Made by a program: the position numbers and the translations under genes. Shown here in pieces: positions 1-64,000 of a DNA stretch of 64,000 nt. Source of the stretch: Acidobacteriota bacterium (GTDB lineage: Bacteria > Acidobacteriota > UBA6911 > JACQSX01); NCBI GenBank assembly GCA_036507075.1, contig DASXQR010000221.1, positions 1-64,000 of the forward strand. The letters run 5' to 3'. Positions within the stretch are counted from its first letter, which is position 1. Every line of letters begins with the position of its first letter. Under the pieces are notes generated by a model. That model had not been told where the DNA came from. It saw only the letters and a program-made list of their open reading frames with translations, and ran no database searches.

Positions 1-1073
1 TCCAGAATGGCCCCGGCCACCCCTGGAGAGGGAGCAGGCTGAGGGCAAGAATCAAAGACGGGGGGTGAACACTGCCCGAAGATCTCAGGTCCTCCGCTCC
101 AAATCACGTAAACCTTTCCAACTGCATCAGCCGAAAGGCCGATTCTTCCGTGAGCCCCGAACGGCATTTCTTCAGATGGCGAGTAAACGGCAAAAGCAAC
201 ATCAGGAATTGCGGGAACAGCTTCCGTGCCGATCTCGGCAGGTGAGCTCCAGTTGATACCATCGAAAATCGAATAAAACATCTTGTGAGGACTCTGAAGA
301 CCATTGGTACCGACGTCACTCCATACCGCAACGGCCTGCTGGGCTAACGGTGAGCCTGCGACGGCGGGAACGGACGTGAACGTCACCTCGGGCAGAGAAG
401 CGCGACCCCCGGTGAATCCGACCGGCAGCGGGAGACTCCAGGCATTATTGACGCGGACCGCGAAGAAGATTTCCCTAGGCAGTTCGCTATTAAGCAGTCC
501 ACCAACATTTCTGCGGCGCACCCAGACGGCCAGAGCACTGTTGGTATCCACCGCAACGGCCGGGTCGAAGTGATCGGCATCATTCGTACCGTTGGCAACA
601 ATCGAGGGGCTGGTCCAAACGCCGGTGCCAAGGTCCAATCTGGATGAGAAGATAGACCATGGTCCCGGTGCGGATCCTACGCCATCGGCATGTTGCCAGA
701 TCGCCAGCGCATAGGCCGCAGTCACACCCACCTGAGGATTTTTGTCATCACCGGCTGGAGGAGTCCCGAAAGGCGGAGCAATCGGTGCCGTCTGGGCTGT
801 CGTCCCATCAGGCCGCCGGGCGTGCCACCCAAGATTGCCCTGCGCGTCTCTTCCGGCAATGGAATACCAGATATCCCAGCCTGGCAAAGTTGCTCCAAGA
901 CCATCGTTATGCTGCCAAACTGCCACTGCTTCATCAGTCCGGCCGTCAAAGGCCGCCACTTTTGGAGCAAGGAACACTGGTACCAGTGCCGCAGCAACCA
1001 GCATCAATGCCCGAAACCCAACAATCTGCCGATTTGCGCGGCACTTTACGATTACTTGCTCAGTCTGCTTCAT
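1..1073 (-). CDS. Secreted beta-propeller-like protein, runs off the left edge (absent from the ORF track)
   Basis: Hand translation from ATG at 1073 (GAGG RBS upstream) stays open to position 3: MKQTEQVIVKCRANRQIVGFRALMLVAAALVPVFLAPKVAAFDG... It has a signal-like hydrophobic stretch and repeated blade-like motifs (AVAVWQH, ALAIWQH, ALAVWVR, AVAVWSD, VYVIWSG; WTSP/WSLP/WSSP). Confidence 0.8.
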   Translation of the reverse strand, partial: MKQTEQVIVKCRANRQIVGFRALMLVAAALVPVFLAPKVAAFDGRTDEAVAVWQHNDGLGATLPGWDIWYSIAGRDAQGNLGWHARRPDGTTAQTAPIAPPFGTPPAGDDKNPQVGVTAAYALAIWQHADGVGSAPGPWSIFSSRLDLGTGVWTSPSIVANGTNDADHFDPAVAVDTNSALAVWVRRRNVGGLLNSELPREIFFAVRVNNAWSLPLPVGFTGGRASLPEVTFTSVPAVAGSPLAQQAVAVWSDVGTNGLQSPHKMFYSIFDGINWSSPAEIGTEAVPAIPDVAFAVYSPSEEMPFGAHGRIGLSADAVGKVYVIWSGGPEIFGQCSPPVFDSCPQPAPSPGVAGAIL

Positions 1074-1263
1074 TTCAAAAACCTCATCCATATCAAGAAG
1101 ACTAATCAAATTCTACTAGCCCTATAAACCTGGTAAAGATTCGTCCGTTGACATGAATCGAGTCCGCCTCGTGGATCTCTTCAGCAAGAATCACTCCATT
1201 CAAGAGAACGTTTCTAATACCAATTAAATAAAGGAATCAATCGGATCGCCGGGCGAATCGGTG

Positions 1264-1280
1264 TGCAAACCCTTAGCCAA
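1264..1280 (-). promoter_or_regulatory. Sigma-54 (-24/-12) promoter of the left-edge gene
   Basis: Minus strand TTGGCTAAGGGTTTGCA, with GG-N10-GC spacing correct, about 190 nt upstream of ATG 1073. Confidence 0.6.
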
Positions 1281-1400
1281 AGTATGCAACAGCGGAAATA
1301 GAAAGGCCGCAGAATGACGGACGAAAGGAGGAGATACTGGAGAATTTAGAATTGCTGATCACCATCTTCTCGTTCAACACTACTTCCGAATCGAGGGTAG

Positions 1401-2864
1401 CTAACGACGTTTGCGGTAGTTCCTTCCATAGTAAGGATAATGGTTTTTCCCGTAGTAATAATATCTGTGGTCGTGATAGGTGTTGAACATTAAGGGCTTC
1501 ACCGCGTTAAAAACTACTCCCAGTAGTTTGCCTGGATCTACACATTTGAGAGCTCTTTCAACGGTGCCATATGGTGTCTTGCCACTGCGTACTACTATCA
1601 ATGTTCCGTCCGCTAGATTGGAAAGGATACTAGAATCCGGAATCGGCTGCAGCGGGGGCGAATCCATGATAATTGTGTCGAATTCCTTTTTCAGATAACT
1701 TATCAATTCTCGCATCTTATTGCCAGATAGGAGTCCCACGGGGTCGTCGTCGGCCAAGCCGTCGGCAGTCATTACATAGAGCTTGCCCAGACGGCGCATA
1801 TAACAGTACGGTTGAAGCTGAGCAGTTTGCAGATATCCTATAATACCGGGTCTTAAAGGAATGGCAACATACTTTTGAAGACTAGGATTCCTAAAGTCAC
1901 AGTCCAGAATAATCACTCGGCGGCCGGGATCCCTGGCAAAGCAGAGCGCCAGGTTCAAGCTTATCAGCGATTTGCCGTCGTTTATATCCGGACTGGAAAC
2001 GTTGATCACTTGGGCAGGTCGATTACCTTGCAGTTCCTTGATACGGAATTTCAGCCATTTGAACTGCTCACTGACAAAGGATGGACCGGTTTTTGTCATT
2101 TCAACCTTGTCGTCATAGACTGGATTTGTCACTTCCGGTATTAAGAGCTCTAAAGGTAATGCCGCCTCGTCTCCGAGAGCTGCATTCCTGCTGTCAACAT
2201 CGCCAGAAATCTCGATTAATTCCAACTGTCGAAGAATATTCAAAATGCGCTTCACTTGCGATTCTTCAAAACCCGTTTGTGAAACGAGCTCGGCCAGAGT
2301 TCGTGGATAGCTCAGTTGACTCAGCATGAAAATCTCTTGGGGCGCCCAGGGGAAAACGGAATAATCTCTTTCCTTTTTCAACATGAATCGCCGGTTCTCA
2401 CTCACCTCAAAAGTTGCGGATCTGTCTCGCGCCAACTCGAGCAATAGGAAATCCAACTTCATATGCGCTGCAACATGAAAAGACTGTGAAGAAGCTTCAA
2501 AAGATCGTATCTGAAATCCATTTTCAAGGCACCGCTTAAACAATTGCAAGGCTTGGCGATGAACCAGTTGATACAAGTCGCCTAAATCCAAGACGCTAAG
2601 GCGGAGGGCAATTTCGCCCAGCGCAATTTTCCGTCTGAAAGATTCCTTCAGTAACCTGCTCAGGTTACTCGAGTCGATGAATCCGTCCCGTAAAAGATAT
2701 TGACCCAGTTGGAATTCGGCCAAGTTGGAAGAGACAGCTTCAATTAAGCCATTCTGAAAGTGAATTCGAACAGTGTGATCATTATGGCCGAGGCAAAGAG
2801 AACCCTGCGCGCTGGTTCCCTCAATTTGGCGAATCTGCTCAATCAATGGATGTTCATCTGTCAT
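1401..2864 (-). CDS. BY-kinase (CpsD/CapB, Wzc C-terminal type) tyrosine kinase fused to an N-terminal PatA_N/DUF4388-like region
   Basis: Walker A SSPDINDGKS, A' ILDCDFRNP, B IIMDSPP, and a C-terminal Tyr cluster YHDHRYYYYGKNHYPYY. The N-terminal region has a GSLCL..VRIHFQNG..LGQYLL pattern. Confidence 0.85.
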   Translation of the reverse strand: MTDEHPLIEQIRQIEGTSAQGSLCLGHNDHTVRIHFQNGLIEAVSSNLAEFQLGQYLLRDGFIDSSNLSRLLKESFRRKIALGEIALRLSVLDLGDLYQLVHRQALQLFKRCLENGFQIRSFEASSQSFHVAAHMKLDFLLLELARDRSATFEVSENRRFMLKKERDYSVFPWAPQEIFMLSQLSYPRTLAELVSQTGFEESQVKRILNILRQLELIEISGDVDSRNAALGDEAALPLELLIPEVTNPVYDDKVEMTKTGPSFVSEQFKWLKFRIKELQGNRPAQVINVSSPDINDGKSLISLNLALCFARDPGRRVIILDCDFRNPSLQKYVAIPLRPGIIGYLQTAQLQPYCYMRRLGKLYVMTADGLADDDPVGLLSGNKMRELISYLKKEFDTIIMDSPPLQPIPDSSILSNLADGTLIVVRSGKTPYGTVERALKCVDPGKLLGVVFNAVKPLMFNTYHDHRYYYYGKNHYPYYGRNYRKRR

Positions 2865-2869
2865 TTTCG

Positions 2870-4507
2870 TTAGTCTAACCTAGACATAATTGGTGCTGTC
2901 ATCTTGAGAACCGGCTTGACATATCCCGCCACCGTCCCGCGCAATTGATGGTTCGTATGCAGGAAATACAGTGTAACAAGACAGAATGCGACAACGATAA
3001 TCAACGCCAAAGTTGCGACCAGCGTTTGGCGTTTGATGCGATGAAGATCCTCGTCTGAGACGATTTCTGGAATTTCAATAAGAACAGGGACGCCCAACAA
3101 CTTTTCCACTTCGGCCTGGGTCCAGAGCTTTTGGCCGAAGAAATCCACTCCAGTGACCACAACAACACTCAGACCGAGACTAAGGAACAGCCCTATCAGA
3201 ATCAGTTTTAAACGATTAGGTTTGGCAGGCTTGACAGGAAGATTGGCCGGGTCTAAAATCACAAACTGCGTGCGTTCGTCCTTGCTCTCCAGATTCTTAG
3301 CCAGCTTTGCCTCAGAAAGCTTACTCTTCAGGTCTTCATACCGCTTACTCAGTGCTTCATAATCCCGGAAAGTTGTAGTGATTGCCTGCTCGGCCTGCGG
3401 AGAGTTTTCAAGCCGTTGAGTGTATTTGCTGATCTCAGCTTGAATTTGGCCTCGCTGGCGGTCACGAATGCCAATTTCCGTCTTAACATCCTCCAACTGG
3501 GCAACCAGCTTCTGATAAACAGGATTAGGTTTCGTGGTCACCTTGGGCTCCATAGTTGTGGGCTTCTCAATGAAACTCTGAGCTGGAATTTCCTTTTTCA
3601 GCTGATCCAGTTCACTTTTGGCGCGTATAACGTCCGGATATTTTTCTGTATATTTAGCTGCCAGGTCCTTATAGGCACGTTCCTTTTCTTTGTATTCGGC
3701 CAGTATAGGAGATATCGTAGTCCTGTCCTGGGATCCCCGACTTTCTATGGCTTCAATAAAGGGAGAAGTCTCTGAGATCTGTCGTTCCAGCGAAAGACGT
3801 AAAGTGACATATCGGTCAAACGCCTCGGAATTAGCCTTAAGCTGTTCTTGAAGCCGGTCGAGAGTCCTCAGATTCATTTCCGATTGATCCGGCAGTTCAT
3901 AACGGTAGCGCTCTTTCAATTCTCTGCGAGTGCCCTCCGCTTGCTGAAGCTGCTCGGCAACCTTTCGGAGCTCGTCCTCTAGAAATTCAGTCGTGCCTAA
4001 GACTCTTGCCTTCCGGCTCCGGTTGTCGAACTCCATAAAAGACGAACTCAGCCGGTTAGTAATTTTCTGGGCCACCTTCGGATTCTGATTCTCCGAGAAT
4101 AGTTTAAAGGAAAAAATCGGTGATCCCCTTCCACTCTCGGTTTGGAATTCTACATTGATGTGACTCTTCAAGTTGGCTACTTGGTCCTCCTCCGTTAAGC
4201 CGCTAATGTCCGGTAACTCCTTTCGAAATTCGTGGATGATCTGAAGTAAGTTAGTCCGACTGAGAACAGTCTCTTGAAGAGCCTTGAGTCGCTCATCGAC
4301 ACCGACAGTGAGGTTCTTTATAAACTCGCTTGGTATCCCTTGTGGCTCTATCAGGATCAGCTCTTCCGAGATAAAAGTATCCGGCAGAAGATAAGTCAAT
4401 AGGGCGGTGAAGTAAAATGACAGTAAGAACACGGTAGCCGCCCACCATTTATTTCGGACCATAAGAGCCCCAAAATCTTGTAGGTTGCCAAAACTGATTT
4501 TCTTCAT
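2870..4507 (-). CDS. Polysaccharide co-polymerase / chain-length determinant (Wzc-N/GumC family)
   Basis: N-terminal TM helix, long coiled-coil periplasmic region, FVILDPANLPVKPAKPNR motif before the second TM, LLGVPVLIEIP. Confidence 0.9.
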   Translation of the reverse strand: MKKISFGNLQDFGALMVRNKWWAATVFLLSFYFTALLTYLLPDTFISEELILIEPQGIPSEFIKNLTVGVDERLKALQETVLSRTNLLQIIHEFRKELPDISGLTEEDQVANLKSHINVEFQTESGRGSPIFSFKLFSENQNPKVAQKITNRLSSSFMEFDNRSRKARVLGTTEFLEDELRKVAEQLQQAEGTRRELKERYRYELPDQSEMNLRTLDRLQEQLKANSEAFDRYVTLRLSLERQISETSPFIEAIESRGSQDRTTISPILAEYKEKERAYKDLAAKYTEKYPDVIRAKSELDQLKKEIPAQSFIEKPTTMEPKVTTKPNPVYQKLVAQLEDVKTEIGIRDRQRGQIQAEISKYTQRLENSPQAEQAITTTFRDYEALSKRYEDLKSKLSEAKLAKNLESKDERTQFVILDPANLPVKPAKPNRLKLILIGLFLSLGLSVVVVTGVDFFGQKLWTQAEVEKLLGVPVLIEIPEIVSDEDLHRIKRQTLVATLALIIVVAFCLVTLYFLHTNHQLRGTVAGYVKPVLKMTAPIMSRLD

Positions 4508-5718
4508 TTTGCCACCCTCAAAAACTCAGGTAGGAGAAACCTCAAAGACACAAATACCCGCGTCCTCCCCAGATCAAGGATATCAGTGCCCTTCTGTTGT
4601 TGATAGCTAGCTCCCCAAGTCAAAGCCCAGTTGGCTTTTAGAAGATAATTCAAACTGACGGAGGTAAACGCGCCTTTAAATTTCAGAGGATTGTCCACGC
4701 GGTCGCGCGCGTCGTACAGCGACGCGGCACCTTCGAGGGCGGCCTTTCTGCCGAGAAATCGGGAATAGTAGAATGCCACGCCCTGACTGTCGGAAATTGA
4801 ACCCACACCCATGCTGGTGCCGCTCCGGCGATAGAAGGCAACAGTTAATTTATCCTTCTTGATAGATTTCGCCAAATTGACCGAACTGTTATAACCAACG
4901 TAATTCGTTCCAGGCCCAGCTGTCGACGTTTTAGAGGGGCCGGCGATGAGTTCGACTGAGATTCCTGGGCTAATTTGATGAAAAAGTGCAAAATCTGCTG
5001 CGAGAGTACGACTGTCAGCAAAATTCTTAAACCAATATTGGTACATTGAATATCCGAGGCTCCAGCTCGTTCTCTTATTGATCTTTCGATTGAAACGGAG
5101 ATTCGCGTCTAAACCCTGCAACTTTGAAAGCCGATTCTCAGGGAAGCTGTTCTCGTAATTTCGGACGATATGGCTGACGGTCCACGATAGGCTGGAAATG
5201 GGATTTAGCGCGTAACTAAACCCGGCATTGACACCATTAAAATACCCATTTCGCCGCAGCGTCACGGTGCTGTAGCGGAAAAGCGCATCACCGGGCGTTA
5301 AGGTAGTCCCTCTCATAAAATTGAATGTACCGAAATCTGAAGAACTGACGTACGATTCCGAGAATTCCATTCTTAATTTTTGACTTAGGCTTGCTTTAAA
5401 GCTTCCTTCCAACCCATGAGACTTCGTTGCGCCCAAGCGCAGGCCCGTATCACTCTTTTCGAGCCCAAAGGCGTATGAAAGCCGCAGGTCTGAATGAGGA
5501 CTGGTGGAATTCATCATGATTGAGTGGTAAAGACCATATACGAACTCGACACTATTCCCTTCAAGCTCGCGGGACCTTGAAGCACTCAACTGCGGATTGT
5601 CGTCGAGGGCACCCACCACATCGAGCGACGTATGGCCAGTATAGATCCGGTCGGAGAAGGCGGGAGTGGTGGAAATCAGCGAAACAGCCAAAAGTAAAAG
5701 GAAGTTACGGGCATACAT
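4504..5718 (-). CDS. Outer-membrane beta-barrel protein associated with EPS export
   Basis: Signal peptide, amphipathic beta-strands rich in Y/F/S/G, located between OPX and the co-polymerase. Confidence 0.75.
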   Translation of the reverse strand: MYARNFLLLLAVSLISTTPAFSDRIYTGHTSLDVVGALDDNPQLSASRSRELEGNSVEFVYGLYHSIMMNSTSPHSDLRLSYAFGLEKSDTGLRLGATKSHGLEGSFKASLSQKLRMEFSESYVSSSDFGTFNFMRGTTLTPGDALFRYSTVTLRRNGYFNGVNAGFSYALNPISSLSWTVSHIVRNYENSFPENRLSKLQGLDANLRFNRKINKRTSWSLGYSMYQYWFKNFADSRTLAADFALFHQISPGISVELIAGPSKTSTAGPGTNYVGYNSSVNLAKSIKKDKLTVAFYRRSGTSMGVGSISDSQGVAFYYSRFLGRKAALEGAASLYDARDRVDNPLKFKGAFTSVSLNYLLKANWALTWGASYQQQKGTDILDLGRTRVFVSLRFLLPEFLRVAK

Positions 5719-5769
5719 GGATTTTTAAAGGCTAACAGGATCCCGACGATCAACGGACATGGCGGATCT

Positions 5770-6363
5770 CTAGGGGACGACCACTACGTCTCCAGATTTG
5801 AGGAGAATATTCTGGTCCGTCCCCTTTCCTTTGATTACGTCTTTATAGTTAAAATGAAAGACCATATGTTCCTTCCCATCGATCCGAATTATTGTGATTT
5901 CTGACGTGTTCGCATAGTCCTGAAAGCCACCTGCTAACGTCAATGCCTGCAGTGCAGAGATGGGTTTTTCCGACGGGAAACTGCCGGGCTTCTGAACTTT
6001 CCCGATCACGTAGATCTTGTAATGCTGAATGGTATCCACGATGACGGTTACGTGTGGAGAGATAATGTACTCCTTAAGGCGCGCTTCCAAGTTGGCTTTC
6101 AACTCACCAGGAGTGGAACCACCGGCCTCAATGTCCTGGACGAGGGGGACGGAAATTCGACCGTCAGGTCGAACTAAAACCTTACGTGACAAGTCCGTCT
6201 GCTTCCAGACAAAGATTTCCAAAATATCATTGGGCTGGATAACGTAAGTGGCCAAATCAGAAGCGTTCCTGACTTCTTGCCCCACCAGGACCATGGATCC
6301 AGCTACGATCGCAAAAAGGACCGCCGTCGCTATTCTCAAAAACCGAGCCAATCGTTCTATCAT
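5770..6363 (-). CDS. wza: Short polysaccharide export protein (OPX/Wza family: Poly_export + one SLBB domain)
   Basis: YVIQPNDILEIFVW, VRPDGRISVPLV, IYVIGKVQKPG and LLKSGDVVVVP motifs; 197 aa. Confidence 0.9.
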   Translation of the reverse strand: MIERLARFLRIATAVLFAIVAGSMVLVGQEVRNASDLATYVIQPNDILEIFVWKQTDLSRKVLVRPDGRISVPLVQDIEAGGSTPGELKANLEARLKEYIISPHVTVIVDTIQHYKIYVIGKVQKPGSFPSEKPISALQALTLAGGFQDYANTSEITIIRIDGKEHMVFHFNYKDVIKGKGTDQNILLKSGDVVVVP

Positions 6364-6384
6364 TTCAACTGGTCTTTTCTGCAG

Positions 6385-7332
6385 TTACTCAATCTGCAAT
6401 TGCTTTATCTTACTTAAGAGTGAGCGATAGCTGATCCGTAGCATGGCTGCGGTTTTTTTTCGATTCCAGCCATTTTGTTTCAGAATTCTCAAAATGACTT
6501 TTCTCTGCACCAGCTCTTCAGCCATTTTTCCCATTTGCACAAGGGAGATGTTTTGATTACTTCTCGCTTTGGACCTTTGGATTTTTTCCCGCAGTGCGTC
6601 GAAGGAAGACACAGTATCTTCGAATAAAATCAGGTTTTTTAAGAAATTTTCAAGTTCGCGAACATTTCCTGGCCAAACATAGTCTATCAAGAGTTCGTAA
6701 TCCTTGCTCTTGATTATCGGTAATTGGGTCTTATTAAAACTCCTTACGTACGTAGTGATAAAAAAGTCAATAAATGCCGGAATGTCTTCTTTGCGTTCCC
6801 GGAGAGGCGGAACATGTATTTGGACAATGTTCAATCGATAAAAGAGGTCTTTCCGAAAGGTGCCCGCTTCCACTTCTTTTACAACGTCTTTGTTTGTAGC
6901 TGCCAGGAGTCGCACATCCACGGTAACCGGCTCGTTGGTGCCCAGGGGCGTGAATTCTCCTTCTTGCAACATATGTAGAAGCTTACCTTGAGAATTGGTA
7001 TCAAGGTCGGCAATTTCATCAAAAAATAGAGTCCCTCGGTGCGCCTCTTGAATCCGCCCTCTTTTGTCGTTACCAGCCCCGGTGAAGGCACCGCGTTGAT
7101 AACCAAAAAGTTCGCTTTCCAACAGACTGTTGGGGATGGCCGCGGAGTTGATTTTGATAAAGGGCTGGTCCGTCCGGAGTGACTTTGAAGCAATCCGCTG
7201 GGCTACGACTTCTTTTCCCACACCGCTTTCTCCTGTGATCAATACACTCAGATCGGTGGGCGCAACACGATCCACAATTGCGTCAAGTTTTTGCATTACG
7301 CGGCTAATAGGGGGGACGACTTCGGGATCCAC
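6385..7332 (-). CDS. Sigma-54 enhancer-binding protein without a regulatory domain (AAA+ plus Fis-type HTH)
   Basis: GESGVGKE, ESELFGYQRGAFTGA, FFDEI, FRKDLFYRLN, WPGNVREL and a C-terminal HTH; only about 25 residues precede the AAA+ core. Confidence 0.9.
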   Translation of the reverse strand: MDPEVVPPISRVMQKLDAIVDRVAPTDLSVLITGESGVGKEVVAQRIASKSLRTDQPFIKINSAAIPNSLLESELFGYQRGAFTGAGNDKRGRIQEAHRGTLFFDEIADLDTNSQGKLLHMLQEGEFTPLGTNEPVTVDVRLLAATNKDVVKEVEAGTFRKDLFYRLNIVQIHVPPLRERKEDIPAFIDFFITTYVRSFNKTQLPIIKSKDYELLIDYVWPGNVRELENFLKNLILFEDTVSSFDALREKIQRSKARSNQNISLVQMGKMAEELVQRKVILRILKQNGWNRKKTAAMLRISYRSLLSKIKQLQIE

Positions 7333-7372
7333 TTAGCTGAGGGGATGACAGGGCATATTTCAGTTCACCGAT

Positions 7373-8623
7373 TCACTGGATTCCGGCCTCCTGCGTTTTA
7401 CGGCCGCGCCCATCTTGTCGGCCGGAAACGCTCAAGAGTTCCAGATCTACCAGGCCAAGCTTCTTTGTAAGCTGTCGAATTTCACTCTCATAGATTGCGT
7501 TCATGGCGATGATCGCATCCGGACGATAAGTTCTGAGAAACTTCGGCGGTAAAATTTCCTGCCCGGTTCCAGCGATGTACCTGCCATGCTTTCTGGGATT
7601 GATGTCCACTACATATTCGATCTGGTCCTGACTCTTTAGCGTGTTTAAGAAGGTGACTCCCTTCGAGCCAGCTCCCCATAGGACCAGTCGCCGGCCAGCT
7701 TCGGTGAGCCGCTGAAGCTCGCCTCGCCAGGCTTCCATCGTGCTGCGATATTTCTCGGCAAATTCCGCTGCATATTGGCCTATTTTCTGGCAGTTATCCC
7801 AGCCATTATTTGCAGCGCCGGCTGTTTCTTCATCCGGGACCGCTTCGATGCAAAGAAACTGGCCTTCGAATACCTCAGCCACGTCGCAAACTTTAAACCC
7901 TGAATCAGTAAACGCTCGCCGAAGGGAGTGGGCGCTGAAATATGAGCAATGCTCATAGATAATGTCCCAGATTGAGAGGTCGCGCAGGATGAATAGCACG
8001 TTAGGAACTTCAAAGAACACGACCGTGTCCAGACGAGCGCCAATCGCACGTCGTATCATGCCCAGAAAGTCTATCGGATTTGGGATATGCTCTAACATGT
8101 GCCGGCAACAGATAAGATCGGCACCATGGTCGGAATAACCTTCCGAGTAAAAGTCTGGGATAAAGGTAATCCTCTCTGACGCACCGTCGGCAGCCGGAAC
8201 GGGGGCGTAGCTTGGATCAAAACCGAGGCCGCTGTTTTCGCCAAGTTCGCAGAGCAATTTGAGGAAATCGCCCTTTCCGCAGCCGATCTCGACAATATCC
8301 TTGCCATACAGATCATAACGCTGAATTAAACGCCTAGCGGTTGTAGCCGCATAGCTTTGAAATGTCGGCGAAAAGTGCAGCGAGTTCTCATACTTCTGAG
8401 CGTATTGCATCAGTCCAGGATTGAACGCAAGATTAGATATATGGCCGCAACGTTCGCAGAACCCGAGCCGAATGTCCCCCCTTGGAGCATGGATGGCCTC
8501 ATTCCGTGTCGCCCAAAGCAGATTGCAGTGCACAGGCACGCCTGCGATATCGATAAGAGTCGCCATCTGTGTCGAGCCACAGACCGGACATGAATCTTCC
8601 AGGGTCTTTCCAGCGCTCAGCAT
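7373..8623 (-). CDS. NDP-sugar C-methyltransferase family protein (copy 3)
   Basis: CPVC...CERC zinc site, EIGCGKG SAM motif, IYEHCSYFS, LWGAGSKG, VVDINPRKHG. Confidence 0.85.
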   Translation of the reverse strand: MLSAGKTLEDSCPVCGSTQMATLIDIAGVPVHCNLLWATRNEAIHAPRGDIRLGFCERCGHISNLAFNPGLMQYAQKYENSLHFSPTFQSYAATTARRLIQRYDLYGKDIVEIGCGKGDFLKLLCELGENSGLGFDPSYAPVPAADGASERITFIPDFYSEGYSDHGADLICCRHMLEHIPNPIDFLGMIRRAIGARLDTVVFFEVPNVLFILRDLSIWDIIYEHCSYFSAHSLRRAFTDSGFKVCDVAEVFEGQFLCIEAVPDEETAGAANNGWDNCQKIGQYAAEFAEKYRSTMEAWRGELQRLTEAGRRLVLWGAGSKGVTFLNTLKSQDQIEYVVDINPRKHGRYIAGTGQEILPPKFLRTYRPDAIIAMNAIYESEIRQLTKKLGLVDLELLSVSGRQDGRGRKTQEAGIQ

Positions 8624-8654
8624 TTTAATCTCTTGCTTTTGTTGACCAGCGACA

Positions 8655-9884
8655 CTAAACCAGAATGAGTTCCGGATCCAAACCTATCTGCCTTAGATCG
8701 TGTCGTATCTCCTCTCGATAGATTGGATTCATCACGATCACAGCATCCGGCTTGTATTCCACGAGGAAGTCTGGAGCGACAATCAGTTGACCCGTGCCCG
8801 GCATATAGGTCCCGTGTTTATAGGGGTTTATGTCCACTACGTATTCAACCTCTTCTTGGATTTTCAGTGTGGTCAAGAATGCGACTGCTTTCGAACTTCC
8901 TCCCCACAGCACAGCCCGGCGGCGATCATTTCTGATTGTCTGGAATCTAATCATCCAGTCATTCAGTTTTTCCCTGTAGTTCTGACAAAAGAATGCCACG
9001 TTGCACGCCATCTCTTCCAGGTCATCCTCCAGTGTCGGCCGTGGCGTACTTTTCCCGTTGCACGCCCGACCCTCAATCATCAGGTACTGATCGTCATAGT
9101 CCCTGTTAAGGTCAATAACCTCGAATCCACAGTTTCGAAACAGGCGAGCCAGCGAGCCGCTGCTGAAGTACGAACAATGCTCATAATAGATGTCCCAAAA
9201 AGCGAGGTCATGAAGAATGCGACTGACATCAGGCACCTGGAAGAAGACAACGGTATCCGATTGATCTGGGAGCGACCGCCGCACAAGTCTGACGAAATCC
9301 GCTGTCTGCTTGATATGCTCGAGCGTCATCTTGCAACATATGAAATCCCCGCGATAATTTGCGTACTTGGTCGAATAAAAATCCTTGATAAAGGTCATTC
9401 GGTCTTTGGCCTGGCTGTTGTTGCGCTCGGGAACATAGCCGGGATCGAATCCGATCCCGTAATTGCTACCTAGTTCACAGAGTAACGCCAGAAATTCGCC
9501 CTTGCCGCAACCAAGTTCAATGATGACCTTCTCATGCAAATCGTATCGCTCAATCAGATGCTTGGCCAGGCGCTGCGAAAAAGTATTGAAGGTGGGCGAA
9601 AATCCCTGGGTTTCTTCATAGTTCGCGGAATATTCATGCACAGCAGAATCAAATGCAACGTTGGAGATAAAGCCACAGGTTGAACAAAAACCCAACACGA
9701 CATCACCCCGTGGATAATTCATGGCTGTTTGTCGCGTTGGCATGAGCAAAACACTGTGCACCGGCACACTGCGAACCTCGTAAAAAACGGACATTCGCCC
9801 GGAACGGCAGCTCGGGCAGGGATTTTCTGTTAAGCCGCCTAATGTCTCTATTCCCGCGTTCTTTGCCAGTGATTCTTTGTACAT
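8655..9884 (-). CDS. NDP-sugar C-methyltransferase family protein (copy 2)
   Basis: CPSC...CSTC, ELGCGKG, YYEHCSYFS, LWGGSSKA, VVDINPYKHG. Confidence 0.85.
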   Translation of the reverse strand: MYKESLAKNAGIETLGGLTENPCPSCRSGRMSVFYEVRSVPVHSVLLMPTRQTAMNYPRGDVVLGFCSTCGFISNVAFDSAVHEYSANYEETQGFSPTFNTFSQRLAKHLIERYDLHEKVIIELGCGKGEFLALLCELGSNYGIGFDPGYVPERNNSQAKDRMTFIKDFYSTKYANYRGDFICCKMTLEHIKQTADFVRLVRRSLPDQSDTVVFFQVPDVSRILHDLAFWDIYYEHCSYFSSGSLARLFRNCGFEVIDLNRDYDDQYLMIEGRACNGKSTPRPTLEDDLEEMACNVAFFCQNYREKLNDWMIRFQTIRNDRRRAVLWGGSSKAVAFLTTLKIQEEVEYVVDINPYKHGTYMPGTGQLIVAPDFLVEYKPDAVIVMNPIYREEIRHDLRQIGLDPELILV

Positions 9885-9890
9885 TTCAGT

Positions 9891-11120
9891 TTACACAATT
9901 CTCGGCTGTGGGATTGGGATGATGAATCGACCGCCCTTCTGCTGATAAATTTCCTGCTGCCTTAAAATCTCATCCGCAAAATTCCAAGCCAGAAGCAAAA
10001 CATAATCGGGCATTTCTTCAAGAAGACGAGTTGGTGGAGAAATCTGTAAATGATTGCCACCCATATACCTGCCATGTTTAAAGCCATTCAAGTCAACTAC
10101 ATAATCTACGAGGCTCTTGTTAATTCCGCAGTAGCTCAGCAATGTGGTTGCTTTTGCAGCAGCTCCATATGCGGCGATTCTCTTGCCTGTTCGTTTGAGG
10201 TCCCAGAGGAGGTCCATCAGTGAACTCCGGATCTCTCGGACGCGTTCGGCGAAATCACGATAGTAATCGATTTGACCCATCCCTTTTTTGGTCTCCTCCT
10301 GCAGCAACAGCCGAACGGAATCAGTCACCGCCTCCCTGGGCTCGACAAACAGCCGGAGGGAACCTCCATGGATAGGGACGTGCCTAACCGCATTGAGATA
10401 GAGAGAATGGCTTCTGAAGAGCCGGTTGAGCGCAGTAACCGAAAAATAGCAAAGATGTTGATGATAAATGGTGTCGAATTCGCAACTTTCGATCAGATTA
10501 ATCAGGTATGGCACCTCGATGACCGCCACGCCCGTATCCTTCAAGATGGTCCTGATTCCTTCCACAAAGCCGTTGAGATCTGGAACATGGGCCAAAACGT
10601 TGTTGGCGATCACTACATCGGCCACGCGGCCTTCGCTTCGAAGTTGTGCAGCAAGTTCTCGGGTGAAGAATCTGCAAAGTGTCGGAATCCCTTCTTTTTG
10701 GGCAGCTTGAACCGGAGCTTGAGCCGGGTCAATTCCCAGAACCGGGATCCCACTTCCTACGAAATTTCTGAGCATGTAACCGTCGTTGCTGGCAATTTCA
10801 ACAACCATACTGTTTGAATCGAGCCCTCTCGATCGGATCAATTCCAGCGCATTTTCCCGTGAGTGCTGGAGTAGCGCGCTGGAAACGGAGGAGAAATAGG
10901 GATAATCCTCGCAGAATAGGATTTCCGGAGGTACTGTTTCCGTGATCTGAACCAACGTGCAATTCGGGCAAAATACCAGATCCAGCGGAGCGGTCAACTC
11001 CTGCTGTTCCAATTGCAGCTCAGTAACGAGGCGATCGGCTAAAGGGGTATTGCCAAAGGACAAAATTGGCTGCAGGTTTCCATAGTCACACGAGCGACAG
11101 CTAGACATTGAATTTGTCAT
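9891..11120 (-). CDS. NDP-hexose 3-C-methyltransferase family protein (copy 1)
   Basis: CRSC...[45 protein letters not shown]. Start refined to ATG 11120 (GGAGGG RBS). Confidence 0.88.
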
Positions 11121-11122
11121 CG

Positions 11123-12187
11123 TCAAATCCCTCCAATAGCGGCGCCGGTTGCTGCGGCCGCTCTCCCGGTCCACCGCAAAGTGGGATCCAAACGACCAAT
11201 ACGGATTAAATGCTTAATATGGTCAAGCCGCCTGTACCGAATGCCCTCAAAATCCCCCAGCCGCAACCCGACCTTCTGAAAAGCTGCGTATAATTGTCTC
11301 GCCCCCTTTTGGGCGGTCCACTGCGGTTTGAATTGGGCAAGGGTACGAGGCAATTTACTGCAATCAACTCGATAGCATCGTTTGTCTGGCCCTGCGTCTT
11401 TTGCATACTCCACGTGGCAACCCGTCACCGTTTCCCGTACAATCTCAGCCAGATCTCGGATTTGATAATTCTCTTCGCTAAGGCCCACGTTAAAAGCCTC
11501 ATTGTGCACCACGTCTCGAGGAGCGTGAAGTGCTGCGATAAAGGCGCGCGAGATATCCTCAATGTGAACAATTGGGCGCCAAGGTGTGCCGTCGCTCTTA
11601 ATGTGCACCCGACCGGTAGTGAACGCCCACGCCACCAGATTATTAAGTACCAGGTCGAAGCGTAAACGTGGCGATAATCCGTATGCGGTTGCATTACGCA
11701 GAAAAGTCGGACTGAATCTGGAGTCCGCAAGGCGCGACAGGTCGCGCTCTACCAGAACTTTTGAATGTCCATACGGCGTAACAGGCCTGAATTCAGCTTG
11801 CTCGTTTATCATGTTTTCACCCGAGGCACCATACGTGCTGCAGGAAGATGAAAAAAGGAAGCGTGTGACCCCCGCCCTTTTGGCAAACCTTGCCAGACGC
11901 ACTGAAGCTGCATAATTAATCTCGTAAGTCAGCTGCGGATCAAGATCTCCCAGTGGATCATTTGAGAGGCCGGCCAGATGAATTATGGCGTCAAAGCCAT
12001 CCAAATCGGCCGCCTGAACGTCCCGCACATCCTTTTTCAGCGCTGGAACATTGACAATTGCGTCTCCAAAGGTGCACTGCTCATAAAGATCACTGTCCAA
12101 ACCAACCACATCATGACCTTCGGCTACCAGCATAGGTACCATCACGGTGCCGATATAACCCGTGTGCCCTGTGACAAGAATACGCAT
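11123..12187 (-). CDS. NAD-dependent NDP-sugar epimerase/dehydratase (extended SDR)
   Basis: [26 protein letters not shown]. Start refined to ATG 12187, just after the rfbF stop. Confidence 0.88.
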
Positions 12188-12189
12188 GG

Positions 12190-12960
12190 CTACCCCCAGA
12201 TTCTCCACGGTGCAGTACCATCCTGCCAGAAGTTTTCCAATAGTCGCTTGTCGCGCAACGTGTCCATACACTGCCAGAAAGAAGTGTGTCGATAGGCCAT
12301 CAACTGGCCATCCTTCGCCAGTCTTTCAAGCGGTTCCTTTTCCCATTGCGTGTCGTCACCCTCGATAAAATCAAACACACCTGGTTCTAAGACGAAGAAA
12401 GCGCCGTTTATCCAACCCTCTTTCGTTTGTGGCTTTTCAGAAAATTCCAGTACTCGCCCACCATTAATCTGCAGGTGGCCAAAGCGTGCCGGTGGCCGAA
12501 CCGCTGTCAAAGTGGCTAATTTGCCGTGAGAGCGATGAAAGGCCAGCAGATCATGTAGATTTAGATCCGAAACACCGTCCCCCCAGGTAAGCATAAACGT
12601 GTCATTCCCCAGATAAGGTGCAAGGCGTTTAATGCGGCCGCCGGTTAGGGTGGTGATTCCGGTGTCTATCAACTCGATATTCCAATCGAGGTGAGGGCCA
12701 TCGTGGACCCTCACGTCACCATTGCGCAAGCAAACCGTCAGGTTGCTATGGAGAGAACTATAGTCGACAATGTACTTCTTAATCACTTCGCCCTTATAAC
12801 CGAGAGCGATTACAAAGTCCTTGAAACCATAGTGGGAATAATGCATCATGATGTGCCATAGAATCGGTTGCCCGCCAATTTCCACCATCGGCTTCGGCCT
12901 TATCTCGGTCTCCTCCGCGAGACGCGTGCCGACGCCTCCAGCAAGGATTGCTACTTTCAT
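12190..12960 (-). CDS. rfbF: Glucose-1-phosphate cytidylyltransferase
   Basis: ILAGGVGTRLAEET..PKPMVEIG, TGGRIKR, WINGAFFV, FWQCMDTLRD; AAGGAGG RBS. Confidence 0.93.
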   Translation of the reverse strand: MKVAILAGGVGTRLAEETEIRPKPMVEIGGQPILWHIMMHYSHYGFKDFVIALGYKGEVIKKYIVDYSSLHSNLTVCLRNGDVRVHDGPHLDWNIELIDTGITTLTGGRIKRLAPYLGNDTFMLTWGDGVSDLNLHDLLAFHRSHGKLATLTAVRPPARFGHLQINGGRVLEFSEKPQTKEGWINGAFFVLEPGVFDFIEGDDTQWEKEPLERLAKDGQLMAYRHTSFWQCMDTLRDKRLLENFWQDGTAPWRIWG

Positions 12961-13302
12961 TCGTTACCTCCTTTCATTAAGATCACAAACTTTTGAATTT
13001 TTCGCCCCCCCGCAGATCGGCGATGAAGGACAAAGATTTGGCATAGCAGTGGAACACTTGCGCAAGTGCGGCTGGGAATTAGCTAGGAAATTTATCGGCT
13101 ACTGTCGGCAGAACAACGGGATATGAATTGGCGCGGCAGTGTTTGACCCTTATCTCGCAAACCGTCACTGATGCGAGACGCAGGAATGGCCCGTTATCCT
13201 GCGTAGCGTTCATGTCAGCCAAAAATCACATGGGGAGAGCAGCTCAGCCTCAGGAGACACTTCCTGTTGTGCGGTGAACCTCGTCCGGCACGGTATCACT
13301 CT

Positions 13303-14658
13303 TCAGGCCAGCGCATGCATCTCTGTTCTTGCTCCAGCGGTCGCACAAGCGGCCGAATCGCCGATGTCATTAAAAAGATTCAGCACAGCGTCCTTGACCT
13401 CTGGTATTCTCTGCTCCAGTCGCCTTCGCAACAGATCCCTGTTCTGGTAAGCCTCAGCGACCATGTTCAATATCTCCGCCTTTCCCATCCGGCGTGGGTC
13501 TGCCACCAGAGATTCCATTTCTATGGTTTGCATCACTCCAAGGAATTTCCCGCTGTATGCTATCGCGACGGCGGGAATGTTTTGTGACAGGGCACCAATA
13601 CATGCATGCATTCTTGACCCAATGAAGAAATCGCACAAACCGATGACGTACTTTATTTCACTCTGGTCGTAAGATCCCCGTGGCAGAAACAATCGGCCGG
13701 GATATCTGTGTTTAAGGGACTCGAATATCGTGGCACAAACCACGGAATCACTCTCTGGCCCGGCCGGCGGGGAGAAAACGTGAGGAATGAGGATGACGGC
13801 GACGTTTTTTGCAAGAAGCAATGACGCGATCAGATCATGCACCAGGTCACTGTAGTCAGTTCTCAGTCCAAAGATATTATCTCCGGTCTGGCCGCTGTTG
13901 AAGAGAAGCCCACTCACGTTTAGGCCTATGATGTGGAGCCTGCGGTCGACGGCTCTACCGACATCTTGCAGCTCCAGCAGAGCAGGTCGTACAGGATCAA
14001 GCACGAAACCGAGATCGTAGCAAAATCTTAGCTTGTCGCTGTGATCCCGGAGGAGTTTGGTAATTTCGGTCGCACCCATAAAATCTCTGGAATAGACAAC
14101 GCTGCTGCGCTTCAAAATATATCTTGCCAGGACCCTAACTATCCTGGAGCGAAACGGTCCGAATGTCTGCGGCAGTAAAACCAGCTGTTTGCCCAGCAGC
14201 AGGGCCAGCACCTGGGGCAGCGCCACGTAGAAAAATCGGCCATGCCCGTAGATGTCGCTAAAGCTGTCGCCTCCTGCCAAAGAGCCCACGATGTCAGCCT
14301 CATTTAATAAGTTGAGGCAAGGATTCGCGCTTATGAGCTTATTTCTGATCTGCTGGAAAGGCAAAAATCTTAATAGCCAAGCCAGTAGAGTCAAGAATGC
14401 GATATTGTTGGTCAAAAAGAAACGTTTCGAAAATCTCATATTAACTAACCGGATCGGTATCGCTCTACCGTCGACAGTAATGGTATAAGTTGCGCCGACC
14501 AGGCCATAATCCAACAGGCAAATTACGGCAGTAGGAAATTGAGTCAGAATGCATTTGATCGTGGCGGCCGTCAGGGCACTGACACCCATATTGCCAGTAG
14601 TAAAACTGGCGCCCAGTAGGCAAACTTTCAGATGCTGCCGGTTGTCCTCGCTGCGCAT
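13303..14658 (-). CDS. Polysaccharide pyruvyl transferase family protein (WcaK-like)
   Basis: GNMGVSAL, GGDSFSDIYG, LPQTFGPF, SRD, IGSRMHACI, IAYSGKF. Confidence 0.88.
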   Translation of the reverse strand: MRSEDNRQHLKVCLLGASFTTGNMGVSALTAATIKCILTQFPTAVICLLDYGLVGATYTITVDGRAIPIRLVNMRFSKRFFLTNNIAFLTLLAWLLRFLPFQQIRNKLISANPCLNLLNEADIVGSLAGGDSFSDIYGHGRFFYVALPQVLALLLGKQLVLLPQTFGPFRSRIVRVLARYILKRSSVVYSRDFMGATEITKLLRDHSDKLRFCYDLGFVLDPVRPALLELQDVGRAVDRRLHIIGLNVSGLLFNSGQTGDNIFGLRTDYSDLVHDLIASLLLAKNVAVILIPHVFSPPAGPESDSVVCATIFESLKHRYPGRLFLPRGSYDQSEIKYVIGLCDFFIGSRMHACIGALSQNIPAVAIAYSGKFLGVMQTIEMESLVADPRRMGKAEILNMVAEAYQNRDLLRRRLEQRIPEVKDAVLNLFNDIGDSAACATAGARTEMHALA

Positions 14659-14690
14659 GTACTGTCTTTTACCGGAATATTTGTGCCGGC

Positions 14691-16091
14691 CTAGTAAGGT
14701 GGGCCGTCTCGCCTGTATTTCTGAGGAGATGAGAAATACGGATAACTCGGCGGTCGATGACCCGCAAACGTCGATTGTGACCTACTCTTGGCAGCAGTTT
14801 GCAATTGTGCTGAGGTCGCCTGAGCTGAAGAGTATTGCAAACTCAGTGTCCGGGTAGCTATGGAGATAATAGCCAATAGGAGATACCAAATCACGACTAT
14901 CTGGTCAAAATATGATACGGACAGAAACGAGGTCACGTGGGCAAATAACGAAGCTCCCATAGCCCACAGTAATAGCCGCTCATGAATCAATTCGTCTTTT
15001 ATTACAGCAAGCGCCCGGCCAAGATTTCGAAAAGAAAGCGCAATGATTGCAATAAATAAGATCATCGTCGGCAGTCCACCATCCACGCCTTCAAGGATAT
15101 ACTGATTTGTAACATCAAAGAGATTCCCGCCCCACTGTGCCGTGGATTTCGTACCGATCAACCACCACTCATCAAGATGGGCGATGGCCCGATCGATTAG
15201 GAATGCGCGGTGCCAGCCCGTAGAGGCAGCGAACGCACCGACGCGCGCAATTAAGAACCAGACCGGCACCTTCATAACCAGGTGGAGTGCGATGACCGTA
15301 AACAGCAATCCCCAGCGAATAGCGCGCATATGCCGCTGCAGGGGCCACATGGCCAGGCACAACATTCCAAACAAGTATGCCATCACGGGCCCGCTCGATG
15401 ATGAGGTTAGTGTGATAATCGTCGCCGAAATGATACCTATTGCTCCAATGAACCTGCGAGACCACAGGAGACCGACAAACAAAGGCGCCAGCGTGGCGCC
15501 AAACGTCCCGGCCAGGATGGGGTGTGTAAAGGGCCCTTGACAGCGCAGACGTCCGTCGCGCACCACAGTGGTTTCAGACACTCCACCAAATGCAGCGAAC
15601 GCATTCGTCCCTGTCGTTTTCTCGATCAGCATCGCAATTGCCAGCGGCACAATTAAGATGGCAAGGAGTTTCAATGCCCGTTCGATGTCCTTTGAATCTC
15701 GAATAAGAAGTTGAAATAAGAAATACAGACCTAGGGCATTGAACGCCAGCCCAAGCCGGTTGATCAGCGCCTCAGATGTCTGCCACAAGAGAGTGTAGGT
15801 AAGGATGCTCGAGACCACCCACCAAATCACCACTTTGGCTATTGCACCCAGTCGGATCGCCGATATCTCGCCCCGCACAATCAATCTGATCCAACCAAAA
15901 ACTATCATTATTCGGATCATCGTGAAATCAAGCCCCGCGACCAGGACCCGTTGCCCCAGCGTCATATAACAGGTGATAACGACTATAGGGACGAGCGCCA
16001 GTCGCCGTGGCAGGAGCAGCATAAGGGCTCCCATCGCCACTGTAAACCACAGCCCCAGCGGAGAGATGAAGGTCGTTCCATCGGTGATCAT
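14691..16091 (-). CDS. Wzy polymerase / O-antigen ligase family membrane protein
   Basis: Many TM segments, RCQGPFTHPILAG, SSSSGP, DVTNQY. Start refined to ATG 16091 (GGAGGA RBS). Confidence 0.8.
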   Translation of the reverse strand: MITDGTTFISPLGLWFTVAMGALMLLLPRRLALVPIVVITCYMTLGQRVLVAGLDFTMIRIMIVFGWIRLIVRGEISAIRLGAIAKVVIWWVVSSILTYTLLWQTSEALINRLGLAFNALGLYFLFQLLIRDSKDIERALKLLAILIVPLAIAMLIEKTTGTNAFAAFGGVSETTVVRDGRLRCQGPFTHPILAGTFGATLAPLFVGLLWSRRFIGAIGIISATIITLTSSSSGPVMAYLFGMLCLAMWPLQRHMRAIRWGLLFTVIALHLVMKVPVWFLIARVGAFAASTGWHRAFLIDRAIAHLDEWWLIGTKSTAQWGGNLFDVTNQYILEGVDGGLPTMILFIAIIALSFRNLGRALAVIKDELIHERLLLWAMGASLFAHVTSFLSVSYFDQIVVIWYLLLAIISIATRTLSLQYSSAQATSAQLQTAAKSRSQSTFAGHRPPSYPYFSSPQKYRRDGPPY

Positions 16092-16102
16092 GGATCCTCC
16101 GC

Positions 16103-18091
16103 TTACTCTAGGGCGCATAACCGGGCCTGCTGCACGGGAGTTGCGCAACCCCCTGCTACTCGGTCGGCAGCGGCCACTGCAGTGCCAAGTGGAATGGAGC
16201 GGCCAGGTGTGGATCGCTGCGACAGGAACTGCTGGTGCCACAGCTCAAGAGAGATCAACAGATAAATGTGCCTCAAATAGTCTTCCTTGTTCTGATCGTG
16301 CAACTTCACAATCTCCCTGATATACTTTTGATCAAAATACTTATTTATAGCCGCCGATTCAGTCAGCAGGCAATCACCCAGATACTGCCGCATCTGCTTG
16401 CGAAGCCAGGTGCCCACTGGATTGGCAAAGCCCTTCTTTTTTCTGTATACGACGGCGCGCGGTAGATATTTCTCAATCGCCTTCTTGTGCAAATACTTGC
16501 CTTGAAGCCCCTTCAATTTTAGATTGGAAGGAATCGTCTCGATGAATTCCACCAGCCGCACATCCAGGAAGGGCACCCTTGCTTCTATCGAATTTGTCAT
16601 CGATGTTTTATCGTTGACCATTAACAAATCGTCGGGTAGGCTGGCGCGTGTGTCTATATAGAGCATTTGGGCCAAAGCATCGAGGTTTTCGACGTCGCTT
16701 TGTAGTCTGCGGAGAGTATCCTTGGCGTGGACACCATTGCGAGAAATCTCGTCCTTCAGCCAACCCTTAAAAAGCTTCTCCTTCATAGCCGGGCTGTAAA
16801 AGGAATAGATCTTGGTGAATCGCGTCAAAATGTCGCGCTCCCCTAGTGCTATGGCTCCACGTTTCAAGCGTTCATTTCTGGGCAGGGTCTGGACCAGCTT
16901 CTTGAAAATGTGGTCCGTGAGGAAATTCGGCAACCGAGTGTAGATGTTAGAAAGCTGAACCCCCATGTACCTGTGATATCCTGCCCAGGGCTCATCGGCT
17001 CCTTGCCCAGTCAGTGCAACTTTCACCTTTTCACTTGCAATCATGCTGACGAAATAGAAGGCCGCAGCGGTTTCATTGCCGACGGGTTCTTCAAGGTCCC
17101 ACAAGTAGCGCTGATAGTAATGTTCATAATCCTTGGGACTCACAATCATTTCCGTATGATTTGCGCCAAACCGGCGGGCGAGGTCACGGGCGTCGTCGGT
17201 TTCATTGGTTTGGTTGCCATCCTCAAAACCGATCGTAAAAGTGTAAACAGGGTTGGGGACCGATCGCGCCATTATGGCGAGAAGGGCGCCTGAATCGATA
17301 CCGGAACTGAGGAAGAGACCCACGGGAACGTCGCTTCGGAGCTGCAATTTCACCGCGTCCTCCAATAACCATTGGTAAGTCTCGATGAATTGACTCTCGC
17401 TCTGATCGTTCCTAGGGCCAGGCTTCGAGTTCCAATATCGCTTAATTTCACATCCATTGGAGCACACCACCATTAAGTGTCCCGGGGACAACTTCTTAAT
17501 TCCCTTGAACAGTGTATTTGGCGATGGCACATAGCGGAAGGTGAAGAGGTCGGCAAGAGCATTGATATCGACTTCCCTTGGACACTCCTTTTCGGCCAGG
17601 AGAGACTTGATTTCTGAAGCAAATAAGAGCTTAGTCCCAAGCCAGGTATAATACAACGGCTTGATTCCCAGGTGGTCCCGGGCCAGGACCAGCCGGCCGA
17701 GGTTACTGTCCCAGAGAGCGAATGCGAACATTCCATTGAAATGGCTGACGCAGTCCAGGCCCCACTCCTCATACCCATGAATGATTACCTCTGTGTCTGA
17801 CCTGGTCTTGAAGCAGTGTCCCTTCTTCTCAAGCTCGTTTCTTAATTCAATGAAATTATAAATCTCACCGTTGAAGACCACCTGAAGCCGATTATCCTCA
17901 TTGCTGATCGGTTGCGATCCGCCTTCAAGATCAATAATGCTGAGCCGTCTGTGCCCCAATCCTATGGGCCCGGCAATATAAGTACCGCTTCCGTCCGGAC
18001 CACGATGCGTCATTGCCAACGTCATTTGGCAAAGCAGTTCCTGCTGGACTGGCTCGCCCGCCTGACTATAGATTCCGCAGATGCCGCACAT
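16103..18091 (-). CDS. asnB: Asparagine synthase (glutamine-hydrolysing)-type amidotransferase, probably acting on sugar carboxyl groups
   Basis: True start MCGICG (Ntn Cys), overlapping the upstream stop (TAATG); HRGPDG, RDHLGIKPLYY, LSSGIDS, GQGADE, EARVPFLD. Confidence 0.92.
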   Translation of the reverse strand: MCGICGIYSQAGEPVQQELLCQMTLAMTHRGPDGSGTYIAGPIGLGHRRLSIIDLEGGSQPISNEDNRLQVVFNGEIYNFIELRNELEKKGHCFKTRSDTEVIIHGYEEWGLDCVSHFNGMFAFALWDSNLGRLVLARDHLGIKPLYYTWLGTKLLFASEIKSLLAEKECPREVDINALADLFTFRYVPSPNTLFKGIKKLSPGHLMVVCSNGCEIKRYWNSKPGPRNDQSESQFIETYQWLLEDAVKLQLRSDVPVGLFLSSGIDSGALLAIMARSVPNPVYTFTIGFEDGNQTNETDDARDLARRFGANHTEMIVSPKDYEHYYQRYLWDLEEPVGNETAAAFYFVSMIASEKVKVALTGQGADEPWAGYHRYMGVQLSNIYTRLPNFLTDHIFKKLVQTLPRNERLKRGAIALGERDILTRFTKIYSFYSPAMKEKLFKGWLKDEISRNGVHAKDTLRRLQSDVENLDALAQMLYIDTRASLPDDLLMVNDKTSMTNSIEARVPFLDVRLVEFIETIPSNLKLKGLQGKYLHKKAIEKYLPRAVVYRKKKGFANPVGTWLRKQMRQYLGDCLLTESAAINKYFDQKYIREIVKLHDQNKEDYLRHIYLLISLELWHQQFLSQRSTPGRSIPLGTAVAAADRVAGGCATPVQQARLCALE

Positions 18092-19014
18092 TATGCCGAC
18101 TCCGCTGTGTCGGATCGATGGCTTGACAGCAGAAGTAGATTTCTGACCGTATTCAAGATCCTTCTCTTCTGCAGCCATCTGTAAAATTCGGCCTCCGGAG
18201 GAGTAACTAAAAGCGCCTTTCCCCCCGCGGCCGCCTTCAAAAAGCCGAAAATCATCATTAGGCCGCCAATTAAGATTGGCTTCCCAAACACCAGCCGATG
18301 CGCGGCCTTCAGACAGAAGAATAATCTGCTCCCGCCCGTCAAATAAAATATCTCGCCATGCATAATGTTAGTCTGACAATAACCCATGCCTGAGCCCTCG
18401 TTTTTAAGATGAAGGAACCTGACATCCTTAAAGTGACATGTTTTCCATCCACGATGCTGCGCCCTTATCTCATCAACAGTATCCCAGCCTGGTGTTGTCA
18501 AGAAACCTCCTATGTCCTCAAAACATCTTCTTCTCACCATCCTGGCCGCACCTGCGGCATGGTAGTAGGGCAAATTAACAGGCTGCCAGCCCTTCCCGTG
18601 GTCCTCCAGGTAAATGCCGGAAGCTATCCCCAACTGCGGATCTTCGTTGAATTTTGTCAGCATCTTTTCAAAATATTCGTCCTCTAAAATCAGATCTCCA
18701 TCAAGCTTTATGAGGAAATCAAAATCTAGATTTCTAACCAGGTTATACCCTATATAGAATGCCAGCGCCTCGGCAGAACCAAGTTTACGGCCGGATCCCC
18801 GCCTCGTCGTTATGAGCTCTATCCAGGTAAACTCTCTGCTGAACGAGGAGACAATCTCACTTGTGTTGTCCTGCGAATCATCATCAACTATGACCCAACA
18901 GATAGGTTTAACAGTTTGACGGATTAGAGAAGTGATCGTGTCCCTTATGTATCTTCCCTCATCCTTCACGGGCGAGACGATCACAAACCTGGAAGGCGAT
19001 TCACAATTAGCCAT
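18091..19014 (-). CDS. Glycosyltransferase family 2
   Basis: IVSPVKDEG, VIVDDDSQD, LDGD, GWDTVDE. Confidence 0.88.
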   Translation of the reverse strand: MANCESPSRFVIVSPVKDEGRYIRDTITSLIRQTVKPICWVIVDDDSQDNTSEIVSSFSREFTWIELITTRRGSGRKLGSAEALAFYIGYNLVRNLDFDFLIKLDGDLILEDEYFEKMLTKFNEDPQLGIASGIYLEDHGKGWQPVNLPYYHAAGAARMVRRRCFEDIGGFLTTPGWDTVDEIRAQHRGWKTCHFKDVRFLHLKNEGSGMGYCQTNIMHGEIFYLTGGSRLFFCLKAAHRLVFGKPILIGGLMMIFGFLKAAAGGKALLVTPPEAEFYRWLQKRRILNTVRNLLLLSSHRSDTAESA

Positions 19015-19876
19015 GTGACTTTACCATCGCTGAATAAGTTGCTCGCACGAATTTCTCCCCGTACTGGAGTTTATGAATCCAATCATAGCTGCCGTCGAGT
19101 TTAGCCCTAAAGAAACAGATATCGTCAAATGAATTCACAGGCAGCCGTTTAAGCGAAAACGGATTATCCTTTCCGCTAGCTGTCCCCACGATAGTCGTCA
19201 CGCCATTTGTATAACCAGTTCTGCGAAGAATTTCGTTCAGCTCCGCTCTAAATTTCTTGTTGGTCTCAGGATATGCGTAGGGATAGGCGAAGGATTGCAC
19301 GCCCATGCCGGTCTCGTCCTCGATCTTGGACTTAGACTCCCTGATTTCATATTCCAAACTATCCCTTGTTAAGGTGGTTAGCCGCGAATGACTGACCGTG
19401 TGCGATCCAAAACGGATACCTCTGTCAGTCAATGCACGCACTTCAGGCCACGTTAGGCAGCAGCGCTGCTTAAACTTGGCTCGGCTATTGTTGATATACC
19501 GAGTCGGCAGAAAAACGGTCGCCGTGAAGCCATATCTGTCCATAATTGGTACGGCGGCGGTGTAAAAATCCTGATAACCATCATCAAACGTTAAGGCGAC
19601 GTATCTCTTGTTTGGATCGGTCCCTGTCTGAACCAGCTGCGCGGCATCCGCCAGGTTGATGACGCAGTATGCGTTGTCAAAGAGAAATTTCATGTGGGCA
19701 TGAAAGATGCGAGGTGCCGTCACAACGTCGTAGTATGAGCAGCCGGCGTCACTGTTCCCTTGGGAAATGCTGTGGTACATCAATATTGGAATCCGTACTC
19801 CGTTAGGCACCATCCGCGGTATCAGCCGATTGAAAAACCAGAGTGTGGCGAAACGATCAAAACGCGGCATCGACAT
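19007..19876 (-). CDS. Polysaccharide deacetylase (CE4/NodB)
   Basis: PILMYH, LTFDDGY, GSHTVSH, FAYPY. Confidence 0.9.
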   Translation of the reverse strand: MSMPRFDRFATLWFFNRLIPRMVPNGVRIPILMYHSISQGNSDAGCSYYDVVTAPRIFHAHMKFLFDNAYCVINLADAAQLVQTGTDPNKRYVALTFDDGYQDFYTAAVPIMDRYGFTATVFLPTRYINNSRAKFKQRCCLTWPEVRALTDRGIRFGSHTVSHSRLTTLTRDSLEYEIRESKSKIEDETGMGVQSFAYPYAYPETNKKFRAELNEILRRTGYTNGVTTIVGTASGKDNPFSLKRLPVNSFDDICFFRAKLDGSYDWIHKLQYGEKFVRATYSAMVKSHG

Positions 19877-19985
19877 TCAAATCCCGCAGCGGTCGGTGGG
19901 GCGTTTCACAGAGACCTTTGCGACCCGCTTTCTTCCGGAGATACCGTACCGAGGGTGGTCCCGAAACACACTAATCATAAGGCGA

Positions 19986-21245
19986 TTACAGACCTCCGGT
20001 ATTGCATTGTCCGGTGTTTGATCGTGAATCCGACTTCAATTCGGTTATACCTTTAGTGGCACGGCGGACCGGGTGCACGGCGCCGATAGAGGCAAGCCTA
20101 TCGATCAGAGAGATATATTCATGCCTCTTGACTTCCCAGTTATTCTGCCGGATGAACTCCAGACCGCGGTCTACCAGCTGTCGTCTCAGCGTCCCATCGT
20201 TGCTCAGCAAAAGCATGCTCTCCGCTAAGCTATCGACGTTGCCCGCCTCAAAAAACCTCACGATCGCGTCATTGAAATAATACCTGTCCACTCTTGTAGC
20301 CGGCACAATTACAGGGATACCGAGTGCCATGAACTCGAGTATCTTGGTACTGAAGGCCTCGTCACCGAATGACGAGGCTCTTTTGGGTACCACCCCTATG
20401 GCCGCGCTAGCCATGACATCTGCAATTTCCTCTATCGGCAGAAATGTCTTAAAAAGCACCTTGTCCTGCAATCCCAATTTCGCAGCGAGGTTGATCAAGG
20501 ATGTCTTTTCGGCACCTTCACCATAGATGTGGAACTCAGCTTGAGGGATTTCTTCTCTGATCGCCGCAAAGGCCCTGATTGCGATGTCGAGTCCCTGATG
20601 CCAGTTGAGTGTGCCTGGGTAGATCATTATGAAGCTCGTACCTTTTTTGCCAGCCTGACGGCCGTGAAAGATGGAAGGATCCGGATAATTCAGCACGACC
20701 GAGCACTTGTTCTCCGGAACAGAGCGGGTAATCAGTCTCTCTTTCCAGAGGTGGTTTGAGACGATCACATGGTCTGAAAATGCGGCTGCGAGCCGCTCGA
20801 CCAGGATTAGGAGTCTAAAAACAAGCGAAGTGTTACTGACATTAAACTTGCTGGCGTAAAATTCCGGAACTATATCGTGAATATCGAGAATGACTTTCGA
20901 CCGTGTCAGCTTGGGCAAAAGCGCTGCAAACACCTCAAAGTCCGGCACCGAATGGACGTGGATGAGGTCATAGGGCCTTATCAAATGTTGTTTCGCAAGA
21001 AATACAGCAGAGTTCACGAAAAATCGCAGTAGTCTGATGAGGTAGGATAGTGCCTGCTTTTCATTGACCACTCTCTGTTGGATGCGATAAACGTTTACTT
21101 GCTTTAACACTTCATAGCGGCCTTGCCCCTGTCTCCTCAAGGCTATGACATCGACATGGTCCCCTCTCTTCGCGAGAGTCTCCGCATACCGCCGCACGCG
21201 GTTGTCATTCTCATAGAATGTATAGGCAAGCATGCAGACTCTCAT
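19986..21245 (-). CDS. Glycosyltransferase family 4
   Basis: DNRVRR, DIHD, FSTKILEFMALGIPV (GT-B signature). Confidence 0.9.
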   Translation of the reverse strand: MRVCMLAYTFYENDNRVRRYAETLAKRGDHVDVIALRRQGQGRYEVLKQVNVYRIQQRVVNEKQALSYLIRLLRFFVNSAVFLAKQHLIRPYDLIHVHSVPDFEVFAALLPKLTRSKVILDIHDIVPEFYASKFNVSNTSLVFRLLILVERLAAAFSDHVIVSNHLWKERLITRSVPENKCSVVLNYPDPSIFHGRQAGKKGTSFIMIYPGTLNWHQGLDIAIRAFAAIREEIPQAEFHIYGEGAEKTSLINLAAKLGLQDKVLFKTFLPIEEIADVMASAAIGVVPKRASSFGDEAFSTKILEFMALGIPVIVPATRVDRYYFNDAIVRFFEAGNVDSLAESMLLLSNDGTLRRQLVDRGLEFIRQNNWEVKRHEYISLIDRLASIGAVHPVRRATKGITELKSDSRSNTGQCNTGGL

Positions 21246-21294
21246 GTGAAATCTGATGGAATTGGCTCTGCTGGCGCAACAACGGTAGCGCGGA

Positions 21295-22320
21295 TCATGC
21301 CGTCATCGCAGCCATTGGGGCAGTAGTAAGTTCGGCCCAGCTCTTGGGCATATTCTTCATAACTTCGATAGCCTCAAAGATGCTACTTTCACGGGCACCA
21401 TGTTTTGTGACCCATTCCGCCATGACGCGGACTCCTATCTCAAGAGATGTTTTCTCTTGCCTGCCAAAAACCTGCTCGGCCCTGCTGTGGTCCGAGAAAG
21501 CCACTTTTACTTCCTGCCGCGCATCAAGGTAGCTGACATTGCATTCCCGTCCCAGAGACTGGGCAACGACTCGGGCCAATTGATTCACCGTGTAAGGCAC
21601 ATCTGCACCGACATTGAATATTTCATTTCGTGCGGCCGGAACCTCCACCGATGCAGCAATTATCGGCGCCACGTCCTTGATGTATGTAAACGCGCGTTGC
21701 TGAGTCCCGTCGCCGAATATCGTCATCGGCTGACCTTTCAACAACTGGTTCATAAAAATTCCCACGACATTACGATAGCGGTCGCCAATGTTCTGGCCTT
21801 CACCATATACATTGTGGGGACGAAAGATGATGTAATCGAGGCCGAATATGTCATGGCTGATTTTCAACTCCCTCTCGACGGCCAACTTCGCAATTCCGTA
21901 CGAATCCTCCGGAGCAGGAAGCATGTCTTCAGTCATCGGTGTCTGACCGGCGCCGTAGACCGCGATGGAGGATGTGAAGACAAAACATTTGACGTTATGA
22001 TTGATTGCCGCATTAATGAGGTTAACTGACCCAATCAAGTTATTATTGTAGTTAAATCGCTTGATGAAATGGCTTAACCCTTCGGCTGCATACGCCGCGA
22101 GGTGAAAGAGGTAGGTGAAGGAGTGTTCCGCGAACAGGTGATCGATCAATGGGTGATCGAGGATTGAGCCTTCGACAAAGATTGCCCCAGGGGGAACATT
22201 ATCGGCAAAACCCCCACTCAAGTCGTCCAGGACTACTACCTTATGGCCCATCTTTAGAAGATGTGCGGTGACATGAGATCCCATAAAACCTGCCCCGCCA
22301 GTGACTAACGAAGTATGCAT
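21295..22320 (-). CDS. NAD-dependent epimerase/dehydratase (UDP-hexose 4-epimerase-like)
   Basis: VTGGAGFMGSH, TSSIAVYG, YGIAK, HNVYG. Confidence 0.88.
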   Translation of the reverse strand: MHTSLVTGGAGFMGSHVTAHLLKMGHKVVVLDDLSGGFADNVPPGAIFVEGSILDHPLIDHLFAEHSFTYLFHLAAYAAEGLSHFIKRFNYNNNLIGSVNLINAAINHNVKCFVFTSSIAVYGAGQTPMTEDMLPAPEDSYGIAKLAVERELKISHDIFGLDYIIFRPHNVYGEGQNIGDRYRNVVGIFMNQLLKGQPMTIFGDGTQQRAFTYIKDVAPIIAASVEVPAARNEIFNVGADVPYTVNQLARVVAQSLGRECNVSYLDARQEVKVAFSDHSRAEQVFGRQEKTSLEIGVRVMAEWVTKHGARESSIFEAIEVMKNMPKSWAELTTAPMAAMTA

Positions 22321-22391
22321 TTGATTTGTCCTTTCATTTTCGGAAATCCACTCAGGATTCCCGCAGATTAAGTGGCAAACGGATAGGGCAC

Positions 22392-23372
22392 CTAGACAAT
22401 CAGTTTGCAGTCGATGTTGGGTTCTTCCCCATTCTCGATAAATCGAACGGGGTTGAGACGCTTATTCCATCGAGCAGCCAATCGATACATGTCCATCCGA
22501 CTCTTCAGCACTTGGGTTGGTTTCAGGAGTCGGAGCAGGCCATAACCAAATTGCCGGACTCTGAGGGATGTCAGTGAGACGTAACGGCAGTGACGTGCAC
22601 CGGGGATGCCATAATATTTGTAAAAGTAGCGGTAGCGGTTTCGATAAGTCTCTAACACGAACCTGATTGGAAAACGGTTTACTGACTGCCCGCCGATGTG
22701 AGTAATCACGACTTCAGGTGTGTAGATTATTGAATTGCCGGATTCCCAGATGCGGTAGCAGAGATCGACTTCCTCCTGGGTGTAGAAAAATTGCTCGTCA
22801 AATCCGCCCAGCCGGTTAAGTAGGCGCCTGCGAAACATAATGCAGCAACCGGACTGCCAGTCAATAAGGCGTTCGGTATCGCCTTTCCATCCCGTATAGG
22901 TGTCGGAAATAAATTTGTCTGAAAGATAGGCGAGCGGTCGCAGGTAAAGGGCTGCTATCCAGTAACGCCAGATCGTCGGGAATGGGCGGGCAGAATATTG
23001 ATAGGATCCATCCGGATTCAGAACCCGGCAGCCAAATCCGCCAGCCTCAGAATGGCGTCCGGCGAATTGCACCCATTTATCCAGAGCGCCATCATGAATA
23101 ATCGTGTCGGGATTCAAGATCAGAACCAGGTCGCCTTTGCTTGCACGGATACCGACATTGTTTCCCTTGGCAAACCCAAGGTTCGCGCCATTTTCAATGA
23201 CGTGAACTTGTGGATAATTCTGACGTATGAATTCAATGGATCCGTCGGTGCAACCATTGTCGGAAACAATAACCTCGAAGTCGGTCGTTCGTGTACCGGC
23301 ATAAATGGAATGTAGGCAATTACCGATCACGGTCAGGTCGTTCCAACAGATGATCACTATGGATAATTTCAT
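22392..23372 (-). CDS. Glycosyltransferase family 2 (WbbL-like)
   Basis: MKLSIVIICWN, SDNGCTDGS, NLGFAKGNN, LNPD, EEVDLC. Start refined to 23372. Confidence 0.88.
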   Translation of the reverse strand: MKLSIVIICWNDLTVIGNCLHSIYAGTRTTDFEVIVSDNGCTDGSIEFIRQNYPQVHVIENGANLGFAKGNNVGIRASKGDLVLILNPDTIIHDGALDKWVQFAGRHSEAGGFGCRVLNPDGSYQYSARPFPTIWRYWIAALYLRPLAYLSDKFISDTYTGWKGDTERLIDWQSGCCIMFRRRLLNRLGGFDEQFFYTQEEVDLCYRIWESGNSIIYTPEVVITHIGGQSVNRFPIRFVLETYRNRYRYFYKYYGIPGARHCRYVSLTSLRVRQFGYGLLRLLKPTQVLKSRMDMYRLAARWNKRLNPVRFIENGEEPNIDCKLIV

Positions 23373-23598
23373 AGATTTCTCCTCAAGGCTAAGACATCGA
23401 CCTCGTCGCCTCTCCTCGCATGAGTGTCGGCGTGTCGCCTGATGCGGACTCACAGAATGTATAGGCGAGCACGCAACCTTTCATTTCAATTTTGGTACCG
23501 GGCTAAGGTTAAGTAGGTGTGATGTTGTCATCTCGGCGTGGCAACTAGCCAGTCTAACTCTAGTGGCCGTCTCGACGGCTAGCCGCGATACTCTCCTG

Positions 23599-24849
23599 CT
23601 ATGCTCGCAAGAGCTGGGCATCACATTTCGTGATGAAGCTTCGGGAAAGAAATTGCGTGACCGTCCTGGCGATTCGACACTGCCGGTCGAAACCAAGCTG
23701 AGGATACATGGGCAAAGAAAGTATCTCCGATGCAGCCTTTTCCGATACCGGAAAGTCTCCTTCTTTGTAACCAAGGGTACGATAAGCCTTCTGAAGATGC
23801 AGTGGTATTGGATAATGGATTCCGGTAGAAATATTGGCCCCGGCAAGATGCATCTTTAGCTGGTCCCTCTTTAAAGTGCGGATCACATATAAGTGGTAGG
23901 CAGCCCTGCTCCATGGAGGCTCATACGGTACTCTTATGCTGCCCACCGCCGAGCCGAACAGTCCGTCGTAACAATAGGCATTCTCGCGACGCTTTCTGTT
24001 CCAGCCTGGTAAATGCCTGAGTTTGATTCGCAAAATGCCTGCCTGCAGCGCATCTAGCCTTCCGTTGTAGCCTTCCGTGTCGTGATAATACTTCTGCGAT
24101 TGGCCGTGGTCCCTAAGCATCCGAACATTTTGGGCAATGTCCGGATCATTTGTTGTGACTGCACCCGCTTCGCCGCACGCTCCCAGATTTTTGCCGGGGT
24201 AAAAGCTAAAAGCAGCCACCCGACCGACTGAGCCTGCCCTTGTCCAACGATTTTCACTTTTGGAAAAATATTCGGCCCCGTGTGCCTGACAAGCGTCTTC
24301 AATGACAATCAAATTGTATCTGGCTGCGATTTCCAGGATGGGATCCATGTTGGCCATCTGACCATAAAGGTGTACCGGAATAACGGCCGTGACAGGTTGT
24401 CGACTCTTTCGGTTGATTGTGCGGCCTGAGGCGTCATGGTTCTCGCACTGGCTTTCGAGGTAGTGTTGCAATTTCTTTGGGTCCATGTTGAAGGTGCGCT
24501 CATCGATATCTACGAACTCCGGCACAGCCCCAGCCTGAGAGATGGCTTCTGTTGTTGCGATAAAGGTGTTTGGAACGGTAACTACTATGTCGTTGGGTCT
24601 AACTCCGGCGGCTATTAAGGCAAATCTTAAGGCGTCTGTTCCGCTTCCTACTCCAACGCAGTACCTTGTGGTGCAATACTCGGCAAACTCCCTTTCGAAG
24701 TCTTCCACGGGAGGGCCCCCAATAAATGCACCAGACCTTACCGCTGCTCTGAAGACTGACAGCAGTTCGTCCTCGAGCTCTAAGTGAGGAGTCGAGAGGT
24801 CCACGAAGGGAATTTCACCATCACTCCTGACGATCGCGAATTGTTTCAT
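23599..24849 (-). CDS. DegT/DnrJ/EryC1/StrS PLP-dependent sugar aminotransferase
   Basis: GSGTDAL, PVHLYGQ, EDACQAHG, SFYPGKNLG. Confidence 0.92.
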   Translation of the reverse strand: MKQFAIVRSDGEIPFVDLSTPHLELEDELLSVFRAAVRSGAFIGGPPVEDFEREFAEYCTTRYCVGVGSGTDALRFALIAAGVRPNDIVVTVPNTFIATTEAISQAGAVPEFVDIDERTFNMDPKKLQHYLESQCENHDASGRTINRKSRQPVTAVIPVHLYGQMANMDPILEIAARYNLIVIEDACQAHGAEYFSKSENRWTRAGSVGRVAAFSFYPGKNLGACGEAGAVTTNDPDIAQNVRMLRDHGQSQKYYHDTEGYNGRLDALQAGILRIKLRHLPGWNRKRRENAYCYDGLFGSAVGSIRVPYEPPWSRAAYHLYVIRTLKRDQLKMHLAGANISTGIHYPIPLHLQKAYRTLGYKEGDFPVSEKAASEILSLPMYPQLGFDRQCRIARTVTQFLSRSFITKCDAQLLRA

Positions 24850-25424
24850 TTAGCGTCTTTTGTTCCAATCCCCGAAATCGCCCTCGCCCTGCCTGGATAT
24901 TTGTTATACCTCCCTTGCGAATCCTCGGCAGGGCGTGAGCTTACTTCGTCTTGCACAAACCTCACCACTCTTGCAGGGTTTCCCATGACTATTGCATTGG
25001 CAACCACGTCTCTAGTGACCACGCTGCCCGCCCCGACAATGGCATTTTCCCCTATGCTCACGCTGGAAAGTATAGTGGCGCCGGAGCCAATTGAGGCGCC
25101 GGACCTCACCAGTGTCGGTTCCACTTTCCAATCCGCTTCAGTTTGTAATTTACCTTCGGAATTTGTGGCCCGCGGGTATCTATCATTGATGAAGGTCACA
25201 CTGTGACCTACAAACACGCCGTCCTCGATAATCACTCCTTCGCAGATGAACGTATGGCTGGAAATCTTACAATTTCGCCCGACGCTGGCATTCTTCTGAA
25301 TTTCCACAAATGCGCCGATCTTGGTATCGTCACCAATATCGCAGCCGTAAAGATTAATGAACTTCGAGAGCTTGACATTCCTGCCAAGCTTGACATCGGG
25401 AGCTATGCAAACGTAATCACTCAT
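24846..25424 (-). CDS. Hexapeptide-repeat sugar N-acyltransferase (WbpD/WxcM-like)
   Basis: Left-handed beta-helix repeats, FINDRYP, GAGSVVTRDV, GNPAR. Confidence 0.88.
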   Translation of the reverse strand: MSDYVCIAPDVKLGRNVKLSKFINLYGCDIGDDTKIGAFVEIQKNASVGRNCKISSHTFICEGVIIEDGVFVGHSVTFINDRYPRATNSEGKLQTEADWKVEPTLVRSGASIGSGATILSSVSIGENAIVGAGSVVTRDVVANAIVMGNPARVVRFVQDEVSSRPAEDSQGRYNKYPGRARAISGIGTKDAK

Positions 25425-26422
25425 AGATAGACCATTTCACCCCGGCGCTTGACTGACTTACCTGCCGCCTCAAGCACTTTGACCACCTTTAAGCCGGCTT
25501 TGCCATCATTAAACGGGGTCTCGTCGCGCATGATACAGTCCACAAAGTACTGTGCCTCACTTTTCAGAGCCTCAATCTGTTCCACCTTAGGCGCCCACAT
25601 GTCTCCAGTACGGTAACTCACGAGTAAGTCATAAACTCCTTCCTGATTAGTCACCTTTACTCCCTTATCGTAGATTTTGATCTTCTCATCGGCCTCCAAG
25701 TCATTCCAGACAAGCATCTTTTTCTCGCCACCAATCAGAGTTGTCCGAACTTTAACCGGAGATAGCCAGTTGACATTGATGTGGGCTATGATGTTGTTCG
25801 GAAAGTAAACCGTGATATAAGCAACATCTTCCTTGCCATTGACATGCTTCTCGCCGGTGGCCACTACCGCTTCCGGTTGCTGGCCGATGAGATAATCCAT
25901 GATGGATAAGTCATGGGGTGCCAGGTCCCAAATGACATTTGCATCGTGTTGGAAGAGGCCAAGATTTACCCTCACAGAATCATAGTAGTACAAGGCACCC
26001 ATTGCATCTTCGTCAATAAGCTGTTTGATTTTCTTAACCGCGCCGGTGAAGAGGAAAGTATGGTCCACCATAATTTTCAGCCGCTTCCGGTCAGCCAAAT
26101 CTATCAGTTCCTCGGCTTGGGATGTATTGCAGGTAAACGGCTTTTCGACGAAGACGTGCTTTCCATTTTCAAGGGCTCTTTTTGCGAGGTCGAAATGCGT
26201 ACAGAGGGGGGTCACGACCGCTACAGCGTCTATATCGGCTGACGAGAGAATCTCACCAGGATCACTGGTTACTGCGACGCTGGGATAGTCTTGTTTGGCG
26301 CGCCTTAAGGATTCTGTCGTCTTGTCACAAATTGAAATTACCTGAGAGTCTTTAAGGGTGTAGAAGTTCCTGACGACATTGGGCCCCCAGTAACCGTAAC
26401 CGATAACACCAAGCCGAATCAT
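25421..26422 (-). CDS. Gfo/Idh/MocA oxidoreductase (WbpB/GnnA-like sugar 3-dehydrogenase)
   Basis: GYGYWG, VEKP, DLAPHD. Confidence 0.88.
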   Translation of the reverse strand: MIRLGVIGYGYWGPNVVRNFYTLKDSQVISICDKTTESLRRAKQDYPSVAVTSDPGEILSSADIDAVAVVTPLCTHFDLAKRALENGKHVFVEKPFTCNTSQAEELIDLADRKRLKIMVDHTFLFTGAVKKIKQLIDEDAMGALYYYDSVRVNLGLFQHDANVIWDLAPHDLSIMDYLIGQQPEAVVATGEKHVNGKEDVAYITVYFPNNIIAHINVNWLSPVKVRTTLIGGEKKMLVWNDLEADEKIKIYDKGVKVTNQEGVYDLLVSYRTGDMWAPKVEQIEALKSEAQYFVDCIMRDETPFNDGKAGLKVVKVLEAAGKSVKRRGEMVYL

Positions 26423-26487
26423 ATTGAGCTTTTAGAGAATGTGAAGCCGACCGCTCCTTTTGTTTGACTGGTCCGGACCGGATTCGT

Positions 26488-27669
26488 CTAGTAGGCCCCT
26501 GCACCGATGAGGACAGCCCAGGGCGTCTTAAGAAGGATCTTGAAATCCAACCACAAAGACCACATCCGCACGTACTTAAGATCCAGCCGCACCATCTCGT
26601 CAAAGGTAATTCTGCTTCGACCGTTCACTTGCCACAACCCAGTGAGCCCCGGCTTTGCCTCCAGTACGCGGCGTTTGTGCCAATTATCATAGGAGTCAAA
26701 CTCGTACGGGATGGGAGGCCTTGGTCCTACAAGAGACATTTCCCCTTTCAAGACATTCCAAAGTTGCGGTAGTTCGTCCAAACTGGTCTTTCGTAAAAAT
26801 CTCCCGATAGGTGTGATCCTCGGATCATGCGTTATCTTGTAAACACCGAGGTTCGTAGCTGATTCAAATTTCTTCAAACCATAACCTTCGCCGCCGGCAA
26901 TCAGTTGTTTGACATATTCCCGATGGATGTCATGTTCGCAATCTCGGTACATTGATCTGAACTTTAAGAAGTTGAATCGGCGACCGAATTGACCGATTCG
27001 CTGCTGTCTGAATAGGATCGGGCCCCTGGAAGACAACCTGATTAACAACGAGATAATGAGAAAGAGAGGTGCGAGAATGATCAGGCCCAAAATCGCCCCA
27101 GCAACGTCCACCGTTCGTTTGATGAGAAGAGAAAATTTCTTGGACTCGGTTCGACTCACCAGGTCTGGATACAGGCTTGGGTCAGGTTCAGACGGCGAGG
27201 TCCCATCACATTCCTCAGGGAAGAGGTGCAAGAATATCCGAACTTTCTTGGTTTGTTCTAGATTGAGACTGTTGCTCAGCGCATTACTCAACTTGTTAAG
27301 CACGAAGGCTTTTGCTGTGTTTTTGTGGCTCTCAATGATCTCTGTGAAGATGATTCCTATAATAGAGCCGTTCTTCTGCCATCCAATAACATCAGTCTCT
27401 CGGATTGACGCAGACAGGCCAGACATTAATTTGAGTAGGACTGCATCGTCTCTGATATTTTGACACAAGCTTCCGACATCCAAGAGTGCGAGCACCATCA
27501 GCCTCCGGGAGCGCTCTGCTCGTTTTCGTTCCAAGCAAAGCATCCTGTTAAATAAGCTCTCTGGGAGGATGCCGGAATCTTGAGGGTAAGCGAAAGAATC
27601 AGAAGATTTCGAGCGTCGAGAATCTTGTCTGGCTTTCAAAGGCAGTATGTCCAAAGCAAAAACGCTCAT
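26488..27669 (-). CDS. Priming phosphoglycosyl transferase (sugar transferase) with an N-terminal degenerate GGDEF-like domain
   Basis: C-terminal KRTVDV, FLKFRSM, DPRITPIG..LRKTSLDELPQ, SLVGPRP, KPGLTGLWQV. N-terminal ERKRAER..LALLDV..IRETD. Confidence 0.9.
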   Translation of the reverse strand: MSVFALDILPLKARQDSRRSKSSDSFAYPQDSGILPESLFNRMLCLERKRAERSRRLMVLALLDVGSLCQNIRDDAVLLKLMSGLSASIRETDVIGWQKNGSIIGIIFTEIIESHKNTAKAFVLNKLSNALSNSLNLEQTKKVRIFLHLFPEECDGTSPSEPDPSLYPDLVSRTESKKFSLLIKRTVDVAGAILGLIILAPLFLIISLLIRLSSRGPILFRQQRIGQFGRRFNFLKFRSMYRDCEHDIHREYVKQLIAGGEGYGLKKFESATNLGVYKITHDPRITPIGRFLRKTSLDELPQLWNVLKGEMSLVGPRPPIPYEFDSYDNWHKRRVLEAKPGLTGLWQVNGRSRITFDEMVRLDLKYVRMWSLWLDFKILLKTPWAVLIGAGAY

Positions 27670-28038
27670 TTTTGACCCTGGTGTTTCACTGATTTCTCCA
27701 CAAGCATCGATCCCTCGGTAAGTCGTCGCGCTCCCCCTCTGGACCAGAAGTATCCTGACTGGATATTTCCCGAAGAGTCAGATAGTAGGAAAAGGCAGCA
27801 CACTTCGATAGGAAAGGAACGCAATTATCATTCCGCCTCAGTGAAGAGGAGCTAACTGACCGGAAATCAATAAATAAAGAGAATCTCAGAACTCTTAACA
27901 ATGAAAGGCTCTACTCAAATTCTGCAAAACAAGAAACAGTTTGGAATTTCCTGAAGCTCGGGATACTGAATCGCCTGATATAGCTTCGCCCTCTCAGTTA
28001 CAGTCATGGTGGGATACCGCAAAATCCACGATTTGGCC

Positions 28039-28055
28039 TGCAAGTCCTATGCCAA
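28039..28055 (-). promoter_or_regulatory. Sigma-54 promoter of the main EPS operon
   Basis: Minus strand TTGGCATAGGACTTGCA, near-consensus -24/-12 element. Confidence 0.8.
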
Positions 28056-28260
28056 ATCAACTGACCTATTAATACCAGCGAAACAGAGGAGTCAGCATGA
28101 AGCAGGTTTCCTCGACTGAGTAGCTGACTTCACACTTCGCTCTTCGACTTTCTCATTTGTTGGATCAAGTCGAGGCTTGCCTCGCGCAGATAGAGCCAGG
28201 TGGAAGGTCCGGAAGCTGTCGAGAATGTCTGGTGAGAAATTCGGGGGAGCCCGAATAACT

Positions 28261-29526
28261 TCACAATTTTGCTACTTCGGTGACGGATCCGGCATAGGGG
28301 TGCCGGCGCCGCCACAATTGTCGTCGGATTAATCGCCGCACGGTTCCGAGAACTGTGCGGGCCTTTCTTAGAAAGGGAAGCCTGATCCAACTTCGGAAAA
28401 GCGAGAATCCGACAAATTTTGGGGTCGGAATGAGCAGAAGTCGCATTGCAAGCAGCCTGCCGAAAAGTTGTTGGCGCCGCTGTAGGAGATCGGCCTGAGC
28501 CGAGAGAACCCCCCCTGCGCCGGCAGGTCTCAGTTCAACGTAGTTCGCAGCCATTGCTCGATGAAGGATTTCTTGACCCCTTCGAGTACGTACCAGCACG
28601 ATCGAACGGCCAATATCGCCGTTGTCTGTGAACCGATTCCAGGCATCACCGCAAGATATATCTGCCACTCGCCCCAGGCCATCCGGACAAAGGTGACATC
28701 GAAGTGGACGGTAACTGGCAAGCTTGCCCCAAGAGTGCGTGTAGGATAGGGACTTTTCACTTCTGCTGTCGTCGTAAAGGACCTTGAAGCTGCCGGGCCA
28801 CCCCTCGCCACGGTAACGCAACGAGTTCACTTTATCCCGTCTGATTTCCAGGGACTCAAGAATGTCCAGAGTTCCTTGTGTACTGGGCGTTCCGGCGCAA
28901 AAGAAGGTTAACACCAGCCCAACATTTCGATCCAAATCCGGGCGTTGTTTTCGTAGCAGGGCAACCGCTGCGGCATCGCAGGGTTTGCCGATAAACACGC
29001 ACGGACCTTTGCTCTGCGCAATCAGCCGAAGACTTTCACAGGGAGAAGCTGGCGCATATCGGGAACCGGTCCGTGCGAGGATCTCATCCCGATTCCTGCT
29101 TTGGACAGTTTTGTTGGTCCACGGTTCTGTTTCGTCCATTCCACTATGCAGAACAAATTCCATGTTTTCGCGCTCGAGACAGTAGAGCGCCAGCGCCGAA
29201 AGAATTCCTCCCGACGAGGCTGAGTAACGGATATGCGGATCGCTCGCACAGCCTTCCCAGATCTCCAGTGCCGGCCCAAACTCGTGATCAGCTTCGGTCT
29301 GTTTGGGAAGTCCACCTGTCTCGCCATCGACGAAATAGCCCGGGCAGATCGAAAGACATTCCGTACAGGATGAGCATTCGGTCGGATCAAACTTGGGGCG
29401 GATTCCGACCGATTTGATGTTGACAAGAGACACCCCCCCCTTGGTGCAGGCGTAATAGCAAGCTCCACAGCCGATGCACAATCCCCAATCCACTACGTCC
29501 TGGATAGTTCTAATTTCCCGCGTCAC
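28261..29526 (-). CDS. FrhB/FdhB-like (F420 hydrogenase beta-subunit family) Fe-S oxidoreductase associated with polysaccharide loci
   Basis: CIGCGAC and CSSCTECLSICP ferredoxin motifs, SSGG, GSRY, GKPC, FCAG, RGEGWPG, CHLC, ADISCGDAW. Confidence 0.85.
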   Translation of the reverse strand: MTREIRTIQDVVDWGLCIGCGACYYACTKGGVSLVNIKSVGIRPKFDPTECSSCTECLSICPGYFVDGETGGLPKQTEADHEFGPALEIWEGCASDPHIRYSASSGGILSALALYCLERENMEFVLHSGMDETEPWTNKTVQSRNRDEILARTGSRYAPASPCESLRLIAQSKGPCVFIGKPCDAAAVALLRKQRPDLDRNVGLVLTFFCAGTPSTQGTLDILESLEIRRDKVNSLRYRGEGWPGSFKVLYDDSRSEKSLSYTHSWGKLASYRPLRCHLCPDGLGRVADISCGDAWNRFTDNGDIGRSIVLVRTRRGQEILHRAMAANYVELRPAGAGGVLSAQADLLQRRQQLFGRLLAMRLLLIPTPKFVGFSLFRSWIRLPFLRKARTVLGTVRRLIRRQLWRRRHPYAGSVTEVAKL

Positions 29527-29656
29527 GTTAATCTGAAAAGGCAGCCATCGACGGCTTATACAGAGTCGGCTGCCCAGTTGCCCGGTAAAAGTTGATGTAT
29601 TTCGCTTTAGCCGCGGGACTCATATTACGTCCAGCTTTCGTACTGTCGACACATGC

Positions 29657-29673
29657 AGCAACTCGGATGCCAA
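29657..29673 (-). promoter_or_regulatory. Sigma-54 promoter of the FrhB-like gene
   Basis: Minus strand TTGGCATCCGAGTTGCT, correct GG-N10-GC spacing. Confidence 0.78.
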
Positions 29674-29878
29674 ACGAAGGATTCAACGGTTTTGGTCGGA
29701 ATTGTGTGTATCGGCTTTCACAATAACGGTAAGGACTTACACAATCGCCCCGTGCCCCTCGTCAACCCCTTTGCATCCAGACACGCCTGCGTCGCTTTGG
29801 GACGAAACCTTGTGAGGGTACGGGCTGGCTTTTAAGAAGGTGACTCCTTAACGCCGAGTCGATGCTGCCTATCACTGG

Positions 29879-30292
29879 TTAGGGAACAAATGGGCTCAGG
29901 ATGGTCAGCCGCCTTACAAAAGATCTTGGTATATAAGCGATTTCGTTGTTAGCGTCCTTGTCTGAGGGCCACAGGTAAAAACCATGTAGATTTTGTAGAT
30001 CCACATTGTTCTTGACTGCTCCCTCCAAAATCTCACCATCCACGAGCTCGACTCGTACCCAGATCTTCTCGCTGATCGGTTGCTTGGTGAAAAACTTAAA
30101 TTCTTCGTGCTTCGGATCTCCGTCAAAATCTTTCACGAAAAAAATGGCCTTGATATCTTCAATGTTAAAAACTTCATCTTTTCCCTGCCTCGTTAGGATC
30201 CCCACTTCGTCTTTGATAGTGTCCTCCCTGGCAAAGCCAGCGGTGACTTTCCCATCTCGTGTTCGAACTATAACCTTCCTTAGGGAGCTCAT
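29879..30292 (-). CDS. Small two-repeat beta protein (DUF6982-like), paralogue A
   Basis: KVIVRTRDG..GF, KAIFFVKDF, DGEILEG, NNEIAYIP; highly similar to 32186..32593. Confidence 0.75.
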   Translation of the reverse strand: MSSLRKVIVRTRDGKVTAGFAREDTIKDEVGILTRQGKDEVFNIEDIKAIFFVKDFDGDPKHEEFKFFTKQPISEKIWVRVELVDGEILEGAVKNNVDLQNLHGFYLWPSDKDANNEIAYIPRSFVRRLTILSPFVP

Positions 30293-30704
30293 TTTCTTAA
30301 TGCCACAGCACTGTCAGCGGGATTTCACCACAACTTATCTGGCATCGGCTACTAATTTCCGGAATCCTTTCGCCTGGCGAGCCCGGATCTGGTAAGTTTT
30401 GCCCTGGAATACGGCAAAAGCCACACTACATCGGGTTGTTACGTATATCCTGCGACTTACAGTCTAATCCTGAAGGCGCCGCAGCGCAATTAAACGGCTC
30501 GCCGTCGGAAACCGATGGAAAAATTTGGGTCGTAAGTGGTCTTGAAGGACTCTGCAGTTTGAGGTAGGGGCCGCGAGGCACACAGCCGCTTTCTTCCAAA
30601 GCCTGGAGGCCTGGCAAAAAACGACCTTTAGAGAGTTGGCCGCGGAAGGATAGGCCGCATAAGACAGATCTCGGCTTCTGCGCCAGGTCCCGGATAGCAA
30701 AAAA

Positions 30705-32120
30705 TCAAATCGCAGGTCTAATTTCGTACTGCTCGATCTTTGTGAGGAGGGTTTTATAGCTAACCTTAAGTTCTTTAGCTGCAGCCCATTTATTCCAATT
30801 GGTTTTACGAAGGGTCTTTGAAATCATGTTCCTTTCGACCACAGCAGCAGCTCTTTTGCCAATTTCCTTCAAAAACAAGTCGCCTTCATTCTCCTCCAGG
30901 TAAATGTCCACCAGCTCATCTAATTCCTCGGATGTTTGGCGAGAAGTCTTGGTTTCCAGCTCCAGTCGAATGGATTCGGTGTCGCCCAGGACAACATAGC
31001 GCTTGATTATGTTTTCCAGCTCGCGAATGTTCCCTGGCCAGTGATACGTTTCAAACAAACTGTACAGCTCCTCAGGAAGTTGGCGAACCTCAGCGTTATA
31101 GTACTTACCAAATTTCTCGAGAAAATACTGACAGTAAAAGCTAATTTCATCCTTTCGCTTCCGCAGTGGGGGAATTTCGATATTCACCACATTTAGTCGA
31201 TAATACAAATCTTTTCGAAATGACCCCTTTTCGATTGTTTCTTCGAGCCTTTGATTGGTAGCAGCGATAACCCGTACATCGACTTCTACTTCCTGGTTAC
31301 TGCCTAGACGAGAAAACTTTCCGTCCTGAAGCACCTGCAGCAATTTTGCCTGGGTTGAGGGCGTGAATTCGGCGATTTCATCCAGGAAAACAGTGCCGCC
31401 GTTGGCAAATTCAAATTTGCCAGGCCGATCAATGTAAGCCCCTGTGAAGGCTCCCTTTTCATAACCAAAAAGCTCACTCTCAGCGAGTTCAGCTGGCATG
31501 GCTGCGCAGTTAACCTTCACAAAGGGGCGATTGCACCATTGGGAATGCTGATGAATGGTTCGTGCAACGATATCTTTGCCCACACCACTTTCTCCCTGAA
31601 GTAACACCGGGATTCGCGCATTGGCAATTTGGAGAATGGTATCAAGAATTTCCTTCATCCTTGGATTGCAAAAAATAAACTCGACCTTCCCATCCTTTTT
31701 TGTCGGGCGTTCACGTGCACATTCATTTTTCGGTATCTTACGTGTGATTTCGTCAATTGTATGATCCAACTCTTGGATGTCGAAGGGTTTTAACAAATAA
31801 TCGCGGGCCCCAGAACGGATGGCCTTTACCACGCTTTTGGGATCGCTCAGGGTTGTCAAAATCACAATCGGGACCGAACCAAGTTCACGACAGATATCCT
31901 CCAGGTCCTCTGATTCCCTGTGACTTGAAAGTGGATCGATAAATATGACGTCGGGTTGGATTTTGCGCTCATTGATAAGAGTTCTTGCTGCATCCCAATC
32001 GGGAGTTGTCATCACCTCATAGCCACTGGAGCCCAACTTCCTGGTCACATACCTTTGAAATGCGTCCTCATCGTCTATGAACAAGACTTTGCGTGGCTGG
32101 CCAGTCTCTGCGTGCATCAA
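30705..32120 (-). CDS. NtrC-family sigma-54-dependent response regulator
   Basis: Receiver (FIDDED, VIFID, KPF), AAA+ (GESGVGKD, GAFTGA, LDEI, WPGNIREL) and HTH; GGAGGG RBS. Confidence 0.93.
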   Translation of the reverse strand: MMHAETGQPRKVLFIDDEDAFQRYVTRKLGSSGYEVMTTPDWDAARTLINERKIQPDVIFIDPLSSHRESEDLEDICRELGSVPIVILTTLSDPKSVVKAIRSGARDYLLKPFDIQELDHTIDEITRKIPKNECARERPTKKDGKVEFIFCNPRMKEILDTILQIANARIPVLLQGESGVGKDIVARTIHQHSQWCNRPFVKVNCAAMPAELAESELFGYEKGAFTGAYIDRPGKFEFANGGTVFLDEIAEFTPSTQAKLLQVLQDGKFSRLGSNQEVEVDVRVIAATNQRLEETIEKGSFRKDLYYRLNVVNIEIPPLRKRKDEISFYCQYFLEKFGKYYNAEVRQLPEELYSLFETYHWPGNIRELENIIKRYVVLGDTESIRLELETKTSRQTSEELDELVDIYLEENEGDLFLKEIGKRAAAVVERNMISKTLRKTNWNKWAAAKELKVSYKTLLTKIEQYEIRPAI

Positions 32121-32185
32121 AATACTCCCTCCTATCCAAAATCTCGTCGCCGCTGACCAAAAAACAGCGAATCAAGGTAAGCGCG

Positions 32186-32593
32186 CTACTCGGTGCCCAG
32201 AATGGTGAGCGCTTTGATGGCAGATTTTGGAATGTAAGCCAGTTCGTTATTGGCGTCGTGGTCGGAAAGCCTAAGATACAGGCCCAGGGAATTCAGCAGT
32301 TCCCCGTCGTTTTTGACGGCGCCCTCCAAAGTCTCGCCGTCAAAGAACACCACTCTCACCCATAGCTTCTCGCTGATTGGTTGTTTCGTCAGGAAATCGA
32401 CTTCCTCATATTTGGGGTCGCCCTGAAAGTCTTTTACAAAAAAAATGGCTTTCAGGTCTTCCGGAGTAAAAATCTCTTCCTTGCCGTCTCTTGTGATGAC
32501 CTTGACGCAATCCTTTATCTTGTCCTCTCGGCTGAATCCGGAGACAACTGTTCCCTGACAAGTCCGGACGATAACTTTACCTAAAGCGTTCAT
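32186..32593 (-). CDS. Small two-repeat beta protein (DUF6982-like), paralogue B
   Basis: Same motifs as 29879..30292 (KAIFFVKDF.GDPK, TKQPISEK, LEGAVKN, DANNE). Confidence 0.75.
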   Translation of the reverse strand: MNALGKVIVRTCQGTVVSGFSREDKIKDCVKVITRDGKEEIFTPEDLKAIFFVKDFQGDPKYEEVDFLTKQPISEKLWVRVVFFDGETLEGAVKNDGELLNSLGLYLRLSDHDANNELAYIPKSAIKALTILGTE

Positions 32594-32644
32594 GGGAATA
32601 GATTGTTGGCGAGCTAGCGCACTGTAACACTTGATTCGGTAGCG

Positions 32645-32734
32645 GTAGAGACGGCCCGCTCGGCCGTCTCATTCTTAGACGTAGAGACGCGGCGTGCCGC
32701 GTCTGAACTCTGACGCGGCATGCCGCGTCTCTAC
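32645..32734. repeat. Cluster of GTAG-type REP-like palindromes
   Basis: GTAGAGACGGCCCGCTCGGCCGTCTC, GTAGAGACGCGGCGTGCCGCGTCT, and inverted GACGCGGCATGCCGCGTCTCTAC. Confidence 0.75.
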
Positions 32735-32773
32735 GGTATCGATTCAAGGGGACAAACCTCTATAAAATTGGGA

Positions 32774-33388
32774 TCAATTTGCTTCAAGACTGCGCAGCAC
32801 CACGGAGATCGGTCTTTGCCCCTCGATCTCCACCAGGAGCCGAAGCCCGCTGCCCCCTTCAAAATCGAGATGGAATTCGCCAAACTGATTGGTAACCGTT
32901 CTGGCAACCAACTTTTTTTCCCGCACCAGGAATATCGAGGAGGCCCTAATTCTCCGGTGGGGCCTGGCGGAATTCAGTACTTGTCCTGCCAGAGAAATCC
33001 GGTTCGATTCGGACTCTGAATCCACGCGCGTATCGATCAGGAAATTCCCCGCCCTGTAGAGGGCCTGCCGTGCGGGCCGCCTGGAATTGCGCAATCCCGC
33101 AGGTGCAGGCTGGCGGAGACTATCAAAGATCAGCCGCGCAACACTCATTTTTCCGGAGGGGATTCTCCACACTTCCGCGAAAAGGGCCTTTGCCCGACGA
33201 ACCGTGTTTTCAGGCGGCTGGTAGAAAAATTCCCTGGTCGCGACGTTATGGACGCTTCGCCAAATTTCCAAAATTTTGGAGCATTTCTCGCAGCCATGAT
33301 TGAGATGACTCTGCATTGCCGACCTTTGGTCCGCCGGTATAGTCTGGCGAGCGAAATCGGCCCAGTCCTCTAAGCTGAAGTGCTTCAT
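32774..33388 (-). CDS. Soluble anti-sigma-like protein: N-terminal zinc finger (H-x4-C-x2-C) plus C-terminal transthyretin/carboxypeptidase-regulatory-like beta domain
   Basis: MKHFS..SHLNHGCEKC resembles the zf-HC2/ZAS motif; LIFDS..PAGLR; LAGQVL, TNQFGEFHL; no TM segment. Confidence 0.7.
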   Translation of the reverse strand: MKHFSLEDWADFARQTIPADQRSAMQSHLNHGCEKCSKILEIWRSVHNVATREFFYQPPENTVRRAKALFAEVWRIPSGKMSVARLIFDSLRQPAPAGLRNSRRPARQALYRAGNFLIDTRVDSESESNRISLAGQVLNSARPHRRIRASSIFLVREKKLVARTVTNQFGEFHLDFEGGSGLRLLVEIEGQRPISVVLRSLEAN

Positions 33389-33504
33389 CTAACACCTTTC
33401 CCTGAAAGCAGATTTACCTCCGTTCATTCTCAGCACCGAACTTCTTGCCATCTATGAAGAAGGGTAGGCAGCGAGCAAAAAAATATAGGCACATAAAAAA
33501 TAAT

Positions 33505-36393
33505 CTAATTAGACGAGGCAAAGGCCTTGCCGACAAGTGCGAAGGGAGCCCAATAATAGGGATGAGCATAGCGCTGGCGCAAGTCCAGCATTGCCTCACG
33601 CAGCGCCAGCGCCTTCTGGCCATGCTGCCGCAATCGACCGTAGAAAGACTTCATGAACTCGGCTGTACTTGCATCGTGAACGTCCCACATTGTCAACAGC
33701 AGGGTCTGTGCTCCCGCGTACAGCAGACCTCGAGCCAGGCCCAGTAACTCGTCTCCTCCAGCGACCACGTTCAAACCGGTGGCACACCCGCTCAGTGTCA
33801 CCAGTTCCACCGGCAATTTCAGTTTATACAGGTCATACAGGTTCAGATAGGAGCCGCCCAGGCGAATGGCCGAAAACATGGGGTTGTCCTGCCGGAAAGA
33901 ACCATGCGTAGCGATGTGAACCACCCGGCTGGTCGGGCCTTTCCGGCTGAGGACCGCCTCGTTCGCTTCAGAGCCGAGAAAAACCTCAGAGCCGGGAAGC
34001 ATGGCCGCCACCGATTCAACCTCTTGCAGGATGGACGGCGCATGCAGATCGGGAACTCCCAAAATCAACGATGGGCCTGTGGCATTGGCAGATTTGCGGT
34101 GGCAATTGGCATAGATGTCGGCACTTGGAGCATAAGAGAGCGTAAACGAATCGATAAGATATCGCTTTCCGTCAAACAGGGCTTGAAACGGCAGATAATG
34201 CAGGACACCGTGCGGCACCATGACAAGATGAGTTCCCTGCAGGCGCCGACGCACCGGGGCTATCAGCTCGTTGTATAGCTCGCGCAGATGAGCATTTGTG
34301 GCGCTCAGAAAGGATTCCCTGAATGTGGCAATATAGTCCTCGCCAAGGCAAAATTTGGCTAATTGAAAGCGCAGCATGCGCAGCATGCCGGTCACTCTGG
34401 ATAGAGAGGTCACCGGCAGGATTTCAAGTCTTTTTCGCGTGAGCAGCGCCGCGACCACACGGTCATCGACGCGGAAGTACTCCACGATGGTGGTATCGGG
34501 GGTCAAAGCGGCCCGTATTTCCTCCACGCTCGAGACCGCAGGCGGATGCAGCGCGACATGCTCCGGTTCCGACGGAGGGAGATCTCGGAGCAGATGTTGC
34601 AATTCACCTTCGCGCGCGCGGGCCCGATCTTGAAGTTGCTCGATCCGCTTCGGGGAGAGCTCTTCCCACCGAAGCTGTTCCAGCTCAACACGGCGATAAC
34701 ACCAGTTTAGCTCCTCGCGCAGATCCCGGATTCGCCGGACCAGTTCGCTCTGGTCCCGTCCCGATTTTCCAGCAGGCAGAGGGTGCGCGCGTCCGAAGAT
34801 CAGGTCTCTCAGACTGCGTGACTTCGCCTGCTCGATATAGCCAAAAGCATTCTCCGTTGTTACCAGGTTTGAATCCCCGCGCAAGTGGAGTCTCACGAGG
34901 CCCTCGTAAACCTCCTGCTTGTTCTTCATGAACGCAATCTTGAGCTCTTCGGCGCGGAGGCCGGTGTGTAGCTTTTCCAGCGTGCGGCGGGCCTTCTGAT
35001 AGCAATCGCAGGCTTTCGCAACGTCTCCAGCAGTGTCCTGGATCCGGCCCATCAGGATGTGCGCCTGATAACTGAGGATCGGTGATTCAATCTTCGCCAG
35101 TTGCATCAGAGCCTCCGAGCAATGCCGGCGTCCGGACGCCAAGTCATTGGCGTAAACGGACAGCCGCGCCAGCAGCAGCTTGCAGAGAACAGCTTTGCCG
35201 GGGAGGATGGACGAGCCGAAGAAGTCCAGCGCGGCCACGGTCAATTGCCGCGCTTCAAAAAATCGGCCGGCGTTGAAAAGCACCAGAGCCTGATACAAAT
35301 CGATGAGTGACGGCCAGACGCGGTTCTTTTCCCGAACAAACATGCCTCTCGCCTGCCTGAAAAGATCCAATGCCCGCGAAATGTCTTTCTGTTCGCTTCT
35401 CGCAATGGCCAGGTTCACCAACGACTTGGCGGCCTCGTACCCCATTCCGAGGCGCTGGAATTGGGTAAAACCTTCCTGGGCCATTTCCGCCGCTTCCTCA
35501 ACCAGATTCAGTTCAAGGAAGATTTCTGATTGATCCAGGTTGCACAAGGCCAGGTGGTAAGCATCGCCGTATCTACCGCACGACTCGCGCGTGGCGCTCA
35601 ATAACTCGATGGCACGGCTGTATTCTCCTCGCAGGTAATACAAGTAGGCGATGTTGTAGTCGGCCTGTACCGTCAGCAGCACCAGCCCGTGCTGTTCGCT
35701 GAGAGCACGCGCATTCTGATAGGCCTCCAGGGCCCGGTGAAAATCGTTCAAGCTGATCAGGCATACCGCCATGTTGTGAAGAGTCACTGCGATGCCTTCG
35801 ATGTCTTGATAAGGCAGCAGTTGTTGATAGGCGCGTTCGTAGCAGGCGAGGGCATCCGCGAACCGGTCCTGGCGGTGCAGAATATTCCCGAGATTGTTCT
35901 CCAGACGGGCCAGGCGCCGGTTTTCACGTTTCTCGGTGAAGATCTTCCGGGCCAGCTCGGCCGCAGTGTAGGCCTGCTGGTATTCGCCCAGAAGAGCAAG
36001 CGGTTGGATGGATGAATTCAACGTCCTTGCCACTTCGTTGTCCCGGCCCAGTTCACGGAACAGGACCAGGCACTGTTCATGCAGATCAACCGCGGAGCGA
36101 TTTTGGCCCATGAAATACAGCGCATTCGCCTTGGCACGCAGGCTTATCGCCAGAGTCTCTTTATTGTCGATTTCTCGCGCTACCGCCACAGCGGCCTCGG
36201 CCAGCCGGAGAGACTGTGGCACGTCCACTCTGAGGTGATCATAAACGGCTCTGGCGAGCTTTTCGGCCACGTCCGCGCGAAGCAGCCGCTGGTGCCGGCG
36301 CAGAAATCTTTGTCTTCCAGCCTCGTCTGGAAGAGCCGCGATCTTTTCGAAAAGTTTCTCGGTGCGGGGGTTTTTTACCTCTTTTGATTTCAC
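33505..36393 (-). CDS. TPR-repeat CHAT-domain (caspase-like) cysteine protease
   Basis: Many TPR-like helical repeats, coiled coil, VPHGVLHYLPF, catalytic His in HIATHG, catalytic Cys in LSGCATG, HPYYWAPF. GTG start at 36393 overlaps the sigma stop (GTGA). Confidence 0.92.
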   Translation of the reverse strand: MKSKEVKNPRTEKLFEKIAALPDEAGRQRFLRRHQRLLRADVAEKLARAVYDHLRVDVPQSLRLAEAAVAVAREIDNKETLAISLRAKANALYFMGQNRSAVDLHEQCLVLFRELGRDNEVARTLNSSIQPLALLGEYQQAYTAAELARKIFTEKRENRRLARLENNLGNILHRQDRFADALACYERAYQQLLPYQDIEGIAVTLHNMAVCLISLNDFHRALEAYQNARALSEQHGLVLLTVQADYNIAYLYYLRGEYSRAIELLSATRESCGRYGDAYHLALCNLDQSEIFLELNLVEEAAEMAQEGFTQFQRLGMGYEAAKSLVNLAIARSEQKDISRALDLFRQARGMFVREKNRVWPSLIDLYQALVLFNAGRFFEARQLTVAALDFFGSSILPGKAVLCKLLLARLSVYANDLASGRRHCSEALMQLAKIESPILSYQAHILMGRIQDTAGDVAKACDCYQKARRTLEKLHTGLRAEELKIAFMKNKQEVYEGLVRLHLRGDSNLVTTENAFGYIEQAKSRSLRDLIFGRAHPLPAGKSGRDQSELVRRIRDLREELNWCYRRVELEQLRWEELSPKRIEQLQDRARAREGELQHLLRDLPPSEPEHVALHPPAVSSVEEIRAALTPDTTIVEYFRVDDRVVAALLTRKRLEILPVTSLSRVTGMLRMLRFQLAKFCLGEDYIATFRESFLSATNAHLRELYNELIAPVRRRLQGTHLVMVPHGVLHYLPFQALFDGKRYLIDSFTLSYAPSADIYANCHRKSANATGPSLILGVPDLHAPSILQEVESVAAMLPGSEVFLGSEANEAVLSRKGPTSRVVHIATHGSFRQDNPMFSAIRLGGSYLNLYDLYKLKLPVELVTLSGCATGLNVVAGGDELLGLARGLLYAGAQTLLLTMWDVHDASTAEFMKSFYGRLRQHGQKALALREAMLDLRQRYAHPYYWAPFALVGKAFASSN

Positions 36394-37004
36394 TTGAAAC
36401 CCTTCTTCTCCAAAGCCTGCTTCAGTCGTTTCAAACATCGCATCCGAATGAATCCGACAGAACCCGTCTTGAGTCCCAGTCTGGCGGCAATATCCTGATA
36501 TGGACGGGCCGGCTCTTCGAAGAACAGCATCTGAAGCAACTGATGGCAGCGCGGTGACATCTCCAACAAAGCCTCGCGCAGGATCTGCTCGCGCTCGAGC
36601 TGGTGCAGCACATCCTCAGGTAAATCCCCGTCCGTCTGAAGGGACGTCTCCTCGTGTAACTCTACGGCCGCAAACCGCCTGTGATGCCTGTTGTGATGAA
36701 AACATCTGTGCGAAGCGACCTTGATCAGCCATGCCGGCAAAGCCCGTGGCTGTTGCAGCCGCGGCAATTCGGAAAGAAGGTCCAGGCAAACCCCCTGAAA
36801 AATGTCGCTGGCGTCCTCCGGAGATAACTGATACTTGATGGGGATAGAGAAGATCAGATTCTTGTATTTATCAATCAGCGCCGACCAGGCTTCGTTGCTC
36901 CCTTTGAGACACTCACGAACCAGACGTTCATCCGTCCAGGACACCTTTCCTGCCCGAGCAACTTTGATTTCTGGTCCACTGGCAGCCTTTTGACGAATTC
37001 TCAT
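36390..37004 (-). CDS. ECF-type RNA polymerase sigma factor
   Basis: DERLVRECL..AWSALIDKY, DASDIFQ, WLIKVA (region 2); YQDIAARLG..GSVGFIRMRCL (region 4). Confidence 0.9.
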   Translation of the reverse strand: MRIRQKAASGPEIKVARAGKVSWTDERLVRECLKGSNEAWSALIDKYKNLIFSIPIKYQLSPEDASDIFQGVCLDLLSELPRLQQPRALPAWLIKVASHRCFHHNRHHRRFAAVELHEETSLQTDGDLPEDVLHQLEREQILREALLEMSPRCHQLLQMLFFEEPARPYQDIAARLGLKTGSVGFIRMRCLKRLKQALEKKGFK

Positions 37005-38764
37005 GGCACATTCTTGCGAATGAAAAGCTGCTCTGCATTCCAGAGGACGTAATCGTCCAATACCACAGGCCGCAGGTTTCCAACCTTCTCTCTGGCCGCC
37101 ACCAGGATGTTCGGGCTTGCCAGACAGATCATCGGCTGGTTGTCGGCCATCAGTTGCTGCACTCTGTCATAGATGCGTTTACGCTGCTGATAGTTGGGAG
37201 TGATCAGTTGCAACTTCATCAGCCGATCGATCTCGGCCTCCCAGGCGGTCGCCGGATGGCTCTGCCCGACATTCCAAATGTGCGTCCGGCCGCTCGACAG
37301 CATCACGTTCATTTCGGAATTCGGATCCGCGTCACCGCTGGCCAGGGAGAGAATGGCGGCCTCGTAGTCGTAGGTACGAAGTGCCCGGTCTATGACGGTG
37401 CGAAATTCGAGGCTTACCACATTTACCGTCATTCCGAGCTGCTTTAAGTCGTCCTGAATTATTGTCGCCATCTGTCCGCGCTGCGTGTTTCCCGCGCTGG
37501 TCAGGATGGAAAATTCAACTTTTTGGCCGCCTGCGTCGGCAAGAGCTCCGTCCTTCCAGGAAAAGCCGGCGCTCTCCAATAATTTCCGGGCGCGCTCGAG
37601 CGAACGCTGGGGCTGTGCGATGGCGCGGTTGACCCAGAGCGTGTTGGCGGGCGTCACGTGAATGGCCAGAGGCGCAGCTCGCCCCTTGTAAACGAGCTGG
37701 GTGATTGCCTGGCGATCTATCGCTGCCGACACAGCCTGGCGGAATTCCGTCTGGCGGAACCAGGATTGTTTCCGTGAAATGTCGGTCAGGCCCTTCGACC
37801 GTAGATCGTTCAGATTGAAGAACAAGAAATTATATTCAAAGCCCGGTCCCAGATCGAAGAGCTTGTAATCGCCCGGCCGCTGCAAACGCTGCAGCACGGA
37901 AAAGTTCTGCGCCCCCACCCGGCTGACGATGTCGACTTCGCCGCTCTGGAAACGCATCACCTGCGCATCCTCGCTTGGACTGGGAACAAATACCACCTCG
38001 TCCAGGTAAGGCAGACGATTTCCGTTCTGATCCGACTTCCAGTAGAAAGGGTTGCGCCGCAGCACCAGTTGCTGGCCCGGAACATAGGCATGCAGTTGAA
38101 AGGGACCGAGGCCGGCAATTTTGTCGGGTGGCGTGTTAAGGCTCCAGACCTGGCGCAACAGGCCCTGCTGGTAATCCTTTTCCAGTAGATGACGCGGAAG
38201 GATGGCAATGCTGTCGAAAATCCTTTCCGCAGCGGCATAAGATCGCGCCAGCTCGAACATCACTGTGTGATCGTCAATCTTTCGGCACTGTATCGGTGTG
38301 TTCTCCACCACGAGCAGATCGCGCTGCGGGGCGCCCACTTTTTCATCCAGATAGACTTTGAAGCTGAAGGTCACGTCATCGGCTGTGAATGGAAAACCAT
38401 CAGAAAACTTGATTCCACGTCGCAGGTTTAATGTATAGCGGCGAAGATCGGGCGAAACGGCCCACGAAGTGGCCAAGGCGGGCTGGGTCTGAAGTGTGGA
38501 ACGATCAATGTGAACCAGATCCCCCATCAGGCGGTAGATTACCTCACGCGAAGGCAGATCAAGGGCGAGGACCGGATTCAAGGTTTTTGGCTCACCGCGC
38601 TGTGAGACGATCAGCCTGCCGCCCTGGTTGCCGGCCGGCGTTTTGCTAACCAGCAGCTCTTCACGCCCGGGGCGAGCCGGTTGAGACCCACCCGACGGGA
38701 CAGTCGCAACCGCTGCAGCCAGCAGACACAGTGCGAGATTTCTTGCGAGCCAAGCATGACTCAT
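37001..38764 (-). CDS. Opp/Dpp-family (SBP family 5) peptide ABC transporter substrate-binding protein
   Basis: Signal peptide, EPKTLNP, FSDG.PFTADDV.FS, GLGPF, RNPFYW, PYLDEV. Confidence 0.9.
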   Translation of the reverse strand: MSHAWLARNLALCLLAAAVATVPSGGSQPARPGREELLVSKTPAGNQGGRLIVSQRGEPKTLNPVLALDLPSREVIYRLMGDLVHIDRSTLQTQPALATSWAVSPDLRRYTLNLRRGIKFSDGFPFTADDVTFSFKVYLDEKVGAPQRDLLVVENTPIQCRKIDDHTVMFELARSYAAAERIFDSIAILPRHLLEKDYQQGLLRQVWSLNTPPDKIAGLGPFQLHAYVPGQQLVLRRNPFYWKSDQNGNRLPYLDEVVFVPSPSEDAQVMRFQSGEVDIVSRVGAQNFSVLQRLQRPGDYKLFDLGPGFEYNFLFFNLNDLRSKGLTDISRKQSWFRQTEFRQAVSAAIDRQAITQLVYKGRAAPLAIHVTPANTLWVNRAIAQPQRSLERARKLLESAGFSWKDGALADAGGQKVEFSILTSAGNTQRGQMATIIQDDLKQLGMTVNVVSLEFRTVIDRALRTYDYEAAILSLASGDADPNSEMNVMLSSGRTHIWNVGQSHPATAWEAEIDRLMKLQLITPNYQQRKRIYDRVQQLMADNQPMICLASPNILVAAREKVGNLRPVVLDDYVLWNAEQLFIRKNVP

Positions 38765-38804
38765 CGCGCCCCCCTTTTTGGCTAGCGCGTTACGCTTGAG
38801 TGCG

Positions 38805-39821
38805 TCAAAGCCGCATTTTTATCGTATTTGCAAGAGTATAGTACCCCCAGATAAGAGGAATCAAGGCAAGCCCGGGAATGAACATCCACCAGTACGATAG
38901 CAGTACATGGTACTGCTGAAGAGTCGAGAGCATGTTTCCCCAACTCGCAGTGGGTTCGCTTACTCCCAGTCCCAGGAAAGAGAGTGTCACTTCCGCCAGG
39001 ATATATTGCGGGATAAGAACAGAGGCTTGCGTGAGCATAACTCCGCGTGTCTGGGGCGCTACGTGACGCCCGACCAGGTAGGCGCCGGAAGCTCCAAGTC
39101 CGCGCGCCGCCACAACAAAATCTTTCTCCTTGGCGCTCAGCACCACGCCGCGAATCAGCCGAGCCGGCCGAGCCCAACCAAGAACTCCTATAACAACCAC
39201 CACCAGCAGGAAAGCTTTCCCGGCTGAAACGTGAAGCGGCATCACCGCCCGCACGGCAAACAGCAGGTAAAGCCACGGAAGCGCCATGAAAACCTCGGCG
39301 CACCGCATTACTACTTCATCCAACCATCCCGCCTGCAGTCCGGCCATCATCCCCAGCAGGAAGCCCAGGCCCAGCGAAAGAGCGGTGGCAGCCAAACCGG
39401 CCGCGATGGAAATTTGACCGCCGAAAAGCAGCCTTGAAAACTGATCGCGGCCAAAATCGTCGCTGCCGAACAAAAAAATTCGGCCGGGTTCGTCCACTCC
39501 GAACAGGTGCCATCGCGTTGGAAATAACCCACCGGCTTTGTAGCCGTGGCCCCTGACCATCCATTTGATCGGGTAGACTTGCGAACGCTCCTCCTCATAA
39601 GCTTCCGGATTGTGCGGTTGCGCCCGAACACCATAGACGAAAGGCCGCAGATGAAATCTCTGGTAGCGATCAAAAAAATGAATTCTGGTGGGAGGCGCAA
39701 ACGCGAGCGTCCGGTTTTGCATGGTCGGATCGTAAGGTGAAAAGAATCCCGCAAAAAGAATCAAACCGTGCCACAGGGCCAGACTCGCCCCTGCAAAGCG
39801 AAAGAGCCGTTTTGGATTCAT
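38805..39821 (-). CDS. OppC/DppC-type ABC permease
   Basis: True start MNPKR at 39821 (ATGA overlap with OppB); GSDDFGRDQFSRL, EAA loop FVVAARGLGAS, LSFLGLG, SWGNML. Confidence 0.9.
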   Translation of the reverse strand: MNPKRLFRFAGASLALWHGLILFAGFFSPYDPTMQNRTLAFAPPTRIHFFDRYQRFHLRPFVYGVRAQPHNPEAYEEERSQVYPIKWMVRGHGYKAGGLFPTRWHLFGVDEPGRIFLFGSDDFGRDQFSRLLFGGQISIAAGLAATALSLGLGFLLGMMAGLQAGWLDEVVMRCAEVFMALPWLYLLFAVRAVMPLHVSAGKAFLLVVVVIGVLGWARPARLIRGVVLSAKEKDFVVAARGLGASGAYLVGRHVAPQTRGVMLTQASVLIPQYILAEVTLSFLGLGVSEPTASWGNMLSTLQQYHVLLSYWWMFIPGLALIPLIWGYYTLANTIKMRL

Positions 39822-40786
39822 TGCTTTGCCCGAATCCGCGGGTCGCTGGCATACAGCAGCAGGTCCGCAATCAGATTTCCACCGGCGAGAAAGGCAGTCG
39901 ACAGGAGGACGCAACCGACCACCAGATGAAAATCTCTGGCAAGGATGGCTTCCAACAGCAGGCGACCCAGTCCCGGCCAGCTCATTACGATCTCCACCAG
40001 CAGTGAAGAACTCAGCAGCTCGGAAATGGATAAGCCGAACAGCGAAATCACCGGATTCGCCGAGGCCCGGAGCGCGTGCCCCACCAGGAGACGAGAATCG
40101 GGCAAACCGCGCGCCCGAGCGGCTAATATGAACGGGGAATCGAGCACGTCGGAAACAGCCCTGCGAACGTGCGGCAGCAGCATTGGCAATGTCACAAGAA
40201 CCAGGCACAGAACCGGAAGGACCAGATGGGCCATGAGATCTCCGGTTGTGGTCCCCCAGCCGCGAGAGGACAACGCCGTAGAAGAAATACCGCCCACCGG
40301 CAACAAACCGCTGCGCAGCGCAAACAAAAGCAGAATCAGCGCTAGCATCAGGTGGGGAATGGCGAGAAGAATCACGTTCGCGCCGCCGAACAGAATATCC
40401 TGCCACTTGCCTCGACGGGCAGCGATCCAGGCGCCCGTGGGAATAGCGATCAGCCAGGACAACACCATGGCCGTGACGGTCAAAAGCAGTGTATTGGCGG
40501 CTCGATGCCAAAGCAGAGGAGCCGCCGCCATGTTATACGCCACGGAGAATCCCAGATCGCCGTGGGCGACCGATCGAGCCCATTGAGCGTATTTGACTCC
40601 TATCGGCTGGTCGAGTGCGTATTTTGCCTTGAGATTAGCGATGGTTTGCTCGGATACCTGAGGATTCAGCCGCAGTTCATCCAGGAAGTTTCCGGGAGCG
40701 ATCTCAAAGAGTAGGAAGGTCAGAACAGAAACTGCCGCAAGCAGGAATAAGCTGTTTATGATCCGCCGCAGACAGTAGCGGATCAT
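39818..40786 (-). CDS. OppB/DppB-type ABC permease
   Basis: MIRYCLRRI, LDQP, GDLGFS, AARARGL, WPGLG, NLIADLL..SDPRIR. Confidence 0.9.
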   Translation of the reverse strand: MIRYCLRRIINSLFLLAAVSVLTFLLFEIAPGNFLDELRLNPQVSEQTIANLKAKYALDQPIGVKYAQWARSVAHGDLGFSVAYNMAAAPLLWHRAANTLLLTVTAMVLSWLIAIPTGAWIAARRGKWQDILFGGANVILLAIPHLMLALILLLFALRSGLLPVGGISSTALSSRGWGTTTGDLMAHLVLPVLCLVLVTLPMLLPHVRRAVSDVLDSPFILAARARGLPDSRLLVGHALRASANPVISLFGLSISELLSSSLLVEIVMSWPGLGRLLLEAILARDFHLVVGCVLLSTAFLAGGNLIADLLLYASDPRIRAKQ

Positions 40787-40793
40787 TTTGTGC

Positions 40794-42104
40794 TCACTGC
40801 TGGGGCGTGGTCACTTGCCCGAGAGACTGGACAGCCTGGAAAAGATCGAGTCGGCCCTGTCCTAAGTCTTGAGAAATCCACTTGGCATGGGCAATTGCGC
40901 CTGCCGCCTGTGAAGGACTGCAGTCGGGTTGAAGGTCTAAGAGCAGCGCTACAGCTCCGGCGACGAACGGGGCGCTGAACGACGTCCCCCAGGCAGCGGC
41001 ATACTTGCCGTACGGATAAGTCGTCACTATGCCTTCGCCTGGCGCCGCCACCCATACAAACCCGTAATTGGAGAATAATGACCGTTGATCAAGGTTGTCT
41101 GTGGAGGCAACACATATCACATTATTGAGCGCTCCAGGGTAGACAGGCGTGCTGCTTCCATTGTTTCCTGCCGATGCGACCGGGATGACTCCTCTGGCGG
41201 CCGCATAATCAATCGCTTCCTGCAGCTCGCTGGAGTAGGTCGAAAAACCGAAGCTCATGTTCAGAATCTTCGCGTTCTTTTGCACGCTCCTGTAGATGGC
41301 TCGAAGCACATCGGACATGTAACCCATTCCGCTGGCCTGGAAGGCCTTCATCGGCATAATCATGGCTCTGGGCGCAACCAGATGGATGACCCCTGCCACC
41401 ATGGTCCCATGGCCGAATGCGGCATACTGCAGGCTATTTAACTCGCCAGCGGCGATCTCGTCGACCAAGGCTGCCGTTGATTGATTGACCCAGGCTGGGT
41501 CGAATTCAGACTGATCGTCTACAAGGGCCGCCGTAGACTGGTCCAGATCTCCCCTTTCTGAACCCGTCTCATCCAGATCGCGCGTGAAGTCGTACCCCTT
41601 AACTAGAAAATTCATCAACACCGGATGATTGGGGTCTACTCCCGTGTCGATCACCGCGACAATGCCGGACCCTCTTACGTTGAAGGCATTCTGAGTGTCT
41701 GAAATCCTTACGATCGCGTTGGCCGGCTGCTCGACATAGCCGCGGCGCACTCTCTGGCCGAAAAAGTCGACGGGCCAGGCGTCGGTCAGGGCTGGAGGAA
41801 TGGCGTAGGCAGGGGTTGCCAGTGCTATTGCCAGAATATCCAGCTCGGCGTTGGAAACGCCGGGCTGGGCCCGCAAAGTCGCGAGGAACGCATCCGGATC
41901 GACCAGGTCTGAAGTAGATACAAGGAAAACCTGGCCAAGGGACTCATCCAGTCCACGCTGTACGTTGCATCCGATCACAGCGCAGATTGTTTGCAGCGGC
42001 CCGTTTCCACCCGGCACGCGCGCAATAAATCGTTTCTCGGCGGAAACGAGACTCGACGAGAGGAGCCAAAAAAGAAAGACACTGCAGCTAAGCCTGCGAT
42101 TCAC
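40794..42104 (-). CDS. Secreted subtilisin-like S8 serine protease with an internal repeated octapeptide
   Basis: GTG start at 42104 (AAGGAGA RBS) gives a signal peptide. Triad IDTG / HGT / GTSFSAP, oxyanion AGN; QSTAALVD twice between the catalytic Asp and His. Confidence 0.9.
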   Translation of the reverse strand: MNRRLSCSVFLFWLLSSSLVSAEKRFIARVPGGNGPLQTICAVIGCNVQRGLDESLGQVFLVSTSDLVDPDAFLATLRAQPGVSNAELDILAIALATPAYAIPPALTDAWPVDFFGQRVRRGYVEQPANAIVRISDTQNAFNVRGSGIVAVIDTGVDPNHPVLMNFLVKGYDFTRDLDETGSERGDLDQSTAALVDDQSEFDPAWVNQSTAALVDEIAAGELNSLQYAAFGHGTMVAGVIHLVAPRAMIMPMKAFQASGMGYMSDVLRAIYRSVQKNAKILNMSFGFSTYSSELQEAIDYAAARGVIPVASAGNNGSSTPVYPGALNNVICVASTDNLDQRSLFSNYGFVWVAAPGEGIVTTYPYGKYAAAWGTSFSAPFVAGAVALLLDLQPDCSPSQAAGAIAHAKWISQDLGQGRLDLFQAVQSLGQVTTPQQ

Positions 42105-42407
42105 TGCCTGTAATCTCCTTGCTTGTACGCGGGAAAACGAGTCAGGCCGGAACTTTTGCTCAGCCGCCCCCCACGGACTTGACCTTGCCAATTATCTAAG
42201 TATCGAAACTTCCTTCTGTCAATAGCGGACTCAACCGGAATTTCAACGTGGTGAAAACCGTAGCCTTTTACTTTCTAAACGCGGGGGTAAAAACTATGTA
42301 TTGCAATCAACCAAAACAGCAAAAACTTTCCCCCCAAACTAAAAATAGCGTGAATCGAAGCCGTGTCAAGCCATCACTCCCAAAAAATCAACAATCTTGA
42401 ATTCTAA

Positions 42408-42442
42408 GTTCGTGTAATTCGTGGAATTCGTGTAGTTCGTGC
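42408..42442. repeat. Short 9-mer tandem repeat (TTCGTGTAA-like)
   Basis: ttcgtgtaa ttcgtggaa ttcgtgtag ttcgtgc, immediately after the pntB stop. Confidence 0.6.
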
Positions 42443-44251
42443 TCAGGACTTAAGGGCGGTGAACAGTTTGGTGAGGCTGTCTTTGGCGTCGCCGAAAAGC
42501 ATCATGCATTTCGGATTGTAGTAAAGATCATTATCCACGCCGGCGAAACCGGGGCGCATGCTGCGCTTGAGGACAATGATCGACTTGGCGCGCTCCACTT
42601 CCAATATCGGCATTCCATAAAGGGGACTGCTCTTGTTGTTCTTGGCCGCCGGGTTGGTCACGTCGTTTGCCCCAACCACCAGCGCGATGTCCGCTTCGGC
42701 AAAATAGGGGTTGATGTGATCCATTTCGAACAACTGGTCGTAAGGAACGTTTGCCTCGGCAAGAAGGACATTCATGTGGCCCGGCATCCGGCCCGCAACC
42801 GGGTGGATGGCGTATTTTACGTCGATGCCGCGCTTCATCAGGATGTTCGCCAGCTCGCTGACACCATGTTGTGCCTGTGCAACGGCCATGCCGTAGCCCG
42901 GAACAATGATGACAGATCGGGCGCTGTCGAAAAGCACGCTCGCTTCATCAGGCACGATGCTTCGAACCGTTCCCTTTGCGTCCGACGCAGGTCCTTCGGT
43001 CTCTTGTTCGATCTTGCCGAATGCGCCGAACAGAACGTTCATCGCCGAACGGTTCATGGCCCGGCACATGAGCAAAGAAAGAAGGAATCCCGACGTGCCG
43101 TCCAGCGATCCGGTAATGATCTGGATTTTGTTCATCAGCACAAACCCCATTGCAGCGTCGGCCAGTCCCGCGTATGAATTCAGCAGAGATATCACTACCG
43201 GCATGTCGGCCGCCCCAATGGGAATCACCAGCAGGAATCCAAACAGCAGGGACAACCCGACCATGATGTAGAACACCATGCCGGCCGACGGCACAATGAT
43301 CAGGTAAATGAGGCTGCCCACAATAATTGCAAGCAAAACGATATTGGAAGCATTCTGCCCGCGGTACGTGATGGGAGCTCCAGGCAGAATTCCCTGGAGT
43401 TTTCCGGCTGCCATCAGGCTCCCGGTGAACGTCAGGCCACCGATAACGACCTCAAAACCTATGGCTGTCATCAGCACCCTGCCAAGTTCACCGCCATGTC
43501 GGAAATATTCGGAAACTCCAATCAAAGTGGCGGCCAGTGCCCCCAGCGAATGCGAAAGCGCGGTCCGCTGCGGCACGGCTGTCATCGGGATCCACATTCC
43601 CATGCTGCCGCCAAGGACCGAACCGATCGCCAAGCCTGAAAAGATCCACCGATACGTGACAATTTCGTGATGAAACAGTGTCCCTGTGACAGCTACGAGC
43701 ATGCCGAATTCGGCCAGGAACATGCCTTTGCGCGCATACTTAGGTGAACTCAGGCCTTTCAGACCCAGGATGAAAAGAACGGCCGACACAATATAGAAAA
43801 CGCTCAGCACGCTGGCCGGGTCAAAGCTGGTTGCATAGAGTCTCAGCTCTGCGAACCAATAAACAGCGGCGACAATCAATACGGCAGAAATCGACAGCAG
43901 CAATGTGCGAGGACTTAAACTAAGTGCTTTACGCTGCGTCCCCTGAGCAGCCGATACGGGTCCGTCGCTGGGGCGTTTCTTGAACATTTTCAACATGCGG
44001 TCGGTAATGAGAAATCCTCCGACCACATTGGTTGACGAGCAGGCCACCGCGATGAATCCGAATGTTGTGCTCAAGGTGCCATGAGCCGAACCGGCAACCA
44101 CCAGGGAACCGACCAGTGAAATACCGGACATGGCGTTGGTGGCCGACATCAACGGGGTGTGCAGCAGCGGCGGGACTCGTGAAATAACGTGATATCCGAG
44201 AAAGCCCGCAAGTATGAAGATATAGAGCCCAATTTCCAACTCGGTGGTCAA
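42443..44251 (-). CDS. pntB: NAD(P)+ transhydrogenase membrane subunit: alpha2 (PntAB) fused to beta (PntB)
   Basis: N-terminal VPPLLHTPLMSATNAMSG (alpha membrane part), then beta motifs HSLGALA, GAADMPVVISLLNSY, GYGMAVAQAQ, HPVAGRMPGHMNVLLAEA, GANDVTNP. Confidence 0.92.
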   Translation of the reverse strand: MTTELEIGLYIFILAGFLGYHVISRVPPLLHTPLMSATNAMSGISLVGSLVVAGSAHGTLSTTFGFIAVACSSTNVVGGFLITDRMLKMFKKRPSDGPVSAAQGTQRKALSLSPRTLLLSISAVLIVAAVYWFAELRLYATSFDPASVLSVFYIVSAVLFILGLKGLSSPKYARKGMFLAEFGMLVAVTGTLFHHEIVTYRWIFSGLAIGSVLGGSMGMWIPMTAVPQRTALSHSLGALAATLIGVSEYFRHGGELGRVLMTAIGFEVVIGGLTFTGSLMAAGKLQGILPGAPITYRGQNASNIVLLAIIVGSLIYLIIVPSAGMVFYIMVGLSLLFGFLLVIPIGAADMPVVISLLNSYAGLADAAMGFVLMNKIQIITGSLDGTSGFLLSLLMCRAMNRSAMNVLFGAFGKIEQETEGPASDAKGTVRSIVPDEASVLFDSARSVIIVPGYGMAVAQAQHGVSELANILMKRGIDVKYAIHPVAGRMPGHMNVLLAEANVPYDQLFEMDHINPYFAEADIALVVGANDVTNPAAKNNKSSPLYGMPILEVERAKSIIVLKRSMRPGFAGVDNDLYYNPKCMMLFGDAKDSLTKLFTALKS

Positions 44252-45384
44252 GCAGTCCCTCCCGCCGAGAGCGCCGACTTGATTGCTTCGTTGAGGATCT
44301 CTCCGCGATGGGTAACAAGCGGGCCCCGAGTCAGCTCATCTTCGAGGTCCAAGTGAACTGAGCCGTCCTGCAGAAGGTGCCCCAGGAAATTGGTGACGGT
44401 TTTTGCATACATCTGGCTGGCATGAAACGCCATCGTACTGGGAAGATTGGTAGTTCCTACAATGACGACGCCGTGCTTCACCACCTCGCTTCCCGGTTCG
44501 GTAAGCGCGCAGTTTCCCCCCTGTTCGGACGCCAGATCGACAATCACCGAACCCGGCCGCATGTTTTGCACCATCTCTTCGGTGATTAGAACGGGAGCCC
44601 GCTTGCCCGGGACGAGCGCCGTCGTTATTACGACGTCCGCAGCCGAGATGCACTTAAGCATCAGTTGCTGCTGCTTTCGGTAGAATTCTTCAGACTGGGC
44701 CTTGGCATACCCGGTTTTCTCCTGCGAATCTGTGGTTTCAAGGCTGATGGCCGCAAATTTTGCGCCCAGGCTTTCCACCTGTTCTTTGACCACAGGACGC
44801 GTGTCATATGCCTCAACGACGGCGCCCAATCTTTTGGCCGTGCCGATTGCCTGAAGTCCAGCCACCCCGGCGCCGATTACAAACACCCGCGCGGGCGTCA
44901 TCGTGCCGGCTGCTGTCATCAGGAGAGGGAAGAATTTCGGCAGGCGGCCGGCGGCGATCAGGACGGCCTTATAGCCGGAAACCGTGCTCATGGCGCTCAG
45001 AGCGTCCATTGGCTGCGCGCGCGTGATGCGCGGCATCAGTTCCATTGAAAAGGCCGTGACGTGTCGCGCCGCCAAGGCTTTGATTTCGGCTGTGCTGGTG
45101 TAAGGTTGAAGAAAACTCACCAGCAGCACGCCTTCACGTATCTTTCCGATTTCACCCTCTGTCGGCGGAAGGACTTTTATCAGGATGTCGGCCTTGTCGA
45201 AAACCTCAGGCTCCAGACGCGCGCCCTTTTCGGCGTAGCTTGAGTCCAAGAATCCGGCCGCCTCACCCGCACCGTGCTGCACAAGTACTTCCAGACCCGT
45301 CTTTGTAAGTGTGGGAACAAGGTCCGGAACCAGCGCCACGCGCCTTTCGCCGGAGACTGTCTCTTTAGGAACGCCGATGATCAT
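44248..45384 (-). CDS. pntA: NAD(P)+ transhydrogenase alpha1 (soluble domain I)
   Basis: MIIGVPKE..ERRVALVP, PRITRAQ, GAGVAGL, GYAK, DLASEQGGNC; no TM part. Start refined to 45384. Confidence 0.92.
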   Translation of the reverse strand: MIIGVPKETVSGERRVALVPDLVPTLTKTGLEVLVQHGAGEAAGFLDSSYAEKGARLEPEVFDKADILIKVLPPTEGEIGKIREGVLLVSFLQPYTSTAEIKALAARHVTAFSMELMPRITRAQPMDALSAMSTVSGYKAVLIAAGRLPKFFPLLMTAAGTMTPARVFVIGAGVAGLQAIGTAKRLGAVVEAYDTRPVVKEQVESLGAKFAAISLETTDSQEKTGYAKAQSEEFYRKQQQLMLKCISAADVVITTALVPGKRAPVLITEEMVQNMRPGSVIVDLASEQGGNCALTEPGSEVVKHGVVIVGTTNLPSTMAFHASQMYAKTVTNFLGHLLQDGSVHLDLEDELTRGPLVTHRGEILNEAIKSALSAGGTA

Positions 45385-45409
45385 TCCGTGTCCTCTGCGC
45401 AACCTGTGG

Positions 45410-45513
45410 GCGATTTCTTATTTTCTAGCAAGATTCTTTAACTAATGACCAATGACTAATGACCGATGACGCGTTTGGTTGCGGCTCTGCCGGGCTGTGC
45501 CTCTGTGGTGAAA
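45410..45513. repeat. Interspersed modular repeat, copy 1
   Basis: tagcaagattctttaactaatgaccaatgactaatgaccgatgac..tttggttgc..gctgtg..tgtggtga, near-identical to 50008-50112. Confidence 0.8.
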
Positions 45514-45674
45514 AGTTCTTACCCGCGCCCAGAGATTCTACGCCACGTTTTTATAACAGCAAATGTCTGATCGAGTCCAACCTTGTGTCCTTCGTGCCTT
45601 TGTGGTTAATTGTTAAACACAAAATCTTCACCACAAAGGCACAAAGGCCACAAAGCCCTCGCTTCCGGTCCGTC

Positions 45675-47198
45675 ATGAAAAAGCTGCGAGTCGTCATACT
45701 CAAGCCAAGCAAGTATGGCCCCAATGGTCACGTTGAAAGATTTCGTTGGGGCTTTATGCCCAACAGCACCGTTCCATACTTGAGAAGCATGACACCGCGC
45801 GTGGTGGAAGGACATACGGTCGAGACCTTTGCGATCGACGAGTATGTGCAGAGCGATCTCGATTATCTGAAGCTGCTTCACACCAAGGATCCCACGCTGC
45901 TGGCAATCGTGGGGGTTCAGTCGCATCAGCTCCACCGCAGCCTTGACCTGGCCGCCTACGCGCGCCGCCACGGCATTCGGAACTGCATCATCGGCGGACC
46001 GCACTGCATGACCTGCGACACGGCGCCTCTGCAAAATCGCGGAGTGAGCTTTTCACTGGCGGAGGCGGAAATGGTATGGCCCGCGATTTTGAGCGATGCG
46101 GCCAACGATCGACTGCAGCCCGTCTATGGAGAGGGTCAACGCTGGCAGCAGCAGCTCGACTCGCCGGTGCTGACGCCTCCCTCCGGCAGGGACTTGCGGC
46201 GGTACATTGTGCCCATGCTGGGGGTTTATCCGGCGCGCGGCTGCCCGTTCAATTGCAACTTCTGTTCGGTAATAAAGATCGCCGGACGGAAGATTCGCAG
46301 CCAGCCGCTGGAAATAACTCTGGCGAGTTTAAGGGCGGCCCGGGCCGCCGGGATTCGCCTGATCATGTTCGTATCAGACAATTTCAACAAGTACCAGGAG
46401 GCAGCGGAGCTGCTTCAGGCCATGATCGACGAGCGCATCCGGATTCCATTTTTCGTCCAGTGCGACACGCAGATTGCGCATCAGCCGGAATTGGTCGACC
46501 TGCTCGCGCGGGCAGGGTGTTTCCAGATCTTTCTCGGGGTTGAATCGTTCAATCGCAAGACTTTGCGGGACGCAAAGAAGTACCAGAATCATCCCGAGGA
46601 TTACACGATGATCGTCGCGCTGTGCCGCAGCCGGGGAATCGGCATTCACTTCTCGAACATCATCGGGTTTCCGGATGATACCGGGGAAAGCGTGCTTGAA
46701 CACCTGCACGCGGTCCAGGCCATGGCTCCAGACGTGGCCTCTTTCTATATCCTCACGCCCATCCCCGGAACAGAACAGTACGACGACTTCCTGGCGGCGG
46801 ATTTAATTACAGAGACGAACCTCGATCGATATGACGGAAGTTGTCCTACCTGGCGGCACCCGCATCTGCGGCCCGAGGAATTGCGGAAGTTGCTGTTCTA
46901 CTGTTACCGGAAGTTTTACTCCACATCCCACGTGATTAGAAGGAGCCTGGAGCGCTTTTACAGGAAAGCTGATCCTTTCGAGCTGCTTATTACCTCCGGT
47001 TGCTCTTTCTTCTCACGCCTCTCTGCGTTCAAGCAGGTGCATCCGATGTCGGGCGGAATCGCGCGCCTGCACCTGGACGGCGTCCTCGATTACATTGACC
47101 TGCGCCGGGAACTCTTCGGCTTTACCCACGCTCCCTTGCCTAAGAGCCTGCGGCTCAGCCCGGCCGATGAATCGCTGAACCGCCTCGCCAAACTGTGA
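45675..47198 (+). CDS. B12-binding-domain radical SAM protein
   Basis: IIGGPH, RGCPFNCNFC, SDNF, GVES, IIGFP, TPIPGT. Start refined to ATG 45675; the upstream ORF extension is repeat-derived. Confidence 0.85.
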   Translation: MKKLRVVILKPSKYGPNGHVERFRWGFMPNSTVPYLRSMTPRVVEGHTVETFAIDEYVQSDLDYLKLLHTKDPTLLAIVGVQSHQLHRSLDLAAYARRHGIRNCIIGGPHCMTCDTAPLQNRGVSFSLAEAEMVWPAILSDAANDRLQPVYGEGQRWQQQLDSPVLTPPSGRDLRRYIVPMLGVYPARGCPFNCNFCSVIKIAGRKIRSQPLEITLASLRAARAAGIRLIMFVSDNFNKYQEAAELLQAMIDERIRIPFFVQCDTQIAHQPELVDLLARAGCFQIFLGVESFNRKTLRDAKKYQNHPEDYTMIVALCRSRGIGIHFSNIIGFPDDTGESVLEHLHAVQAMAPDVASFYILTPIPGTEQYDDFLAADLITETNLDRYDGSCPTWRHPHLRPEELRKLLFYCYRKFYSTSHVIRRSLERFYRKADPFELLITSGCSFFSRLSAFKQVHPMSGGIARLHLDGVLDYIDLRRELFGFTHAPLPKSLRLSPADESLNRLAKL

Positions 47199-47215
47199 GC
47201 CTGTCCAAGTCTGCG

Positions 47216-47355
47216 ATCCGCGATCCCCGCTAGAATCCGCGGCCGACCTTCAATCCCCGATCCCCGCGAAAATCCGCGGCCGACCTTCAATCCGCGATCC
47301 CCGCGAAAATCCGCGGCTGACCTTCAATCCGTGATCTCCGCGAAAATCCGCGGCC
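47216..47355. repeat. 37-bp tandem repeat (about 3.8 units) between convergent genes
   Basis: Unit atccgcgatccccgcgaaaatccgcggccgaccttca at 47216, 47253, 47290 and a partial unit at 47327; no spacers. Confidence 0.85.
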
Positions 47356-47359
47356 CAAT

Positions 47360-48481
47360 TCAGATCAGCGGAGCCTCATGCGCATGCAGGAACCACCGGT
47401 CCAGCAGCACACTTCGCGAAAATGAGCGTGACTTCAGCAGCATCCTTCCCAGCGAGCAGATCATGCCAGGAGGAAACAGTCCCGTAATCGTCGCCAGCCC
47501 ACCCTCCTTTACCTGCCCGAAGCGGCGCACCAGAGCCCGGCGGTAGCTTTCCAGATTATCGGCAGTATATCTGCCGTTTGCATTCAGCAACGCATCGGCT
47601 GCCATCAGCCCGGACTCAATCGCAGGACGAATTCCTTCTCCGCTGAGCGGATAGGCCAGGCCCGCCGCATCGCCCGTCAGAAGGACGCCGTCATCAATCA
47701 GCCGGCGCGGTGTGACTCCGTAGAGCAGGTAGGCATGGCCTTTAAGCTTGCGGACGCGCTCGGCCGGAATTCTTCTTTCAGTGGTGAGAAACTCGCAGAA
47801 ACGCTCCACCTGCGAATTAAGGCCGTCGTTGCCCATGCGGCCCAAACCGATGTTGAGAAAATTGCCCTTTCGAAAACACCAGCCATAACCTTTAAGATCC
47901 GAACAAAAATACAGTTCGGGGATTTCGCCTGATACAGCGCACCCGGCCCGGAGGTTTTCGTCGATTTCAAATTCAACTTCCTGGGCGGCCACAACTCTTT
48001 CCCGCTTCAAAACGGCTCCCAGAAATCTTGCCACCGGACAGAAATGCCCACCGGCGCCGACTACTACGGAGGCAGTAAACTCTTCATTTACTACCCATTC
48101 ATGTCCGGAACGCCGCATTTGCCTGAAGGGCGTGCTCTGCTGAAGTTTTGCGCCGCACCGGCGGAGCAGATAGTAATCGAACTCGCACCGCCTGACGCCG
48201 TAGCTAACCGGGCGGCAGTACCTGGTAACTGTCTGGATGCCGCCCATTACGCCGGTGAGGAAGCCGGTAATGGGCTGCAGGACATTTCGGGCTGCGTAAT
48301 CCTCGGTCTGGATCTGCAATTCTTCAAGCACTGCAGGCGTGATCCAGCCTCCGCACACCTTATTGCGTGGAAATGTATGCTGGTCGAGAACCAATACTTT
48401 CAATCCGGCCTTCGACAGCTTCCAGGCGCAGGAAGATCCGGCTGGGCCTCCGCCTGCGATCAAGACATCACATTTCTGCAT
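47360..48481 (-). CDS. Geranylgeranyl-reductase-family FAD oxidoreductase
   Basis: DVLIAGGGPAGSS, FPRNKVCGG, GYGWCF, GDAAGLAYPLSGEGI. Start refined to ATG 48481. Confidence 0.85.
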   Translation of the reverse strand: MQKCDVLIAGGGPAGSSCAWKLSKAGLKVLVLDQHTFPRNKVCGGWITPAVLEELQIQTEDYAARNVLQPITGFLTGVMGGIQTVTRYCRPVSYGVRRCEFDYYLLRRCGAKLQQSTPFRQMRRSGHEWVVNEEFTASVVVGAGGHFCPVARFLGAVLKRERVVAAQEVEFEIDENLRAGCAVSGEIPELYFCSDLKGYGWCFRKGNFLNIGLGRMGNDGLNSQVERFCEFLTTERRIPAERVRKLKGHAYLLYGVTPRRLIDDGVLLTGDAAGLAYPLSGEGIRPAIESGLMAADALLNANGRYTADNLESYRRALVRRFGQVKEGGLATITGLFPPGMICSLGRMLLKSRSFSRSVLLDRWFLHAHEAPLI

Positions 48482-49760
48482 GTACGGAAGGGTTGGGCAG
48501 AGCAGCACCTGCAGGCTGCAGGTCGTTACTCGCGTACAGATACGCCCGCGTCCATGGAATCTGATTGTTAGCGGCGCGGGTGAAGGTAACCTGGAAAAGT
48601 TGGAGATAACCGGAGAGAAACGAAGCCACTGAGCTGGCAAGGTAGAGCCGCCAGGCACGAACAAAACTCCGGCCAAACATCTGTTGTACGATATCAGCCG
48701 AATTCTCAAATCGATCCAGCCAATGTTGCAGAGTTTTAGCGTAATGCAGGCGCAGATTTTCGAGATCTAAAACCGACAGATCCTGACTCTCAAATATCTT
48801 CATTGCCTGCCGGATACTGGGAGGGTAAGCACCCGGGAAAATTCGCCGCAGTATCCATGGATTCAGTGCCATCTGGCGGTTGCGTCCGATAAAATGCAGC
48901 AGGCCGCGTCCCTGATCCGTCAAGCTGCGATCGATTACACTGGCCAGCTGGGCATAATTTCCCAATCCGACATGCTCGAGCATTCCAATCGAAACAAAGA
49001 CATCGAAGCGGCCTGATATGTTTCGATAGTCGTCCTCGATAAACTCAACTCTGCCTTGCAATCCTTCTTCACGCGCCCTCTGGCGGGCGTAAAGAATTTG
49101 CTCGCGGGAGATGTTGAAAGCCTTCACCGTCGCCCCGTAATGCCGGGCCATGTGGAGCGCCAGCGCTCCCCATCCGCAGCCTGCGTCGACCACGCTCTCT
49201 CCCGGCTGCAACCGGACCTTGCGGCAGACCAAATCCATCTTTTCAACCTGCGCCTTCTCCAGATCGTCTTCGGGCGAAGGAAAGTAGGCGCATGTATAGA
49301 CCAGGTTTGAGTCAAGCCACAGTTTGTAGAAGCTGTTGCCGATATCGTAATGTCTGTGAATGTTTCGCCGGGAACGTTCGGTGGTGTTTTTGCGGCGCCC
49401 GAACATCGAGCCGCCGGCGGCACCGTAGCGCAAGAATCTGTTCCACCAGCGCAACGTCGACTCTTGTCTCGAAGCACGCGGAAAGCGCGGCAGGTTCTGG
49501 TAGACGGTTTCGATCAACTGAACGAGATCACCCTGCACTTCTATTCGTCCCGTCTCATATCCCTCTCCAAAATAAAGTTCGGGATGCCAAAGGAACTTGA
49601 GCATAATGGCGCGGTCCCGGAAAACAATCCCGGCAACGGTGCGGTTGCCCGGGCGCGCGATTTGCTCGCCATTCCATAAAGTAAAATGGATTGGAGGATT
49701 GCCCACCCTTCTGAGCACCTCCGATAGGAGCCGCCTTTCAACAGCCGAAATTCCGCTCAT
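48468..49760 (-). CDS. Cyclopropane-fatty-acyl-phospholipid synthase family methyltransferase
   Basis: NIHRHYDIGNSFY, YTCAYF, DAGCGWG, SIGMLEHVG, IFPG, HYAKTL. Start refined to ATG 49760. Confidence 0.88.
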   Translation of the reverse strand: MSGISAVERRLLSEVLRRVGNPPIHFTLWNGEQIARPGNRTVAGIVFRDRAIMLKFLWHPELYFGEGYETGRIEVQGDLVQLIETVYQNLPRFPRASRQESTLRWWNRFLRYGAAGGSMFGRRKNTTERSRRNIHRHYDIGNSFYKLWLDSNLVYTCAYFPSPEDDLEKAQVEKMDLVCRKVRLQPGESVVDAGCGWGALALHMARHYGATVKAFNISREQILYARQRAREEGLQGRVEFIEDDYRNISGRFDVFVSIGMLEHVGLGNYAQLASVIDRSLTDQGRGLLHFIGRNRQMALNPWILRRIFPGAYPPSIRQAMKIFESQDLSVLDLENLRLHYAKTLQHWLDRFENSADIVQQMFGRSFVRAWRLYLASSVASFLSGYLQLFQVTFTRAANNQIPWTRAYLYASNDLQPAGAALPNPSVHAEM

Positions 49761-49807
49761 GCCGCCATCCCTCTCGGTTGTCTGCAAGTTTAGATGATTC
49801 AGCTTTC

Positions 49808-49864
49808 GGTCATCGGTCATTGGTCATTGGTCATCGGTCATTGGTCATCGGTCATCGGCTATTG
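49808..49864. repeat. Heptamer tandem repeat (GGTCATC/GGTCATT)
   Basis: About 8 units; the reverse complement of the TAATGAC/CAATGAC units at 45443 and 50043. Confidence 0.8.
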
Positions 49865-50007
49865 CCGCGGGTGGATAGCTGCATTTTAGCTTCGTCCCGC
49901 CCCTATGGCCAAGAACCATTAACCTCTGTTTAGAACTTCTTCACCACAAAGACACAAAGGACACAAACCTGGAAGCTCACAACTTTGCGTCCTTCGTGTA
50001 ACAAGTT

Positions 50008-50112
50008 GGCAACTTCTTGTTTTTTTAGCAAGATTCTTTAACTAATGACCAATGACTAATGACCGATGACGTGTTTGGTTGCTCCCCTGCCGCGCTGTGT
50101 CTTTGTGGTGAG
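50008..50112. repeat. Interspersed modular repeat, copy 2
   Basis: Direct repeat of 45410-45513 at an offset of 4600 bp. Confidence 0.8.
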
Positions 50113-52677
50113 TTATTTCCGCCCCAGCAACCGGATTCGCGCCGTGAACACCCGGCTCTGAATGCCGCCAAACGTCATGAATTCCGGAGAATCGATGTTA
50201 TTGTTCACCACGGCTGGATTTTCATGGCCGGTTACATTGTTGAAACCGGCGCGCAGCGCCCATTGATGACCCGACAACCTGAAACGACGCTCCACGTGCA
50301 GATTGAGGATGAAGTAGTCAGGAAGGCGGTGAGTGTTGACCGCGCCGACAAGCCTCTGCTCTTCGTTGACCAGGCTGTACGGATAACCGCTGCGCCATTC
50401 CAGCAGATAGGCAAAGTCATATCCGTGGCGCAGCGGCAACCAGCCCCAGGACAGGAGGCGGTTGGGGGCATCCCAGGGAAGCGGTCCGCCTCCCTGCTGC
50501 GCGAAAATCGGATTGTCCAGATTGAAGTCGATCGCCGCGTTTGAGCGGGCCGACGAACGTGTGTAAGATGCCATCAGCCCGTACGTTTCCATATTCTTCT
50601 TGAGTGTGAATTCGAGCGAGTTGAATCGGTCCCGCTGAAAATTGCGCAATGTGTACAGCGCCTTTGCCGTTGACTCCTCGTCGGCTCTAACAAACGTAAA
50701 CGCACTGCCGCGCTTCTGAATGAACTCCACGCGCGCGTAAACGGACGCGGGGAGCATCCGCTCCAGAGCAAGGCTCCAATTGTGAAAGCGAGGAGCTCTC
50801 AACTGGCTTTCATTCACCTCGAAAGATGTCTCCAACGGCCTGCCTGGCGTCTGGCTGCCGGCGGGATAAAAAAGGTCGATGCGGCGGCCCTCCAGCGGAC
50901 GGGTAATGAAGGACAGGTTTGTCGCGTCGTGGAAAATGCCGATACCTGCTGAAAGTTTTGTGTTGCCACCCGGAAGCGTGCAGGTCGAAGCGAGCCGGGG
51001 AGAAACCGACGCCTGCCTTATGATCTGGTCCCAGTCGGATCGAATCCCCAGTTCCACGAGCAGCCATTCTGTCGGAGACCACCGGTCCTGCGCATAGCCG
51101 CTGAACTCGGAGTTATTCCTCCTTATCCCGGCCGTTCCGACAAATTCGATCCGCCTTGAAAGCGTGCCATTCTGCCGGTAAATGAAAATGGGGCGGTGCT
51201 CGGAGAACCGGTGAAACCGGATCTTGTCCGCGTCGATGCCCGTTTTAAATTCGTGCTTGCCGAGCCACTGATGGGGCTGAAAGATCAAATCGGCGATCCA
51301 CTGGAAGCGGCGAACATCTCCCTGCTCGCTTTTAAAGAAATTGCCGCTGTTTCCCTTGGGCCGAATCACGTAAGGGAGATTTCCCCGGGGACTCAAATCG
51401 TCATCGAACGTGTTGAATGCAAAGCCTATGCCCAGGATTACGCCCGAAAAGAGAATCTGGTCTTTCACTGTGAACAGGTATGCGGATCGATCCACGGTGC
51501 GGGTGGTTTCAACAGGATTGAACCGCGACAGGCCAAAGTGCGCCGAACGGAACCGGTTGACGAGCACGCTGGTGGTAAGAATATTCGACGCAGTCAGATT
51601 GGCCTGCACCTTGGTCAAATTACTGAATCTCCAGGTGCGGCTTGCGTCGGCGCCCGGCGGCAGTTCCTTAAACGCGTTCAGGTGTGTTTCGCCGTCCGTT
51701 GCATTAAAGAACCAGGCTCTTGCTTTCCGCAGCGGGCCGGACAAAGTTATGCGGGGTGTCCAGTCATCAATCTTCAGACCTCGATGGCTTTGAACGGATG
51801 GAACAAAATTGGTGGCGGAAAAGCGGAAATGGTCGTCGCCCATTCCGGTGGTCAAACTCACCGCTCCTCCTGATCCTTTGCCGTACTCGGCCGAGTAACG
51901 ACTCCCCTGCACCTCAATCTGCCTGAGCGCGTCGACGCTCACCCGCATTTCGAGCGCACCGGTTGCGGGATGAGTGATGTTGAAACCGTCGAGCTGGTCG
52001 AATATCTGGTGAGTGGCCGCGCCGTTGATATGAATCTGGCCGTTCGGATCGCGCAGCACCCCGGGGATGGTCGGCAGCACATTCCGGAAATCGCGCGTGG
52101 TGGGATATGGCAGGTTAACGATTTCGCGCGTGGTCAGGGATTCAGCGGAGGCCGTTTTCGCCGGATCGACCGTCGGCGGCGAATAGACTACTTCTGTATG
52201 TTCTGAGAATTCCTGAAAATGATTCAGCGTGATGGCCACCTGGTCGGACTGAGCCACGGAAATGTCGCTGCGTGATACCGCATAGAAGCCCTCCTTTTCC
52301 ACGCGGATGTCGTAGTCGCCCGATCGAAGCTGGAGGAACTCATAACGTCCGGCGTGGTCTGTTTCTCCTCTGAATACGGCGCGCGTATCTTTTTGAGAGA
52401 GAAATATCTGCGCTGCCGCAACGGCCACACCGTTTTCATCGGTCACAATTACGGCGAATCTGACGCTTTCGCTTCGGTCCGCCGGCCTCGCCGCCGGGCG
52501 CGCATCCTGCCCGCCTGGGCTTCCCTGTTCGCTCTGTTCCTGTGGCGGCACGGCATTCAGCCGCGTATTGGTCGCGCAGAAAATCATCAAGAGACAGGGA
52601 AGCGCCAGTGTCATCAGTGCGACAGTTTGTTGGGAAAAGTTAACCACCAGGATGTGATCATTGTAAACGATTTTCAC
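50113..52677 (-). CDS. TonB-dependent receptor with an N-terminal carboxypeptidase-regulatory-like domain
   Basis: VTDENG..GETDHAGRY..GDYDIRVEKEGF, plug motif YSAEYGKGSGG, barrel motifs YAQDRW, SPRL, NNVTGHEN. The exact start is uncertain. Confidence 0.85.
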   Translation of the reverse strand: MKIVYNDHILVVNFSQQTVALMTLALPCLLMIFCATNTRLNAVPPQEQSEQGSPGGQDARPAARPADRSESVRFAVIVTDENGVAVAAAQIFLSQKDTRAVFRGETDHAGRYEFLQLRSGDYDIRVEKEGFYAVSRSDISVAQSDQVAITLNHFQEFSEHTEVVYSPPTVDPAKTASAESLTTREIVNLPYPTTRDFRNVLPTIPGVLRDPNGQIHINGAATHQIFDQLDGFNITHPATGALEMRVSVDALRQIEVQGSRYSAEYGKGSGGAVSLTTGMGDDHFRFSATNFVPSVQSHRGLKIDDWTPRITLSGPLRKARAWFFNATDGETHLNAFKELPPGADASRTWRFSNLTKVQANLTASNILTTSVLVNRFRSAHFGLSRFNPVETTRTVDRSAYLFTVKDQILFSGVILGIGFAFNTFDDDLSPRGNLPYVIRPKGNSGNFFKSEQGDVRRFQWIADLIFQPHQWLGKHEFKTGIDADKIRFHRFSEHRPIFIYRQNGTLSRRIEFVGTAGIRRNNSEFSGYAQDRWSPTEWLLVELGIRSDWDQIIRQASVSPRLASTCTLPGGNTKLSAGIGIFHDATNLSFITRPLEGRRIDLFYPAGSQTPGRPLETSFEVNESQLRAPRFHNWSLALERMLPASVYARVEFIQKRGSAFTFVRADEESTAKALYTLRNFQRDRFNSLEFTLKKNMETYGLMASYTRSSARSNAAIDFNLDNPIFAQQGGGPLPWDAPNRLLSWGWLPLRHGYDFAYLLEWRSGYPYSLVNEEQRLVGAVNTHRLPDYFILNLHVERRFRLSGHQWALRAGFNNVTGHENPAVVNNNIDSPEFMTFGGIQSRVFTARIRLLGRK

Positions 52678-52707
52678 CCGCGTCAGAGCCGCGGGCGTCA
52701 GTTGAAT

Positions 52708-52834
52708 GCGGAGAGACGGCCTGAGGGCCGTCTCAGGGAATTAAATCTTACGTTTTGTGAGTAGAGAGGACGCTCAGGCCCTTTCTCCGCGATATAAGTA
52801 CCCGCCCGAGACGGCCCTCAGGCCGTCTCTCCGC
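52708..52834. repeat. Inverted pair of REP-like palindromes
   Basis: gcggagagacggcctgagggccgtctc (52708-52734) and its exact reverse complement (52808-52834), with a degenerate copy between them. Confidence 0.8.
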
Positions 52835-52879
52835 GATATGAGCGTCAGACCTGGGACTGCTACCTGTTTTCACGCATGA

Positions 52880-53491
52880 TCAGTTTTTCGGGACTGCCTG
52901 AACCGGCGCGCTTACCTGTAGTTTCCCCCAGAGGATCTTCAGTGTTACGTCCTTTATATCGGACTCTTTAGCAGAGAGCGTGACAGTGAGCTTATCGGCC
53001 GCTGTCTCTGCCTGCGAGGAGGTGACGGGAATCCTGAATTCGATTGGCGCGCGGTTGATCTCGAAAGCATCCAGGCCGGTTTTTCGGATTTTGGAAGGAT
53101 CGATGAAAGCCAGACTCCACACCGCCCCGTCATCGGAGCGGTGCAGGCCGAGATACCAGGCCCCTGCAGGGATATCGCGGCCTCCGATCTTCAGTGGAAT
53201 AGCGGTATCCAGAACCGTCCAAAAGTCCTTGCCCAGCCGCCAGACTTTTCCCCTGGTCATTTCCTCAAATTTCGCTTTGTTTTCGTACTCCTTTTTCCAG
53301 GTGGGACGGCCATAGTCGATGGCGAACTGGCCGGCGGCGGCATTTTTGGTCCTGTTCCAGTAAAGGATGCGGGCTGAGGCGCGTTCGTCGGGACCGCCGC
53401 CTTCGGCGATGATCGAATCCTTTTGCTGTTGGGCTCGAAGGGTTAACGAAAACAGCGCAAGCAATAAGAGGGACAAAAATCTGGATCTCAT
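52880..53491 (-). CDS. Secreted DUF2911-like protein
   Basis: Signal peptide, IDYGRP, VWRLG, IPAGAWYL, LKILWG. Start refined to 53491 (GAGGAGG RBS). Confidence 0.75.
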   Translation of the reverse strand: MRSRFLSLLLLALFSLTLRAQQQKDSIIAEGGGPDERASARILYWNRTKNAAAGQFAIDYGRPTWKKEYENKAKFEEMTRGKVWRLGKDFWTVLDTAIPLKIGGRDIPAGAWYLGLHRSDDGAVWSLAFIDPSKIRKTGLDAFEINRAPIEFRIPVTSSQAETAADKLTVTLSAKESDIKDVTLKILWGKLQVSAPVQAVPKN

Positions 53492-53649
53492 TGAAACCTC
53501 CTCAATTGAATGGGTTCTGAACCGGAATCCTTCATGCGCTCCCGGTCGCGGCGGCAATCTTCAGACGAAATTGTATTCGTACCAAGGCCTGACTTACAAA
53601 TCCCGGCTGGCTGGCGGCTGTTGCTACAATACTAGTGGAGTGTGACATT

Positions 53650-53838
53650 ATGGAAGAACCTGAAAACACGTTGATGCATGCGAATTGCGGCGGCAATGTG
53701 CGACGAGATGCGGAAAGCGACCACTACGTGTGCGACCAGTGCCATGCCGAAGCAGAGGGGGTTGTCAGTTCTGCCGAGAAAGTCCAGGGAAGACCGGAAG
53801 AGGTTATTCTCTGCAATCCGCATGATGCCGCCTTTTGA
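53650..53838 (+). CDS. Small acidic zinc-ribbon-like protein
   Basis: GGAG RBS, HANCGG...CDQC; fills the intergenic gap. Confidence 0.55.
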   Translation: MEEPENTLMHANCGGNVRRDAESDHYVCDQCHAEAEGVVSSAEKVQGRPEEVILCNPHDAAF

Positions 53839-53889
53839 CGGCAAGCCCGGGGATATTGCCTTAAGCGGGCCAAAGACGGACTCGTTGTA

Positions 53890-53982
53890 TTCACCGCAGA
53901 GCCGCAAAGAACGCCGAGTTTCCGCAGAGATTCCATTGCCGACCTCTGCGAAGCTTGGCGTCCTCGGCGACTCTGCGTTGAA
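53890..53982. repeat. Imperfect inverted repeat between convergent genes (possible terminator or REP-like element)
   Basis: ttcaccgcagagccgc..cgccgag..cgcagag pairs with ctctgcg..ctcggcgactctgcgttgaa. Confidence 0.55.
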
Positions 53983-54038
53983 AGTGATGTTCCGAATTAC
54001 TACCGAGGGGGCTGCGGAGAAGTGTCTGCCCCCCTGGC

Positions 54039-56201
54039 TTACTGCTTGACGAAGACCTGGTCGGTAACGCCGGTGTTGACCTTTATCTCCGTTATGGTGA
54101 CTTCGGCAAAGGGTTGGCCATTGCGCTTGGCCGTGCGCTTAAAGGGAAGGCGAACGCCGGAGACTTCACGGTAGTCCGAATAGTTCTCCTCTGCGTCCGC
54201 GGGAGCCCCGCCCGCCTTCGAAAGACGCGATTCGCGCAGCACCATTCCGGTATCGGCATCCAGATAGACCTTGATCGCGTGCTCGTTGGGGGTCTTCACC
54301 AATACCACATTGGCGCGGCGGCCATCGACATCGGCCTGTTCGAGAAATTGTGCCTGATAGCCGGGGGCGTCCAGATGGGTAAGCAGAAAGACGATGTCGG
54401 CCGCGATGGCATTCTGGAACTCAACGGCGTCGTCACTTGAAAGTTCCCTGGTGCCCTGCGGCGTCTTTGCCCAGGCGACTTGTCCATCGTAAACCTGCAA
54501 CACTTCACCGAAGGGCAAGGCGAGCTTATTTAGGATCTTGTTCGGGTACTTGATCGTAGTCTCATTCTTAATCGCGAATTCGCCCTGCGGAGTAATCAGC
54601 TTGGCATCGGCTTTCAAAACGATGTCCTTTACCGCATCCAACGCCTCGCCTCCCGTCGCCTTCCGAGCAGCCTGAAGGAGCGCTTTGCCTTTGGCCGCCG
54701 ACTCTGCCGTAGCCGCCGCCACGGGCGCCGCCTTGGGCTCCGGAATGGCGATATCTACCTTTGCCACTTCGCCCAGGCCGAGGCTGCCAAGCGGCGCGTC
54801 AAAATCTTTATCTCTCCCGGCCACCAGAAAGGCAAACTTTTCCGGGCGTAAGTGCTCCTTTGCAACGCGCAACAGATCGGCCTGCGTCACCTTTTCAACT
54901 CGCTGCTTGTATTGCAGCAGAAAATCCTTCGGATAGCCGAAGTATTCATAGCGCAGAAGACGGCCGATCACTTTGCCGGTGGTGTCAAAGTTGAAAATGA
55001 AAGAGTTCAAGATCGAATCTTTCGCGCGCATCAGCTCTTCATCGCTCACCTGTTCTTTTGAAAGCTTGTCGATTTCAGCGAGCAGGGTCTTGATGAACTT
55101 GACGGTCGACTCCGACTTTGTCTGGCCCCCCATAAAGAAGTAGCCGGGCGCGTCGAAGCCCGCATTCCAGTTGGCAAAGACCGAATATGCCAGGCCTTGT
55201 TTGTCCCGGATGTTGACGAAAAACCGCTCTCCCAGCACACGGTTAAGTGTGAGCAGCAGGAAATAATCGGGATCGCTCTGCTTGCCCCCCAGGTGGCCGA
55301 CGGCGACGTTGGATTGGTTGACATTCTCTTTGCTGATAAAGAAGACGCGGCCGCCCGGCTGGTAGTTCACCTGTGGCAGCGGCGGCACGTCGAGCCGCGT
55401 CCGCTGCCACTTGCCGAAATACGATTCGAGCTTCGCCCTCATCTCGTCGATCGTAAAATCGCCCCACACTCCGGCGATCACATTGTTGGGATGGTAGTAA
55501 CGCTTGTGGAACGCTATCAGGTCCTCGCGTGTAATGTTGTCGATCGTCCGGTACTCTTCGTTGCGGGCATATGGGCTGGTGGGACCGTAGACCAGCTTCT
55601 GAAATTCGCGATCCGTGATCTCTTGTATGTCGTCGTTGCGCCGGGCGATGGCGTCGCGGTGCTGGATCTTCTCCAGCTCGATCTTGTCCTCGCGGAATGC
55701 CGGATTCATCAGCACATCGGCCAGAATCCTCAAGCCCGTATCGAGGTCCTCTTTGAGCACCGACATCGAAGTGGAGCCTGATGTGTTGTCGGCAGAAGTC
55801 TCGACGGCCGCAGCGATCCGTTCCAACTCGTCATCAAGCTGATCGCCTGTCTTGCTTGTTGTGCCGCCGGTGCGCATCACGCTTGCGGCGATCGAAGCGA
55901 GACCCCCTTTATCAGCAGGATCCCAGCGGCCTCCGGTACGGACTAATGCCGACATATTGATAACGGGAAGCTCGTGGTCCTCGAGCATGTAGACGACCAT
56001 CCCGTTGGAAAGTTCCACTCGCACCGGTTCGGGAACTTTCCAGTCCCGCAGCCGCGGGTATTTGAGTTGCTTCGGGTCCGCAGGCGGCTGCGCGGCGCGC
56101 CCTGTCGCAGGCCCCTGCGCGGTCTTCTGGGCCAGCGCTTCAGAAATACTCAGAAGCATCAGTACCAGGAGGATGATTTTTATTGAAATCGATTTCTTCA
56201 T
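54039..56201 (-). CDS. M16 peptidase non-catalytic subunit with a C-terminal beta-rich extension
   Basis: LSNG..EDHELP, GLA..MRTGGT, no HxxEH, IRDKQGLAYSV; C-terminal YSDYREVSGVRLPF region. Confidence 0.85.
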   Translation of the reverse strand: MKKSISIKIILLVLMLLSISEALAQKTAQGPATGRAAQPPADPKQLKYPRLRDWKVPEPVRVELSNGMVVYMLEDHELPVINMSALVRTGGRWDPADKGGLASIAASVMRTGGTTSKTGDQLDDELERIAAAVETSADNTSGSTSMSVLKEDLDTGLRILADVLMNPAFREDKIELEKIQHRDAIARRNDDIQEITDREFQKLVYGPTSPYARNEEYRTIDNITREDLIAFHKRYYHPNNVIAGVWGDFTIDEMRAKLESYFGKWQRTRLDVPPLPQVNYQPGGRVFFISKENVNQSNVAVGHLGGKQSDPDYFLLLTLNRVLGERFFVNIRDKQGLAYSVFANWNAGFDAPGYFFMGGQTKSESTVKFIKTLLAEIDKLSKEQVSDEELMRAKDSILNSFIFNFDTTGKVIGRLLRYEYFGYPKDFLLQYKQRVEKVTQADLLRVAKEHLRPEKFAFLVAGRDKDFDAPLGSLGLGEVAKVDIAIPEPKAAPVAAATAESAAKGKALLQAARKATGGEALDAVKDIVLKADAKLITPQGEFAIKNETTIKYPNKILNKLALPFGEVLQVYDGQVAWAKTPQGTRELSSDDAVEFQNAIAADIVFLLTHLDAPGYQAQFLEQADVDGRRANVVLVKTPNEHAIKVYLDADTGMVLRESRLSKAGGAPADAEENYSDYREVSGVRLPFKRTAKRNGQPFAEVTITEIKVNTGVTDQVFVKQ

Positions 56202-57730
56202 CGCTTCTCCTCGTTCTGTTCTGCGCTCTTCTGAACCGGTTCTAGAACGCCCACAACCCGGTTGTTGCGCGTGAAATACTGGCGTGCCACACGCTGGATG
56301 TCAGCGGCCGTCACCGCATTGATTTTGTCAAGCTGGGTGAAGAGTTGGCGCCAGTTGCCGAGCTTCCCTTCGGCGTTCACCAGTTGGAATGCCAGTCCGG
56401 AGTTCGAGTTGAGCTGCCGGATCAGTCCCGCTTTTGCGCGCGTTTTAACCGCGCGCAGCGTCGGATCGTCGATCGGTTCGTTCTTGAGCCTTTCTATCTC
56501 GGCATCGATCGCCTGCTCTACCTCTGCGTTGGTATGTCCGGGGGCGGTGATTCCGAAAAGCAGGAACATATTTGGGTACTTTTCGCCCGGAAAGTTGTTG
56601 AAACCGCCGGCAAAGGACACGATCTTTTTGTCGCGTACCAGGCCGCGATAGAGGCGACTGGTGCGCCCCTGGCTGAGAATGTCCTGCATTACGTCGAATA
56701 CAACATCATCTTTGTCGGAGGCTGCGGGTTTGTGATAGGCCGCCACGTAGATCGGCTGCGACTGCTCGTAAATGGTGACGCGGCGTTCGCCCACCTGGGG
56801 CGGCTCGACCGTGTGGATTGGGTCGGGCTTGGGCACCTTCGGCAGGCGTCCAAAATAAGTTTCGGCCAGCCGGATTACTTCCTTTGGATCGACATCGCCG
56901 ACGATCGCGATCACCATGTTGCTGGCAACGTAATGCTTGCGGAGAAAATCTTCAGCCTCGGTGCGCGACAGTGTTTGCAGATCGCTCATGTGGCCTATGG
57001 TGGGTTCCTTGTAAGCATGCGCTTTGAAGCCTATCGACAGCACCTCTTCGATCAGCTTGCCGATCGGCTGGCTTTCCGTGCGCATCCGTCTCTCTTCCAT
57101 CACCACGTCGCGTTCTTTGTAGAAATCGCGCAGCACGGGACGCAGAAAGCGCTCAGACTCAAGGAGCATCCAAAGTTCCAGTTTGTTCGACGGAAGGCTG
57201 TAAAAGTACTGTGTGGAATCGGCCTGCGTGAAAGCGTTCAGCCCCTGACCGCCGGCCTGGCTTATGGTCTTCCCGAACCTGTCGCTGTCGACATATTTGC
57301 TTGCTTCCTCCTGGGCCGACTTGAAAGCCGCTTCCAGCTCTTTTAACTTATTCGGGTCGGCTTTGTCGCCCTTGAGTCTCTCGGCCCGGTATTTCTCATA
57401 GGTTGAATCGAGCCTTTCCAGCGCCGCTTTTTCTTTTGCGTAATCCTTCGAGCCGATCACCGGTGTACCTTTGAAGGCCATATGTTCGAACATATGTGCC
57501 ATGCCTGTGATACCGCGAGTCTCATTGACGCTGCCGGTATCGACATAGGTTTGGAACGAGACTGTAGGAACCTCGTGGCGCTCCAGAATGATCAATTTCA
57601 GTCCGTTCTTCAACGTATGCTCGGTCACCCGATCCTGGATTTTTTTGAAGCCCTCCTGAGCGAGCGCCGGCAGCGCGCACGCCAGCCACAGCGCGACGCA
57701 AACCACCGCTGATCGATGATTCTTGGGCAT
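56198..57730 (-). CDS. M16 (pitrilysin-family) zinc peptidase, catalytic subunit
   Basis: Signal peptide, GMAHMFEHMAFKG (HxxEH), NAFT, ERDVVMEERR. Confidence 0.92.
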   Translation of the reverse strand: MPKNHRSAVVCVALWLACALPALAQEGFKKIQDRVTEHTLKNGLKLIILERHEVPTVSFQTYVDTGSVNETRGITGMAHMFEHMAFKGTPVIGSKDYAKEKAALERLDSTYEKYRAERLKGDKADPNKLKELEAAFKSAQEEASKYVDSDRFGKTISQAGGQGLNAFTQADSTQYFYSLPSNKLELWMLLESERFLRPVLRDFYKERDVVMEERRMRTESQPIGKLIEEVLSIGFKAHAYKEPTIGHMSDLQTLSRTEAEDFLRKHYVASNMVIAIVGDVDPKEVIRLAETYFGRLPKVPKPDPIHTVEPPQVGERRVTIYEQSQPIYVAAYHKPAASDKDDVVFDVMQDILSQGRTSRLYRGLVRDKKIVSFAGGFNNFPGEKYPNMFLLFGITAPGHTNAEVEQAIDAEIERLKNEPIDDPTLRAVKTRAKAGLIRQLNSNSGLAFQLVNAEGKLGNWRQLFTQLDKINAVTAADIQRVARQYFTRNNRVVGVLEPVQKSAEQNEEKR

Positions 57731-57833
57731 AAATTCTCCTTCGTATAAGCTGGGTTTCTACAGACCGAACACTGTGGACTAAATTCTTATGTTTGGCAAG
57801 TGACCGCTTTGCCGCGGACCACTGGCACAGGAT

Positions 57834-58075
57834 GGCAACTTCTTTTATTTTTGCAAAGTTTTTCAAAGCCGTCCAAGTCCACGAGCACGTGCACGTCAAG
57901 GTCCACGATTACGTTTACGAACCCGCTCGGTTCGTCACAGACTGAGCAGAACTGAGGGGCTGTCTGTACGTTGTCGTGTTCGTGGACCTGAGACCTGGTC
58001 GTTGACGTGCACGTGCTCGTGAACGTGGACGGCTTTTTGGTTGCGCCTGCGGCCGGGCTGTGCCTTTGTGGTGAA
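57834..58075. repeat. Interspersed modular repeat, copy 3, carrying a hexamer-based inverted repeat
   Basis: Ends resemble copies 1 and 2. Inside, gccgtccaagtccacgagcacgtgcacgtcaa pairs with ttgacgtgcacgtgctcgtgaacgtggacggc. Confidence 0.65.
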
Positions 58076-58098
58076 GTCTTTCTGATAGAGAATACGGT

Positions 58099-59691
58099 AT
58101 GAAGATTCGATCCCTCAGCCTGTGCCTGCTGTTCATTTGCGCGGCATTATTCGGTCAGACCGGCCCGCCCGAATACGACATTCTGATCCGCAACGGCCGC
58201 ATTCTGGATGGCGCCGGAAATCCCTGGTTCCGCGGCGACGTCGGGATCCGGGCAGGGATCATCGAGGCGGTCGGCCTGTTGGACCGCGCCGCAGCACGCC
58301 GCACCATCGATGCCGCCGGCCATGTTGTCGCCCCGGGTTTCATTGACATTCACACCCACGCGCGGCGCGCCATCCTGGAGGTGCCCACCGCTGAAAACTA
58401 TATGCGGCAGGGAGTGACAACCTTGATCGAGGGCAACGATGGCAGTTCACCCCTGCCCTTGAAGCCCTTCCTTGACAGGCTTCGCGAAAAGGAAATCTCG
58501 CTCAACTTCGGCCTGTTCGTGGGGCAGGGTACGGTTCGCGAACGCGTCATGGGGTCTGTCAATCGCGCTGCGACGGCCGAAGAGCTGCAAAAGATGAAAG
58601 ATCTGGTTCGCGCGGCCATGGAAGATGGGGCTTTGGGCCTGAGCACGGGCTTGTTTTACGTCCCGGGGAATTTCACGCCGACGGAAGAGGTTGTCGAGCT
58701 GGCGCGAGTGGCTGGATGCCTGGGTGGTATTTATATCTCGCACATGCGCGATGAAACGGCAGGAGTGTTGGAGAGCGTTGCCGAGACGATTGCCATCGGG
58801 GAACGCGGTGGGCTGCCGGCTCAGATCACGCATCACAAAATCATCGGCCCCAAGAACTGGGGCCGCAGCGTGGAGACACTGCGGCTGATTGAAAACGCCC
58901 GCGCGCGCGGAGTCGACGTCACCCTCGATCAGTATCCTTATACTGCCTCCAGCACGGGCATCGCGTCTCTGCTGCCTCAATGGGCGCAGGAGGGCGGTCG
59001 CGATCAGATCCTGAAGAGACTTTCCGACCCGGCAACGCGCGCGCGAATCAAAGCCGTCGTCGAGGAAAACATACGTGACAACCGGGGCGGAGGAAACCCG
59101 GAAAACATCGTCATCTCTCGATGCGAATGGGACACCAGCCTGGAGGGAAAGAGCCTGGCGCGAATTACACGGGAGCGCGGCCGCGCCCCAAGTATTCCCA
59201 ATGCGGCGGAAACGGCAATGGATATCGTTACGCACGGTTCTGCCCAGGGGGTATTCCATGCCATAGATGAACGCGATGTGGAACGGATCTTGAAGTACCC
59301 GATGACCATGGTCGCTTCCGACGGCGAGGTGACAGTTCCCAGGCGCGGCGCCCCGCATCCGAGAAGTTATGGAACGTTTACCCGGGTGCTTGGCGTGTAC
59401 GTGAGAGAGAAACATACGCTGGCCCTGGAAGATGCAATTCGAAAAATGTCCTCGCTTCCTGCGCAGCGGATCGGTCTCAATGGTCGTGGCCTGCTGCGGC
59501 CGCGTATGAGAGCCGACATTGTCATCTTTGATCCCGAACGAGTGCGCGATCGCGCTACTTTTGCCAGCCCGCATCAGTACGCCGACGGCTTCACCTACGT
59601 ACTGGTCAATGGCGCACTGGTGCTCGACGACGGCAAAGTCACGGCTGCGCGGCCAGGGCAGATTCTGCTCGGGCCGGCGGCGCGCCGATAG
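58099..59691 (+). CDS. N-acyl-D-amino-acid deacylase (D-aminoacylase) family amidohydrolase, secreted
   Basis: PGFIDIHTH, STGLFY, SHMRDE, DQYPY, ASDG, HPRSYGTF, ADIVIFD. Confidence 0.9.
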   Translation: MKIRSLSLCLLFICAALFGQTGPPEYDILIRNGRILDGAGNPWFRGDVGIRAGIIEAVGLLDRAAARRTIDAAGHVVAPGFIDIHTHARRAILEVPTAENYMRQGVTTLIEGNDGSSPLPLKPFLDRLREKEISLNFGLFVGQGTVRERVMGSVNRAATAEELQKMKDLVRAAMEDGALGLSTGLFYVPGNFTPTEEVVELARVAGCLGGIYISHMRDETAGVLESVAETIAIGERGGLPAQITHHKIIGPKNWGRSVETLRLIENARARGVDVTLDQYPYTASSTGIASLLPQWAQEGGRDQILKRLSDPATRARIKAVVEENIRDNRGGGNPENIVISRCEWDTSLEGKSLARITRERGRAPSIPNAAETAMDIVTHGSAQGVFHAIDERDVERILKYPMTMVASDGEVTVPRRGAPHPRSYGTFTRVLGVYVREKHTLALEDAIRKMSSLPAQRIGLNGRGLLRPRMRADIVIFDPERVRDRATFASPHQYADGFTYVLVNGALVLDDGKVTAARPGQILLGPAARR

Positions 59692-59989
59692 AATGCGGAA
59701 TGTTGAATGCGGAATGCGGAATGTTGAATGCGGAATGGGGAATGGGGAATGGGGAATGGGGAATGGGGAATGCGGAATGTTGAATGCGGAATGCGGAATG
59801 GGGAATGGGGAATGGGGAATGCGGAATGCGGGATGCTGAATATGGGAATGCCATATATATCCAAAGTTTCCTAACTGAGATCAAAATCAATCCCAATTCC
59901 GCATTCCGAAATCCGCATTTAAAACAGATTTCACTATCGTCCTCTATATCAATCCCCGATTCCGCATTCCGAAATCCGCATTTAAAACA
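59691..59989. repeat. Heptamer tandem array (GAATGCG/GAATGGG/GAATGTT) with downstream complementary repeats
   Basis: More than 20 heptamers at 59691-59851, then two copies of attccgcattccgaaatccgcatttaaaaca (about 59896 and 59959). Confidence 0.85.
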
Positions 59990-60013
59990 TCCCACACTGT
60001 ATCTCGTGTTAAA

Positions 60014-62209
60014 TTGACAAGGATCATGAGGCGGCGTAACTGCGTATACTGGTCATCCGTTGGCATACCACTCGGGTTGTGCTTCATTACCTTTTTCTGG
60101 GGCGCTCAGGAAGCAACTGTCGTTTCTGCTCAGTCGAATCAGTCCGAAAAAACGGCACCGAGTCTTCCCACAAAATCAGTGACACTACCGCCTCCGCTGG
60201 CACTGCGGCGTCCTTCGCTTCCGGATGGCAACGGCACGCAGTTCGCAAATCCTGTGGATGCCCTTGTCGCGGCCTGCTTTTCAGCGCGCGGGAACTCGTT
60301 GCCACAGGTTGTGCCGGATGCCGTCTTTGCGCGCCGGGCTTACCTGGATCTATGGGGCCTGCTTCCCGCCCCCGAACAACTGGAAGAATTTCTCAGCGAT
60401 CCGCGGGCCGATAAGCGGGACCGCCTGATTGAACAGTTACTGTCTCATCAGAAAAACTACGGCGAGCACTGGATTACTTTTTGGAACGACCTGTTGCGCA
60501 ATGACGAAGGCGTCGTCTATCACGGGACCCGTGAATCGATTTCCACCTGGCTTCTCAAAGCTCTGGAGTCCAATCTGTCCTACGGCCGGTTCGTGTCGGC
60601 CCTGCTCAATCCCATTCATAAGGACGACCCGAAGGGCTTTCTGGTCGGCGTAAACTGGCGCGGCCTGGTCAATGCCAGCCAAACCCCCGCCATGCAGGCG
60701 GCGCAAAACAGCGCTCAGGTCTTTCTCGGCGTGAACCTGAAGTGCGCCTCCTGCCATGACAGTTTCATCGATGGTTGGAAACTCAAGGACAGTTATGGGA
60801 TGGCCGGCCTGTTTTCCGAAGATCCGCTCGAGCTGGTCCGCTGCGATGTAAAACTGGGCCTGCGGGCGGAGCCGAAATTTCTATTTCCCGAGTTGGGTCC
60901 AATCAGCGCCGCTACGCCGGCCGAGCGCCGGGCCGAGGCCGCCCGTTTATTTACCACCCCTGAAAATGGTCGCTTCGCGCGCACGCTGGTGAACCGGATT
61001 TGGAAGAAGCTCCTTGGCAGAGGCATGGTGGAGCCGGTGGACATCATGGATGGTTCTGCCTGGGACCCCGATCTGCTGGACTGGCTGGCGTCGGATTTTG
61101 TCGATCACGGCTACGACATCAAGTTTCTCTTGCGCCGGATTATGACCTCGCAGGCGTATCAGCTTCCGGCCGTTCTTCCAGCTTCCGACAGGGAGACGAG
61201 CTACGTTTTCAAAGGCCCGCTTTTGCGGCGCTTAACGGCAGAACAGTTTCTCGATGCCGTGTCGTCTGTGACCGGCGAATGGCGGACCCTGCGGCCAAAG
61301 AAAGCGGAACCGGGAGCTTACAGCCGTGATTGGAGATTGAAATCCACCGCATTGACACGCGCGCTCGGAAGGCCGATCCGGGATCAGGTGTTCACCGATC
61401 GCAACACCCGGGCGACCACGTTGCAGGCGCTCGAGTTGATCAACGGTGACGAGCTGGCCTACCTGCTCCACAGAGGCGCCCTTAGGTTGCTCAATGAATT
61501 GAAGCCGCCGCCCGCGAATCTTTTCGACAGTGGGCTGATGACTTCCGGCAAAGCATCGGTGGATATTGACATTTCAGGTCTGAAGCAATTGTGGCTCCTG
61601 ATTGAAGATGTCGATTCCTACGATCGCGAGCGCGTGACTGCCGGGTGGGCGGAGGCTGAGTTGACGGGTCCGGACGGACGAACCCGGCTGGTCGACCTGA
61701 AGACAGATTCCCAGGTTCGGAAACAATCGATGCGGATGGTAGTAAAACGCCCGATTGAGACCCGGGAAGACGAAACGAAATACGAGACGACCTATCACGA
61801 TTATCCCGAAGCTTTGACGGCTCCGGTTCCATCGACGGTCGTCTATGACATCGCGGGAAAAGGCTACACGCGTTTCCGCGCCGTGGCTGGCGTCGATGAA
61901 AGCAGCATGCGCGACGATATAGGTCCCAGGATCCGTTTTTTTGTCTTTTCCGAACGGCCCGATATGCGACAGCTCATCCGGGTCGCAGGCGATCTTCCCG
62001 TCGCGATGAAGGCAGGGAAATTTACGGAGCGCGGTCTTGTCGCCTATCTCTATCGTGCCATGCTGGGACGCGAGCCTTCTGCCGGCGAACGCGCCATCGC
62101 GCGCGATTTTCTCAAGGCGGGGAGCGCGCCGGGCAAAATTTCTCCTGAGGGCCTGGAGGATTTGTTGTGGTCTTTGTTCTTGTCACCTGAGTTTCAGTTT
62201 ATTCGCTGA
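60014..62209 (+). CDS. DUF1549/DUF1553 (PSCyt2/PSD1) protein with an NPCBM-like insertion
   Basis: NPVD, RRAYLDLWGLLP, QVFLGVNLKCASCHD, VNRIW..LGRG.VEPVD, RRLTAEQFLD, QALELIN, SPEFQF. Confidence 0.85.
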   Translation: MTRIMRRRNCVYWSSVGIPLGLCFITFFWGAQEATVVSAQSNQSEKTAPSLPTKSVTLPPPLALRRPSLPDGNGTQFANPVDALVAACFSARGNSLPQVVPDAVFARRAYLDLWGLLPAPEQLEEFLSDPRADKRDRLIEQLLSHQKNYGEHWITFWNDLLRNDEGVVYHGTRESISTWLLKALESNLSYGRFVSALLNPIHKDDPKGFLVGVNWRGLVNASQTPAMQAAQNSAQVFLGVNLKCASCHDSFIDGWKLKDSYGMAGLFSEDPLELVRCDVKLGLRAEPKFLFPELGPISAATPAERRAEAARLFTTPENGRFARTLVNRIWKKLLGRGMVEPVDIMDGSAWDPDLLDWLASDFVDHGYDIKFLLRRIMTSQAYQLPAVLPASDRETSYVFKGPLLRRLTAEQFLDAVSSVTGEWRTLRPKKAEPGAYSRDWRLKSTALTRALGRPIRDQVFTDRNTRATTLQALELINGDELAYLLHRGALRLLNELKPPPANLFDSGLMTSGKASVDIDISGLKQLWLLIEDVDSYDRERVTAGWAEAELTGPDGRTRLVDLKTDSQVRKQSMRMVVKRPIETREDETKYETTYHDYPEALTAPVPSTVVYDIAGKGYTRFRAVAGVDESSMRDDIGPRIRFFVFSERPDMRQLIRVAGDLPVAMKAGKFTERGLVAYLYRAMLGREPSAGERAIARDFLKAGSAPGKISPEGLEDLLWSLFLSPEFQFIR

Positions 62210-62225
62210 GACTATGGATGAAGCT

Positions 62226-62380
62226 GTAGCGACGCGGCATGCCGCGTCATGGACTTTCTACATTTTGGTGGTGGAGAGACGGCCTGAGGCCGCTCTGCTC
62301 ACTCTCGGAGACGGCCCTCAGGCCGTCTCTCCGCTCCCAAAAATGTAGAAACTTCAGGGCGCGATTTATCGCGCCCCACA
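62226..62380. repeat. Nested REP-like cluster
   Basis: GTAGCGACGCGGCATGCCGCGTC; a TTTCTACATTTTGG/CCAAAAATGTAGAAA inverted pair enclosing a GAGACGGCC..GGCCGTCTC pair; GGGCGCGATTTATCGCGCCCCAC. Confidence 0.75.
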
Positions 62381-62402
62381 GAGACGCGATCTATGTGATG
62401 CC

Positions 62403-63842
62403 ATGAACTATGAAAACCACTTCGGCGCCGGATTAACCCGGCGCGATTTTCTACGCAGTTCGGCAGCCGCCGCTCTGGCCGCGCTTGCGGCGGGAGAAGC
62501 ACGCCAGTTGTCGGGTCAGGGGAGAACGAAGATTGAGCCCCGGGCAGATACTCTGATCCTTCTCTGGATGGCCGGCGGAATGGCGCAGACGGAAACATTC
62601 GATCCCAAGCGTTACACTCCCTTCCAGACAGGCATGGAATCGAAGCGAGTGCTGAGCACATTCCCACGCATCGACACGGCCGTCGAGGACATCAAGATTT
62701 CGCAGGGTCTTGAGAGCATGGCGCGCGTAATGGATCGAGCTACCGTTGTCCGAAGCCACCGCGTAGGGGACCTTGGATTCATTTTGCATTCCCGTCACCA
62801 ATACCACTGGCATACAGGCTACGCGCCGCCGCAGACGGTGGCCGCTCCCCATATGGGAGCCGTGATTGCCCGCACGCTGGGGGCGAAGAATCCTGATGTC
62901 CCCGCTTTCATCGATATCGGGCAGAACATGGAGATTGGCGCCGAGAGCGATTCGCTGAAGGCTTTTCACACAGCCGGGTTCCTGGGCTCAGAGTACGGCC
63001 CTTTCATGATTGCAGACCCGCGCGATGCGGTTGCCGCCGTTCGCCCGCCCGAACATGTCGGTCCTCGACGCTTTCAGCGCCGCTACGGTCAGTTCCGCAA
63101 GCTGGTCGAAAACAGCCCCGTCTTGAAACTGGGCAGCGACTATCAGCAGGAGTCCCTGCTGCGTTCTCTGGAAAACGCTTATCGCCTGCTGAATTCTCCC
63201 GCGGCAAAAGCTTTTGATCTTTCTCTGGAGCCGAGGAAAACTTACGACGCTTACAACACGGGAAGATTCGGGCTGGGTTGCCTGCTCGCGCGGCGTCTGG
63301 CCGAAGCCGGCGCTCGCTTCATCGAAGTGACCTCCGAGTATGTTCCCTTCCGCTACTGGGACACGCACGAGAACGGCCATGAGAGAACAATCACGCTGAA
63401 GAAAATGATTGACGCGCCGGTTGCCCGGCTGATCCTGGATCTGGAAGAAAGGGGCCTGCTGGATCGCACCCTCGTTGTCCTGGCCAGTGAATTTGGCAGA
63501 GACATGATGATCGAGGGCAAACCGGACAACACCGTCAAGGAGCAGATCAGGCAGCCGGAAATCATGACCGAGCCGAAGCACTACGGAATGCATCGCCATT
63601 TCACCGAGGCCTGCAGCGTGGTGATTTTCGGCGGAGGCTTCAAGAGAGGATTGTTGTACGGCAGAACCGACGATGAGCGACCCTGCAGAGTGGTCGAAAA
63701 GCCGGTAAGTATTGAAGACCTTCATGCCACCCTCTATCACGCCCTGGGTATCCCGCCCGACCTGGCGTACGAGGTGGAAAAACGCCCCTTCTTTGTCACC
63801 AAAGACGGCACTGGCAAACCGATCCGGGAGCTTTTAGCGTGA
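62403..63842 (+). CDS. DUF1501 family Tat-exported protein
   Basis: TRRDFL twin-arginine signal, WMAGG..Q.ETFDPK, FGLGCLLARRL, WDTH, SEFGR, DLHAT. Confidence 0.9.
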   Translation: MNYENHFGAGLTRRDFLRSSAAAALAALAAGEARQLSGQGRTKIEPRADTLILLWMAGGMAQTETFDPKRYTPFQTGMESKRVLSTFPRIDTAVEDIKISQGLESMARVMDRATVVRSHRVGDLGFILHSRHQYHWHTGYAPPQTVAAPHMGAVIARTLGAKNPDVPAFIDIGQNMEIGAESDSLKAFHTAGFLGSEYGPFMIADPRDAVAAVRPPEHVGPRRFQRRYGQFRKLVENSPVLKLGSDYQQESLLRSLENAYRLLNSPAAKAFDLSLEPRKTYDAYNTGRFGLGCLLARRLAEAGARFIEVTSEYVPFRYWDTHENGHERTITLKKMIDAPVARLILDLEERGLLDRTLVVLASEFGRDMMIEGKPDNTVKEQIRQPEIMTEPKHYGMHRHFTEACSVVIFGGGFKRGLLYGRTDDERPCRVVEKPVSIEDLHATLYHALGIPPDLAYEVEKRPFFVTKDGTGKPIRELLA

Positions 63843-64000
63843 CGAAAGTTTGAAAGAAATCACAAATGGCTAGACATCCGAGCCGCGCGCGTAAGCCCGG
63901 ATTATTCACAAACTGGACAACGAACTGCAACCCCAAGCATGCCTGCAAGAGCGTGGTGTTTATATCTGCCGTCTGCCGATTGGTCATAGTGCTTTCACCG

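Follow-up and report, generated by a model that had tools for sequence, protein, structure and literature searches.

The window, by which we mean the whole 64,000-nt stretch of DNA analysed here, contains a real and conserved cassette of seven genes, a variant of the ECF54-type core, in which an S8 subtilase and an Opp importer lie beside an ECF sigma factor, a TPR-CHAT protease and a small zinc anti-sigma-like protein. The subtilase bears two copies of an octapeptide, QSTAALVD, and from the comparisons given below it is likely to serve as the precursor of its own octapeptide signal. We lean, with modest confidence, towards the view that the cassette acts as a proteolytic switch gated by a peptide: TPR-CHAT would read the S8-borne octapeptide, and the ECF sigma factor would be freed as a result.

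Gene content and layout of the cassette

All seven genes lie on the minus strand, at positions 32774-42104 of the window, in the order S8, oppB, oppC, oppA, ECF, TPR-CHAT and 204-aa protein (Table 1). An earlier note on this DNA had described seven co-oriented genes with tight junctions and two proteases with intact catalytic residues, and in this it was borne out. The gene families were confirmed by Pfam and NCBIfam, the junctions read identically in the sequence (7 bp, ATGA, 40 bp, ATGA, GTGA and 116 bp, in cassette order), and the S8 triad and the CHAT dyad proved invariant in homologue alignments (D153, H232 and S375, plus N314, among 50 S8 homologues; H830 and C870 among 30 CHAT homologues).

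Table 1. Position and assignment of the features of the cassette (window coordinates).
Feature	Position	Strand	Basis
S8 subtilase, 436 aa	40794..42104	-	Pfam PF00082 Peptidase_S8 1e-43
OppB-type permease	39818..40786	-	Pfam BPD_transp_1, NCBIfam
OppC-type permease	38805..39821	-	Pfam BPD_transp_1, NCBIfam
OppA-type family 5 solute-binding protein, cassette-linked subgroup	37001..38764	-	SBP_bac_5 PF00496 1e-79
ECF sigma factor, overlaps both adjoining genes	36390..37004	-	TIGR02937 over cut-off; Sigma70_r2/r4
TPR-CHAT cysteine protease, predicted cytoplasmic, 962 aa, GTG start	33505..36393	-	CHAT 5e-64, TPR_12
204-aa soluble zinc anti-sigma-like protein	32774..33388	-	no Pfam family for protein alone; profile matches, model
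Octapeptide copy 1 QSTAALVD, S8 residues 189-196	41517..41540	-	exact repeat
Octapeptide copy 2 QSTAALVD, S8 residues 208-215	41460..41483	-	exact repeat
Bipartite promoter-like motif 5' of anti-sigma gene, candidate ECF promoter	33457..33488	-	pattern match
27-nt inverted repeat 3' of anti-sigma gene	32680..32735	.	repeat search

The inverted repeat that follows the anti-sigma gene is possibly a transcript end or a REP-like element. A pntAB pair lies upstream of the cassette. Downstream come a DUF6982 gene, a regulator of the sigma-54 type and a cluster for exopolysaccharide. The DUF6982 gene is one of two paralogues with 65% identity (29879-30292 and 32186-32593) that stand around the sigma-54 response regulator (30705-32120), and this set heads the PEP-CTERM-like exopolysaccharide cluster (1401-29526). 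A functional tie between cassette and cluster is unsupported: the neighbours are different in the relatives listed, and DUF6982 adjoins 1 of 20 regions in one set and none in a second. Short tandem repeats occupy intergenic stretches of the window at 59677-59869, 47211-47358, 49808-49864 and 42409-42441, with units of 7, 37, 7 and 9 nt, respectively.

An octapeptide that may be a released product

The S8 protein starts with what looks, by eye, like a signal peptide, followed by a prodomain and by an insertion between the catalytic Asp and His that carries the octapeptide repeats; the spacing between these two residues is 79 residues with the insertion included. The nearest solved relatives are Ak.1 protease and thermitase, and the AF2 model reaches a pTM of 0.88. 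From a motif alignment, we take Val321 to be the counterpart of subtilisin position 166, which gives no sign of an Asp-specific pocket and so speaks against self-release of the Asp-ended peptide by S8.

The coding sequences of the two QSTAALVD copies are separated by 6 substitutions in 24 bases, none of which alters a residue. Across the S8 proteins compared, copies are identical within one protein in 27 of 32 pairs and between proteins in 58 of 598, as counted over the first 7 residues of 14 distinct repeat signatures with at most 4 copies each, whereas at the codon level, in six genes looked at, the copies are 2.7-6.7 nt apart per 24. The octapeptide pattern, which was derived from the same alignment, matches 135 of 137 S8 sequences, near-duplicates included. 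Number and position vary: one relative, L050, holds 15 exact copies of QSTGAILD plus variants (~16 in all), nearly all of them at the prodomain junction, and in L051, L132 and L140 the motif is found both at this junction and in the Asp-His loop. Distant relatives of the cassette carry other tandem peptides at the prodomain junction, such as PRTIVFID twice or GQSWSV four times (10 of 20 distant cores, by eye), and no repeat was seen in the S8 proteins of four distant cores (L054, L055, L056 and L058).

In the genome to which the window belongs (G000), a six-frame motif scan confined the full octapeptide motif to the S8 proteins of two cassettes, and no separate small peptide gene was found by motif in the six frames. 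The second of these cassettes (L001:455-6497, contig C51) is cut by the contig end and comprises CHAT (60%), anti-sigma (39%), S8 (61%) and stand-alone HD-GYP genes; its S8 carries QSTAAVVD three times, and a second ECF of the cassette family was not found in the G000 assembly. A peptide whose copies vary together, and which shifts its position and grows in number, behaves as a released product would. It is from the identity of the copies despite their diverged codons, the ~16 copies of one relative and the two different positions that S8 appears likely to be the precursor of its own signal.

Two further features of the L050 locus deserve mention. Its S8 (10075-11976), with the QSTGAILD-type copies, has a spacer that is repeated thrice, and by eye the stretch separating CHAT from anti-sigma contains an activator-like frame of the sigma-54 type.

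On the side of the putative receptor, the TPR region shows conserved Asn residues at a spacing of ~40 residues (N90, N167/N170, N207, N247 and N327). Asn ladders bind extended peptides. Three basic residues of the same region, R86, R160 and R163, are invariant in 16-17 of the 17 rows of the close clade and variable in the 13 distant rows, and the clade in which they are fixed is also the clade with the Asp-ended peptide. As for RRNPPA receptors, there is a weak match to RapJ (E 5e-5). In a CHAT tree built by a quick method from 36 hand-picked rows, with peptide labels given by eye, QST-type loci form one group (16 rows, support 100) and Trp-hexapeptide loci another (8 rows, support 100); we rejected this grouping as an indication of CHAT-peptide co-evolution because kin share labels. 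The G000 genome also holds two large tandem PDZ-TPR-CHAT genes (L002:4893-12520, contig C152), in a layout unrelated to the cassette.

Part of the S8 loop may be structural. Copy 1 falls in a low-confidence loop of the AF2 model (pLDDT <50 at 190-199), copy 2 is a predicted short strand (210-213, pLDDT ~80), and this order goes together with the conservation of P203, V206, A212, D215, A219 and Y227 across the 50 homologues. The ordered copy 2 would suit a rather unlikely explanation, in which the octapeptide acts within the S8 molecule itself, either as a self-cleavage site or as an autoinhibitory pseudo-substrate, and CHAT still cuts the anti-sigma in response to another peptide or protein. 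The ancestral position of the repeat is the prodomain junction, where subtilases self-process, and one protease recognising one site would also yield identical copies. However, the many copies in L050 are hard to square with a single activation site, one genome (G291) has two cassettes, L052 and L053, with different peptides, and only the clade with the Asp-ended peptide has the basic TPR residues, all of which speaks against this explanation.

A soluble anti-sigma-like protein and its exposed loop

The family profile of the 204-aa protein matches RsiW (E 8e-6), the zinc domain of DdvA (E 1e-4) and ChrR. Pfam finds zf-HC2 in 8 of 28 family members and CarboxypepD_reg in 14 of 28, and the window protein alone matches neither. 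The zinc ligands, of HxxxCxxC type with one extra spacer residue, are conserved in 100% (H28) and 99% (C33 and C36) of 148 sequences. The structural model begins with three helices and ends in a carboxypeptidase-regulatory-like beta-sandwich, and the two parts are joined by a loop of low confidence at ~90-106; a wide VIA search with this model returned only beta-sandwiches of a generic kind (Z 8.9 for the best, with an rmsd of 1.9 over 77 aligned residues) and barely probed the N-terminal domain. The protein has no membrane segment (maximum hydropathy 0.70), and TPR-CHAT has no hydrophobic segment above 1.45. The RsiW and DdvA matches back the soluble anti-sigma proposed in the earlier note, and at the level of sequence the assignment as a zinc anti-sigma-like protein, predicted to inhibit the ECF sigma factor, is supported.

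Within the loop, G98 and R100 are conserved in 93% and 99% of the 148 sequences, and the adjoining residues vary. Separase cuts after Arg, but craspase sites vary (PMC11506125), so that Arg100 is a candidate only for the CHAT cut site. The module made of loop and sandwich also occurs in fusions with a receiver-like domain (E 1e-6 to 0.03, under the Pfam threshold), and since these fusions precede the same type of S8 protein, the module may be a portable CHAT substrate tag. Fusions of the module to a receiver stand directly 5' of a QST-type S8 in L071-L075, L080, L109, L110, L115 and L144, often with no CHAT nearby, as is the case for many receiver-S8 pairs among the metagenome loci. L086 and L102 hold both forms, the anti-sigma and the receiver-like fusion.

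Conservation of the core and place of the importer

Fifteen loci were retrieved with CHAT, all from Acidobacteriota records, two of them (L014 and L015) from one genome; related genomes are not independent of each other. ECF lies directly before CHAT in all 15 and the anti-sigma gene is present in all 15 (directly downstream in 14); S8 and oppABC are each found in 14 and oppD/F in 13, which makes the usual unit one of nine genes. Of 40 regions retrieved around weaker matches, 20 contain the full distant core (ECF, anti-sigma, CHAT and S8). Conservation of the whole neighbourhood, which the earlier note had proposed as a check, is found in the close clade, with S8 and Opp each beside ECF and CHAT in 14 of 15 loci, but fails for Opp at a distance, where the retrieved stretch is free of Opp genes in 17 of the 20 complete cores and includes adjoining ones in 3. 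From these 17 cores, Opp is an accessory that lies outside the ancestral core. Opp genes also adjoin four incomplete distant loci, and one locus of the close clade, L010, has no Opp. Where Opp genes lie beside cores other than those of the close clade (L057, L063, L066, L150, L154, L155 and L161), they are of more distant types.

The S8 profile retrieved 80 metagenome loci, many on short contigs (29 loci of at least 8 kb), with an anti-sigma-type module in 60, CHAT in 32, ECF in 20, HD-GYP in 18 and oppA in 15; all 15 loci with oppA also have CHAT. S8 occurs with no other cassette gene in 2 of the 29 longer loci (L117 and L137). A single-domain HD-GYP gene lies 3' of S8 in L006, in L049 and in the 18 metagenome loci, hinting at c-di-GMP as an output.

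At the window locus the importer is incomplete, for no ABC ATPase gene is present there: oppD/F are absent beside oppABC. The genome has three sites with Opp permease or binding-protein genes for a single oppD/F pair, which stands alone, without permeases, at C83:10485-12769, so that shared ATPases are the likely explanation. The other Opp genes of the genome lie on contigs C221, C228, C179 and C232.

A search of 401 genomes of the phylum (a set that includes G049, marked as unpublished, also among those with an OppA match) found the ECF family in 34, the anti-sigma family in 25 and OppA relatives in 83, mostly without the cassette. Identity to OppA exceeds 50% in just three of these genomes, G147, G014 and G400, each of which carries the cassette. 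An ECF match on a Streptomyces plasmid (H1) was discarded as a cassette member, as it sits in a fatty-acid/polyketide cluster.

A motif of two boxes ~18 nt apart is matched in front of most anti-sigma genes (15 of 16) and of most S8 genes that lead an operon (8 of 10), by a pattern that was fitted after viewing the sequences and counted without a shuffle baseline, the window's own S8 upstream region lying outside the test. We regard it as a candidate ECF promoter. Its presence before the S8-opp operon at these 8 of 10 loci is what one would also expect of a nutrient-scavenging regulon, in which ECF induces a secreted protease and an importer as outputs, and TPR-CHAT senses whatever peptides are imported. 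The distant OppA relatives in mostly cassette-free genomes, and the distant cores that do without an adjoining Opp, can be read in the same way. Still, we judge scavenging decidedly unlikely, because it leaves unexplained both the concerted octapeptide repeats and the restriction of the closest OppA proteins to genomes with the cassette.

Relation to known systems

The earlier note had presented the system as possibly undescribed, which does not hold for its four-gene core: this is already in print as the context of ECF54 (PMC7826278, PMC8999054). In Actinobacteria, ECF54 adjoins a carboxypeptidase-regulatory-like protein, a subtilase and a TPR-CHAT protein, and the group is described, in the accessible text, as 100% actinobacterial and as having no putative anti-sigma (PMC7826278, Casas-Pastor et al. 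2021); a review entry mentions that proteolytic control has been proposed (PMC8999054). The cassette resembles ECF54 in all these neighbours. A locus of Nonomuraea gerenzanensis (L170) is matched by all four core profiles (ECF 9e-39, +1 protein 1e-9, CHAT 6e-51 and S8 0.005), from which we conclude that the core is homologous and, as a context, known; the window-type and actinobacterial ECFs in this context match at 34%. At this ECF54-type locus (L170:3676-9030) CHAT reads in two frames. Its S8 has no evident signal peptide and its +1 protein no zinc motif. Unlike ECF54 as its available description has it, the relatives of our cassette are Acidobacteriota, a zinc anti-sigma domain is part of the +1-type protein, S8 starts with what looks like a signal peptide, and peptide repeats and a linked Opp are present. 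The literature searched, which was mostly open-access, yielded no study of this circuit, and in it neither the octapeptide nor a link to Opp nor a role as anti-sigma is described.

Little is understood about TPR-CHAT proteases despite their wide distribution (PMC11506125), and those characterised in the papers cited are tied to phage defence (PMC10028731, PMC11506125, 10.1101/2023.06.23.546230). In type III-E Craspase, the TPR-CHAT protease Csx29 cuts the sigma inhibitor Csx30 (PMC10028731), and a type III-B cascade offers a further protease-to-sigma precedent (10.1101/2023.06.23.546230). The cassette shares with the Craspase system of Csx29, Csx30 and CASP-sigma a TPR-CHAT with a His-Cys dyad, and we propose that it is alike in having a cytoplasmic, allosterically activated TPR-CHAT that cuts a soluble sigma inhibitor in an autoregulated locus (PMC10028731). 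Unlike Craspase, it has no Cas7-11, array or Csx31, and its proposed trigger is a peptide instead of RNA. With DdvS/DdvA of Myxococcus xanthus (PMC11506125) it shares an ECF, a zinc anti-sigma domain and a TPR-CHAT in one circuit; DdvA, however, is a single protein that spans the membrane and has its TPR-CHAT part in the periplasm, whereas the cassette encodes separate proteins, soluble by the hydropathy maxima given above, and adds S8 and Opp.

As the characterised TPR-CHAT/sigma systems are all linked to defence, the cassette could be an anti-phage or damage response akin to Craspase and DdvA/DdvS. The proteases would then be switched on by infection or by damage to the envelope, and ECF would induce defence genes. 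The Csx29 model does match TPR-CHAT, weakly and far under its cut-off (38.5 bits against 300). We nonetheless hold a defence role to be highly improbable. In line with the CRISPR-free locus of the earlier note, there is no CRISPR-like array among the 5 direct-repeat families of the window and no cas gene among the window ORFs scanned (most, not all, of those of at least 150 aa). PADLOC gave only weak or generic matches, to 6 proteins, and the neighbours that recur, HD-GYP and receiver proteins, suggest signalling tied to lifestyle.

A peptide-gated switch has a parallel in RRNPPA systems, whose peptides are re-imported by Opp and stem from a small dedicated propeptide precursor, and whose outputs are of the DNA-binding or phosphatase type. 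In the cassette, by contrast, S8 itself would be the precursor and a caspase-like protease would be the output, and there is no small propeptide gene beside the receptor, the gaps within the cassette being only 7, 40 and 116 bp. As RRNPPA systems do, the cassette would export a precursor, mature it by proteolysis and sense it through a TPR receptor in the cytoplasm; RRNPPA is described in Bacillota (PMC9765709, PMC11343458), and the cassette is found in Acidobacteriota. RRNPPA propeptides, too, may hold several pheromone copies (PMC11343458, PMC9765709). On the features tested, the cassette stands outside Craspase, DdvA and RRNPPA, and it is likely to work like a blend of them.

A proposed circuit and its meaning

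The circuit that we infer runs from release and import of the peptide, through TPR binding and anti-sigma cleavage, to sigma release. QSTAALVD would be cut from exported S8, by S8 itself or by another periplasmic peptidase, and would be imported by OppABC, powered in G000 by the single orphan OppD/F pair. Once inside, it would bind the Asn-lined groove of the TPR region and activate CHAT, which would cut the anti-sigma within its exposed loop, most likely after Arg100. The freed ECF would then transcribe the cassette from the shared motif, giving positive feedback. The octapeptide could either travel between cells or report on the periplasm of the cell that made it.

More broadly, and more tentatively, with chances that we put slightly short of even, the cassette may represent a new class of diderm peptide signalling. 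In such a class, a secreted protease would double as a polyprotein pheromone precursor, its peptide would be re-imported by Opp and received by TPR-CHAT, and a portable substrate module would serve varied outputs (zinc anti-sigma or receiver) through cassette-specific channels. It would be a CRISPR-free counterpart of Craspase, and would account for the ECF54 context.

The cassette offers candidates for the ligand (QSTAALVD), the substrate (the 204-aa protein), the cut site (Arg100) and the promoter, which makes the activation of a bacterial caspase-like protease by a peptide testable in one tube. If our reading is true, the context of ECF54 would be explained, orthogonal peptide-activated proteases would be on offer as tools, and intracellular peptide quorum sensing would extend past Bacillota to an abundant soil phylum.

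Follow-up and report, generated by a model that had tools for sequence, protein, structure and literature searches.

Genomic organization of the locus

The window, by which we mean the whole 64-kb stretch of DNA analyzed, carries on its minus strand the genes for an S8 protease, OppB, OppC, OppA, an ECF sigma factor and a TPR-CHAT protein, in this order and with ends that mostly abut or overlap. The TPR-CHAT gene is followed by an orphan gene of 204 codons (anti-sigma-like), a DUF6982 gene, a sigma-54 regulator and a polysaccharide cluster. The features are as follows.

40794..42191, minus strand: S8 subtilase, predicted to be secreted (Pfam PF00082 Peptidase_S8, E 1e-43; hydrophobic N-terminus, prodomain)
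D 41646-41648, H 41409-41411, N 41163-41165, S 40980-40982, minus strand: catalytic residues of the S8 protease, from motif positions
41517..41540, minus strand: octapeptide copy 1, QSTAALVD in translation, starting at residue 218 of ORF 40794-42191
41460..41483, minus strand: octapeptide copy 2, QSTAALVD in translation, starting at residue 237 of ORF 40794-42191
39818..40786, minus strand: OppB-like permease (PF00528, PF19300), starting 7 nt past the S8 stop
38805..39821, minus strand: OppC-like permease (PF00528), its ATG overlapping the OppB stop
37001..38764, minus strand: OppA-like family 5 solute-binding protein (PF00496, E 1e-79; hydrophobic N-terminus)
36390..37004, minus strand: ECF sigma factor (TIGR02937, 83.6 bits against a cut-off of 42.9), its start overlapping the OppA stop
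33505..36438, minus strand: TPR-CHAT protein (PF12770 and TPR families), without a hydrophobic N-terminus and predicted to be cytoplasmic
35554..36018, minus strand: co-varying TPR helix-A residues 141, 181, 215, 218, 221, 225 and 295, the proposed peptide-binding groove
33904-33906 and 33784-33786, minus strand: catalytic H845 and C885 of the TPR-CHAT protein
33458..33490, minus strand: candidate ECF promoter, CCTATATTTT, a 13-14 nt spacer and CCCTT, about 70 nt upstream of the anti-sigma-like gene
32774..33388, minus strand: soluble anti-sigma-like protein, from alignment, a structure model and weak Pfam and fold matches
29879..32593, minus strand: DUF6982, sigma-54 response regulator and DUF6982 (Pfam), downstream

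The database gene call for the S8 protease starts at 42104 and gives 436 amino acids. By hydropathy, the N-termini of the S8 and OppA proteins are hydrophobic, and those of the TPR-CHAT, sigma and anti-sigma-like proteins are not. The OppA-like protein scores under every NCBIfam equivalog cut-off and therefore receives no substrate name. An ATPase gene is absent from the window operon, the nearest candidates in the genome lying on contig C83. The CHAT residues H845 and C885 are invariant in all 56 aligned proteins, and the CHAT domain of the window matches CHAT-domain structures at E 8e-9 to 3e-6. Other CHAT-domain proteins of the same genome, on contigs C152, C128, C17 and C206, fall outside the studied family.

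The polysaccharide cluster is large (window 1-29526, minus strand), is co-oriented downstream and encodes glycosyltransferases, a deacetylase, a sugar transferase, an aminotransferase and a chain-length protein. It is a possible output of the system, as are the DUF6982 and sigma-54 regulator genes. At 42443-44251 (minus strand), the transhydrogenase alpha-2 (PNTB_4TM) and beta domains are fused in one ORF of 602 amino acids.

The same genome contains a second system on contig C51, in which the S8 protease carries three QSTAAVVD copies and the TPR-CHAT protein is 61% identical to that of the window. This locus (L002, contig C51 1156-6539) comprises the TPR-CHAT gene, an anti-sigma-like gene with the same upstream motif, the S8 gene and an HD-motif protein that by eye resembles an HD-GYP domain; the contig stops upstream.

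The octapeptide repeat of the S8 protease

The analysis began from a sequence-only reading of the window, in which the octapeptide QSTAALVD was said to be repeated exactly within the S8 protease, between the catalytic Asp and His, with only silent differences in the DNA. All of this holds: both minus-strand stretches encode QSTAALVD, the 6 mismatches among their 24 nt fall in 5 codons and leave every amino acid unchanged, and the two copies start at residues 218 and 237, in the insertion between D182 (DTG) and H261 (GHGT). The flanks had been described as unrelated, which is not wholly the case, the two copies reading D-QSTAALVD-D and N-QSTAALVD-E; across the family a V, L or I stands two places upstream of Q in 239 of 242 first copies. 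An exact 8-mer repeat appeared in none of 20000 shuffles of the window S8 protein and in 38 of the 1777 open frames of 350-600 amino acids in the window genome. The repeat is real and strongly selected.

The protease that carries it has the features of an S8A subtilase, namely an intact Asp-His-Ser triad (D182, H261, S404), the oxyanion Asn (N343) and a subtilisin fold. The fold is that of a pro-subtilisin, with the insertion-bearing structure 3whi as the best match. The loop is modeled with low confidence (pLDDT block means 45-64), and confidence is low near the active site too.

Distribution of the family and number of copies

A phylum-wide search with one query (E<=1e-60) gave the S8 family in 4 of 401 genomes, and it also occurs in 5 of 137 genomes of the window's own class, in 139 of 301 genomes of one order and in 62 of 351 of one family; the named relatives are Acidobacteriota. 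The 301-genome tallies include the unpublished genomes G512, G570, G684, G721, G745 and G751, and the count of 62 of 351 includes G819 and G1026. These unpublished genomes support the tallies only, and every other claim is free of them. Among the same 301 genomes the S8 protease occurs in 139, the TPR protein in 137 and both in 136, leaving 3 with the S8 only and 1 with the TPR only. S8 matches in the genomes G946, G924, G935, G805, G813, G1001 and G824 of family f39 were flagged for one internal stop codon.

The locus is conserved across the relatives, where the usual order is oppD-oppF-oppB-oppC-oppA-ECF-TPR/CHAT-anti-sigma-like-S8. The fetched region contains OppA in 79, OppB in 75 and OppC in 76 of 94 systems, and in 68 of 69 loci oppB is preceded by an ABC ATPase signature. 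Alignment of the S8 homologues, which had been suggested as a check on the repeat, shows that its number and its sequence both vary. The octapeptide motif is present in 199 of the 201 S8s of the fetched loci that have a readable loop, as is the GT[SA][FYM] Ser motif (199 of 201), and it falls into 58 types. The matches per protein range from 1 to 16, the highest numbers belonging to distant representatives, and the slot that holds an intact copy varies among S8s. In a redundant set of 452 loops an exact 7-mer repeat occurs in 307, vs none of 452 control windows of equal length.

One S8 clade (L024-L029, L086, L168, L172) has a single peptide copy, and its preceding gene mostly matches only about 120 residues of the anti-sigma-like protein. 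The S8 tree was made by a quick method.

Selection on the peptide copies

We compared the copies within each protein over 91 unique loops. The amino acid sequences are identical in 110 of 123 copy pairs, a count that skips degenerate slots (which raises it) and leaves out 7 frames without a readable loop, and only 1 of these 110 is also identical in DNA. A mean of 4.65 of the 8 codons differ between copies of one protein, and between-protein identity is 5%. When copies A and B were read by position in a clade of 45 S8s, they proved identical in 44, which represent 6 types. The Ser3 codon of this clade is AGY in copy A (30 of 30) and TCN in copy B (30 of 30), with ACN in the Thr types. Positions 2, 4 and 6 have switched in step in both copies, and the Ser codon mark was kept.

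The distinct Ser3 codon classes show that the two copies arrived at Ser by separate paths, so that they evolved in parallel and not through simple replacement of one by the other. The same codon classes, together with the differing DNA of 109 of 110 pairs, led us to reject gene conversion and recent duplication as the origin of identical copies. The copies are held equal by something beyond codons. The sequence-only reading, which spoke of an old duplication kept by selection, thus understated the case, since the repeat copies change together.

The octapeptide at the prodomain junction

The octapeptide of the loop recurs ahead of the catalytic Asp in many S8s, in up to 14 copies, and in the three such S8s that were read fully its place is the prodomain junction. 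The S8s of 13 distant TPR-CHAT loci lack the octapeptide in the D-H loop. Units read by eye at their prodomain junctions include QTSQAFID-QVSQAFID, PRTIVFID twice, a hexamer four times and RRTLAVID once. A second place at the junction is what would be expected of cargo set free by maturation, and not of a structural loop with a fixed position. The sites were too variable for a cleavage register to be called from the junction. The oppA gene is within the fetched region in 1 of these 13 loci, so an adjacent Opp is not universal.

The distant S8s of L283, L284, L286 and L287, which have long C-terminal extensions, show an R-x4-F-P unit at the prodomain junction and adjoin TPR-CHAT, anti-sigma-like and ECF genes. 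The R-x4-F-P units are perhaps another peptide class.

Peptide type follows the genome

Some S8 genes of the family are not linked to a TPR-CHAT gene. The sequence-only reading had counted it against a signal peptide if the repeat were found in S8s unlinked to Opp and CHAT genes. The repeat does occur in such S8s, but their types match that of the receptor-linked S8 in the same genome: all 25 unlinked S8s share the type of the TPR-CHAT-linked S8 of their own genome (18 of 18 genomes). Shuffling of genomes gave a mean of 5.0 of 18, and none of 20000 shuffles reached 18. Within one genus the result was 11 of 11 genome-matched against 5.2 when shuffled (p 0.0004). The sample consisted of 100 regions from genomes picked for several S8s or long contigs. 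A match was defined as at least one shared type, and 2 of the 25 hold a variant copy in addition. One of the S8s has a TPR-CHAT gene nearby on the opposite strand and was assigned as unlinked by hand. The comparison covers genomes with a fetched linked S8 and leaves out one whose type evaded the pattern.

The identity between unlinked and linked S8s is mostly 50-60% (range 44-89%), and for 10 of the 25 unlinked S8s the nearest relative elsewhere, 74-83% alike, carries a different type. Genomes with two TPR-CHAT systems mostly have two types. The constraint on the octapeptide acts in trans, and the type tracks the genome and not the lineage of the protease.

Co-variation of the peptide with the TPR groove

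We next give the columns of each protein that change with the peptide (p<0.01) on a tree of the 94 systems. The TPR part (1-520) has 13 such columns in 444 and the middle part 1 in 168; OppA has 3 in 464, OppB 2 in 271 and OppC 2 in 279. There are none in the CHAT (0 of 201), S8 (0 of 283), ECF (0 of 164) and anti-sigma-like (0 of 198) columns. Co-variation with TPR and OppA had been suggested beforehand; it is found in the TPR part of the TPR-CHAT protein and little in OppA, which was rejected as the specificity partner on its 3 of 464 columns.

The signal is concentrated in TPR 100-340, with 9 columns against a null mean of 0.64 and maximum of 5 (300 draws). The best pair joins peptide position 3 with TPR 225 (Thr-Val, Ser-Met; p 2e-6), peptide 6 pairs with TPR 181 (p 3e-5) and 215 (p 2e-4), and further pairs are peptide 2 with TPR 295 and peptide 4 with TPR 218. 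Against a mock-position null of 400 control columns, positions 3 and 6 beat all 400 and position 2 all but 7; positions 4, 5 and 7 do not stand out from the pseudo-character null (fractions 0.09, 0.20 and 0.28). Residues 181, 218, 221 and 225 align with positions 5, 2, 5 and 9 of the consensus TPR helix A, which we take to line the TPR binding groove.

Four peptide-TPR rules were fixed beforehand and then applied to 40 new regions, which gave 33 pairs after 7 regions without an S8 loop and one second TPR were dropped. The rules held in 33 of 33, 33 of 33, 26 of 33 and 27 of 31 new pairs, compared with 17.7, 20.9, 17.7 and 21.0 when shuffled; the 33 pairs include many relatives of training-set members, five of the peptides were already known, and in mixed loops the majority type was taken by eye. 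The failures belong to the position-6 rule (7 of 33) and the position-4 rule (4 of 31). A convergent case is G569, where QRTVAVLD occurs with the matching A218 and Q295 though the TPR is closest (62%) to those of other types. The two systems of the window genome differ at TPR 141 and 181 as expected.

A complex prediction for the TPR-CHAT protein with the 31-residue loop scored 0.32 against 0.00 for the best control, a weak result, and yielded no interface. The score mark was also reached by 116 of 157 solved pairs and 2 of 215 mismatched pairs, both of these mismatches lying at the level seen here. The pLDDT of the partner was at least 41, and runs agreed in at least 66% of contacts. Taken together, we hold it very probable that the octapeptide is a ligand of the TPR-CHAT protein.

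These comparisons bear on a reading in which the loop serves the S8 protease itself, as an autoinhibitor, a calcium-binding or folding element or a preferred site of self-cleavage. Such insertions exist in subtilases, the best fold match bears one, a hydrophobic residue stands in register ahead of every unit, and subtilases self-cleave at the prodomain junction, where the junction copies sit. However, no S8 column changes with the peptide, S8s of one genome that are 50-60% alike share a type which 10 of 25 nearest foreign relatives do not, and the slot of the intact copy moves. We disfavor this reading and consider it very unlikely. The least probable explanation among those we weighed is that the peptide is an inhibitor of the CHAT active site or a mimic of its substrate. 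By inspection, its hydrophobic-hydrophobic-Asp end resembles the LLFD-S of the anti-sigma-like protein, and caspases cleave after Asp. Against this, the co-varying columns sit in the TPR repeats and not in CHAT, and some types have E, N, S, G or Q instead of Asp at position 8.

The anti-sigma-like protein and a candidate promoter

In the alignment, the anti-sigma-like protein has an N-terminal helical domain with invariant H28, C33 and C36 (H-x4-C-x2-C), a conserved FDS..AG.R linker and a C-terminal beta domain (model pLDDT 87). Pfam finds zf-HC2 on 1 of 51 such proteins and CarboxypepD_reg weakly on 9 of 51 (best E 1.6e-4; none on the window copy), and the Atlas row gives zf-HC2 on 27% of members. 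A fold search gave no match at E<=0.001, with ChrR at E 0.017 as a weak one. Zinc-binding anti-sigma (ZAS) proteins are of the His-x3-Cys-x2-Cys type, whereas the motif here is H-x4-C-x2-C in a helical N-domain, and sigma binding is predicted. The name anti-sigma-like for this orphan is accordingly a provisional one, given from the motif and weak matches. In the database proteins P0151 and P0177 the anti-sigma-like sequence continues into the signal peptide of the S8, which reflects either a true fusion or a lost stop codon.

The two-part motif at 33458-33490 is the sole site of its kind in the 64-kb window. Of 110 regions upstream of the anti-sigma-like gene, 70 contain it, whereas shuffles yield 0.06, and it is a candidate ECF promoter. 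The motif is likewise found before several stand-alone S8 genes, before regulators and before a gene for a small secreted protein that lies on the upstream side of the opp genes, but only 7 of 39 unlinked S8s have a site within 1.5 kb. At a score of at least 18 the window genome has three sites, before two anti-sigma-like genes and one sigma-54 regulator. The third of these strong copies, at 8091 on the plus strand of contig C19, lies directly before a sigma-54 response regulator that resembles window 30705-32120. The small secreted-looking protein is conserved and has no Pfam match (L170:13876-14310, L064, L189, L192, L214); its gene is preceded by the candidate promoter motif.

Proposed mechanism

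We propose that the octapeptide is a ligand and that the protease which processes it also carries it as cargo. This full mechanism of a released pheromone is our best reading, and we think it rather more probable than not. The S8 protease would be exported, to judge from its N-terminus, and would cut the exposed peptide from itself or from a neighbor. The site of the cut would be the D-H loop, with the prodomain junction taking its place in other lineages; the constrained core runs from Q1 to D8. The linked Opp transporter would import the peptide, as the gene linkage suggests. In the cytoplasm it would bind the concave groove of the TPR-CHAT protein, with specificity set by the groove residues to which the co-variation and the weak complex prediction point. 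By analogy with Csx29, Csx30 and CASP-sigma, binding would switch the caspase-like CHAT protease, most likely on, the anti-sigma-like protein would be cut and the ECF sigma factor would be freed. The freed sigma factor may then transcribe from the motif promoters, including those of the anti-sigma-like gene, S8 genes and regulators, giving feedback. Release and import of the peptide are probable steps; for cleavage of the anti-sigma-like protein by CHAT, an analogy, we put the chances at even.

The docking of an intact S8 protease, or of its unexported precursor, directly in the TPR groove with no free peptide is an unlikely alternative on balance. A free and a tethered peptide look the same to co-variation, distant loci rarely have an adjacent Opp (1 of 13), and two database proteins fuse the anti-sigma-like protein to the S8. 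On the other hand, the hydrophobic N-terminus is on the S8 and not on the TPR-CHAT protein, the motif comes in 1 to 16 copies at two unrelated places of the precursor, and OppA is in the fetched region of 79 of 94 close systems. Somewhat less unlikely is a private alarm with the same ligand and receptor, in which S8 maturation or foreign proteases cut the loop inside the periplasm of the producing cell, which takes the peptide back up as a report on its envelope or protease state. All co-variation results fit this equally well, the low-confidence loop (pLDDT block means 45-64) is compatible with an exposed bait, and related CHAT-sigma systems act in defence according to the accessible text of PMC10028731. 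The 58 types, which differ between close genomes, and the two types kept by two-system genomes would be expected more of social signals.

For the released pheromone, the likely role is kin-specific signaling from cell to cell, because the types differ between genomes as pherotypes do; a cell with two membranes could also keep the peptide within its periplasm. In its widest form, to which we give an even chance, the proposal is that peptide communication among bacteria has a third class, which soil Acidobacteriota widely use. Its pheromone would be carried in 1-16 copies inside its own maturase and would be read, residue by residue, through the TPR code of a caspase-like protease; an ECF sigma factor would then be fired and would feed back on the production of the pheromone. 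Given the junction peptide in distant lineages, the ECF54-type cassettes of other phyla may be circuits of the same kind.

Comparison with known systems

Our literature search, which left most subscription papers outside, found no description of an S8-octapeptide/TPR-CHAT system and no paper for six peptide sequences. The receptor-matched peptide carried by the S8 protease points to an undescribed kind of bacterial chemical signaling. If this is true, it follows an RRNPP-like logic with different parts in two-membrane soil bacteria, and a caspase-like protease of bacteria, outside CRISPR, gains a named ligand. Cassettes of sigma factor, subtilase and CHAT, long listed but untested, would become directly testable with a synthetic peptide of 8 residues. 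From the code that links peptide and receptor, cross-talk can be predicted, and orthogonal proteases gated by peptides could be derived from it.

In RRNPP(A) systems the peptide is imported via Opp and bound by the TPR part of a receptor that has an N-terminal HTH or three-helix effector domain. The structure matches of the window TPR include RapF (E 9e-7) and RapJ (E 8e-6). Like the system described here, RRNPP(A) systems (Rap-Phr, NprR, PlcR, Rgg, AimR) combine an intracellular receptor with a precursor that is secreted and in some cases contains the pheromone in tandem; the accessible parts of PMC10075063 and PMC11343458 describe RRNPP systems, with their cytoplasmic peptide receptor, from Gram-positive Firmicutes. 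The present host belongs to the Acidobacteriota and not the Bacillota. No small secreted propeptide gene was met beside the receptor, the co-varying peptide lying instead inside an S8 of 436 amino acids; Pfam gives only TPR and a C-terminal CHAT domain on the receptor, so that the effector would be the CHAT protease; and one peptide type is common to several unlinked proteases of a genome. Of the RRNPP(A) traits, groove-set specificity is represented here by the co-variation and the weak complex score, binding being predicted, and Opp import by gene linkage (OppA 79/94, OppB 75/94, OppC 76/94).

The closest matches of the window sigma factor in the plasmid collection are actinobacterial sigma factors, at about 34%. 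In the ECF54 group of Actinobacteria a subtilase, a TPR-CHAT protein and a carboxypeptidase-regulatory-like protein likewise lie beside an ECF sigma factor, and proteolytic control has been proposed but is untested (PMC7826278, PMC8999054); the accessible text of these two descriptions mentions neither a peptide nor Opp. ECF54 is given there as 100% Actinobacteria, with the promoter GTATCAG/CTCC and no anti-sigma (PMC7826278), whereas here the host is of the Acidobacteriota and the motif is CCTATAT / CCCTT. Among ECF54-type loci reached via the plasmid collection, a Streptomyces match has no S8 or CHAT among its annotated neighbors, and a Nonomuraea region has TPR-CHAT-like matches with no S8 match within 9 kb.

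The model for the output step is Craspase, in which, in the accessible text of PMC10028731, a cytoplasmic TPR-CHAT protein (Csx29) cuts an anti-sigma (Csx30) and frees an ECF-like CASP-sigma; the trigger there, unlike here, is Cas7-11 bound to target RNA. The window protein falls below the cut-off of the Csx29 family, scoring 38.5 bits against 300 with model NF041237, and there is no Cas gene among the annotated neighbors.

HetN of Anabaena, a precedent for a signaling peptide carried inside a protein, is not its own protease. Its peptide ERGSGR is embedded in the larger protein and is thought to be released by processing, but it is a single invariant motif that passes between cells through septa to the transcription factor HetR, as far as the accessible text of PMC5955598 goes. 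In the DdvA-DdvS pair of Myxococcus xanthus, an ECF sigma factor, an anti-sigma and CHAT likewise meet in one circuit; DdvA is a transmembrane anti-sigma (PMC11506125, accessible part), whereas the anti-sigma-like and TPR-CHAT proteins of our locus are separate and soluble.
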